Source: Eledone cirrhosa
Lineage: Eukaryota
Direction of reading: 5' to 3'
Length of the DNA: 64,000 nt
NCBI GenBank assembly: GCA_964016885.1
Contig: OZ024750.1
Location: forward strand, 31,992,001 to 32,056,000
Shown in pieces: positions 1 to 64,000 of this stretch. Position 1 is the stretch's first letter. Each line of letters opens with the position of its first letter. The translations under genes and the position numbers were made by a program. Under the pieces are notes generated by a model. That model was not told the origin of the DNA. It made no database searches and worked only from the letters and a program-made list of their open reading frames with translations.

Positions 1-809
1 TATATCTTTATTATCTATATTTTTTTTTATATATATGTGTATGTGTGTATGTGTTGCGCGTGTGTGTGTGTGTATATATATATCTTTTTATATGTGTATG
101 TGTATGTTCGTGTAAGTGTATGTGTGTGTATGACTGTATATGTATGTGTGTATGTGTGTATGCGTAAATATCTCTATGTGTGCGTACATGTATGTATGTG
201 TGTTTATATATCTGTATGTGTATATATATTATATTATAGTTATTATATTTTATTGTTTTATTTTTTTATTTTTCTTAATTTATAGATACATTTATATTAG
301 GCAGTCTGTCTCAGACAATTGAATACTGACCCCTCCCCCCCCTCCCACCTAATTTCTGTATCTTGATCTTGAAATGTGTGTGCCAGTGTTTTATGTGAGT
401 GATTTAATTTCTATGTGCTTATGATTTTATATCCACATATATAAATGTGAGTGGGGGAGTGTGTGTGTTTGTATGTTCGTGGTTATGTGTATATTTATGC
501 ATATACGCGCATGTATGTGTGATTATACTGATATGTGTGAGTATGAAAAAATATATTTATATGCTTGACTCCATAAGTATCAATGCGCATCTTATCAGCG
601 CATTAAGCTTACAGAGATATTAACCTTGAAATTTTGTGTTTGCATCCATCTTTTTAGTATGCGTATACAAATTATACACACATTTTTGTAAAATATGTGT
701 AAGGATTTTACATGTATATACACACACCGAACTGCTTTTAACCCTTTGTGTTTTCATTGGTCAATTTTGAACTGATATTTTGAATTGTTGTTATTATCAA
801 TAAATATAT

Positions 810-964
810 TTCATTATTTCTGAAGACGGCGTATATATGTGTTAGGTATGTATATTTAATCTTGATAATTTGTATAATTTTGTATAATTTTGTACATAGA
901 TCTGTTGAATATGCATACCAATTATAACGCATGTATACCCTAGAAACGATCGTTAAATAATGAA
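810..964 (+). ncRNA. Type I hammerhead ribozyme motif with very long helix II
   Basis: Helix I TTCATTATTT(810-819)/AAATAATGAA(955-964); core CTGAAGA(820-826); GAAA(943-946); palindromic helix III A-CGATCG-T; N17=T(954). Helix II of ~116 nt contains GTATATATGTGTTA/TAACGCATGTATAC and GGTATGTATATTTAA/TTGAATATGCATACC. The base of helix II is mismatched. Confidence 0.7.
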
Positions 965-1008
965 TTTTTTTGTTTAATATAAGGAATTGTTTATTCATTA
1001 TTTGTTTA

Positions 1009-1047
<39 letters not shown>

Positions 1048-2049
1048 AAGACATTTAAAACATTTTATTCCATACATATTAATCTTTCACATTTTACTTT
1101 CATTATCGCTATTTGTGTTTTACCATTTTCAAATAATTCTCTATGATGTTGATTGTGATATTTTCTCTGCTAAACTCTACTAAAATGTGTTAATAACATC
1201 TTATATGTTATTTAAGACATTGGCTACTAGAAAATTAGAAAAATGCTCTAAGAAGAAGAAAAGAAATGATTTTCTATAAACGTCAAACATGTTCAGTTAT
1301 TTGACTTAATTATTTCATTATATTGTTAAATATTTTATAACAAACTTAGTAACCTAGAGGTTAATCTAAATTGAAGTTAATCCGAGTAAAAATGTATAAG
1401 ATTTGATAAGTTCAACAGCCACATGCGAGGAAATGTGTAGAGTGTTTTGCGTATAAATGTGTTTTCTGTTGTAACCAAGTCAGTAAATAATTGTATTTGA
1501 TGCATGCTGTTTGATGGCGGAATAATACTCAGAATAGATGTCATTCAATATCTGTATATATGTATCCACAGATATTACATTGAAAACACTGTATAATTGT
1601 AATGGCTTGAATAAGGAATATATATATACTTATAAACGCAGAAACACAAGCATGCAAACACTCACACGCACACACACACACAACCACAAATATATATATA
1701 TACACAGTCACATACGCACACATGCATATATATGTATATATGTGTGTGTAACTATGTGTATGTGGGTGTATATATATTCATACATACGTATATAACAAAC
1801 ATGCACACACACACACACATACACACACTCACTCACACTCACACACATATATATATATATACATATATATATATACATATATATATTTACATATTTATAT
1901 ATATATAAATATATCCACATCTATATATCTATATATATATCTATATATCTATATATCTATATCTATATATATATATAGAGAGAGATATTAGAAAGTGAGG
2001 TTTTTTTTACAAAATGAAAAATAACCGAGGTGTCCTACACGAGTGGAAG

Positions 2050-2317
2050 TATAAAGAAAAAGGGATGAAATCGAAAATGCAACTGAAGTCTTATTTTTTT
2101 TTTAAATATATATATTTATTTGGTTCCTTTACCGGTTTCGTAGTTCTTCTGCTTTTCAAAAGGTGAGTTGAGATGGAGGGTCTGTGGTTCTCCATCTCAA
2201 CTCACCTTTTGAAAAGCAGAAGAACTGCGAAACCGGTAAAGGAACCAAATAAATATATATATTTAAAAAAAAATAAGACTTCAGTTGCATTTTCGATTTC
2301 ATCCCTTTTTCTTTATA
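2050..2317. repeat. Long fold-back inverted repeat (~128-bp arms, 11-nt spacer) of a PLE-terminus-like sequence
   Basis: 2050-2178 is the near-perfect reverse complement of 2190-2317. The arm contains GAAACCGGTA (3' half of an HHR core) followed by AATAAA. Confidence 0.8.
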
Positions 2318-2320
2318 TAT

Positions 2321-2376
<56 letters not shown>

Positions 2377-3137
2377 GAGCATGTGTACGTGCACTGGTTT
2401 TTTTCTGTGTTCTGCCGTATATATAATGATATAATTGTGTAGAATTAACATACAATGGTTCAATCTGATAAAATATTTCCTTCGTTTCTTGACAATGACC
2501 AGCGTCTATGTATGTGATTTCAGAAGCGGTAGACGGACGTTTTATGTTCATTAGAATATTCTTTCCGTCCTCTACTCTGTGATTTGCGATTTTCTCTGAT
2601 TTCAATGCGTATTTCACATAAGCCCACAGCATAAATACCAGTAACTATGGGTTCCATTTAATTGAATCCACCTAATTCTCGTAACAGAACATTCTGACCT
2701 ATATGAAAAGTATTACTATTTCTAAGATGCATTATATTAATCTCTCAGAATATTTATTCGGAAAGCAGACAATGTTTGAGATTGTGATATAGATCTCTAT
2801 TTCTGAAAAATTCATTATATATATTTTCCCAAATGAAATGTTTAATGCAAGCAAACCTACAATTTATAAGTATAACCTTCGTTGCAAAACGTAAATAAAT
2901 GAGCACATAGATTTTCTAAATATCTGTCATCAGCAAAATATTGGGATTGCTCTTATACTCTCCATTTCTACTTTGACATTTAACTGTCAGGGCAGACGGA
3001 GATTGATTGTTTAATGTAATTTATTTAAAAACTCAACCAGCTGAAATGTTTTGCCTCACATGCATAAGAAGGCATTCATGTTCGACTCCGAAGGACGAAC
3101 AGCACACGCCTCACACACACACACACACAACAACACA

Positions 3138-3200
<63 letters not shown>

Positions 3201-3219
3201 TAATATATATAATATATAT

Positions 3220-3434
3220 ATAACAGATTAAAGTTTAAGCAAAGAATCGGTGTTTTCACCCTTAACGGGATCTTCTCAATGTGACAAAGTCAATCTGTGA
3301 ACGCAGAAGTGAATATTTCAAAAAACGTTGCAACCGGAGGAAGACAGGAAGACGATACTTTGGTTCGTGGAAACGTTCCCTGGCAAAGAACGGGAAAAAA
3401 CGAATATAATACGAAATTATTTTAGTCTTCAAAT

Positions 3435-3440
<6 letters not shown>
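3220..3440. mobile_element. Short interspersed repeat family (copies also near 50815-51035 and 55290-55950), probably PLE-terminus derived
   Basis: Shared AAAGAATCG..TTTCACCCTTAACGGGATCTTC..GCAACCGGAGGAAGACAGGAAGACGATACTTTGG block, abutting (TA)n. Confidence 0.6.
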
Positions 3441-3489
<49 letters not shown>

Positions 3490-3493
<4 letters not shown>

Positions 3494-3683
3494 AAGAAAT
3501 TGTGGTAAGGAACTAGATAGACCATAACGCACCAGAGTACTCAATACTTAGGGTAGTAGAGTGGGAAATAGGAAATAGGAAAAAGGATGATCCCGACGGC
3601 AGAGCTCACCCGTTTCGACGGCTATTTCTCTCAGAAATAGCCGTCGAAACGGCTTCAGCTCTGCCGTCGGGCTCATACTGTTT

Positions 3684-3688
<5 letters not shown>
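3490..3688. repeat. Short repeat with internal fold-back; related copy in the opposite orientation at ~5010-5135
   Basis: CCCGACGGCAGAGCT..CCGTTTCGACGGCTATTTC tctca GAAATAGCCGTCGAAACGG..AGCTCTGCCGTCGGG. Confidence 0.6.
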
Positions 3689-3754
<66 letters not shown>

Positions 3755-3907
3755 TTTATATATATATATGTGTGTGTGGGTTTGTGTGTGTATGTATGTA
3801 TCTATGTATAGATATATGAGTGATACCACGATATTCAACAAGCATCAATGGATTTTCATATCTCCCCCGTTATGCGATTATTGTCGTAATATTTGTACTT
3901 TAATTAA

Positions 3908-4093
3908 AATAATTGTTTCTACTGTTGGCACAAGGCCAGCAATTAACCAGTACATTACTGGTACTTTATTTTACCGACCCCCTAAGGATGGAAGGCAAAG
4001 TTAACCTCGGCGGGATTTGAACTCAGAATGGCATGGGCCGTAACTCTCTGAGTCAAAGCATGGTGTTCGACCCTCTACTGAAACTGCCAATCC
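3908..4093 (-). mobile_element. tRNA-derived SINE family A (Nin/Deu-like core)
   Basis: Minus strand has an A-box-like TGGCAGT, B box GAGTTCAAATCCC and core TTTGCCTT.CATCCTTA.GGGGTCG.TAAAATAAAGTACCAG; many copies in the window. Confidence 0.8.
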
Positions 4094-5138
4094 AAAATAA
4101 TGGTTCTTAGATATTCTGTGTGCGCTGCATATAGAGATGTAGGCGCATACGAATTAAAGTCAAGATCTCAAACGCACAGCTATTGAAGGTCATCATGTTT
4201 TAATTTTTGCAGTTCATTTCTTTTTTTCCAATGATAAACTTATACTGCCATTATTTAGAGGATTACAACCATATCTATAAATGTTTAACCAAGAAAGAAA
4301 AATCATACTTTATAATACAGAAATAATTCGAAGAATTTTTACATCATTTCATACGATAAAACCAGTTTAGAATGCACAATAATGGAAATTATAAATGTAA
4401 TATTGTTCCCGTTTAGACATTTACGAATAATTTAATTCTGAGTAGACAAAAAGTTTTTGTTAACTATCATCTGATAAAATATCACAACATATTCTTTCGT
4501 TTTTGGCCTCGATCAAATAGTTCATACCATTTTTTTTTAAATTTAATTCCCTAAATTTCTTTGAAAAGCAGGATTTTTATTCAAATCTGATAATGTATAT
4601 ATTTTCATTTCATGTATTTCTTCTTTTCTTATGTGAAACTATGTTCGCACAAGCGTAATGAATATAAATATACGAAGAAAAAAAACTGTATGCATATGTC
4701 CATGCAAAAAGTCAATAAAAATATATTAACATTTCTATGTTGTTTTGTATTTATGTATTTAAAATTTCATCATTTTTTATGTTCTTTCAATAAAACTTTA
4801 CTCTTTTATCAGTATAGTTACATACGTCTCAACGCATAAATATTAATAAAAAAAAAAAACTTTCTATATTGGCTAAACTGAATTTTTGAAAAAGTATAAA
4901 GATATTAGCTATGAACACATAAACAAATATCACATATATATACATATATATACACATATATACATAAATGCATATACACACACATATATATATAAATTTA
5001 GTCCAGAATTAGCCGTCGAAACGGCTTGAGCTCAGCCGTCGGGGTCCTACTCGTTCCTATTACCCACTCTACTACTCTAAGTATTGAGTACTTTGGTGCG
5101 TTATGGTCCACCTGGTTCCTTACCACATTTCCTCCCCG

Positions 5139-5240
<102 letters not shown>

Positions 5241-5639
5241 AAATGCAAATCTGAAGGCAGGGTAAAATTCAAATCATTTTAATCACGGCACATGTTTCAA
5301 TAAGAGATAGATCGATCTTAAAGCCATGATCAATTATAAATGAACTCAGCAGGTGAAAATGAATTGTCTTAAAATTCTTGATATGAGGGAGAAAATTAGC
5401 AATGTTCAATCACAGAGTTTATTCCCTCGTGTGAGTGAACGGAGTTATACACCGTTTTACATCATCTAGCTGTTCCCTTGAATGGAATTGGAGATATACA
5501 AAAGCGTGGAGAACTTAATATTGCTAACATAAATTAATTGAACTGTTTTACACAACCAATAATGCACCTTACTATATAACAACTATGTGTATATATATAT
5601 ATATACATATACACATAGACACACACATATATATAAAGG

Positions 5640-5852
5640 AACGATCGACTTTCGTCAAATCGGACCGAGGGAACAATGTTTCCGTTGGTCTTTCCAATTG
5701 CTAATACTATCTATCGGTCGCAACTCCAGGTAGAAGGAGCAACGTGAAATAAATTGTCTTGCTCAAGCACATAACGCATCGCCTGGTACAGGAATCGAAC
5801 TCACAACCTTGCGATTACGAATCCAATTCTCTAACCACTCAGCCACACGCCA
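5640..5852 (-). mobile_element. tRNA-derived SINE family B
   Basis: Minus strand GGCGTGTGGCTGAGTGGTTAGA (A box) ... GAGTTCGATTCC (B box), then TGTGCTTGAGCAAGACA..TTTCACGTTGCTCC core. Confidence 0.75.
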
Positions 5853-6722
5853 TCACACACATATATATATGTATATATATATATAATATGTATATATATA
5901 TATATAATATGTAGATTCTCAAGTTGTGTCAGGGTGTAACCACAGTTAAAAAGGTTCTCAGTTCAAGATTAAAACTATTTAATTCGTATGAAATTATCAG
6001 TCCTGCTTGTTCCTGCGAATGAAACAATTCTATGAAGTCATTTCTACATCGTTCATCGCTACAACTTTTATATTGCTTTTATATTGCTTTTATATTGCTT
6101 TTATATTGTGAATTCTACATATGTTGTTGGTGCATCATTTGGTGAAGATAACATGGTTAATATGTTTTCTGTGGAAGATGAAAAATTGGATATTTGTAAA
6201 ATGTTTTCTGTTTTTGTCGAAATAGTGTTGTATCTTTCGCTGGAACTGATACATTTTTTCTCATTGATACAACTCCTCGAGATAATAGTTGCTTAATATG
6301 ACCTCTTTTAAACAGCGTTCGGTTTATAAATGTTTTAATTAACGAAGAAGTTTTAGGTGCTTACTATCGCAGAAATAAAGCGTCACTGTAGCTCTCCGTC
6401 TACCCCCCCCCCCCCCCCCAACCTTGTGAAAAGAATATCCCTTTGATAATTGATTTTCGAGAATTGCTCAAATAACGGTGGCAGTAAATCACTGATTTCT
6501 TAAGGTATTTGGGATTGCAGCCTTTATGTCGCCGAGAAATAATAATCTAATTCATCAAATTTCTTCCCAGCATGCAGTAGTTTTGAAAAATACAAATCAC
6601 GAAGAAGAATGCAAGAGTATGTTTGTAATTCCGAAATTTATAGGATAAAAAGGAACATTTTACGGTGGAGTTTGATTACTAATATGGTTATCACATTTCC
6701 AGAGGCAACAGCAACAATGTAG

Positions 6723-6781
6723 AGAAGAAGAAGAAGAAGAAGAAGAAGAAGAAGAAGAAGAAGAAGAAGAAGAAGAAGAAA
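6723..6781. repeat. (GAA)n microsatellite
   Basis: Direct reading. Confidence 0.95.
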
Positions 6782-7158
6782 TTGAAGTGGAGGATGGGGA
6801 GTTTAAACAGTAATCAAATTACAACAAATTTTTAAAGGTATAATGAAGAATAATTGAAATGGTAGAGAAGTGACAAGTAAATGGAAGTTTAGTGTGGGAG
6901 ACAGATCAATTGACAGAAAGGAAGTAGATTAAATAAGATGTTCTGTGTAAAAAATTAAATAGTACATTTATCATCTATCTATCAGAAGTATTGAAATCTA
7001 TTGTCAAGCCAAAGATTGTAGATCTTCAAAAAATATAAAGTATTACTTTATTAGTGAATTGTATAAATCGATAAAATACTGGCTTTGATGGATGAGCGAG
7101 AGGTAAGAAAGCTAATGGTTGGTGTTTAATTCAATTTCAATTCTAAATAATACTAATA

Positions 7159-7159
<1 letters not shown>

Positions 7160-7194
<35 letters not shown>

Positions 7195-7771
7195 CTTTCT
7201 TTATCAACCACAAGGGTTTACACAAAGTAGACATTAAGGACAGTACAGGACAATACAGGACGGTACAAAAGGCCATTTCTGCGTGTAAAAAACAAAAAAA
7301 ACAGAGGATGTAATAATAGAACAATAGGGGGGAGACTTCCGAGGGCCATCGTGGAGAAAGCCCATTAAAAAGCCACGGTGACACAATTTTCCACCTTCAA
7401 TTTACAGGCATATACTCCGAGTAGGTCCACTCACTCGGGCCATTCTTGCCTCTCTCACCCATCTTTCAACAAAAAGCTAGGAAGAGAGCACCTCCCTATC
7501 TACCCTGATTTTTTTTTTCAAATGAAATTGGAAAAAAGTTAATCAGGGAATCACCGAAGAGGTAAGTGATCGTCTTCAGCCCTTTCAGACTTGTCCAACA
7601 TACTATCTCTTTCGCCATGGCCACCAGACAGATAAAAACTGCTTGCCCTTCCTGGCTAAAGGAAGAGGGCGGAGCAATCCTCACGATGGACTCAGCTGAT
7701 AGTCGGAGCCGTTCTACACGCAACAGCAGGTGTTCGACATAAACCCAGAAGTCAGCAATGCTCGGACACTA
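7160..7771 (-). mobile_element. 3' end of a LINE (probably L1/Tx1-like) with (ATT)n tail
   Basis: Minus-strand degenerate C-terminal peptide (CLVAMAKEIVCWTSLKGLK...), 3' UTR ending GATAAAGAAAGC followed by (ATT)n. Confidence 0.55.
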
Positions 7772-7780
7772 TAATAATAA

Positions 7781-9875
7781 ACTGGAACCAACTGGACGAA
7801 AGAATTGAATAGAACTGTTATACAATGTTACCTGAAGAGTAACCCCAAAGAAAAAGGCTATAGGAAACGGATGCATAACATCTGGAACGAGATTGGTCTA
7901 TTTAAATTAGATGAACAGAAATTGGCCGGGCAGGCTCCGGTAATAAGAACTAATGGGTGGATACGCGAGCTGGAACTGGAGGAACTGAGCAGAGAGATTA
8001 GGTTGGAAATGGAGAGTGGAGTATGCCAGGCAAACGAGCCAGTGGGAAATGAAGGTGAAGAGGTTGAGAGAACGGAGGAACCATCCGAAGCAGACAATGA
8101 TCTGAATGCTGAAATAAATAATACCTGGAATAAAGATACGGCCATTGAGGAAATGAATGCTGACGGGCTAGGACAAGATTTGGTTGATATCCTAAACTTA
8201 GTCGTAGATGAAATGAACAATGATAGTGGGAAACCTATGAACCTAAGTTTTGTAGACAGGAAAAAGTTAAATGAAACAACAGCTAAGGTAAACAAAGTCA
8301 TCCCATACCTTGAGGCGAGAAGCCTTCACCAGTTCAACACTATCCTCAAAGCAACAGCAAATGCGGTGAGGAAATTACTTGGCATAAAAGCGAGAGGAAA
8401 CAACAAACAAGAAAGATCAGAACCTTGGTGGAAGAAACGACTGAATGGTCAAATCAGGGAAATGAGAAATGACATTGGAAAGCTTGAGTCCCTACTAAAT
8501 GGGACACTAAAAAACATAGACACTAAAAATAGACTGGAAATAAAGTACACATCTAGGAGGAAAAAGCTAAATATTATCATAGAGGAACTGAAGCAACGCA
8601 TTGTAGCAAAGAGTGCAACAATTAGGCGATACGAGAGCAGAGAACCGCATGTTTGACAACAACCAGAAGATGTTGTTTGGACAGCTTGAACGGAGGAAAG
8701 AAAGAGGCACGACTTGACAGATTCTTGAAAGGAATATGGCAGCAGGATGTTAAACATAATGACCAGGCAGTGTGGATTGAGGCAGTACAAAAGGAGATTA
8801 GTGAACAGACACACCAACAAACTGATTTGAGTATCACTGTTGAAACGCTTAAGGGGCAGGCCAAAAAACTAACCAACTGGAAATCACCAGGCCCAGATGG
8901 TGTGCAGGGGTATTGGATTAAATATATAACATCCCTCCACCCGAAACTGATAACCATGTTCAATGACTTCTTGATGTCAGGTGAGGTACCAGAGTGGTTG
9001 ACAAAAGGTACTACAGTTCTGGTAATGAAAGACCGAATCAAGGGTAATAATGTTACCAACTATAGACCTATCACATGTCTGTCCGTAATGTGGAAACTGT
9101 TAACAAGCATTGTGTCTGAGGAAATCTACAATCACCTCCACATAAACAACTCGTTACCGGACGAACAGAGAGGATGCCGAAAGAAGTCCCGTGATACAAA
9201 GGACCAGTTACTTATTCATAAGATGGTAATGAGGAATTGCAAGAGGAGGCACACTGGTCTTGCCATGGGATGGATAGACTACAACAAGGCATTTGACATG
9301 GTGCCTCATTCTTGGATCACCAAAAGCCTAGAGATCTTCAAGGTGGCAGATAACATCAGACAGTTGTTGAGCAAAAGTATGAAGTCCTGGAAAACAGAGT
9401 TAACATCGGCTGGAGAATCCTTGGGAGGCGTGAAGATCAAGAGAGGTATCTTCCAGGGAGATAGTCTGTCCTCTCTATTGTTTGCCCTTGCCCTGATGCC
9501 CCTGACCATTATACTGCAAAAAGTGAGAGCAGGATACAAGTTGGGAAAGGGAGAGCTTACCATCATTCACCTCCTCTTCATGGACGATCTTAAGCTCTTC
9601 GGGAAGAGTGAGAAGGAGTTGGATGTGCTTGTTGACACTGTCCGTATTTTCAGCAGTGATATATGTATGCAATTTGGTATTAGTAAGTGTGGAGTCCTTG
9701 TGTTGAAGAGGGGTAAATTGAGCAGAAGCAACGGAATCCAGGTACCAACAGGTGAGATGATAAAGGAAATTGACACTGAAGAAGGATACAAATATTTAGG
9801 TGTTCTGGAGGCTGATGACACCAATAACAAAAAAATGAAGGAATTGATAAGATCTGAATAGATTCGGAGAGTAAG
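7781..9875 (+). pseudogene. R4/Dong-type non-LTR retrotransposon ORF, N-terminus plus RT; frameshifted near 8653, 3' truncated
   Basis: WTKELNRTVIQCY..GYRKRM N-terminal motif; WKSPGPDG, NYRPITCL, EQRGC, WIDYNKAFD, GIFQGDSLS, LLFMDD, YKYLG. Confidence 0.9.
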
Positions 9876-10242
9876 TGTTCTCAGTGTTGTTGTCTTTGTT
9901 CACGTTGTTTGTGGTGGTGTTTGTTGTATGAATTTCAGTAACCCTCCTCTCAACTTTTACGCCGTTGTCACACGACAGCAGACATATTGCTGGAGGACGT
10001 GGCTCAGCCATGTTTTTTTTTCTTCTTTAATTTCAAAAGTAAAATGTTCAAATATTGTTCAAATATTTGGGCCAACGGGCCCAAATATTATACTTTCCCC
10101 TTCACAGGGAAAACTCCAAAGGCTTAAATCCCTTACACAACAAGAACAATTTAATAACAAATAATTATAAAAGGTAAATAAAGCGACTTACTGGGAGCAA
10201 GCAAAAAGAAGTCCAATCAGACCAATAATAATAATAATAATA

Positions 10243-10996
10243 ATAATTGTTTCTACTTTTGGCACAAGGCCAACAATTACCCAGTGCATTACTGGCACTT
10301 TATTTTATAGACCCCGTAAGAAGGAAAGGCAAAGTCAACCTCGGCGGGATATGAACACAGATCGTTAAGGGACGTAACTATGCTGGAAAGATGGCGTCCG
10401 ACCCTCTACTGATACTGCCAAGCCACCGCCCTAATAATAATAATGGTTTCTGATACTTTATTTTATCGAACACGGAAGGATAATCTGCAAAGGTAGCTTA
10501 GGCGGAATTTGAACTCCAAACATAAAGAGCTATAAAGTATATTGTCCGAATCTCTATCGTCAACTCACCACCCTACACATTGGTACATGGTCAACAATTT
10601 CGGGGAAAGGGGAAGTCGACTAAAACAAACTCAGTGTATTTCTGGTACTTTATTGTATTGACCCCGTAAGGATAAAAGACAAAGCTAACCATGTCGGAAT
10701 TTGAACTCAGAATGTGAATCGACTCATCGGATGTTGTCCGACACTTTACTGCTACTGCCAATTCACCGCCCTTGATACATGATACCAATAATGATAGTAG
10801 TGTAAATATTAATTGTTTCTACGTTAGGCACAAGGCAAGCAATTAACCAGTGCATTACTGGTACTTTATTTTATCGACCTCGTAAGGATGAAAGGCAAAG
10901 TCAACCTCGGCGGGATTTGAACTCAGATCGTAAAGGGACGTAACTATGCTGGAAAGCATGGCGTCCGACCCTCTACCGATACTGCCAATCCACCAC
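10243..10996 (-). mobile_element. Cluster of about four SINE family A copies
   Basis: Repeated GACCCCGTAAG..AAAGGCAAAGTCAACCTCGGCGGGAT.TGAAC blocks at ~10243-10432, 10445-10570, 10590-10770 and 10808-10996. Confidence 0.8.
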
Positions 10997-11079
10997 ATAG
11001 TAGTGTAAATATTAATAATGATAAAAATTATCATTATTATTCCGATTATTATTCACTATATATGTATTGTTATGAATGC

Positions 11080-11650
11080 ATTACCGAGCACAGTTCTGTG
11101 TGCCTTGGGTATATGCTGAGGTGATTTTGGTATTGTTATTCATCATCCTTTTAGAACACTCTTCGTAATATATATGCAGTGTCTAAGAGTCCTATTTTCT
11201 CCTGCTGTATATATTTGTAAGTCCTCGGTTTTTGGTCATAAATTTGTCTGTGTGTATATTTTTTGTGTTTCCTAGAATACCTATCATTATATAGATTGTT
11301 TCTATTTTTATCATCCACATTCGAGTTATCTCCATTATATTTGGATAATTCCTCAATTTCCTTCATATATATATCGTCGTATTTGGGGATAGACATGTCA
11401 ATTAGAAGCCATCTCTTTCTTTGTAGTCTTTGACATTAATATCCGGTTGGATGGCATTGATCTCCCTGTACGTGTGTATTGGCATATCCCATATATATTG
11501 CTGTATTGTCAGACATTATCTGACATTTTTTCTGAAATATGTCTGTGCCATCCTTTTTCTATTGGTATTTCGTCGTGTTCGGTTGGCATAGCTTCTAGTA
11601 TGTGTAAATTCCAACTCTCATATGTCTGTAGATATATTACTTTTGGCTAA
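11080..11650 (-). mobile_element. Degraded 3' end of an R4/Dong LINE (RLE domain plus 3' UTR)
   Basis: Minus-strand WDMPIHT..PDI and IGLLDTAYILRRV peptides; 3' UTR CCCAAGGCACACAGAACTGTGCTCGG. Confidence 0.7.
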
Positions 11651-13329
11651 TAATGGGCAGCCATTTTATTAACCACAATGTGTTTATAGTTGCTACATAA
11701 TCAACATTGAAAGCATGTTGATTAAGATATATGTGAAATTGGAATAGGGAAGCTATTCTAAGATTCAAACAAGAAGGGAAGGATTTTTAAAAATTATACG
11801 ATAAATAAGATACAATTCTCTATAAAGGAAAATAGGGTTTAGGTAATGTGACCCTCTGGATTTCTACAGTTGCTTGCTCTTTCAATCACCAGTCACTATA
11901 CAGAGTGTACTGAGTATGTTTATCGTATAGATCACCACTAACGGGAAAGTGGTAATGTCACTGACACGACTAAAGTGTCCCCCATATTGTTTGTTTGGCA
12001 GGCTTTCTATGGCTGGGTGTTTTCCCATCATCCTCCATTTACAAAATATTCTCAGTGCTTTCATTGTGTACCTCATCAATGCACCTGATCAATGCACCTG
12101 ACCCAACTAGAAAGACCTCTTGAAATTTGTGTGGCGTGATTTTTACATCGGTGTGCCCCTGTATATATTAATATTTCAAGTTACAATTTGCACACATGTT
12201 CGGTCCTAAAAAGCAAACAGCTACTAACGTATGTGTTGCAACATTCAATGGACAAATTACTGTTTAAGATCAGCAATTAACTGTTGTAAATCCTGTTCCC
12301 CTGTCCTGATTAAGAAAAAGTATTTCAACCTTCTCCTTGCCCGTATTGTATATAATCGTCGACTAACACAGTTCAAACTTTTCCCTCTAACAAAGTTTGG
12401 CCCTCAAAAATAGTATCATATACGGTATAGATGGTTGCACTAATGTTCAAATTACAACACCAGGCATGATATTATAATCTTAAATTGTAAGTACCTTCTT
12501 GAAAGATATGTACATTCTGTGAATTTTTCCGTGCAAAAGTCAATGTGTTTAGCATATATATGTAGAGAGCTATGTGTTGTTGTTGTGAAACGTATCGGGA
12601 AAACCGTCTAACTTCGCCAATATTTGTATTTAAAAAAGTGGAACTATCATTAGTGTTATTTAAAATGTTACTATTTACTTCAGTAAAAGTTTGTTTATTT
12701 TTTGTGTGCACAGAGGGGGAGGGGGGTATTTGTATGTGTTTATTGATTCTGCAATCTCTAGGGATTTTCGTATGTGTGGGTTTTCAATGTGTTTATTGAT
12801 TCTGCAAACTTCAGGGACGTGTTTTCGGTGCAAGTTTTACTGACTTACTTCTGTAAAATGAAACAATTCAAAATTTCTATTGTTTTTTTTTGTGTGTATG
12901 TGTGAGGGTGGGGTGGGAGGTGGATTAATGAAATTGAAAAAGAAAATTAATAAAATATTCATTCAGCTTTTGAGTCATTTCCGACCGAATTTAACCAGGA
13001 AAATGTCATTCAAATTTCGAGACAAATAATCACATTAGATAATCTACGATAGTGGTCTGAGAAAAACATCTTATCGCGGCAATATAATAATATAAAATTA
13101 CAAAATAGAACATAACGATGGAGAAGCAACTGCAATAAGCTACAATACCTCTCTCAGCATTCCCACCCCCAACATCAATCTCCCCGCCACCATCACCAAC
13201 ACCAATCATACCAAAGGAAGAGTTGAGAAAAATGCTCTTACACTTCTTACAGCTGCAACCATAACAACATCACCTCAATCAACAACAGCAATGGCCATAA
13301 CTATACCGTTGTTATTATGGTAATAATGA

Positions 13330-15010
13330 TTTCACTGCTGGCCAAACAATGTACTACCCAAAGAGCCGGGCAACATTCAATGGACTCCCAATCCCATGCA
13401 TAACGCAAGTATATATTGAGGGAAGAACAAATAGAAATTAATAGAGAACACCAAATCGCTTGTCCCGTGATTCATCAGGAAGTGCGTCCTCCAGGAAGGA
13501 GCTAACCTGGGATCGAAAAGTCCACCCCTGGCACAAACCCTTCTCCGATTATGGACGTGGATGGTCACTTGAACGGCGATTGCTCCAACTGAAGCCCCCC
13601 AGATCCCCACACCAAAAGGAAAAATGTAAAAGGATGAAATGGACCCGAGAAGAGAATAAAAAAGTAATATACGCATATTACTATGCATAAATTAAGCCAT
13701 CACAAGACAGACATACTTACAAAATTTGGAAAACACGGAGTCAAGCTTGCAGTCGTTATCTGGATAGCAAATGTTAGGAGGAATATCTTCAGAAATAATA
13801 GACTCACAGATACAGAAAGCACTGCGACCAAGCATGCTGTGGAGAATGACATAAATATAAGTTATGAAAGAACTGAAGAATCTCCTATAGATAGTAACCA
13901 GTCACAAGTCTTTACCGAAAGACTACCATCTGACCAAATCTCAAATAGGTTGGTAGAAATGAGAAGTCCTATTGAACCTGCTGAAAACAGCAAGGAATGG
14001 GTCATAGAAACGGTACGTGAAGACTTTTGCTGAAGAACACCGATAATCTATGAAGGAATTGAAACAGAAAATACTGAATGAGATAGCATTTGTAAGACAT
14101 ACTAGTATAAATGATATAGAACCACTTCAAAAACTCTCAAATACAATCCAAAATAAAAAAACAAATAATGATTAGTAACTCTGTAACAAAAGAAATCATA
14201 GAAGAATTAGAACCTGATCTTATTGAGTTACATGAAATCATTTATGCATCTGCTAGAGTAATTGAAACAAGTTGTTTACCACCAAAACAACAAAGAAAGT
14301 CTAACTTGAGAAGTAAACCAATTTGGAGGAATAGAATTGAAAAGGAGATTGACTTAATGAGCTAATCCTACATTGGAAATGATGTAATATCCAGGAAGGG
14401 AAGAAAGATAAAGAGAAAATATGGACTTCTAGAGATGTACTAATATAAACAAAGGAAACTCTGAAACAAAAAAGTCCAAGTAAAAGCCCAACGAATTCGT
14501 AGATTTGAGAAGCGAAACAACTTCTACAGTCAAAATAACTTGTTCTCATCCAATGCCAAATCATTTTATAGAGAAATAGGGAAGGAGAAGAAACAAATTT
14601 GGAGTCACGATAATGCTAATATAGATTGGATTAGTCGATTGGAAAAATCCTGCACAAACTTACAAGAACAGGCATAGGAAGACATCTCTCTAGCAGACTT
14701 AAGGACAGCACTCAATAAAGCTCATAAGTGGAAATCTCCTGGTAAAGACAGGGTGCCAAATTTATGGCTTTTCTCAATTCCGTGCACTCACAATGTATTA
14801 GTAAAGCTGTTCAACGAAATTATGAAATATCACAAAAATACACCTGACAGGATAGCAAGTGGCATTACTTACCTTCTGCCAAAGAACATTGAAACTAAGG
14901 ATCCAAAAACGTATCGGCCCATAACCTACTTGTCCACCACTTATAAGCTATTAACAACTATTCTCATAGAGAAAGCATACGTGTTTTTGGAGGAGAACAA
15001 TCTTTTCACC
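13330..15010 (+). pseudogene. Degraded R4/Dong LINE, N-terminus to start of RT
   Basis: RMKWTREENKKVIYAYYYA; KPIWRNRIEKEI; WKSPG; GITYLLPK..TYRPITYLSTTYKLLT; multiple stops and frameshifts. Confidence 0.8.
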
Positions 15011-15115
15011 ACATTTATAAACTTGTAAATTTATAAATATATAATAAACTGAAGTGAAAGCAACTGGTGCGTGTGTTTCTTATTGGCAACATGACCCTCC
15101 CAAAGTATAACAATA
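15010..15115. mobile_element. PLE terminal-repeat fragment (family also at 37445 and 54865-55268)
   Basis: GAAGTGAAAGCAACTGGTGCGTGTGTTTCTTATTGGCAACATGACCCTCCCAAAGTATAAC is shared by all copies. Confidence 0.75.
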
Positions 15116-15119
15116 TCGG

Positions 15120-15428
15120 TTTCAACACACGATTTCAGATAAAGAATCTTGCTAAACAAATTCAGAAACGAAATCTTTTCACCATTGAATAAAAAAGGTG
15201 CCCACGAGGTTCATATGGTTGTAAATATCAACTCTTGATTAATCGGCCCGTAGCAAACAAGCTGAAATTGACCAAAGGCACGCCCGACAGTGGCTACGTA
15301 GCTCAGGGCTAAAAGCAGAGAGCGATGGCTTTATCTTAGCTGCCCAAGATCAAAGCTTACTGACACGGACGTACCAGGCCAATGGATGAGAAATGGAGTA
15401 AATCCAAATTGCCGATTCTGCAATGTTG
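15120..15428 (+). pseudogene. R4/Dong LINE fragment, pre-zinc-knuckle region
   Basis: Translates SSGLKAESDGFILAAQDQSLLTRTYQAN..NPNCRFC. Confidence 0.75.
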
Positions 15429-15429
15429 A

Positions 15430-15735
15430 GGTTGTTTAGTTGGGTAGTCCATAGTAACTTTAACTCTGGTGGATGGAGTTAGCTATTTGTTGGATGCTTT
15501 CCGTGGTGTTCTTCTCTCATTCCTGACTATTCCGCTGTGGGGGTGTTTTTACTAAGATATTTATGCCATCTATGTAGCGTGTGTTCATGGTCATGATTAT
15601 AAAATTGACGTCTAGTTGTTCCTTAAATTTTCTGTCCCACCATACCATCAATAGGTTAGCTATGTTACCTGCAATGCTAACGCCAATGGCTGCCCCTTCC
15701 TCTTGGGCATATGTTTTGCCATTAAACAAATTAAA
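15430..15735 (-). pseudogene. Penelope-like reverse transcriptase fragment
   Basis: [36 protein letters not shown] resembles the PLE RT motifs Q..G.A.G..A...M and RY.DD, followed by IANSIH..TMDYP. Confidence 0.75.
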
Positions 15736-15739
15736 CAAA

Positions 15740-15773
<34 letters not shown>

Positions 15774-15781
15774 TTGTGAAT

Positions 15782-15812
<31 letters not shown>

Positions 15813-15894
15813 CATACACAAATATATATATATGTACATGTATATATATACATGCATATATGTATGTATATATGTATTTGTATGCATACACCCA

Positions 15895-15976
<82 letters not shown>

Positions 15977-16177
15977 AGAGTATTGAAGTTTGCTTGAAGC
16001 ATTGTGGAATAATAAGGTAAATTTCTTTAAGTCGTTTGGAAGCCTCGACAATGCAGATGGGTAAATCTCCGGGTAACAAGATCCGGTGGTGGAGAGAGAG
16101 ATGTAAGTGGGTGTACGTTGAGATGCGTGGCGTGTATAATACTGTAACGTGTAGAGGAATGAAGGAAAGAACGTAAA

Positions 16178-16355
<178 letters not shown>

Positions 16356-17038
16356 ATGTGTATTTAAGAAAGACAATACGCATGCTGAGTATCAATATTT
16401 CATGAATGAAGACTATTATGCATTCCAAAACCACAGTAGACACCAGATTCAGATATTCAAATAAATTATACTCGAAATATTCACTGACGTCAACCGAAAG
16501 GTCAGGATACAAACCATAGAAACATCATAAAATATTTGATAATCAGAATACGAAATAGTATGAAACATAAAAATACAGAAAGACATGTTTCCCAAAAATA
16601 TGGTAACGAATATAGATGTATTTTTGAAAATATTAAACACGAAAAAATATTGCGAGAAGCATAAATCAAAAAAAAAGCAAACAGCTATAATAAGACACAT
16701 AACACGATACAATAGTAGATACCTCATAAGTTACATCAAGAATTTGATGATAAATCTTTAAGTAAACATTAATATCTCTAAATATATCACGGTTTAATGA
16801 GAGTTTCAGCAGAGGAGAATAAACACTTTCTTTGATTTAAACGTTTAGAATTGAAATGTTAAGAGTCACTCGTAAATAAAGAAAAACAAGGTAACGTTAA
16901 AGTTGTTTCGAATTGAATCAAACTAATACATACATACATACATGCATACATACATGCATACATACATACATACATACATACATACATACATACATACATA
17001 CATACATACATACATACATACATACATACATACATACA

Positions 17039-18920
17039 TGGATTATTAAGGCTTTGCAGTTAGCTAAAGTCCCACAACCATTGGTAGCTGCTGTTGAACG
17101 CCTGACCAAGAACTGGTACAACAATTTGATCCTTAGAGGTGAGAAGAAGCAGGTTAAGACTGATAAGATACATTACCAGAAGGGCATCTTTCAGGGTGAT
17201 AGCTTGTCAGTGCTACTCTTCGTTCTCTCACTGAATCCACTATCTTACCTACTCAGGAAACAAGGTGTACAAAGAAGTGGGCCCAGAAGTATCTCCCATC
17301 TTTTCTTTGTTGATGACCTGAAGTTGTATGGGCCAAATATCAATGACATCAAGAAACAATTGGACCTCATTACACAATTTTCAACCGACATCAAAATGAA
17401 ATTTGGTGAGTCCAAGTGTGCATATTTGGCAGTAAAACGTGGAAGAGCTGTGCTCTCCTCTAGAAATCTAGAGATGAACGGCCTGACAATACAACCTCTG
17501 CAGTCAGGTGACAACTACAGATATCTTGGACAGGATGAGAATGTCAGATATGATGGACCCATAATTAAGGAGAGAACCAGAACTGAATACCTCAGAAGAG
17601 TAAAGAAAATATGGTCATCAGAACTGTCAGCCTACAACAAATACATTGCCCACAATACTTATGCCGTGCCAATTCTAACGCCAACATTTGGCCTACTGAA
17701 CTGGTCATTGCAAGAACTAAGTGAGATGGATGTTAGAACTCGAAAACTTCTCAGTGTTACTGGCAACTTTAACATCAATGGTGATGTGGATAGGCTATAC
17801 TTCTCACGCAAGGAAGGTGGCCGGGGTCTAAAATCAATATTAACAACATATGAGACCCGGATAGTAACACTGAAGCAACACCTTCAACAGAGGAAAAAGG
17901 TTGGCAACCATCTTGCCCAGGTTTATGAGCATGAAAAAAGAAATATCATTAGAATAGCGACTGATCTGGAGGAGAGATATGGACTAAAGCCTGATATAAA
18001 TCTCTCACCCAGAGAAATCGGAAGATCCTATTCAATGTTCAAACAAGATAAGAAAATTGACCAATTTACAGAAAAAGTTGTGCATGGATACTTGAGGCGT
18101 AAAACACAGACCATAGAGGGGATAAACCACTCAAAAACCCTGGCATGGAGTTCCGACAAGTTTATGACATCACACCTTGAGGGATATCTCTATGCATTAC
18201 AGCAACAATAACTCCCTACCAAATATCTGCTGCACAAAACAGGAGGGCCAACAGCTGACAATAAATGTAGGCTATGTAAAACAAAGATCGAGGATGTAAG
18301 CCACATTGTTGCCAGCTGCGAAAGAATGTCATCTCGCTACTACCTCCCCATGAGACACGATGGGATAGCTAGAACCATCTGGAACGCACTTCGGAAAACA
18401 AAATTAACAACAAACGAGGAAGAATATATTGAGACAGATGGCACTAAGGAATACTGGTGGAACCTGAAAATAAAAACTGCCACCAAATTAAAGCACAACC
18501 GGCCTTATATTGTAGTTTGGGACCACACATTGAAAACGTGTTCTGTTGTGGAGATCAGCTGCCCACTTGATGTAAACGTTGTCAGAAAAATACAGGAGAA
18601 GGAGGACATCTACGGACCATTGATGAGGAGTTTACAAATCCAGTATCCAAGATACACCTTTAGCTTCATACCCATCATTAATGGTGCTACGGGTTATATA
18701 CCAACCCGCTTGGACCAAAGTATGACTGAACTTGGATTTGCGGACAAAAAGCGCAGCTCCCTAATTCATAGTCTGCAAATGGCTGCGATAGCTGGCACCT
18801 TCAAAATTTGCAAAACATTCTTGAGATTCAAAGGATGACAATTTCATTTCTTTTACAACCTTGCCACCAGGAAGGTGGCCGGTCAAAAAAATATACTCGA
18901 AATTAAGAGAAAGAGAAAAC
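17039..18920 (+). pseudogene. 5'-truncated R4/Dong LINE (RT, CCHC zinc knuckle, RLE endonuclease) inserted in (CATA)n
   Basis: GIFQGDSLS, LFFVDD, YRYLG, GGRGL, CRLC..H..ASC, RHD, NRPYIVV/VEISCP. One in-frame stop at 18209-18211; (CATA)n on both flanks. Confidence 0.9.
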
Positions 18921-18933
18921 ATACATACATACA

Positions 18934-19343
18934 TGGTGGCTGCCAACTCGTTTTCGAGTACGGCCACTACTTTATATCCATGTAGGAAGAACCCCTACCA
19001 ATGCGTTAAACGAGTGTGACTTTTTAGTCCAGCCAGCGACTTGAAAACTCTGGTACAAACACTACACTTGTGACAATTACTGACACAGTGCTGGGCCCAT
19101 TGTACCCTGTGATGACAAGTACAGAGAGATCTCCAGATATAAAGCAATGCCTGTGCCGTGAAGCTTTTATAGTGAGCAAAGGCACTGCACAAAGCCAGTC
19201 CCACTCTCTTAACCAAGATGATATTTACCAAAAAGAAGAACAAGTCAACATCATTGGATACCATCAGGGTTGCAGGTGTTATATCAGAGTTTTCCTTCTC
19301 CTAGAATTCTGCCTTGACAAAGGCTAAGGGGTCATCTCTCCCA
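18934..19343 (-). mobile_element. Short non-autonomous RTE-like element, copy 1
   Basis: Reverse complement of ~26613-27024; encodes HKCSVCTRVFKSLAGLKSHTR (C2H2-like); flanked by (CATA)n. Confidence 0.7.
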
Positions 19344-19593
19344 TACATACATACATACATACATACATACATACATACATACATACATACATACATACAT
19401 ACATACGATGTCACGCTCGCACACGTACAGACACATACGTGACCACATTCAAACATTTATATTTATCTATAGAAACGTAGACATGTACAGCTAACAGTAA
19501 GCCTATCTACCCTCCCCGCCGCTCTCTCGCTTTATATATATATATATATATATCGCCTCCGTCTTTTGCTAATATACGTGTGTATATATATAT

Positions 19594-19645
<52 letters not shown>

Positions 19646-20013
19646 GGGGTAACAAATAATTGTTATATGCAGTCCACTTAGGTGTAGTCCAGTTATGGTA
19701 CTCCGGGTAGTGGATGATATCAACGCTTGGCTAAGTTTAACTCAACAAGGCGTTTCTACCAGCGTATCTTTACACTTGATATAATACACCCTACGACAGC
19801 TTTTACATGTCAATGTTATACATCTGCCTCATGTCAGCTAGTTTTACACGCTAAGATCATAGATATACTATACTTCCCACCTAGATTGATGTGATTATTT
19901 CAAATAATGTATTGCTAGCATTGTTGATATTGTTGTTATTGTTCTAACTGAATGCCATTACTACTACTTATAGTAGCCTGTATATTATTTTCATGCCTGT
20001 ATATTCTCTTCAT

Positions 20014-20134
20014 TCTCGCAAGCTCCGATGAACTGACTGGTTATAACTTTGTATTGGCGATCGAGTAACGTGAAAATAAGAGGATAGCGATCTCTAGACC
20101 TACCAGTTCAGAGAAACAATTGTCAGTAATGAGA
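20014..20134 (+). ncRNA. Degenerate type I HHR motif with long helix II
   Basis: CCGATGA(20025-20031, U4>C), helix II CTGACTGGT...ACCAGTTCAG, GAAA(20113-20116), palindromic A-CAATTG-T, N17=C; interrupted helix I TCTCG..GCT/AGT..TGAGA. Confidence 0.5.
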
Positions 20135-20186
20135 TTAAAAACCTTTTTTGTATAGCAAACCGTGTTACTCTTCTTTCCTGATTTAT

Positions 20187-20218
<32 letters not shown>

Positions 20219-20589
20219 GTATGTATACGTACATACATATATGTATACAGACGTACAGTAGTATGTATATATATATATATACATACATGGACACATATAT
20301 ATATATGTACGTATGGATTCACCGAACATTTATTATACTGCTCGGTGTCTTTCTAATCAAACATCCCGAATTAAGACGTACAGTGTCTAGCAACCATCGT
20401 TGCTCATTTGTTCAACACTGACAAAGGAACTCTGTACTAGTTTCAAGCTTATTAGCTATCGTCACCAACGTATACCTTCCTGCCAGATGATTGAACGTCT
20501 CAAAGTATATACTTTCCTTATGCATATTAACGGCTGAGCAGCCCAATTTGCATATCGAGTGAGGTAATAGGCCGGGGTACCGAAAACGA

Positions 20590-20743
20590 TAAACCAGTGT
20601 ATTACTGGTACTTTATTTTATCGACCCCGTAAGGATGAAAGGCAAAGTTAACCTCGGCGGGATTCGAAATCATAATGGAAAAGGCCGTAACTCTTTGCGT
20701 CAAAGCATGGCGTCCCACTCTCTACCGATACTGCCAATCCACG
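20590..20743 (-). mobile_element. SINE family A
   Basis: Same core as the other copies. Confidence 0.8.
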
Positions 20744-22274
20744 GATATAATAATGGCTACGATACCTTCCGATAGCATTACACAGCTCCAGCTCTGGAAA
20801 TCTCTGGAAATAGGTTTTTAACTATGGAATCATGCAGTATTAAGGTATGTATGGAAAAGACATTGGACATTTTCAGAGACGAAGTGCACTGGATAATTAC
20901 AGACAATATTTTGGTAGTCCTATCTGAAATAAAAATGAAGAAAGGTGACTTAAGTGAGTATAGAATTAAACTGGACCGGGATAACATAAAGTAACAATGT
21001 GTTCAGACATTATTAGTTGAAAAACCTCCGAGGGTAACTTTGCCTTTCCTCCTTACGGACTAGATATAAAACAAAGTACCAGTAGTAACGCACTGGGATA
21101 ATTGCTGGCCTAGTGCCAAAAGTAGCAACATTTATTATTTGAAAAACGAGGGCAAGAAAGACGTGTGGCCAATGGAAAGAAACGCAGGTATGAAAGGAGG
21201 AAGTGAAAGGAGATAGAAGCAGAGTTGCTTTCTACCTTGAATGGCCTTTTTTCACTTTTTTCTCTTTCCCTGCGACAAAAATCTTAGAAGAGTTCTTTTC
21301 TGTCCACAAGACCTGAATCTGAAGAGGAAGGAGGTATGTTGACACATATGTATGTTTGTGTTCGTGTTTTGTTAAAGATATAGGTGCGAAAAAATGTGTA
21401 ATGTTAATTGTGATTTAGTCGAAAATTCTGTTGTTTGCCAAATCACACATAAGCTGATGTTTATGGTCAATGCAAATATCAAGCAATGTTATAGTCATGT
21501 CGTGGCGTCGTCAATATTGGAAAGCCTAGAAATATTATTATTTTAGCGGTTTAATTATGCTGCGATACTCAGAGCAGTGTAATCGTGGTTGAGTTGCTGT
21601 TGCTGCCGTTACATTGGTGTATCTTAATTTGCATTTATCCATAATTTATGGATCTATAATGCTCCATCTTCCTTCATCACTTTATACGTTATCGAACACG
21701 AGATCATCATGTTATCATTTAATAGCAATATTGCTAAAAAGTTATTTATTTGAAAGCATGTATGTATTTAGCCGATTGTGTAGCCTCCTGATATGTTGAT
21801 CGTTATGTACGTCTTAGAATATTTAATATAACTAAACCTATGTGACTATCTTCAATGACGATACATCATTTAAATTGCATGTATGATAAACTATGTATAT
21901 TCATAACCCCTCCAGAAGTCCCACGTGCATAAATTCTTTAAGCAACATTTACCCACGCTAGATCGCAATTAGCAAGACCCACATATACTATTTAGCTCAC
22001 ATCAGCGAAAATGGCAAATATTATAGCTATTCGATTAGATGTTTGGGTTAAAGTTGTTTGTGAACGCCATAACCTATCAAAGCGTTAATTTCTATCCCTG
22101 AGATAACTAATGTAAGTATCGATACAATAATTAATATGCAACTATAATACATTCATGCAAATATAATCTTACATGGTTAGAAATATAGTCTGAAGCTGCA
22201 TAATAGCTTTGTAAATATAAATATAATTTTGTAAATAAAATACATTTCTAATTTAACATTCGATACTAAATGAA

Positions 22275-22655
22275 ATAGGCGGCGAATTGGTAGAGTCGTT
22301 AGAACCTTGAATAGAATGCGTTGTGGCATTCGTTCCGACTCTTTGCTCTCTGTGTTCAAATTCCGCTAAGGTCAGCGTTGCCTTTCATCGATTCGAGATC
22401 GATAAAAAATGTACCAGTCTAGAAGTGTATTGATCAAAGAATGAAATGAAGATACTAAGGGCGTCTTTGAAATACTTAACGTTTTGAGTAGAAAAGACGG
22501 CGAATTGATACAGTCGTAAAAGGGTCAGATAGAATGCTTTGTGGTATTCGTTCCAATACTTTGCTCTGTTTTCAAATCCTGCTGGCGTCAAGCCAAGTTT
22601 GCCTTTCACCCTTTTGATCGATAAAAAAGTACCCGTCTCGAACTGGGGTCGATTC
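22275..22655 (+). mobile_element. Two older SINE family A copies
   Basis: GGCGAATTGG..GTTCAAATTCC..GCCTTTCA..GATCGATAAAA occurs twice. Confidence 0.65.
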
Positions 22656-23379
22656 TTCTGATATATCTCTTTCTAATTTCCTTTCTGTCGTTCACTATCC
22701 TCCTCTAGAAGAAATCTGCTGTTTGGAGAGGAGACGGGCTCAACTAGGTTTAATGATTCACAAGAAATGCCATTTGCCAATATAGCATCCCTAAGACTCC
22801 CTCGGGAGTTACGGGGCCATGCATGTATACTAAATGAAATATTAAGGAAATTGAATATGCGAATCAGTTTCAATTCTGATTAAAGATATATGGCTTCATT
22901 TACATACTACTTGGAATCTCTGCAATAGCGAATATTTCAAGAGTATGTGACAGGTGATAATGAAGACGAAAGACATCGAATAGCTTATGAAAATTACAAA
23001 TTTTTGCATTTAATATCGATATTATATGAAAATACAATCCTAATAGTAAAACGGAAATGAGAAGTAATAGGTTTATCCTTAATTTACATTCCTTACACAC
23101 ACTAACATTTCTAAAAGTAAGTAATTTAATGCTCATCATTTGTATCATTTTACTATATTGTTTTATATTCCCCGAGTAGTTAGTTTACTTCCAGGCGCTT
23201 CTCACGGACATTAATACGATTACCACAAAGTTGGATAATGAGCTGGTTAAATTCTAGCTCATTGTCAAAGTGATAAAACTTCATTTATTATGCTACATTC
23301 CTGAGAATACCAAAAAATACGTATTAAATCATGTCTTTATCATTCATAGTCTGTTAATTTAGTTTTTATCGTTGTCAAC

Positions 23380-23485
<106 letters not shown>

Positions 23486-24914
23486 CACACACACACACAC
23501 ATATACATATATATATAGAGAGAGAAAGTTATTGACTTGCTAATTTGCTATTTTTTTCAAGCTAGAATTTATATATTCTTAAGTTTGTCTTTTTTTTTCT
23601 CAATCAATTCTCCAATGAAATTATTTACGCATATATGTTCTTTTTTCTTCTGCACATTTTATTGCGATTGTTTAATGTACACATGAAGAATGTAATTATT
23701 CCGAGGAATTTAATTAAGTATCCTATATTTATCTCAAACATTCGTTGTGCATTAATATGTATTATATATGTTTGGTTAATCAGTAAACAGCTAGGAAACA
23801 TAGCTGATCATTTCACTTGATTATATTCCACTACTTAGAACTAATATTTCAATGTAAAAATGTACATAAATCTTTTATAGTTGCAGAAACTTGTTTTAGA
23901 GTGTCTTTTAGTTATATGAAGAGTTCTCTTTATAGCGTTTTAGGCGCGGATACACTGCAGACTAATAATATTTTCGTCTGCGTATTTGAACCTCTTCTGT
24001 AGGTTGAGAGAATTTAGCCCCAGATCAACTTTTGTCATGCAAATTTATTATCAATTTATTATCATTGGCAAAGTAAATATGCCGCCATTTTTCGTACATT
24101 TTGGAAATCATGAGCATATTATCTAGTCTGATGCTTTGGAAGAAGGTAAAGGTCATTTAGAGGTAGATTTGACTGTAATTGTTATCATGCTTAGAGCCAT
24201 GTAATGGCTCACTCATTCGTTTGTGCTCAACAAGTGTAGTATAATATAACAAGTAGATCTGGTTGCAGCTCTATGTTGACACTAGCTACGATGATTGATA
24301 TAAACCTGAGCCTCGAGGATTGATATAAACCTGAGCCTCGTTTCACTTAAGTAAGGAAGATATATCAAACTCCAATATGTCCGCCCATACTATATCGTGT
24401 TAAATACGGGGTAATCTTATTAAACAATGATATTTAACAGATGTAGAATGAACTGGATTTAATTTCAACTCAGGTAAAAAACTATATCACGATAATAAAT
24501 TCTGATTCCCACCCCCATGAATGAGCCATTTTTTCTATAATAGATATTAGGAGCGACAGCCGTCGACTTAATCTCCCTATATAACGACACCCAGGCGTAA
24601 TGAAAGATATGAAACTTGGGTTAGCTGTTGTGTAAAACATTCATGAGATAGCTTGGTTAGATAATTACTTATGTAAACGTCGGTGTCTACTTGAAACGAT
24701 ATCACCTAATATTTGTCAAATCAATATTTTTTTAATTGTATTTAGATTGTGTTAATATTTTGCAATGCTTCCAAATAATGTAGCTATTATATTCCGGGGA
24801 ACTTATGCAATCATGATTGTTCTGAATAAATAACGTGTGTGAAGGAGGATAGTTTTCTATGTTAAGTTATTCATAATTAACTTATTCATAATTATTACTA
24901 GTGTGGGGGGGGGG

Positions 24915-25102
24915 GGGTCGGCAGTATCGGTAGAGCATCAGACAGCATGCTTTGTAGCATAGAGTTATGGCTCCTTACGTTCTGAGTTCAAATACCGCCG
25001 AGGTTAACTTTGCCTTTCATCCTTACGTGGTCGATAAAATAAAGTACCAGTAATGCACTGGGGTAACTGCTGGCCTTGTATGAAAAGTAGAGACAATAAT
25101 TA
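24915..25102 (+). mobile_element. SINE family A
   Basis: GGCAGTATCGGTAGA..GAGTTCAAATACC..TTTGCCTTTCATCC..GTACCAG. Confidence 0.8.
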
Positions 25103-25317
25103 TTACTAGCTTCTCGACGGAATATACAGATAGCTAATATGCTTGAATATATTTCTATGTATTATAATAATAGCCTGTTGATTAACATTGATACATCTTC
25201 CAAGTGTAATTATATATATATTAAACATAACATTACTGCATATGGATATGAAGACCAACATTACTGCAGGTGTTGTCAATTTGACGTAAGATTATAAAGC
25301 ATTAAATGATACACGCT

Positions 25318-25510
25318 AGGGTGGGAGATTGGCAGTATCAGTAGAAGGTCGGACGCCATGCTTTCCAGCAGAATTACGTCCCTTTACGGTCTGAGTTCAA
25401 ATCCCGCCAAGGTTAACTTTGCCTTTCATCCTTACGGGGTAGATAAAATAAAGTACCAGTAATGCACTGTGTAATTGCTGGCCTTGTGCCAAAAAAGTAG
25501 AAATAATTAA
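25318..25510 (+). mobile_element. SINE family A with apparent TSD (ATTAAATGATACACGCT)
   Basis: Full A box, B box and core; ATTAAATGATACACGCT occurs immediately before (~25301) and after (~25506). Confidence 0.85.
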
Positions 25511-26275
25511 ATGATACACGCTTTTAACAAAGATTTTGTGTTGCCTTTAAAATATAATTACTGAGAAAATACCACATTTAGTGTAATAACGGTTGAAAAG
25601 AAACGCTTCTACTCTAAGAGTTCCTTTACACCGAGACGAAGGGAATTTTAAATCCTCAAATATTAATGTGACAGAGAGAATAACAAAAAAACAAAGATTA
25701 CCAGATAATTATCTTTTACATTGCCTTCATCTTCGTCAATTTTGCATTGTTTAGCCTTCTTACATACATCACTTACCATATTATGCATACTGTTTTATTT
25801 CTATAAATCTAACCATTGCATTTGTGGACATCAAGTTCTAAACCTCTTAATGTTACTGAAGTAGTTAAATGCTATTAAAAAATGTAGAATTAATCTTTTA
25901 AACACAACTTTCGGCGTTTCTTCCATTAGGGAGTTGAAGGTATTTCTATAAATTAATTCAAAAAATAAATTGAATACAGGCTGGCTATTAACACAGAATT
26001 GGCACATTCGATTTCACAAAATGGACTCCATATAGACGATTTCCCTGCTAGACATAACATATCTTCTTTAAACCACAACCTAACATATATAAAAAAGACT
26101 ACTTATTGTACAATGTAGTCTGGAATATAATATAGTGTACGTAAAATCTCTATTTGTTATGTATCGATTACGAGATAAATTTGCAGAACGTGTCTGGTTG
26201 GGATGCATGAAAAACAGGGAAATATGGACAATTGACCACGGCCTTGGCTAATACACACACACTAACACACACACA

Positions 26276-26327
<52 letters not shown>

Positions 26328-26328
26328 C

Positions 26329-26373
<45 letters not shown>

Positions 26374-26471
26374 TATGTACGTATGTATGTATGTATGTAT
26401 GTATGTATGTTTGTATGTATGTATGTATGTATGTATGTATGTATGTATATGTGTATATACATACAAAAATG

Positions 26472-27026
26472 TATGTCTCATGGTCGGGTCGTTGGCGACT
26501 AAACTGGCAACTCCACCAAGGTTTCTTGGGGAGTTGGGTGACTTTGGACATCCTGCAGGACTAAATACAAAATCTGTCAAAGGGAAAAGGAGTCAATGGC
26601 CATCCAAAATCACCGGGACAGATGACCCCTTAGCCTTTGTCAAGGCAGAATTCTAGGAGAAGGAAAACTCTGATATAACACCTGCAACCCTGATAGTATC
26701 CAATGATGTTGACTTGTTCTTCTTTTTGGTAAATATCATCTTGGTTAAGAGAGTGTGACTGGCTTTGTGCAATGCCTTTGCTCACTATAAAAGCTTCACG
26801 GCACAGGCATTGCTTTGTATCTGGAGATCTCTCTGCACTTGTCGTCACATGGTACCATGGGCCCAGCACAATGTGTCAATATTTGTCACAAGTGTAGTGT
26901 TTGTACCAGAGTTTTCAAGTCGCTGGCTGGACTAAAAAGTCACACTCGCTCAGTGCATCGGTAAGAGTTCTCCTACATGGATATAAAGTAGTGGCCGTAC
27001 TCGAAAACGAGTTGGCAGCCACCATA
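26472..27026 (+). mobile_element. Short non-autonomous RTE-like (bipartite) element, copy 2
   Basis: RTE-5'UTR-like CTAGGAGAAGGAAAACTCTGA; C-terminal CSVC..H...H finger; 3' hairpin CTCGAAAACGAG; microsatellite flanks. Confidence 0.7.
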
Positions 27027-27044
27027 TGTATATATATATATGTC

Positions 27045-27135
<91 letters not shown>

Positions 27136-27424
27136 CAAATAACGAAACGAAATTAAATTTCGTTTCGTTTGTAACTCACTTTTGTATGACTGACGCTTAA
27201 ACAATTAAGTTAAAGATGTACATCCATATATGTATACTGAAATACTAGTATGTATATGAATACACACACGTATACATATGTAGGTGTACCAAGTTTTTTC
27301 ACTGGTCACTTTACTGTGAGTGGCCAGCTATTCTGTATGTAAACACACAGACAAACCGGTTTTTAGAGTCATACTGGTTTTTGAGGAAACACCTCTCCTC
27401 TATTCTCCAGAAAGCCAGACAAGG

Positions 27425-27469
27425 AATATTGAACTAGTTTCGTTGTTGTTACAACTCATCAGCAATATT
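27425..27469 (-). ncRNA. Type I hammerhead ribozyme (GUU site)
   Basis: AATATTG-CTGATGA-GTTGT(AACA)ACAAC-GAAA-CTAG-T-T-CAATATT on the minus strand. Confidence 0.9.
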
Positions 27470-27891
27470 TACCTATCTTCCGGCCTCTCTAGAGAATCGT
27501 AAAAGCACATATCGTTATATGCTTTTTCTATGAAAATTAGTAGTGGGCAGACTAATTTGCATAGAGTGTGAGTAAGTACCGGTTCAACGGAGACGATAAA
27601 AACAAATAACGAAACGAAATTAAATTTCGTTTCGTTTGTAACTCACTTTTGTATGACTGACGCTTAAACAATTAAGTTAAAGATGTACATCCATATATGT
27701 ATACTGAAATACTAGTATGTATATGAATACACACACGTATACATATGTAGGTGTACCAAGTTTTTTCACTGGTCACTTTACTGTGAGTGGCCAGCTATTC
27801 TGTATGTAAACACACAGACAAACCGGTTTTTAGAGTCATACTGGTTTTTGAGGAAACACCTCTCCTCTATTTTCCAGAAAGCCAGACAAGG

Positions 27892-27936
27892 AATATTGAA
27901 CTAGTTTCGTTGTTGTTACAACTCATCAGCAATATT
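27892..27936 (-). ncRNA. Type I hammerhead ribozyme
   Basis: Identical core, +467. Confidence 0.9.
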
Positions 27937-28358
27937 TACCTATCTTCCGGCCTCTCTAGAGAATCGTAAAAGCACATATCGTTATATGCTTTTTCTATGA
28001 AAATTAGTAGTGGGCAGACTAATTTGCATAGAGTGTGAGTAAGTACCGGTTCAACGGAGACGATAAAAACAAATAACGAAACGAAATTAAATTTCGTTTC
28101 GTTTGTAACTCACTTTTGTATGACTGACGCTTAAACAATTAAGTTAAAGATGTACATCCATATATGTATACTGAAATACTAGTATGTATATGAATACACA
28201 CACGTATACATATGTAGGTGTACCAAGTTTTTTCACTGGTCACTTTACTGTGAGTGGCCAGCTATTCTGTATGTAAACACACAGACAAACCGGTTTTTAG
28301 AGTCATACTGGTTTTTGAGGAAACACCTCTCCTCTATTCTCCAGAAAGCCAGACAAGG

Positions 28359-28403
28359 AATATTGAACTATTTTCGTTGTTGTTACAACTCATCAGCAAT
28401 ATT
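28359..28403 (-). ncRNA. Type I hammerhead ribozyme, helix III variant (C>A)
   Basis: GAAAATAGTT instead of GAAACTAGTT. Confidence 0.85.
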
Positions 28404-28825
28404 TACCTATCTTCCGGCCTCTCTAGAGAATCGTAAAAGCACATATCGTTATATGCTTTTTCTATGAAAATTAGTAGTGGGCAGACTAATTTGCATAGAG
28501 TGTGAGTAAGTACCGGTTCAACAGAGACGATAAAAACAAATAACGAAACGAAATTAAATTTCGTTTCGTTTGTAACTCACTTTTGTATGACTGACGCTTA
28601 AACAATTAAGTTAAAGATGTACATCCATATATGTATACTGAAATACTAGTATGTATATGAATACACACACGTATACATATGTAGGTGTACCAAGTTTTTT
28701 CACTGGTCACTTTACTGTGAGTGGCCAGCTATTCTGTATGTAAACACACAGACAAACCGGTTTTTAGAGTCATACTGGTTTTTGAGGAAACACCTCTCCT
28801 CTATTCTCCAGAAAGCCAGACAAGG

Positions 28826-28870
28826 AATATTGAACTAGTTTCGTTGTTGTTCCAACTCATCAGCAATATT
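28826..28870 (-). ncRNA. Type I hammerhead ribozyme, helix II top variant
   Basis: GTTGGAACAACAAC helix II. Confidence 0.85.
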
Positions 28871-29175
28871 TACCTATCTTCCGGCCTCTCTAGAGAATCG
28901 TAAAAGCACATATCGTTATATGCTTTTCCTATGAAAATTAGTAGTGGGCAGACTAATTTGCATAGAGTGTGAGTAAGTACCGGTTCAACGGAGACGATAA
29001 AAACAAATAACGAAACGAAATTAAATTTCATTTCGTTATTTGTTTTTATCGTCTCCGTTGAACCGGTACTTACTCACACTCTATGCAAATTAGTCTGCCC
29101 ACTACTAATTTTCATAGAAAAAGCATATAACGATATGTGCTTTTACGATTCTCTAGAGAGGCCGGAAGATAGGTA

Positions 29176-29220
29176 AATATTGCTGATGAGTTGTAACAAC
29201 AACGAAACTAGTTCAATATT
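29176..29220 (+). ncRNA. Type I hammerhead ribozyme
   Basis: AATATTG(29176-82) CTGATGA(29183-89) GTTGTAACAACAAC GAAA(29204-07) CTAG T T(29213) CAATATT. Confidence 0.9.
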
Positions 29221-29642
29221 CCTTGTCTGGCTTTCTGGAGAATAGAGGAGAGGTGTTTCCTCAAAAACCAGTATGACTCTAAAAACCGGTTTGTCTGTGT
29301 GTTTACATACAGAATAGCTGGCCACTCACAGTAAAGTGACCAGTGAAAAAACTTGGTACACCTACATATGTATACGTGTGTGTATTCATATACATACTAG
29401 TATTTCAGTATACATATATGGATGTACATCTTTAACTTAATTGTTTAAGCGTCAGTCATACAAAAGTGAGTTACAAATGAAACGAAATTTAATTTCGTTT
29501 CGTTATTTGTTTTTATCGTCTCTGTTGAACCGGTACTTACTCACACTCTATGCAAATTAGTCTGCCCACTACTAATTTTCATAGAAAAAGCATATAACGA
29601 TATGTGCTTTTACGATTCTCTAGAGAGGCCGGAAGATAGGTA

Positions 29643-29687
29643 AATATTGCTGATGAGTTGTAACAACAACGAAACTAGTTCAATATT
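29643..29687 (+). ncRNA. Type I hammerhead ribozyme
   Basis: Identical core. Confidence 0.9.
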
Positions 29688-30109
29688 CCTTGTCTGGCTT
29701 TCTGGAGAATAGAGGAGAGGTGTTTCCTCAAAAACCAGTATGACTCTAAAAACCGGTTTGTCTGTGTGTTTACATACAGAATAGCTGGCCACTCACAGTA
29801 AAGTGACCAGTGAAAAAACTTGGTACACCTACATATGTATACGTGTGTGTATTCATATACATACTAGTATTTCAGTATACATATATGGATGTACATCTTT
29901 AACTTAATTGTTTAAGCGTCAGTCATACAAAAGTGAGTTACAAACGAAACGAAATTTAATTTCGTTTCGTTATTTGTTTTTATCGTCTCCGTTGAACCGG
30001 TACTTACTCACACTCTATGCAAATTAGTCTGCCCACTACTAATTTTCATAGAAAAAGCATATAACGATATGTGCTTTTACGATTCTCTAGAGAGGCCGGA
30101 AGATAGGTA

Positions 30110-30154
30110 AATATTGCTGATGAGTTGTAACAACAACGAAAATAGTTCAATATT
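30110..30154 (+). ncRNA. Type I hammerhead ribozyme, helix III variant (C>A)
   Basis: GAAAATAGTT at 30138-30147. Confidence 0.85.
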
Positions 30155-30576
30155 CCTTGTCTGGCTTTCTGGAGAATAGAGGAGAGGTGTTTCCTCAAAA
30201 ACCAGTATGACTCTAAAAACCGGTTTGTCTGTGTGTTTACATACAGAATAGCTGGCCACTCACAGTAAAGTGACCAGTGAAAAAACTTGGTACACCTACA
30301 TATGTATACGTGTGTGTATTCATATACATACTAGTATTTCAGTATACATATATGGATGTACATCTTTAACTTAATTGTTTAAGCGTCAGTCATACAAAAG
30401 TGAGTTACAAACGAAACGAAATTTAATTTCGTTTCGTTATTTGTTTTTATCGTCTCCGTTGAACCGGTACTTACTCACACTCTATGCAAATTAGTCTGCC
30501 CACTACTAATTTTCATAGAAAAAGCATATAACGATATGTGCTTTTACGATTCTCTAGAGAGGCCGGAAGATAGGTA

Positions 30577-30621
30577 AATATTGCTGATGAGTTGTAACAA
30601 CAACGAAACTAGTTCAATATT
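30577..30621 (+). ncRNA. Type I hammerhead ribozyme
   Basis: Identical core. Confidence 0.9.
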
Positions 30622-31043
30622 CCTTGTCTGGCTTTCTGGAGAATAGAGGAGAGGTGTTTCCTCAAAAACCAGTATGACTCTAAAAACCGGTTTGTCTGTG
30701 TGTTTACATACAGAATAGCTGGCCACTCACAGTAAAGTGACCAGTGAACAAACTTGGTACACCTACATATGTATACGTGTGTGTATTCATATACATACTA
30801 GTATTTCAGTATACATATATGGATGTACATCTTTAACTTAATTGTTTAAGCGTCAGTCATACAAAAGTGAGTTACAAACGAAACGAAATTTAGTTTCGTT
30901 TCGTTATTTGTTTTTATCGTCTCCGTTGAACCGGTACTTACTCACACTCTATGCAAATTAGTCTGCCCACTACTAATTTTCATAGAAAAAGCATATAACG
31001 ATATGTGCTTTTACGATTCTCTAGAGAGGCCGGAAGATAGGTA

Positions 31044-31088
31044 AATATTGCTGATGAGTTGGAACAACAACGAAACTAGTTCAATATT
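31044..31088 (+). ncRNA. Type I hammerhead ribozyme; helix II variant and 8-nt deletion just downstream
   Basis: GTTGGAACAACAAC; TTGTCTGG[CTTTCTGG]AGAAT deletion. Confidence 0.85.
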
Positions 31089-31296
31089 CCTTGTCTGGAG
31101 AATAGAGGGGAGGTGTTTCCTCAAAAACCAGTATGACTCTAAAAACCGGTTTGTCTGTGTGTTTACATACAGAATAGCTGGCCACTCACAGTAAAGTGAC
31201 CAGTGAAAAAACTTGGTACACCTACATATGTATACGTGTGTGTATTCATATACATACTAGTATTTCAGTATACATATATGGATGTACATCTTTAAC

Positions 31297-31373
<77 letters not shown>

Positions 31374-32011
31374 TTAAAACAATGAAATAAAAATTCATGT
31401 CATTAGAGATATACTTCACTGCTTTACGATCGTTTCTAGATGGTGATCATACATTGTATCTATACTCAGTTATTGATCTATGTAAGTCTACAAACTATCA
31501 GATAGAGAGAAATAGATTTCACCAATTAATCGATTGGTAAAGGGCAGTAGCCAGATCCTGGATTTTCAACAAGGAAGAGGTTCAACCATCTGTGTTTACG
31601 CATCAAATTTAAATCAGCGACTGGCTAGCAACACGGGCTGTATCTACTAAAAATACACACATCATACCAGCTTCGTCCCAGTGGCATGAATAGGGTTATC
31701 GACAACTAGAAACAGCAGTCAAGTCCTTTCAACTGAGTTAGCTCTACAATTAAGGGGCCGTATTTATATATATATCCCAAATTAAGATAAATTAAATTAA
31801 GGTGTCATGCCAGATAGACATGCGCCATATCACCCGTAAAATATGCTCCAAGATTCTAATGAATAGATCCGAGCAATTTATAAGGTATCTATTTTTGAAG
31901 TTCTAGTTAAACCTTATTTAGTTACCTACCTAGCTGTGTGTGCTTACACACTTTTACAAATTATCCCCTGTCATTGTTTCATATGTTTATTTATGTCAAT
32001 CAATCTCTAGT

Positions 32012-32056
<45 letters not shown>

Positions 32057-32059
32057 CTA

Positions 32060-32171
<112 letters not shown>

Positions 32172-32709
32172 CTCAAATTCTTTGGTAAACACGTTATGCA
32201 TATTACCTCTTATCCACGTATAGATGGTAATGTATTTTTTATCGTCTGTTTCCGTTTCCAAGAAGAAAAGAAAGATGATACGTACAGTGTTTTTTGTCAT
32301 TATACATTATCTGATTATCAACGATCTTCAGTAACAGAGGCATGCATTATAAACAGGTGATACAATAATTACGTAATCGTATATGTACATGGTGTATTTT
32401 ATTATTTATGTAACGTCTGAGAGAATTAAAAAAGTGTAATTAATTTCATTTGTGCAATATAAAATTCGATTAAATAAGCGAACCATGCTCAAACGTTACG
32501 TTAACTTCACCAACATTAATTTTAAATCATTGTCTGCTATTTATTTAGTTAGAATAGATTTATATATATATATATATTCGAACTATATATATATATATAT
32601 AATATATAACATAGTGTTAAGTATTATACATGCTGCCAGAAATGGAATATGATAATTTTCGATATTCGATCAGAAAAACCTCTTCGTGGATCAGGTAAAC
32701 CTCAATGAA

Positions 32710-33290
32710 TTCTTCTGCTTCTTCTCCTTCTCCTTCTCCTTCTTCTTCTTCTTCGCCTACTTGTTCCTGTGAGAGTCATGGAGGCAGACAGCACAGGCAT
32801 GCCTTTCAGCGGTTCCTGTCAGAAGTCATCCGGGTGGTTTTAACAGTAATGTCCTCCTGCCGTTCGTTGATGAGACATTCTAAATATATATCCATTGTAT
32901 CGCAGCTGTGATCTCTCCTTTCGGAGAAGTAGTGATTCTTCCTGGAGCGACTCTCTGCTCTCCCGGCTACACAATTTATCGAGTAACGTTTCTGCAAAGA
33001 TCCTAAGGAGAAACACCATTTCGGCCGCTTGTATTTCCGATAGTATTATTTCGGATATTACCCAAGATTGATGACGATATGTAAGAGGTGGCACAAACAT
33101 CTAATTGAAGATAGCGACTTTGGCTTTTACATCTAATTCCATTCTTCTGGTGATTTAATATTAAAGCTGGTGCTTTAGTGCTTCAGCTTCTCCGATTCTT
33201 GCACTTAATTCCGTCTTCTGCCTTCTTTCCCTCGTGAACAGGACCCTGCGATTCTTGAACATCTCCACCTGTATTCCTGCTCTGCATCAT
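32710..33290 (-). mobile_element. Degraded RTE-clade LINE 3' end with (GAA)n tail
   Basis: LTY..W..IQAAEMVFLLRI..RSQLRYNGYIFRM peptide; minus-strand tail GTAGGCGAAGAAGAAGAAGG. Confidence 0.7.
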
Positions 33291-33487
33291 TGGGTAGCAA
33301 ATCCATGAAGTGCATATTGCAGATCAACACTTGACAAATTAACATAAACACATTCCTTAAGTGCTATAGAACATGCTTGCTCATATATAGTAATAAAGGT
33401 GAGTTTCTTCAAAGAAGGTGGCTTATATTTTATTATTTTGCGTGAGGAAGCGATTCATAAGAAATGTGATCGTCTGGCTTTCCTCAG

Positions 33488-34077
33488 TGATAATGGTTTC
33501 TGATACAGGCACCGAGCCAACAATTTGGGAGGAGGGAAAGTCGATTAAATCGACCCCGATGCATTATTGGTACTTTATTTCATCGACCCCGTAAGGATGA
33601 AAGTCAAAGCTAACCTTGGCGGGATTTGATCTCAGATTATAAAGGGGTGTAACTCTATGCTGCAAAGCATGGTGTCCAACGCTCTACCTCTTTCCTCAGT
33701 AATAATAACTGCGTTAGAGAAATGAAATAGAGATGCAGTTGTAGTTACCAGGGGTTTGATATATAGTTTCCCTAAATGTGTTAATATGATGGATTAAATG
33801 CAAAGACCACCTCGGTTGAGCATCAATTGGAGGTGAAAGTAGATATAACTCATCTAAACCAATCTACTGTTTCTGCAAATTCAACACATCGAACTCTATG
33901 TTTAATAATTGTTTCTACTTTAGGCACACGGCCAGCAAATTATCCAGTACATTACTGGTATTTTATTTTATCGACCCCGTAAGGATGAAAGGCAAAGTTA
34001 ACCTCAGCGGGATTTGAACTCAAACCGTAAAGGGACGTAACTATGCTAGAAAGCATGGCGTCCAACGCTCTACCGAT
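33488..34077 (-). mobile_element. Two SINE family A copies (33488-33690, 33904-34077)
   Basis: Same core. Confidence 0.8.
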
Positions 34078-34492
34078 ATGTTTAATAATATTCCTTTCCA
34101 GCATTGCTACAGAGATTCACATCTTGTGAATTAGGTATCGGAACGTTGAATGTTGTTTATGTTACGAGAATTCATGATTACAAAACGTTGCAAGATGAAC
34201 AATTCTAAACTCATAAATTAAAACCAGATCAAGCCATATAATAATTCAGCATAAGAAGTTCAAATTTGAATAGGATATCCCTACATAATAGACGAAAAAG
34301 CTGGCACCATCAACATGATACGCAAGAAGTTGACATAACATAACAGTTGACTCCATTCATATTCAGTGAACATCAATTCATCAGCTTTCATACAAACATC
34401 TTTTTTTTGTCTTTCAATGTTGCCTGATTGAATGACGTGAAATGATGTGAAATGCTGAATGCTTAGTAGCAGGGACGGATAGCATCACCACA

Positions 34493-34569
<77 letters not shown>

Positions 34570-34601
34570 TCACCCTCTCTCTCTCTCTCTCTCTCTCTCT
34601 G

Positions 34602-34633
<32 letters not shown>

Positions 34634-35814
34634 TACCTCCCTTCCTCCCTCTCACTTTCACTCACCCTCTCTCTGCCTTCCACCTTATTGTTACCCCTCG
34701 CCTGACCTTCTAGCAGTCCTTTTCTCACGTTGCATTCGCTTGGGTCAGTCGTGTATTTTTCGTTCGACCACACGCTCTTCAACTTAAGTTCTGTTACCGC
34801 TGTGGTCTTGGATTCTCTTATCTTCAGTTGCTGCACATTTTTAGGTTGTTGTTATTTTCGCTGTTTTCCCTTTTCTTCCCTTTTCCCCTTTTCCCTTCTC
34901 TTTTCCGTCTCTCCTTCCTCCGTTTTCCCAATAACTTACCCACTTATTGAATGCTCTGGGGGTAGATATCTTGTCTTTAAAGCGTTGAAATATCCGAGAC
35001 CCCAGTAGACAACTGATGAGCCCCCCACCCACCACCCTTTCTTACTTTCTTCTTATTCTCGCGCCATTTTTAAGAGTAATTTAACTAGCAACTAGACAGC
35101 CATCCTATTCTCCATACACACACACACACGCACACACACACACACACACATACACACACCATACACGCACACACATATATATATATATTAGTAACATAAG
35201 AAAAACAGTAAAAAAGGCTAAAGAGATTTTCTCATAGAATAATAGCAAAAGGTTTATATACAAAAAAGGAATTTATCGTACCGGTTTCAGCCAAAGTTTG
35301 TTAGGTTTTTTCATGCTACAGGAAATGTGATTGGAAGTGTATAATAAAATGTATAAGGTGTAAATTAATAATAACATGGTACAAGAGGACATGGTTTACA
35401 TACATATAAATGAGTTCACCTATTCGTTTTGCGCTTACTACTCCGTAGAGGATTGATATAGAAGTCGTTTGTTGCCTGTTAATGCCTGACTGGTGTTACC
35501 TATAACTACAGTAGTGGTAGTAGCAGAGAGGAAGGGGGAAGAAGAAGAAGGGTGGGGTTAGTAATAATAAGGAGGTTGTGGCAGAGAAGGAAGGGAAAGG
35601 CGAAGGAGGGGTAGGTGAAGCAGGAGACGACGGGGTGGTGTGGTAATAATAGTATCACTATTTAAATGCATCCACCACAAACAAAGCTGTAAAAAGAAGC
35701 CAACATTTACACCAATGGACAGATTGAGAAAGACAGTTTTTCCTACAGAAATACTAAGAAAGATAGATATCTTTCGAAACAATCAGACTTCAGGTCAATT
35801 TTTAACACCAATGG

Positions 35815-35862
<48 letters not shown>

Positions 35863-36024
35863 GTGTGTGTGTGTATGTGTCTTCTGATGAAGGACTGACG
35901 TCCACTGTCCAAACGGCTCGAGCACTTTCCCTAGCAAATAAGCGTTGAAATATAATTCTTTTCACTGTAACGAATTGTTTTGCTGTAGCATTTTCCGTTT
36001 CATTTCGCACATATATTTACACAC

Positions 36025-36062
<38 letters not shown>

Positions 36063-36255
36063 AGTGGGTGTAAACTCTGACTTTACCACATAGCATGTAT
36101 TTCATTTTCTTATAGCATTTTAAGAGGGTCCGTCGAGCTGCCGATTATTGAGTCGGGTAGGATCGATATAGATCGAACCTTGAGCTTATCAGTGGTGAAA
36201 CGCGCGTCACCTATCAATAAATGCAATGAAGGAATAATCAATCGTCCTTTTTATC

Positions 36256-36315
<60 letters not shown>

Positions 36316-37444
36316 TTATATATCAGGACGGATGGTTACCATGGGCACTTAACTTCTGGTGTTATTAAAATATATAAATATATATGTAATTCAGGCCCCA
36401 TTATATGTGTACTGCCAATTATAAAATGTGTTGTTCACTATATAGTATATGTTTGAGAAAGCTAATTGCTTCCTTCCGTAAAATAATTTTAAGGACTGAA
36501 TATTATGACTTAAGGTAATGTAGATTGAAATAAAATGCACATAATTATATCACATCGTATTTCAACGTCAGCCTAAAATAGAATTTCCAAGCAAATTTAT
36601 ATTTCAATAGCTACTTTATATTTTACTATTTTAGGGATTTACCAATATTATAATGTTTATATTGTGCATTATATGAGGTACGAAATAGAAGCAATCTCTC
36701 CGGTAATTACTCTATATATCTCTCATGTATGCGCCTGCTGTCTTACCGTATCTTTAATCCGTTTTTTTTTTATTTGTCTCATTCCTACACACTGACCTTC
36801 ATTTTCTTCTCCTTCTCTGAAACGTCCAAACATATACATATATGTATATGTAAACATTTATATGTGGGTGTAAAGTCTGACGCAGACAATTATATCATTA
36901 CAAAAACAAGCTGGAACCTCCAACAGATGTCGAAGAATGACGTCAGAATTGGTTTCCAACTAGGCTTACTTCAACTGATTAATAGAATTAGGTGTGCCTA
37001 ACCTACGCATTTCAATACACACGACAAAAATGGTTTCCATCGTTACGGTATTTCAATGTCAAATTTAAAAATAGGAAGATACATTAAAGTGGTTATTATA
37101 AGTAACTGGAATAACTCACAACTCTAAGCCGTGATTAAAGCTTACAATTTCATTACGAAACCATACAATTGAAGAATATATTTAATTACTATATACTACT
37201 TCGTAATTTACAATCTATTTTAATACTGCAGATGAAATGTTAGTTGTCTATTTTAAATACATGGTTGTGTAAGTTCTAACCCATAGCATAGAAGCTAGCT
37301 TCACTGTACCTTAATCATTGTTGCCATGAGAACATAGTAATGTATCTATTTATTATATGTCAATAGTCAGCAGAACAATTAAGTTCTATATATGTGTATG
37401 AATATATACATATATACATATATGTGTGTGTTTATATATATATA

Positions 37445-37975
37445 TTGTTATGCTTTGGGAGGGTCATGTTGCCAATAAGAAATACACGCACCAGTTGCTT
37501 TCACTTCAATTTATTATAAATTAAATTTATAAATTTCCGGTTGGTTGGTTGGTTGGTTCCACAACCGGACGGTTGTTCATATATTGTCAAAGTTCTTTCG
37601 TCACACATTCTATGACCTCTTCAGTGACTGGGATTCTTTTCTCTGTTTTTGTGCCTCTCCTTTGTTCTGTCCTACGCCATCTTGTTTTTGTGTGTGTTGT
37701 GTGCTTAGTTTGCGCATGTGTTACATCCGGGTCTCTGTGTGTGTTTATATTTGTTTATTTATTTTTTTATTTACATGTTACTGGTTGGTTGTTTGTTCTA
37801 TGTGTGTGTTTTCATTTTGTCCTTAATTGTAAGTTGTGATGTTGCTATTCGATTCATGTTTTCTATTTAATTTTGGTTGGAGTACATTTATGTTTATTGC
37901 CTCTGTGATTTGTCTAAACATTGCGTCTTTTCTATGTGTAGATTCTATTTTTATTTCAATCACAATGTTATCAAG
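37445..37975 (-). mobile_element. Penelope-like element 3' end: GIY-YIG C-terminus plus terminal repeat with HHR
   Basis: Minus strand ~37972-37849 translates DNIVIEIKIESTHRKDAMFRQITEAININVLQPKLNRKHE (RQI.EA..I...P.LN.K.E motif), followed by an HHR and the shared terminal repeat. Confidence 0.75.
37586..37628 (-). ncRNA. Minimal PLE-associated HHR motif
   Basis: GTCA-CTGAAGA-G-GTCATA(GAATG)TGTGAC-GAAA-GAAC-T-T-TGAC. Confidence 0.6.
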
Positions 37976-38859
37976 GAACTAGAAAATAAATTTTTTGTCT
38001 CTGCTTTACACATTATCTAATATTTACATCGATACCTTGTAGTTTCTTTCATTCCTAGATTGTAGTGGGAAATATTCTTTCGGTTAGTTGGAACTGCAAA
38101 CACATATGGTTAATAAGAACTGCAAATGCAGCCGAGTATTCAATCTCTCACAGTTTCCTATGTAAGCAATGTACCTAGCGTACATTAAATTATTTCTTCG
38201 TTACATGCCAATACGAGATGACGTCTTAATATCGATCTGTAGAAAATGGAGAGATGTTTTAATACATGTCTTGTGTACACTGCAGATAAACCATTTGTTG
38301 GATGTCTATGAATCATACGACTTTCAATGACATACATTATGTCAGCTCTTCAACGTATAATTTCAATTTTAGATTATAATTATAACATTTCTATCATTAA
38401 TAGATAAATGACTGGTGTCTCTAAAAAGCTATATACGAACGCGCTTAAGTGATGTTCTATGGATTATTCCTAGTATCTACAATTATCACCGTGTAGATAC
38501 TACAGAATGAAGGGAAACCATATCATTTATATCATTACTGTATGAAATTGTTACGTTGATATGTCATGTGGATCTTTAATCAATCAATTCATTGAGCTAC
38601 AATTATCTCGTTCTTTCTATGTTGATGGAAGAGAAAACTAATCGTTTACATTATATAAAGAGTAGATCTCTAAAGATTTAAATATGGAAATCATTGTTTA
38701 AAGATTATATCAAAACCTCACTATATTCCAAATATAATTCCACCAACGTGGCGGCGTAAACCATTTTGCTCAAACTGTTACTGTCTTTGGAAAGAAACAG
38801 CAGCATGGTTGGTATGTCACCATAACCATAAAACTAAAAACTCAAATGGATTAAAATGG

Positions 38860-39095
38860 AGTAACTTAATGGTTAATGAGTTTGGCTTATGATGATAAGC
38901 TCTCATGATTGATTTTCTGTGGTGTGTTGTGTCCTTGAGGAAAGCACTTCGTTTAATGTTGCTGCAGAGAAATTAGCTGAAACAAAATGAAATGCATGTG
39001 TAATCGAAATGGCCATCCTCCCCTATCATGTTAACTTAACACGAAGGCTATTTCATTGACTGAATATCTGAAATACTCGTTGTCGGAGCGAACGT
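38860..39095 (+). mobile_element. Degraded SINE family B
   Basis: TGTTGTGTCCTTGAGGAAAGCACTTCGTTT..GTTGCT core. Confidence 0.5.
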
Positions 39096-40896
39096 AAGTC
39101 CAAAAATATGTGATACGCACGCATGTATGTCTGTGTATGTGTGCGTGTATTTTCATGTGTGTGCGTGTATATGTATATATCTGTGCATGTGTGAGAACGA
39201 TTAGTGTACAGAATCAGGTTTCCGGCACCAAACGTCCACCCCGAAATGTTTATTGAACAGAATCTTTAGTAGGTTAACCTTGTTCGATTTGATATAAATA
39301 AGTAAATAGATTTTGGTAGATAGAAACGACGTAAACGCTCGTGGAATATGTATAGTTGAGAGGATAAGTTATATTACACTTAGAGAAAGAAATATTTAGG
39401 CAGTGACACCTACCTTCTATTTATAACATTTGTAAATGTAATCTGTTTTATTGTACCAAATATACTCTAGAGTACATGATGTACCTTCGTAGATATTATT
39501 CATCTGCAAAAGATGAATCAAATGAGAAGGTAACAGCCGAATTAATAGCGATTATCAGTTCGGCATTTCATATTCCAAATCTTGGAAGAATAAAAAGGTA
39601 AATGTAGCCGTTTTGCAAAACATTCGTGAAGCATTCCGTTTTTTCTTATGAACACACGTAGCATAGTTGCTATGTTGTTCATCTCATAGTTATGAGATAT
39701 GTGAGTTCGGATTCCGGATCGTGCGGTGTATTTCGTGTGAAAGACGTTTTATTTCACGATTTCCCACTCATCTCATAGGGCAAATGTCCAGGGGCACAGC
39801 ATTGTCACTCATTGTATCACATTTAATTTCCCCAAGAACTAATTCAAGGGTGCAGGGTTGTGAGGAATACTCAGCCACTTAAACGTTAAGTTCACGATTA
39901 GGCAGTTGTGTTGATTGAATTCACTGGAACACTCGTCGGCGGAAGTGACGGAAGACCAACGACATCCTGATTAAATATAATATTTCAAGTTAACGAGACT
40001 GCTGCTCTTACAACGTAAGATTTATTACATTTACCAACATCTTTAATTTGATTAGATATAGGTGAACGTTGTCGGTGGCAATGAATAATGTCGCCATGAG
40101 AAAAATGTTCCGCCTATAGTCGACTTCATCAGACTTTTTAACTAAATGATCAATCAGTGGATCTTGATTGATTTATGTCTGACACGTACACATATATATA
40201 CATATACGTACACGTTTTTATATTTATTTTTAGATCCCGTTACTCTTGATGGAGTCGTTGTGGCGTCGATTTGACATATATCCTTTCTGGGGCATTTTAA
40301 GATTTTAAACCTGGTGTAGCCCAGGCCTTCGCTGGCGTAAGCCATGATTATCCAGGCTTACCTACAGCAGATTTCTTCCAGAGAAAGATAGAAAGTGGGA
40401 AGAATGAAGTGAGAAAGAGATATAGAGGTAGAACCGACCCTCTGTACTAGATTTTTATTTTTGATCAAGCTCAAAAGAAAGAAATGCAAAGTTGAGTTCG
40501 GCAGGATTTGAACTGGGAATGTAAAAAGCCGACATGAATACCACAAAACAGACTATCTGACTTTCTAATGACTCTGCCAATTTGCCGTCTATGTCTATAT
40601 TTATATCTTTGCCTATATTAATGTGTAGGAGTGTGGATCTTTAATGTTTGTTTAATCACTAAGGAGGATATGACAATATTTGTATTTCACTTTTCAATTA
40701 TATCTTTTTCCACGGATAGAAAAATCAATGTGTGTGTTTTAGTTTCTTATATGCAACTACGCAGTATACGAATATAAGTCATACTAACCTATGTAAATAT
40801 TTATTTCGACATCTATGGCAGAGTATATATATGCATATACACACACAAACACGCACACACACACATACATACGCACGGTCTCACACGCACACACTC

Positions 40897-41091
40897 ATAT
40901 ATATATATATATATATATACATATATATATGAATATATATATATATATATGAATATATATATATATATGAATATATATATATATATGAATATATATATAT
41001 ATATATGAATATATATATATATATATGAATATATATATATATATGAATATATATATATATATGAATATATATATATATATGAATATATATA

Positions 41092-41153
<62 letters not shown>

Positions 41154-41315
41154 TATATATATATATATATGAATATATATATATATATGAATATATATAT
41201 ATATATATATATATATGAGTATATATATATATATATGAATATATATATATATATGAATATATATATATATATATGAATATATATAAATATATATGAATAT
41301 ATATATATATATATA

Positions 41316-41355
<40 letters not shown>

Positions 41356-41465
41356 TATATATATATATATATATGAATATATATATATATATATATACAT
41401 ATATATGAATATATATATATACATATATATGAATATATATATATACATATATATGAATATATATA

Positions 41466-41525
<60 letters not shown>

Positions 41526-41554
41526 TATGAATATATATATATATATATATATAT

Positions 41555-41591
<37 letters not shown>

Positions 41592-41725
41592 TATGAATAT
41601 ATATATATATATATATATGAATATATATATATATACATATATATGAATATATATATATATATATATATATATGAATATATATATATATATATATATATAT
41701 GAATATATATATATATATATATATA

Positions 41726-41771
<46 letters not shown>

Positions 41772-41844
41772 TATGAATATATATATATATATATATATAC
41801 ATATATATGAATATATATATATATATATATATACATATATATGA

Positions 41845-41875
<31 letters not shown>

Positions 41876-41877
41876 TA

Positions 41878-41937
<60 letters not shown>

Positions 41938-41960
41938 TATATATATATATATATATATAT
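40897..41960. repeat. ~1-kb interrupted (TA)n tract with periodic TGAA/CA
   Basis: Direct reading. Confidence 0.95.
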
Positions 41961-42469
41961 ACAGAGAATTAGTACATTTACCAACATATGTTGGTAGATG
42001 TACTAATACTCTATATTTATCTCCAAATTATGTGTTGAGCAAAACTGGCCAAAATTTACTGCTGTTTCATGGTAGTAGTATGCTCTTGTCATAATACCAC
42101 CCCGCTCCCAACTGATTAACCTCGGTGTCACGTGATTGATTCTTTAGAATCTGCCACTGACCAGATGCAGTGAAATTTTTTCAGTGCTCCGGAATTTAGT
42201 CCACGCTAGCTTCTTTCCATCTACTGAATTATTATTCTGACATGGGTTCCTAGTGTCCGCGCATTGCCTGGGAACTTAGCTGAGAATAGACTCCCTGATG
42301 ACGTAATGAATTCTCTAGAGTTATATATATCATGTAACTATATTTATCCCATTACAGAAACTAATTAGTTGGAGTGAAAAATTTTAGTAAGTTGATTTTT
42401 AATTTTTTAAATTTTCTTATTTTACGTCTTTCATATATATATATACATATATATATAGATATATAGATA

Positions 42470-42529
<60 letters not shown>

Positions 42530-42580
42530 TATATATATATATATATATATGAATATATATATATATATACATATATATAC

Positions 42581-42612
<32 letters not shown>

Positions 42613-42635
42613 GAATATATATATATATATATATA

Positions 42636-42690
<55 letters not shown>

Positions 42691-43054
42691 CTTTCGTTAA
42701 CTACTTTTCCCATCTTGACGTTATAGTCGCATATATGTTATAGAATGCCGTTAGCTTCTTGCTAAAACAATCTCTATACCTCTCATTTATATGATTATAT
42801 ATATATATATATATATATATATGAATATAACAATTAAGTTAAAAATGTACATCTACATATGCATACTGAAATACTAGTGTGTATATGAATACACACACGT
42901 ATACATATGTAGGTGTACCAAGTCTTTCACTGGTCGCTTTACAGTGAGCGGCCCAGCTATTCTGTATGTAAACACACAGACAAACCGGTTTTTAGAGTCA
43001 TACTGGTTTTCGGGGGGAACACCTTCCCTCCATTCTCCAGAAAGCCAGACAAGG

Positions 43055-43099
43055 AATATTGGACTAGTTTCGTTGTTGTTACAACTCATCAGCAATATT
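43055..43099 (-). ncRNA. Type I hammerhead ribozyme (GUC site)
   Basis: AATATTG-CTGATGA-GTTGTAACAACAAC-GAAA-CTAG-T-C-CAATATT. Confidence 0.92.
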
Positions 43100-43509
43100 T
43101 ACCTATCTACCGGCCTTTCTGGAGAATTGTAAAAGCACATATCGTTATATGCTTTTTCTATGAAAATTAGTAGTGGGCAGACTAATTTGCATAGAGTGTG
43201 AGTACGCACCGGTTCAGCGGAGACGATAAAAACAAATAACGAAACGAAATTAAATTTCGTTTCGTTTGTAACTCACTTTTGTATGACTGACGCTTAAACA
43301 ATTAAGTTAAAAATGTACATCTACATATGAATACTGAAATACTAGTGAGTATATGAATACACACACGTATACATATGTAGGTGTACCAAGTCTTTCACTG
43401 GTCGCTTTACAGTGAGCGGCCCAGCTATTCTGTATGTAAACACACAGACAAACCGGTTTTTAGAGTCATACTGGTTTTCGGGGGGAACACCTTCCCTCCA
43501 TTCTCCAGA

Positions 43510-43554
43510 AATATTGCTGATGAGTTGTAACAACAACGAAACTAGTCCAATATT
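43510..43554 (+). ncRNA. Type I hammerhead ribozyme (GUC), at the inversion junction
   Basis: Same core; N17=C at 43547. Confidence 0.9.
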
Positions 43555-43977
43555 CCTTGTCTGGCTTTCTGGATAATGGAGGGAAGGTGTTCACCCCGAA
43601 AACCAGTATGACTCTAAAAACCGGTTTGTCTGTGTGTTTACATACAGAATAGCTGGGCCGCTCACTGTAAAGCGACCAGTGAAAGACTTGGTACACCTAC
43701 ATATGTATACGTGTGTGTATTCATATACACACTAGTATTTCAGTATGCATATGTAGATGTACATTTTTAACTTAATTGTTTAAGCGTCAGTCATACAAAA
43801 GTGAGTTACAAACGAAACGAAATTTAATTTCGTTTCGTTAGTTGTTTTTATCGTCTCCGCTGAACCGGTGCGTAGTCACACTCTATGCAAATTAGTCTGC
43901 CCACTACTAATTTTCATAGAAAAAGCATATAACGATATGTGCTTTTATAATTCTCCAGAAAGGCCGGTAGATAGGTA

Positions 43978-44022
43978 AATATTGCTGATGAGTTGTAACA
44001 ACAACGAAACTAGTCCAATATT
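43978..44022 (+). ncRNA. Type I hammerhead ribozyme (GUC)
   Basis: Same core, +468. Confidence 0.92.
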
Positions 44023-44371
44023 CCTTGTCTGGCTTTCTGGAGAATGGAGGGAAGGTGTTCCCCCCGAAAACCAGTATGACTCTAAAAACCGGTTTGTCAG
44101 TGTGTTTACATACAGAATAGCTGGGCCGCTCACTGTAAAGCGACCAGTGAAAGACTTGGTACACCTACATATGTATACGTGTGTGTATTCATATACACAC
44201 TACTATTTCAGTATGCATATGTAGATGTACATTTTTAACTTAATTGTTTAAGCGTCAGTCATACAAAAGTGAGTTACAAACGAAACGAAATTTAATTTCG
44301 TTTCGTTATTTGTTTTTATATGAATATATATATATATATATGAATATTTATATATATATATATACATATAT

Positions 44372-44765
44372 ATATCTATCTATCTAAGGCGGGTAAAATT
44401 CCCGAGATCCATGGACGAGCTCTCTCCAGCGGTCTCTGTCCCTCATTATCGCTGCCATGTCCTGCATCTCCAACAGACCAGTGCCTGTGCTTAGGGCATC
44501 AACATACGTTAACCTTGGTCTTCCTCTTCTAGTGTGTCCATGTAGGGGCTCCCAAAGGAGTACTGAGTGCAATGTCAACTCTGGATGTCGGTGAGCATGT
44601 CCAGCTAATCTCAGTCTCCTCTGTGTCACATTTGAGCTGACTTTTGGGATGCTCACATACAGCTGAGTTTTTCATCCTCAGTGTATACTGATTATTGTTC
44701 AGAGCCATCCTCAGCATTCTCATGTAGCACCCATCCAACATCTGAGTGAGTTTCTTGGTCACATA
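44372..44765 (-). mobile_element. RTE-clade LINE 3' end with (TAGA)n tail
   Basis: [50 protein letters not shown]. Confidence 0.85.
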
Positions 44766-44795
44766 CATATATATATGTATATATATATGAACAAG

Positions 44796-44868
<73 letters not shown>

Positions 44869-45191
44869 CATATATATATATACATATGTATATATATATA
44901 TACATATATATATATACATATATATATATACATATGTATATATATATATACATATATATATATACATATATATATATACATATGTATATATATATATACA
45001 TATATATATATATGTATATATATATGTATATATATATACATATATATATATATATACATACATACATATATATATATATACATACATACATATATATATA
45101 TACATATATATATATATACATATATACATACATATATATATATATATATGTACATATATTTTTACTTTCCCACGTATATATGTACATATAG

Positions 45192-45240
<49 letters not shown>

Positions 45241-45329
45241 CATATATATATATATACATATATATATATACATATATATATATACATATATATATATACA
45301 TATACATATATATATATACATATATATAC

Positions 45330-45361
<32 letters not shown>

Positions 45362-45537
45362 ACATATATATATATACATATATATACATATATATATATA
45401 CATATACATATATATATATACATATATATACATATATATATATATACATATACATATATATACATATACATATAAATATATATACATATACATATATATA
45501 CATATACATATATTTATATACATATATATATACATAC

Positions 45538-45587
<50 letters not shown>

Positions 45588-45605
45588 ATATACATAAATA
45601 TATAC

Positions 45606-45676
<71 letters not shown>

Positions 45677-45715
45677 CATATATATACATATACATATATA
45701 TATATACATATATAC

Positions 45716-45768
<53 letters not shown>

Positions 45769-45777
45769 CATATATAC

Positions 45778-45814
<37 letters not shown>

Positions 45815-45949
45815 CATATATACATATATATATATATACATATATATACATATATACATATATATACATATACATATATATATATACATATATACATATA
45901 CATATATACATATATATACATATATATATACATATATATATATACATAC

Positions 45950-45996
<47 letters not shown>

Positions 45997-46398
45997 CATA
46001 TATATATATACATATATATACATATATATATATACATATATATATATACATATATATATATACATATATATATACATATATATATATACATATATACATA
46101 TACATATATACATATACATATATACATATACATATATACATATACATATATACATATATATATATACATATATATATATACATATATATATATACATATA
46201 CATATATACATATATTATATATACATATATACATATATATATATACATATACATATATACATATACATATACATATATACATATATATATACATATACAT
46301 AATATATACATATACATATACATATATATATATATATACATATACATATACATATATATATATATATACATATATATATACATATATATATATACACA

Positions 46399-46450
<52 letters not shown>

Positions 46451-46453
46451 CAC

Positions 46454-46488
<35 letters not shown>

Positions 46489-46611
46489 CATATATATACA
46501 TATATATATATATATATACATATATATATACATATATATATATACATATATATACATATATATATATACATATATATATATACATATATATATATACATA
46601 CATATATATAC

Positions 46612-46646
<35 letters not shown>

Positions 46647-46661
46647 CATAAATATATATAC

Positions 46662-46692
<31 letters not shown>

Positions 46693-46693
46693 C

Positions 46694-46724
<31 letters not shown>

Positions 46725-46958
46725 CATACATATATATATATACATAAATATATATACATATATATATATATATACATACATATATATATATACATAAATA
46801 TATATACATATATATATACATATATATATATATATACATAAATATATATACATATATATATACATATATATATATATATACATACATATATATATATACA
46901 TAAATATATATATATATATATATACATACATATATATATATACATAAATATATATACA

Positions 46959-46994
<36 letters not shown>

Positions 46995-47127
46995 CATAAA
47001 TATATATACATATATATATATATATATACATACATATATATATATACATAAATATATATACATATATATATATATATACATATATATATACATATATACA
47101 TATATATATATACATATATATATATAT
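44766..47127. repeat. ~2.4-kb (TA)n/(CATA)n degenerate microsatellite
   Basis: Direct reading. Confidence 0.95.
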
Positions 47128-47129
47128 CC

Positions 47130-50100
47130 ACCATAATACATACTCTAATTTAACACCAACACAACCACCAATAACTCAAACAAGGAATCCACAAATCTGC
47201 CGTTTTTCCCTGCGAGACAGATTGTGTTTAGACCGGGATTGTCCCTTTACCCATCTCCCGGGGACCCGTCGGATAAATGAAAATAAAATTAAAAATAAAA
47301 GCAAAAACAAAAACCATAACCTACATAAAAATAACCACTACCACAGTCACCAACAGTCTTCTAAACAGGAAACTTCTTCCTCTTTTTTAGCCATAATGAA
47401 TCTGGCAAAAGAACTGGAAAAAAACATTCGAGCTATCACCCAGCACCACCCTCCACTATCACCCCACTGCACAAACTCCCATTGCTGCCATTAACAAACA
47501 AACAAATTAACAACACACCAAAACAATTAAAACCATCCACTCTCGCCTCTACATTTTTGCTTAACGCCCAAGGCATCAGCCCTTCCACCAATACTCAAAA
47601 ATGGAAGATCAAATTCCTGGAGGACTGGATTGATGTCCATCCAAACCACATCCCTTTCTTCGTCCTCACTGAAACCCATCTCAGTAACCTCCACTTGGAA
47701 GCCGAGGTGAAAGTGAAAAATTTCAAAGCCATCCGTGCTGATCGCGCTGGCAGAAGAAAGGGCGGAACTGCCATTTATGTCCATAATTCTTTCTCAACAG
47801 AGGCTATGAACATATTCACTAATGGATACTGTGAGGCAGTCACTGTATTCAGTCAAACCAACAACCTATTAGTAGTTGGGCTCTATAGGCCACCCCAAAC
47901 GCCTGTACCATGCTTCAAGGAATGCCTCAACAGCATAAAGTGTTTCATCCAAGAGTGTCACCCTGACAACATCTTAATGATGGGGGACTTCAACCTCCCC
48001 GGAGTTGACTGGTCCACAAACACCCTGCCACCAGGTTCTTCTGCCTCAACCTCTGACAGGGAAGCTGTGGAATCGCTTCTTGACTTCATGGATGATTTCT
48101 TCCTATCCCAACTAGTGCTCGAACCAACGAGGTGCCACAAAAACGTCCTAGACTTAATTTTCAGCAATCACACTGACAATATCCACAATATTGCAGTGGA
48201 GAAAACTCTACTCTCTGATCATGACATGGTTCTCTGTGATCTGAGATTCCACCGTCCAATATACAAACCCAATGTCATTTCTCCTGTCCATCCGTTTGAC
48301 GCTATGGATTTCCACAATGCAAACTGGGAAGCGATCAGTCATGATCTTGCACATGTCGACTGGTCCTTCACGCACACTCATACACCCACTAACATCAAAA
48401 AGTCCTGGCAGACTTTTGTGGACACTGTTACAAACATATGTGCTAAACACACCCCATTAAGAACTATAAACAAATCTAAGAGCAGAATCCCTAGAAATAG
48501 AAAAACACTCATCAGAAAAATTAAGAGAACGAACAAAAAAATCAACAAGCTGAAATACTGTCAGCAGCAACACATCAACTTGACTGCCATTTCATCACTA
48601 GAGATTAAAAAACATAACCTCCAAAACAACATAATGTCCCTCATCAACAATCAGAGAAGAGCTGAAGAGGCCTGGGCCATTGAGAAGATCAAACTCAATC
48701 CCAAAGTGTTCTTTTCATTTGCAAAAAAACACAAAATCACTGGCTCTACTGTTGGCCCTCTAATTGATGAAAATGGCACTCTTCAAGACAATGCTAAAAC
48801 CATGGGTGAGATACTGCAGAAACAATACTGCTCTGTTTTCAGCAATCCTGATATGGCCGATCTGGGCTGTATCGGCGATGTTACTCCCCATTACACCTTA
48901 TCGGACATAACGTTTGGCGCCCCTGATGTCTTGGCGGCAATAAAGGAAATCAAACATAATTCAGCAGTAGGTCCCGATAGGTTCCCTGCTTGTGTCTTGA
49001 AGGCGTGTCAACACCAACTTGCTTCTCCTCTTGCCAATCTGTGGCGGAACTCACTGGATGCTGGATATGTGCCAGAAAACCTTCTATCCCAGTCTGTTGT
49101 CCCAGTTTTCAAAAAGGGAAACAAATCCCTTGCCGTGAATTACCGTCCAATCTCACTCACCTCTCATATCATTAAGGTATTTGAGCGAGTGGTGAGATCG
49201 CGAATGACCCACTTCCTTGAGAGTAACAATATGCTGAACTCCAACCAGCATGGATTCCGTAATGGAAGGGATTGCCTGACGCAACTACTGCATCACTTTG
49301 ATGACATTTTGAGAGCCTTGGGAGAGGGTTCCAACACTGATGTTATCTACCTTGATTTCAGCAAGGCCTTTGACAGGGTTGATCATAACATTCTACTGAG
49401 AAAGCTGTCCAATATTGGTGTCACTGGAAAGCTGCTGCAGTGGATCAAGAGCTTCCTGTCAAACAGAACCCAATCATGTTGTAGTTGAGGGAGTCAAATC
49501 AAGCCCAGCCAAAGTCAGTAGTGGAGTCCCACAAGGCACTGTGTTGGGCCCACTTCTCTTCATCATCTATATTAATGACATCACTGACATCATCAAACAC
49601 AGCAACATTAAAATTTTCGCTGATGATTCCAAGCTCCAAAAGGTCATCAATGGCGTGGATGACCGGATAAGCCTTCAGTCAGACCTACTGGCTGTTACCC
49701 AATGGGCAGAAAAGAACAACATGTTACTGAACGAAGACAAATTCGAACTGATCCACTTTGGAAAAGAGGATGCTCTGAAACTCCCGTACTCCCTTCCCTC
49801 CGGGGAAACTCTCGTGGCATCTAACAACATCAGAGACTTGGGAGTAACCGTGGACAGCAACATAAGCTGGACCACGCATATAAGCAGCAAAGTTGACATG
49901 GCCCGCAGAATGTGTTCCTGGATCCTCAGAACCTTCCAGTCGAGAGATTCCCGCACCATTATCCTTCTCTTCTCTACTTTCGCCCGACCACACCTTGAAT
50001 ACTGTTGTCCACTGTGGTCTCCCCACACGAAACAAAGTATCATGAAACTTGAAGCTCCTCAAAGGGCAATCACGAAAAAGATAGATGGCATGTCAGACCT

Positions 50101-50588
50101 TGACTACTGGGGTCGATTGGAAAACCTGAAACTTTACTCACTCCAACGTCGCCGTGAGCGTTATATTATCTGCATGATGTGGAAAATGTTCCATCATCAC
50201 TGCCCAAATGATGTTGGCATCGCCTTCAAGATACACCCAAGGCTTGGGCCCCGTGCTATCCGTCCCATTCAAAAATCTAAATCGCAACTCATAACAACAA
50301 TACGGCACAATTATTTCACCTCAATCGGCCCTGCTCTCTTCAACATCACACCAGGACACGTCAAAACAGAAACTGACCACACAAGATTCAAGAAGTCTTT
50401 GGACAAATTCCTCCAAGTAATCCCGGACAAACCACCCACACCCGGATATGTCTCCGCAAACAGTAATTCTCTTCTCGAATGGGCCATGGTGCCCAAATCC
50501 TGAATTGAAAGACTTCGCCAGGTGGTGCTATTAAGTTAGACATGGCCTGGGCCAATACTGGCCAAAACATTTCAAAGTTATTCAAAGT

Positions 50589-50589
<1 letters not shown>
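47130..50589 (+). mobile_element. Near-intact APE-RT LINE (CR1/Jockey group), ORF2 47482-50503 with a single +1 frameshift
   Basis: APE motifs LNAQG, LTETHL, GLYRPP, GDFNLP, LDLIF, SDH; RT motifs YRPISL, QHGF, LDFSKAFD, GVPQGTVLGP, FADD; LQRRRERY; tandem TTCAAAGTTA tail; CCCH-like ORF1 remnant upstream. Confidence 0.92.
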
Positions 50590-50644
<55 letters not shown>

Positions 50645-50755
50645 CATACATATATATATATATATACATACATATATATATATACATATACATACATATA
50701 TATATATACATATACATACATATATATATACATATACATACATATATATATACAT

Positions 50756-50803
<48 letters not shown>

Positions 50804-51704
50804 ATATATATATTTATTAAAATAAAAGATTAAAGTCTAAGCAAAGAATCGCTGCTTTCACCCTTAACGGGATCTTCAGAAGACCCCTTTAAGAGTGAAA
50901 GCAGCGATTCTTTGCTTAAACATTAATCTGTTATTTTAATAAATACTTGCTATACGGTTCATATATATTTGATATATATTTATCCTTATCGAGCCCTCTT
51001 TGTATTTTAGTCTTCTAATTTATTATTATTACTATATATATACAGACACATCCATATATATATGTGTGTCTTTGCCTTCTCGTCAATATTCGCAAATTAC
51101 TTTGTTGAAAATGCCCCATTGACTTGATTTTCTCATTTTTTTTTCTCTTTACGTTGCTTCACCATTCGTGTTTGTTTAGCTGTCTCTCTTTCTCCACCCT
51201 ATTCTTTTTATCCCAATAACTTATTTTAGTTATTGTATTGCCCTAGCCGGAGGTATATGGTCTGTAATGCCAAGAAATACCTATGATGGCTAGTAGACCA
51301 CTGATGTTGGATAGTCCTGGCTTCTATTTCTAATTCTTTATTTTATTATATATATAATATATGCAACAACACAGCTCGCCATTTTCCATTCATATATACT
51401 TTACCTTTCGCCCTAAGCTGTCTTTTTCTCTTCCCTTACTGCTAGCCTTTTTCTCTCTCCCCCTTCTCTCTCCTTCTCCCTCTTACTTTCACTCACTCCC
51501 TCTGCTAGTCACCCTCTCTCGGCTAGCCCCTTCCTCACACTTTCACTCACTCACTCTCTGCTACTCACCCTCTCTCTCACTCTATCGCCCAACATCGTAC
51601 GAAATTCTTTCCTAGCTCACTTTCGCACGGCCAAGATGTAGATAGTGGCTAGTAGACCACTGATGATGGATAGTTATGGCTTATATTCTAATTCTTCATT
51701 TGAT

Positions 51705-51736
<32 letters not shown>

Positions 51737-51969
51737 CACACCCATATATATACATATATATAGTATACTGTATATTCCAAAAATATCATATATTTTCACT
51801 AGCTCTGACAGTTGGCAGGTAAGCAGTGTACGGTACTGATGAAGGGTAACCAAACAGAAAATTTAGTGTCTGCCGTTTTGTTTATATGTCAACACAAGAG
51901 CAAGAATGATGGGTTCATTCCACTTACATGGCTTAAAGAGGCTGTTTGTATAATTGCAAACGAATAGAC

Positions 51970-52080
51970 AAATCCCGCCGAGGTTAACTTTGCCTTTCCT
52001 CGTTACGGGGTCGATAAAATAAAGTACCAGTAATACACTGGGTAATTGCTGGCCTTGTGCCAATAGTAGAAACAATTATT
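51970..52080 (+). mobile_element. SINE family A, 5' truncated
   Basis: AAATCCCGCCGAGGTTAACTTTGCCTTTC core. Confidence 0.8.
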
Positions 52081-52189
52081 AATGTTCGAAAAGTTCAGAT
52101 TTACATTTTTTATATATATAGGTATTGAAGTTTCCGTTGAAAATTGAAAAAGTCCGAGGAATGAAGAGTGCTCTATGTAAGTTACAAAT

Positions 52190-52261
52190 TGCCTTGTCTG
52201 ATGAACGAATGCGGACAAATCTTGTATTCGTCTTATTCGGGAAACCTCTGGTAATGAGGTA
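52190..52261 (+). ncRNA. Degenerate type I HHR motif (GUA site)
   Basis: TGCCTTGT-CTGATGA-(A)CGAAT...ATTCG(G)-GAAA-CC-TCT-GG-T-A-ATGAGGTA; helix I has G-U pairs and there is a 10.1/11.1 mismatch. Confidence 0.5.
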
Positions 52262-52280
52262 TTGTTTATTATACATTAAA

Positions 52281-52321
<41 letters not shown>

Positions 52322-52950
52322 CTGCACACACACACACACATATATATACACCCCCATATAGATGGGGGTATGCATTTTGCTGTATTTTCATATAGACATA
52401 CATATAACTACATCCACACAAACACAAACACACAACTATGTATATGTATATATGTTTGTATGTGTATGAGTATACGCGTGTATATTTTCCAGTACTGTTT
52501 ATGTAATGTAATAATGTATCGCAACGATTTAACGATGTCTCTTTTTCGTATATCGTCTCATAATCGTCTGTAGAATAGATAAATTGATGCCATTATCCTA
52601 ACTGAAGTAATCCGTTTCAATAAATATATTTACAGAATTAACACTGTGTTAATATCTATATATTATACTACGGTATATGTCATTAAATGTCGTAAGTAAA
52701 CGTTACATATATGTTACTAGTTTTTCATATGAATCATCATCGTCGAGTGATTGCTACTCTTTTGTTTTTTGGAGGTTTCTAATAAAATATCCTCTTGGAG
52801 TAAAACCTAGTAACGAATTGATCATATATAAAATATATGTATGTACATAGATAGTAAATGTCTCTTTTGTTTTTCATTTATAGTTAATATTTTTTATCTA
52901 TATTTTTATTGTGTAACAATGTTCATTGATGCATTGCGTGTGTACGTGTA

Positions 52951-52982
<32 letters not shown>

Positions 52983-53544
52983 CACATTATTACATTCATG
53001 GACTGAACTAAAAATTGTGGTGTAATTGTAGTATATTGCTTATGATGTGTATATAGATAATTTATGTAATTTATCTATTATTTTCCAGGTTTATTTTAGA
53101 ATGACTAATCTTTAATTTTTAATGGGGAGTGTTGATATCCACCACACATATTTTAGGAATATTTCTGTACATATTTTTCTCGACTTTCTTTCGAAAATTA
53201 CTTTCGCTTAGATTTGCCTCTCAGATTCTAGAGGCATTTCGCAAGGTTTTGTCAATGAGAGTTATTTTATTTCATACTATATATTATTGGGTTCTATTTA
53301 TGTATACTGAAGTGAGTATAACTACCTCCTCATCCATGACTAAGACTAGATAGCCAGAAACAAAACAAAAATTAATTTTTCGGATATATAAATATTTTGA
53401 CTGGTTACATAACTCATATAGACTGACTCGAAGCTTAGAAAGTAAATAAAATATGTATTGTATTGCTATCTATTGTTTGTTTACAACAGTAATCTTATAT
53501 GGGAGGGGATATATTAGGCGTTCTATATAGGAACACTACGGGTG

Positions 53545-53700
53545 TAGGCGCGTGGCGTAGGTGTTAGAGAATTTAATTTACACTCACCATGTTGCGAGTT
53601 CAATTCCCGGACCGGTCTATGCGTTATGTTCGTGAGCAAAAAACTTTCTTTCGCGTTACTCTTTTCGCTAGAAATTCCAACCGGTAAAGAACACCAGCAA
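53545..53700 (+). mobile_element. SINE family B
   Basis: GGCGCGTGGCGTAGG (A box) .. GAGTTCAATTCCC (B box) .. GCGTTATGTTCGTGAGCAA. Confidence 0.7.
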
Positions 53701-54758
53701 TAAAAGGACTAATGAAAACATTGTCCTTGGTGAGATTCAATGAACTCTATCCACTCAGTAAGCAAATAAAGACTGGGATATTGTCAGTCCATTACCTCTT
53801 CTATATAGGCTTAGAATTGATAGAGTGTATGGTGTAATATTTTAGGAATAATATCCATTCTGGTTTCAAATTATCGACGCTACATTATTAGTGATTTGAG
53901 ATGAGAGCTGCTGAAAACCCATAAAGGTGACTTCTGTTTATTGCTGAACATTTCATCTCCGTGCTTGCCAAATATTTCGATCAGAAATCTGATATTCTGT
54001 CGGTTCTTGACATTTCATTACGAAATATTTTCTAATACTTTGTGACATCGTCGGTTAAGATGTATTGTATAGCTTTTCCTACTTGGTATAAAAAGTTCAT
54101 TTTTACACTGACCTTCTTTTAGTAATAGACACGTTTTCACCTATTGATGTCTACTAAATATTTGTCTATCATCAAATGTATTTGTTAGATATTGAAATTG
54201 GGTGCAACTTGTATCTGTAAAATAGACTTATCGGATGACCACCGCCTAATTGAGAATTGTTTGACGAAAAACAAAACACTATTAAGAGGAACGAAAAGGG
54301 AAATGAAGAGAAGAAAAAGAAAAAAAAAGAATCAACTAACGAAGGAAGAGGTGGAGTGAAGTTAATATACTCCAGTCAGAGCGCTGCTTCAACCGTGCCC
54401 CGTGGACGAACTGTCAAAGGCATTAGAGCTGAGAGTGGCTAGTAACACCTGCAGCAACAGCCACGATATCTCATGGTGCTCCCTCCTGAAGCAGGCCATC
54501 GTTTTCCTTTTTTTATTTCACGAAGGAAATCAGCAGCGCGGGGACCAAAGACACCAGAGGTTTCGACGGAGACCGTTACGAAGTGGAATCGGTCGATTGG
54601 ACACAGATATTTAAATTTATCACCTCTGATTCGTGAGTGGCGGTTCCCCTCACCAAGCTACTGATGAAAGACAATACTCGACACAGTTTGACACGAGTGA
54701 CGTCGCAATTCATTTCTACAGTGGAGTGAACTGGAACAAATGTCTTGCTCACAACCTC

Positions 54759-54809
<51 letters not shown>

Positions 54810-54864
54810 CGTTTCTGAATTTGTTTAGCAAGATTCTTTATCTGAAATCGTGTGTTGAAACCGA

Positions 54865-55261
54865 TATTGTTATACTTTGGGAGGGTCATGTTGCCAATAA
54901 GAAACACACGCACCAGTTGCTTTCACTTCAATTTATTATATATTTATAAATTTATAAATTTACAAATTTACAAATCTACAAACTTATAAATTTCTGGTTG
55001 GTTGGTTGGTTCCACAACCAGATAGTTGTTTATATATATAGTCATAGTCCTTTCGTCACACACTATGTGACCTCTTCAGTGACTGGGGATTCCTTTCTTC
55101 TGTGCCTTTCCTTTCTTCTATCCTACGTCAACCAACCAGAAATTTATAAGTTTGTAGATTTGTAAATTTGTAAATTTATAAATTTATAAATATATAATAA
55201 ATTGAAGTGAAAGCAACTGGTGCGTGTGTTTCTTATTGGCAACATGACCCTCCCAAAGTAT

Positions 55262-55268
<7 letters not shown>
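54865..55268. mobile_element. PLE terminal repeat with inverted duplication (~140-bp arms) enclosing an HHR
   Basis: ~54865-55003 is the reverse complement of ~55129-55268. Confidence 0.8.
55040..55084 (-). ncRNA. Minimal PLE-associated HHR motif
   Basis: AGTCA-CTGAAGA-G-GTCACA(TAGTG)TGTGAC-GAAA-GGAC-T-A-TGACT. Confidence 0.65.
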
Positions 55269-55292
<24 letters not shown>

Positions 55293-56567
55293 GTAATAAT
55301 AATAAATTTGAAGACTAAAATCCAAAGAGGGCTCGATAAGGATAAATATATATCAAATATATAAGAACCGTAGAGCAAATATTTATTAAAATAACAGATT
55401 AAAGTTTAAGCAAAGAATCGCTGCTTTCACCCTTAACGGGATCTTCTGAAACTAACAAAGTCAATCTGTAAACGCAGAAGTGGATATTTAAAAAGACGTT
55501 GCAACCGGAGGAAGACAGGAAGACGATACTTTGGTTCGTGGAAACGTTCCCTGGCAAAGAACGGGAAAAAACGAATATAATACGTCATTAATAGGAGCGG
55601 TGAAAAACAATTACGCGCAAAGGCAGAACCACGTCGTAGACTAGTGTTCTCTTAGGTGGTTCATAGAGACGTTCTATGGCAATGAACGAAAAAAAACGAA
55701 GTTAATACGTCATATGTGGAGCGTGGGGAACAATTACATGCAAAGACAAAACAACGTAAATGGTATAGCAGAAGTAAATAAATACAATACAGAGGTAATA
55801 GTAATTAAATAAATACATACACTGTTAGTTTCAGAAGATCCCGTTAAGCGTGAAAGCAGCGATTCTCTGCTTAAACTTTAATCTGTTATTTTAATAAATA
55901 TATATATATATATATATATATAGTAATAATGATAAATGTGAAGACTAAAATCGGAAGAGATTTAATAAATAATTTATATATATATATATGTATTATAGCC
56001 ATAATTTGAGTGGTTGGAAGTTCAATCCTATGATGTGACTGCTATCCACCCTTCTTTCCGACTATAGGTATATTTTTATCATACCAATCGACTGTCTAGT
56101 CCATGGCTCTCTCATCTATATAAAAGGCAATCAACAAGTCGTTCGGCTGAGTGACCTGCAGCCACTTGCTAGTATTCTGCTGATTCTAGTTTCGTGTTAT
56201 ATGTTTATTAATATTCGATAACTTATAATTTAAACAATCCTCTTCATTAATCGACGTTGATGTCCCCATTCCTTGTGAAGTTTATAAAATATGTACTAAT
56301 TAAATACTCACTTCGATATAAACAATTACACATCTCCCCAAATTCATAATCTAGTGGTTATATTTGAAATACATATTTGTTTTGCTTTTAGTTAAAGTAG
56401 TATGCTGCTTCCTAAACACCCAAGAAAGGAAGGCGAATAGTTTCATGCAACATTTCGAAATCAATGTATTTCCATTAAAAAAGGAGCTATTGGTTTCGTT
56501 TTTCCCTTCAACGAGTGATAAACAAAAATTTAATTTCAAATTGGCTTATATTGACTTACAACAGAGT

Positions 56568-56760
56568 CAGACCTGTCAATCTCCACGGCGGACGGGGAGA
56601 TCTCCCACCCTCTTTGGGGTAGATGGAAGATGTCTTCTCTTGTGAAAATGAGTATAGCTTTCATTATGTAAAATCTCCCCATTTTGCATCATTGTTCCCC
56701 GTTTTGGGTCACCTTTTTCATGGTAGACCCCGTTTGGGTTTTTAAAGTTTGGCAGGTCTG
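56568..56760. mobile_element. MITE with 12-bp TIRs and a 6-bp TSD
   Basis: CAGACCTGTCAA ... TTGGCAGGTCTG; CAGAGT on both flanks (56562-67, 56761-66). Confidence 0.75.
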
Positions 56761-59700
56761 CAGAGTCTATAACGAGTCAATGTGATGAAGCACATTTTCC
56801 CAGGATTAACTAAAATAAAAGTGCTTAAAGCAAGAATTGAAAGCAATGGTTCGTGCAATTGTGTCCTCGAGAACGGTTGATCTATGTTGTTCAGTTATCT
56901 ACAGTTAGCGGTATACCTCTAAACGTTATGCAAATTATAAACTTTGATATTCTTGAGCTTCTTGTTTTGAGGTATGATATGCAAATTATTGGCAACAGAA
57001 GTTAATTTAAGAGTCAGTTTAGGCTGGTTTGTAGATGAATACCCGATAAAACGCGAGCAACATCTGCGAGACAATATAGAACTAAGCAAAAAGCTACAAT
57101 GGGTCTGTGTCATTCTGGTGAAATGATCGACTACGAAAGTGCTAGCGAGGAGACATTCAGCGAAATTATTTACCAGGAAATGCCTAGATACAAGGACTCC
57201 AAAATGTACGTATCACATTTTGAGAAGACCAATCCTCTCGTCATTGAAGTAATTGGATCTCCTAAACTCTCCAAGCGAGTAATCTGCTTAACTTCAAAAT
57301 TGGTTCAACCCAAATCGCGTGGAAAAACAAACTTCATTTCATACAATGTATTGTAAACACTATTAGGTTGTTTGTTTTCTCTCAAGAAAAATCACAAAGA
57401 AATATATATTGGAAACACCAATACATTTTCAAGTGTATGAATTTGTTTTCTTAATTGAATTTTTGCCGATATGAAGAGTTCTATTGCGACCAGGACTCGT
57501 TGCGTAGCGTATATGCAAGGACGCCACAATCTTTTACACACCACGTACTTCTATATGCCGTCAGTCATTGAACGGTTTTGTGCTTCAAATGCATTTAAAT
57601 GTTTAATCCTACGTCTTTTACAACAATTTTTGAATTAAAAATTGGGTCGTAGTTGAAATTTGTAAATATTGAACACCTAAAAGATATTTTAGAAACGCCG
57701 ACGGACAGTGTTCTGTGGAACATCAATTGACTTATTCGGTTTGGAACTTTCTTTAATTTTTGAGGACTTGATATTTAAAATACATTTTGTATTTCCTCAT
57801 TTTTTTTGAATCTTGGACTAATAGTTTTTTTTTTCTCACAGTATATTGGAGGAGACCTTATGCATTTTAACTTGTATGCTTGCGCTAAATTGAATTTTGG
57901 TAACCTATTTAAATTTTCCGACTATTTATGTAAATAATCGTTTGGAACAAATAAATTTTTAAGATGTATTTCACAACGTAAATATTATTTAATTCTCACA
58001 AAGCGCTTTAGAAATGTTTCGCTTTCATTCAAAATATTGAAAATTTGATCTGTTTCTTACAAGTATTAAACCATTTGTCGTTCCTGCCTGGGACAAAATC
58101 TCATTGGAATACAATTCACATAAATTTATTTGTTAACCACTGATTAGATCTATATCATTCCAGTTAATTAATAGAAGTTAAGCATGTTAGCAATACATAT
58201 TTTGCAGTTGGTGAATCAGTATCCTGAACTAACGCCTTTTTTTTATTTTTTTTTATTTATTTATTATTTTTTTTTTTTGTGTGTATGCCACCCCAGCTCG
58301 GGTTGGCAAGAGTACAAATACTGAAAATCCATAACGTTCAACTTCTAAATCTTAGTGCTATCATCCCTCCATGCAAATCTGATTTCTGATATCACAAGAC
58401 TTTTTATTTTTTTAAAGTCATCTTTGAAGAACATTACCGGCCAGGTGTGGCGTTCAAATTTCAAGATTACGCTCTTCATTGCTAACTAAATGTTACCAAG
58501 TAATCAATTATTTACTTGCATAATCGAAAGTTAAATACAATAATACTTTCCTGACAAATATACATATTAAATGTATGAGTTGTAGGAAATGCTTTAATCC
58601 TTTCTCTGTAATTCAATCTATCACTTTACCGAAGACATATTTCGATATATGGTAACCATTTTAAAGATGAAATCTCGCATTTCAGGTTTCGTCCCCTTTA
58701 TATTTCGTAATCACCTTTTTAAGAATGTATCTAACCATTAATCTGTAAAAAGCTTCATATTCTCCAAAGAATGCCTTTTATACCCAAAACCCCAATTGCC
58801 TTTAGCCAATCGAGTATATTACATCAGTGAAAGCAAATGTAAGTCATTGCAGTGCGGCCATGATGGGGCTCCATTTTTGAAACAACTTTAGTAATATTGA
58901 TCCGCGTACTTATTTTCATTTGGAGGCATATTTACCGAATGGTTACCATCTATACAACCAGTTTAAATATCAGTTATCTTATACGGCAGGTCTTGGCAGT
59001 CGTCTCAAATGATCGAACCTGGAGCTACATAACAATTTGCCACACAGCCATTTAACGGCTTATATAGAGCTTGTGACGTCCAGCCTGGTGTTTTATTTTG
59101 CATCTCTTTGTTTCTCAGCCGTGAGCAAAGGAAATTTTTTTTTTTTTTTTTTTTTCCATTAAATTTTAAACGTAATTTTTTTTTTCTCGTTAACATGTAT
59201 AAAATTGAATAAACGATTAATAATCGAAAGTTGTACATGACGTTAGAACACAATTAACAGGTCCGTAGTATGTTCAGCCACATTTTAAAATGGAGAAAAT
59301 TCTGGGATTCTTTTTCTTTTTTTTAGTTATTTTGAAATTACATTATTCATAATATACAGTTAACTATATTAAACTTGTAGACAACATATCTCCAGTATGT
59401 AAGTAATGTCAGAGTATTATATATATAAAACCTATACCTATAGTCCAGATTTTGAGGGCGGGATATCTGTATTACCTAAAGGAAATTCTCGAATTGATCC
59501 ACAGGTATCTACTCGATAATGAAAATATATTTTGATTTGGTCGTACATCGTAAGTTACTCGGCATTAATTAATGTCTAATTTCCATTGCGTTTACAGCTG
59601 CCATCATAATCTAGGAAATAGAATGTTGAAGTTCGTCGGACCTAAAGTTGATTTTTGCCCTATAAAAATATTCCTGTACTCGGCGAATGTTTCCAGCGAA

Positions 59701-60419
59701 ATAAGACACCATTTTCAATGTATTTAACTGTTTTCGAATCCGATTTCAAATCCGCCCACATTAATATGCTTAACATAAATATACTCATAAACCAATTCTA
59801 AACTACTCCGGTATTTTCATTCACTTATATCTTACATTTAATTAAACGAAATAAATATTCAGATCTTCATTGATGTTGCTTTAAAATCATTTAAAACTCA
59901 TTCGACAATAATAGGGAAGCCATATATCGAAATTCTATGTTGGTATATTAACTGTAACCCTCGCAGGTTGACAATTTTCTTTTATAAAGATGAACGTTCC
60001 TTTTGTTTATATTTAGTTCCATTTAGTTATCAGTATGGTTTGAACTAAGTTAATTTCTTTTTTCCAAAGAGGACTCGAAGTTTTTATAAAGTATATATAA
60101 AAACCTAAATATTTTTCAGTATTTCTTTACAAACTTCATGCATTCGAATTTTTTTCTTTAAATGAAGACGGTTGACTCCAGTATGATTTGAATTCGTAAC
60201 ATAGAGCTTAACCATATGCAATTTAAACTTGCTCTTTCGTGATTCTGCCAATACACGGCCTTTATCTTACATTTGATATCTACTTTAGTCACAAGCCCAG
60301 TATTGATGGAGAAAGTCAATTAAATCCATCCCTGCACTTTACCGGTGTTAAATTTTATCTAATGTAAGGACAAAACTCGACTTTCGCATCAGCGAGATTC
60401 TAACTTTCTGTAAATTTTC

Positions 60420-60610
60420 TTTTTACACTAGGCCAGTAATTTGAATAGGAGGTCGAATTATTCGAACCCAGTGAGTCACTGGTACTATATTTTAACGATA
60501 AGATGAAGGGGTAACGCTAACCTCGACGGGATTTGAACTCTGAATGTAAAAGGCCATAACTCAATGCCAAAAAAAAACGTTGACCGACGCTCTCCTAATA
60601 CTGCCAATCC
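60420..60610 (-). mobile_element. SINE family A, degraded
   Basis: AACCTCGACGGGATTTGAACTC..ACTGCCAATCC. Confidence 0.7.
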
Positions 60611-61466
60611 TTATTACTGCTAATTAAACCAGTAATATTACTACCGAAATCATTTAGGATTTAAAATATCCGTAGCCGTGATTAGTACTCGGTGGATTAA
60701 ATTGACTAAATTATCTCGTAGAAAAAAAGATCCAGAAACGTTTCCAGCAGGAAAAAAGTATTTGAATTATTGCTTTTAAAAGAAATTGGCTATTAATTTC
60801 TCTTTTTTTTTTCTTTTAAGTCTATAATAAGTGAAAGACTGTGAGCCTGCAAGATTCTTGCCGTTCCTATAAATTCTTAGGGCTAACAATAAAATTGCAA
60901 ATTAAGAAACGTTAATTTTGGTAACCTTTAAACAGCGTTTCAATAAACCCCCTCACCGTACATGATCGTAACTATATTTATTCAGACACGTTAGCTCGGA
61001 TCTTTCTCAAAATACTAATTCTATCATTATAGTTTCTGATGTTAAGCGCAAATAAATATTTTAATTATAGAAGCAGAGAGACTATCGCGCGTGTGTCATA
61101 ATGAATATATTAAAGGATACAGATATAAGAAAATGATAGTCAAATTACAGACGTGCGGATGAGTAGATGGCTGCGAAATATTTGCTTCAGTGGTTTATTT
61201 GATATAATAAAAGAGTAAAGTTCCCAGAAGATAAATCATTTACGTATCAAAGAACAGACGGACACATATGGCAAAACGTTTTCAGTCTTTAGTGTGTCAG
61301 TCAGAAGCTCTGTGTTCAGACCTAGAGAGGTGCCAGGTTAGAAAATACACAATAACGCCGTTTGTCATTATGGCGCCTCTAAGACTCCATCAGGAGTTAT
61401 GGGTCCACACACACACACGCGTGCAGAGGCATAAATACACACACACGTTCTCGCACTTTATATTAG

Positions 61467-61656
61467 ATAATTGTTTTTACATTTGGCACAAGGCCAGAAA
61501 TTAACCAGTGCATTACTGATACTTTATTTTATCGACCCCGTAAGGATGAAAGGCAAAGTCAATCTCGGCCGGATTTGAACACAGATCGTAAAGGGACGTA
61601 ACTATGCTGGAAAGCATGGCGTCCGACCTTCTACCAATATTGCCAACCCACCGCCC
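61467..61656 (-). mobile_element. SINE family A
   Basis: Full core. Confidence 0.85.
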
Positions 61657-62419
61657 TATTACACTTTATATTAGATATTATGCAGTTCGTATTATTAAAA
61701 AAACATGGATCTATACAGAATATGCAGCTCATACCGTATAGATATATATGTACGTTTGTGTATGAAATGTAGGAATGGCTACACATATCTACGACTCTGT
61801 CTGTCTCTGTGTTTGTTGTTGTTCTTGTTGAAAATGCAATCCATCGTTTCAGATTGAATGTTAATTGTTGTTTATAATAAACCACTATTAAGGCCTTAAA
61901 AATAATTGTATTATTTACAAATTATAGAAAAAATGTTTCTCTTTATATATGAACATTTCATAAATTACTATATAATACTTTGTAAAAAAAATACCAAATA
62001 CTCTTTCATATACAGGCGAATCGCTCATGGATAAAATGTTAGGTTAGTTAATAGCTTTCAAACTTATTAAAGAAATTATTGGCTTTGAATTTACAATGGA
62101 AATAAAAACCTAGATATAAAATAATTGAAAAATTATTTGAATTGATTTTCAATTAACTGTGTCTGGTTTATGACAATATCTTTTATTCTCTATGTTCGGA
62201 AATACATTTATGTACATTCGTTTCGGTCACATTAATCCGAAGTTAAAGGCTGAAACAATTGCTTGAGGGGCGTGGAGTTTTCTTTTCTGAATACCTTCTG
62301 CTATCCCGTTCTCTAGTGTGTTTTTTAACACTTATTAATCATCATGCATCTGAAATCTGAAGCTTTGTTTACATTTTTGGTTAAAGTCGAGGGCTCATCA
62401 CTGGTTTCCTTGACGTTAA

Positions 62420-62586
62420 TTGACTGAGAATACGAAACTCTATCAAAACTAGTTCAGCTTCCCAGCTACTGCTGGTGCTCACTCAACTCAGCTGAGTGTG
62501 CAGGAGCAACAAGAAATATGAGGAAATCGAATCGACGTTACAAAGATCTCAGGTCAAGAGCCCCTAACCATTAGGCCATGCGCCTT
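62420..62586 (-). mobile_element. Degraded tRNA-derived SINE (family B-like)
   Basis: Minus strand GGCGCATGGCCTAATGGTTAGGG head. Confidence 0.5.
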
Positions 62587-62979
62587 ACATGGTACTAATT
62601 AATATTTCTCATTTTAAACACAATTCCAAGTATTCAATATCATCAATTGTGTGATAGACTTGCCCTAATGAAAATTAAAGTTCCATGAGATGATGGCGAA
62701 CTTCTTTGCATGCTAGTCATAAATTTATATGACAGTAATATTGTTCAAATTTAAGTCAATTATTTTTCCATTTACAAATATCATTCAGATAATAAGAAAC
62801 TATTAAAAGAAGAAAAGACGATAACTGTGCCCCAAGTTACTCAATGAAATAGTGAATTTAGGAATATATATTATGTCATACAGGAATGACTCCTACAGGA
62901 CTGAAACTGTTTGTTGTGTGAATGTAAAACTCTGTAGCAACAAAGCGTATTCTCAATAATATATGTACACATCCAAATA

Positions 62980-63350
62980 CTCTCGGATCTCGAATAATCT
63001 TCCCCTCCTCCCCGCTTATTAATTTTTCAGATTTTTTTCCACCCCACCCCTGCTTATCAAATTTGGCTAATCCGTTAAAATTTTATTTTAAATATTAGAA
63101 TTCCTGCGACAAGTATACATTTAAAAACATTATACATGACAAAAGAAGTACATTCCTAGAAATTCCATACGTTATAAATTAAATAGGATGGGTTGGGGTC
63201 TCAATATGTAAACTAAACGACTAATTCTGTTTTTTTTTTAAATTTAAATCAACGGAGACAACCTAGAAAGATTATCGATTTTCCACCCCCGCTTATCCCA
63301 ACTCCCCCGCTTATTCAATCCTCCCCCATCTATTGTTTCGGACCCGAGAC
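62980..63350. mobile_element. MITE with TA target duplication (Tc1/mariner-superfamily-like)
   Basis: TA-CTCTCGGATCTCGAATAA ... TTGTTTCGGACCCGAGAC-TA; internal CCCCGCTTAT repeats. Confidence 0.6.
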
Positions 63351-64000
63351 TATATTAAATTTTTAAGATGACGGGACATCAGGCTAATGGAAACGTACTG
63401 TAGATGTAAATATTCAAAGTCTTTCGTCCCTAAAGATAAGGTTAATAGTTAGGTTAGAAAGTTTATAATTCCATTAACTTATTGTGTAAACGGCTCTACA
63501 GTGTTTTCTTGGCCGAAATATCTTACTTCCAAAGTCTCACTTTATATAGATGTGAGTCCTATTACAAAACGTTCAGTTCAACATTTTAAGAAGCGGCATT
63601 ACTGAAATATCGATTTGTAAGTTTGGCAAAATGCCTCACTTTTAGTTTACAGTGTATTAACTCGACCAATGCACTTGAATGATACGTTATTTTATCGATT
63701 CTGAGATGATGAAAAGTAAAGTTGACATTGGTCGGATATGAACTCAGTACGTAAATAAATGTAATATTAACATACGTTATAATGGAATAGGTTTTTGCGA
63801 AGATTGGACACGGTTAGGCTGACTAGTGATATTCAGTAGTAACGTCTACTTAAATGTTTTATGTTCCCCCGAAAGGAATCTAAATATTTGTTAGAATAAC
63901 AAAAAGCCGTTAAAAGCTATAGCTATCAATCTGTTCTTCAATAATATTGTAATACGTTACCCAGTTTGTCTTCCTATTAAGCTATTGTTGCTACGTAAAC

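Follow-up and report, generated by a model that had tools for sequence, protein, structure and literature searches.

A dispersed hammerhead-bearing repeat of Eledone cirrhosa inserted as two head-to-head arms with one long and one short 3' end

Metazoan non-LTR retrozymes, as they appear in the available text of two sources (PMC7229834; bioRxiv 10.64898/2026.07.22.740005), are dispersed tandem units, each with a type I hammerhead, of low GC content, with no ORF and with strong self-pairing, and are found in genomes that also contain Penelope-like elements (PLEs). The idea that retrozymes are non-autonomous PLEs has already been proposed in the literature, and in animals the link has so far rested, in the accessible portions of these papers, on co-occurrence and on similarity of the pLTRs. 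Among the PLEs themselves, the EN+ elements of the Neptune and Naiad type are reported to carry an inverted 5'-truncated copy and a one-sided tail and to favour (TA)n targets, and the origin of the inverted copies and tails is called undefined in the part of the source at hand (PMC8557442). For the Poseidon element PAc, according to the available text, two internal reverse transcriptase (RT) start sites delimit the tail, both strands of the target are cut and extended, and the start sites used in vitro are alike on both strands (PMC11167929).

The window analysed here is a 64,000-nucleotide stretch of the genome of E. cirrhosa, which contains two arrays of a hammerhead-bearing repeat with a unit of 468 nt. 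The features referred to below, in window coordinates, are as follows.

27129..31302, array 1, an independent insertion with GUU at the cleavage triplet, two-armed like array 2
27129-29037, minus strand, minus arm of array 1, carrying the long end
29009-31302, plus strand, plus arm of array 1, carrying the short end (230)
42796..42828, (TA)n target, left flank of array 2 (window sequence)
42829..43511, minus strand, left arm of array 2, RNA sense on minus, about 1.5 units
43055..43099, minus strand, minimal type I hammerhead, GUC, N17 at 43062
43509..43511, 5'-to-5' junction of the arms of array 2 (read directly from the sequence)
43509..44319, plus strand, right arm of array 2, about 1.7 units
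43510..43554, plus strand, minimal type I hammerhead, GUC, predicted cleavage after 43547
43884..43918, plus strand, pair of motifs (12 and 11 nt) invariant between families A and B
43978..44022, plus strand, third hammerhead copy, GUC, predicted cleavage after 44015
44239..44319, plus strand, 3' end zone, monomer positions 224-304, corresponding to the tail of PLEs
44320..44383, (TA)n target, right flank of array 2 (window sequence)

A head-to-tail arrangement was rejected for array 2, because the minus-strand arm (42829-43511) is followed by a plus-strand arm (43509-44319) to which it is joined 5'-to-5'; this two-armed anatomy is what the preliminary description of the array had missed. With the monomer numbered from the first base 3' of the predicted cleavage site, the left arm starts at position 19, crosses one cleavage site and finishes at a short 3' end (233), and the right arm starts just 5' of a hammerhead, holds one full 468-nt unit (43548-44015) and finishes at a long 3' end (304). 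The two outer ends both abut (TA)n, and the three A bases of the junction fit either arm, as a microhomology. The arms of array 1 meet at a hairpin, and its long and short sides are swapped relative to those of array 2.

The repeat is non-coding, and array 2 belongs to a set of no fewer than 2,000 insertions of it scattered through the genome. The exact hammerhead pattern has 9,282 matches in the 3.0-Gb genome and the junction of a long end with (TA)n has 2,138, with none in the control in either case; the insertions are spread over many contigs and fall into subfamilies down to approximately 86% identity, as had been anticipated when the repeat was preliminarily described as a dispersed mobile family with subfamilies. 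We studied 115 non-redundant loci, chosen by similarity to array 2, by hammerhead pattern or by long end, with two (L188 and L189) added by hand as suspected exceptions. Two near-identical insertions 17.7 kb apart, L156 and L157, are a segmental or assembly duplicate, and L157 was left out of the counts.

The outer ends of the repeat fall into two classes, long (300-306) and short (224-237). A simple minus-then-plus layout was seen at 77 loci, three of which were cut by the fetch window; the remaining 74 untruncated loci comprise 64 with one long and one short end, eight with one non-standard end, one with two long ends and one with two short ends. Long is paired with short at 64 of the 66 loci having two standard ends, with a tail of 69-74 nt between the two positions; the long-long exception (L116) is two insertions merged, and the short-short exception is L189, which had been added by hand because an exception was suspected. 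By our own count, 39 of the 64 long-short loci came from samples that were not selected by their ends. The same haplotype was present in both arms at 66 of 67 testable loci (less than 3% apart, compared with 6% for typical other loci), the exception (L188) consisting of two insertions from different subfamilies (87% and 97%), whose tails are fused to each other at the hairpin of the end zone. Arm lengths were uncorrelated (rho 0.01), with the short-end arm the longer at 29 of the 64 loci, and the cleavage site is crossed in 107 of the 128 arms, two or more times in 45 of these. The central breakpoints are scattered across the unit; microhomology of at least 2 nt was found in 20 of 36 clean joins, against 17% expected, and the other 28 of the 64 joins were scored as insertions, some of these being exact-match artefacts, array 2 among them. 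Perfect TA runs of at least 8 nt lie beside 56 of the 64 long ends and, equally, 56 of the 64 short ends. Direct target-site duplications of at least 14 nt with complex sequence were absent from the 64 two-armed loci, and at one one-armed locus (L171) approximately 30 nt of flank is duplicated.

Many loci are one-armed, often with a short-end stub as the second arm, or more complex in structure. Unique flanking DNA is duplicated in inverted orientation on both sides of the insertion at L036 and L045. There are arms of approximately 30 units, for which later expansion at the DNA level could account. Within arrays, sequence variants recur with a period of 2 to 5 units in L106 and L173 and stand in shuffled order in array 1 and in L101/L102; they are sometimes common to both arms, and the outermost units of L164 have two private changes in common. 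A single multimeric circle as the source of the array 1 variants was rejected, as no 3-, 4- or 5-unit period could be fitted by hand.

When these properties are set against those of the described systems, the repeat is likely, to judge from its sequence, to be a non-LTR retrozyme and a non-autonomous PLE. It shares with the metazoan retrozymes the dispersal and the tandem units with one hammerhead each, its weak palindromic stem III resembles that of the amphibian hammerheads that act as dimers, and its unit lies above the 150-450 nt given in the available text of PMC7229834 and within the 51-972 nt of bioRxiv 10.64898/2026.07.22.740005. The two-armed head-to-head insertion with one long and one short fixed end is, by contrast, not described for these retrozymes in the same portions of text, and the word 'inverted' has no match in that of PMC7229834. 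We found no account of two-armed retrozyme arrays with strict long and short pairing, although supplements and subscription papers could hold one. As far as the accessible text goes, the EN+ PLEs (PMC8557442) and PAc (PMC11167929) share the inverted 5'-truncated copy, the tail at one end, the (TA)n or AT-rich target and a hammerhead 5' of two internal 3' ends, but here there is no RT or endonuclease ORF, the arms are multi-unit arrays and the tail is approximately 70 nt rather than 30-40 nt. In addition, the strict pairing of one long with one short end in this genome differs from the lack of a strand difference for PAc in vitro (PMC11167929, available text).

Autonomous PLEs co-occur with the repeat. 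A Pfam search of the genome for GIY-YIG domains gave 10,596 candidates, of which 150 were scored, and four of five proteins scanned contain an RT together with a C-terminal GIY-YIG in one frame. The aligned resident proteins possess a cysteine linker of the CX2-5CxxC type, which is given for Neptune and Nematis in the part of PMC8557442 available, and we therefore label them Neptune-like on the basis of this motif. One element with RT and GIY-YIG (L215; G000:C1:438609000-438618900) is itself two-armed, with ends 64 nt apart in (TA)n. Beside GIY-YIG loci we also found a sister family, B (L220:8079-9901; L230-L259), with 12,115 hammerhead matches, units of 466-540 nt and an internal TA tract, which is two-armed like the family of arrays 1 and 2 (family A) and has its ends near 251 and 310. 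The long ends of L215 and of families A and B are alike in having a hairpin, weakly predicted, followed by approximately 12 pyrimidine-rich bases; a pLTR homologous to A or B was not found in 80 GIY-YIG stretches (part of the 150 scored of 10,596 candidates).

Several observations were made alongside these searches. L225 is likewise a two-armed element with RT and GIY-YIG joined head to head. The 3' region of L213 belongs to a PLE family with a canonical minimal hammerhead and a different palindromic stem III, and that of L210 to a PLE with a hammerhead-like motif of altered core, approximately 100 nt 5' of the short end. Further unrelated hammerhead-like motifs with other palindromic stems III occur at L215:533, L226:4962, L213:393, L241, L018 and L313, and there are likely to be several more hammerhead families in this genome. 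In L032:4817-5070, the start of a hammerhead is the point of fusion between a close relative of array 2 and the final 243 nt of a PLE (98.8%); we did not count this as evidence of a template switch, because both outer ends are of the long type and two neighbouring insertions followed by a deletion would explain it equally well.

In the hammerhead, stems I, II and III have 7, 4 and 2 bp, respectively, stem III lying within a 6-nt palindrome that is able to pair between two copies (computed duplex -4.8 kcal/mol), and the motif is present in 12 of 12 copies in the window. Because a scan of the window with Rfam at gathering thresholds gave no match, the call rests on the motif and on covariation: six of 13 stem pairs have changed on both sides, with 94% of cells paired over 14 haplotypes; the shuffle test is inflated by the relatedness of the sequences, but slid controls were far lower. 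Substitution density inside and outside the hammerhead, which had been put forward in the preliminary description as a check on selection, was compared among 105 loci with a near-complete consensus, a site being scored as variable when an allele is common to at least three loci. The density did not differ significantly (six of 45 sites inside, 73 of 423 elsewhere, p=0.34). Inherited changes gave a similar picture, with six in the 45 nt (p=0.10) at 40 loci chosen without regard to the hammerhead and p=0.06 over all loci, and one third of all 45-nt windows of the monomer are conserved equally well or better. Conservation of the hammerhead as a whole was accordingly rejected. The 16 core positions, however, show no inherited change in the 40 blind loci (p=0.023), and all 16 are invariant across families A and B, compared with 185 of 423 positions outside (p=3e-6; five aligned monomers, in an alignment partly anchored by the motif itself). 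Of the six shared changes in the hammerhead, one is N17, stem II accounts for a compensatory pair and a loop base, and stem I for a wobble and the terminal pair; changes that break the core were seen at single loci only. Total parsimony steps were 0.44 per site in the hammerhead and 0.85 outside the end zone, although the end zone is equally low and part of this sample had been picked by hammerhead pattern.

The contrast between the two arrays from which selection had originally been argued can now be put in numbers. Array 2 monomers are 93.2-93.7% identical to those of array 1, one copy differing by 27-29 mismatches and three gaps over 473 columns, and the two consensus sequences differ by 23 substitutions, in agreement with the estimate of some two dozen. 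As was also stated, only N17 differs within the 45 nt, a single one of the 23, but this holds for the consensus, and four of the nine array 1 hammerheads bear other changes as well; a share of at most one in 23 for 45 of 468 sites is at the level of chance (P=0.33). Selection on the predicted ribozyme is thus supported by the invariant core and the compensatory stems, and not by the array contrast or the 45-nt window.

The monomer has a GC content of 37.8% and no long ORF (longest stop-to-stop frame 85 aa), no ORF for RT and GIY-YIG, and neither Pol III A/B boxes nor AATAAA. Its RNA is predicted to fold strongly (z=-8.15, reached by none of 100 shuffles), with the two monomer ends paired and, as a circle, 67% of bases paired; this predicted fold mispairs the catalytic core, and the hammerhead on its own has no better a fold than shuffled sequences (z approximately -1). 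The most conserved long stretch of family A is the end zone, 224-304 (four of 81 variable sites against 69 of 342, p=3e-4; 0.078 inherited changes per site against 0.263 outside the search pattern), which contains the short-end site, a 13-bp hairpin (44279-44307), a 12-nt U-rich stretch and the long end.

Fixed 3' ends combined with ragged 5' ends point to target-primed reverse transcription. That two different fixed ends face outward, with a single haplotype and with lengths independent of each other, suggests that one target was primed twice on the same RNA lineage. The best explanation overall, which we consider probable, is that the RNA of a ribozyme repeat serves a borrowed Penelope-type enzyme as template for two copies at a single target. 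The arrays would be transcribed, the hammerheads would cleave as dimers through the palindromic stem III and the monomers would circularize; a GIY-YIG/RT complex would then cut (TA)n on both strands, and priming from each of the target 3' ends would take place at one of the two internal sites (230-235 and 304), both on the same RNA or on sibling RNAs from one locus. Both cDNAs would pass the cleavage site, stop at variable points and be joined by repair of the microhomology type. We hold movement of the retrozyme by PLE machinery to be very likely and twin priming to be probable, and a circular template is mildly preferred to a linear multimer. Points that weigh against the explanation are the mispaired core of the predicted fold, the lack of a homologous pLTR in the 80 stretches, the indifference of PAc insertion in vitro to hammerhead mutants and its like start sites on both strands, the Xenopus elements that did not cleave, the array 1 variants that follow no one simple circle, the joins scored as insertions and the many loci with one arm or a stub. 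In the twin priming of L1, one RNA is primed from both strands of the target, and joining of the cDNAs by microhomology gives an inversion. The present repeat differs in lacking poly(A), in having its two starts at fixed internal sites separated by 70 nt, and in arms that each copy the same sequence again over several units.

The template is the least settled part of this explanation, as arms of several units could come from a circle, from a multimer left uncleaved or from jumps between templates, and the within-array variants do not decide between them. The PLE enzyme may instead copy an uncleaved linear multimer of the source array, the hammerhead acting at another step or rarely, a reading that we put below even chances. 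In its favour, insertion by PAc in vitro is unaffected by hammerhead mutants (PMC11167929, available text), the hammerhead is minimal and is not the preferred predicted fold, and the periodic variants of L106 and L173 and shuffled variants of array 1 and L101/L102 look as if a heterogeneous array had been copied. However, the core is invariant over two families while the stems covary, and cleavage must therefore have a part in the cycle; for other retrozymes of animals, circles are on record in the accessible text of PMC7229834, and the arms of approximately 30 units also speak for a circle, unless they grew later as DNA.

A single priming, after which the first cDNA is copied by fold-back or template switching as far as the short-end site to give the second arm, would account for the shared haplotype, for the joins that lie at palindromes (264/264 in array 1 and L063; 210/210 in L049) and for the inverted flanking duplications at L036 and L045. 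No such copy can be longer than what it was copied from, and yet at 29 of 64 loci it is the short-end arm that is the longer, and the lengths are uncorrelated; shared variants are not mirrored in register, and most joins pair two unrelated positions of the monomer. The outward-facing different ends, with one haplotype and independent lengths, argue against fold-back copying in the same way, and we regard it as improbable in general and as already largely refuted for most loci. Amplification of a satellite at the DNA level, by unequal crossover or extrachromosomal DNA circles and with the hammerhead as a passenger, is more improbable still, since it is opposed by 3' ends that are fixed where 5' ends vary, by the preference for TA targets, by the spread over many contigs and by the invariance of the catalytic core, and the very long homogeneous arms that would suit it (L119 and L160) perhaps grew after insertion.

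Returning to twin priming, we tentatively suggest, as a possibility short of an even chance, that one dimer of a Penelope-type RT engages the two cut (TA)n ends asymmetrically, with a long-site and a short-site subunit on a single circular RNA, both rolling around the circle. If true, this would explain the inverted pLTRs and the one-sided tails of PLEs at once, and would show how the circular ribozyme RNAs of animals get written into genomes. The insertion anatomy is the part worth following: the signature of PLE integration is seen here in thousands of young, short insertions, with rules that can be counted (one end of each type, one haplotype and independent multi-unit lengths), and tests of twin priming and of circular templates have a ready substrate in a 468-nt RNA whose two start sites are mapped.

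The difference between GUC and GUU is itself ordinary. GUC occurs in three of three array 2 hammerheads and U at N17 in nine of nine array 1 copies, both triplets conforming to the NUH rule as had been noted; N17 is U in 79 and C in 26 of the 105 loci, and the family B triplet is GUA. The exact array 2 hammerhead is found in 67 of the 9,282 pattern matches, on at least three backgrounds: of 13 such loci checked, seven are of the array 2 lineage, three are array 1-like, two have a third background and one is unplaced. Since, in addition, most array 2 relatives at 97-98% identity have GUU, N17 was rejected as a subfamily marker; it is labile within NUH, with repeated flips between C and U. Adaptive tuning of the cleavage rate, with the triplet defining subfamilies, is an unlikely reading. 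In its favour, the NUH triplets reported to be fastest are GUC and GUA (PMC3138052, available text), the change from U to C has recurred on three backgrounds or more, and within arrays no site has a higher variant rate than N17, albeit from just three events; on the other hand, young expansions are mostly GUU, the array 2 type is rare and family B uses GUA. It is likely that GUC and GUU are near-neutral and that N17 is free to be C, U or A.

The conserved motif pair at 43884..43918 has 17,272 matches genome-wide and none in the control, and is a candidate internal promoter or protein-binding hairpin; its first motif contains what we take to be an octamer-like site. The promoter of newt satellite 2 contains an octamer. 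Newt satellite 2 is a tandem repeat with a dimer-dependent hammerhead (PMC7229834), likened to the present repeat by description only, and its internal promoter is of the snRNA type (PMC2220036), in the available text of both; the octamer-like motif here would be a candidate part of such a promoter. With respect to cleavage, eight of nine Xenopus elements did not cleave, according to the accessible text of bioRxiv 10.64898/2026.07.22.740005.

Elsewhere in the window, broken frames of non-LTR retrotransposons with RT-like motifs were recognized by eye at 7781-9861, 16901-18838 and 47365-50503, the last with an endonuclease-like part in addition, and a short RT-like fragment, possibly Penelope-like by eye, lies between microsatellites at 15517-16026 on the minus strand.
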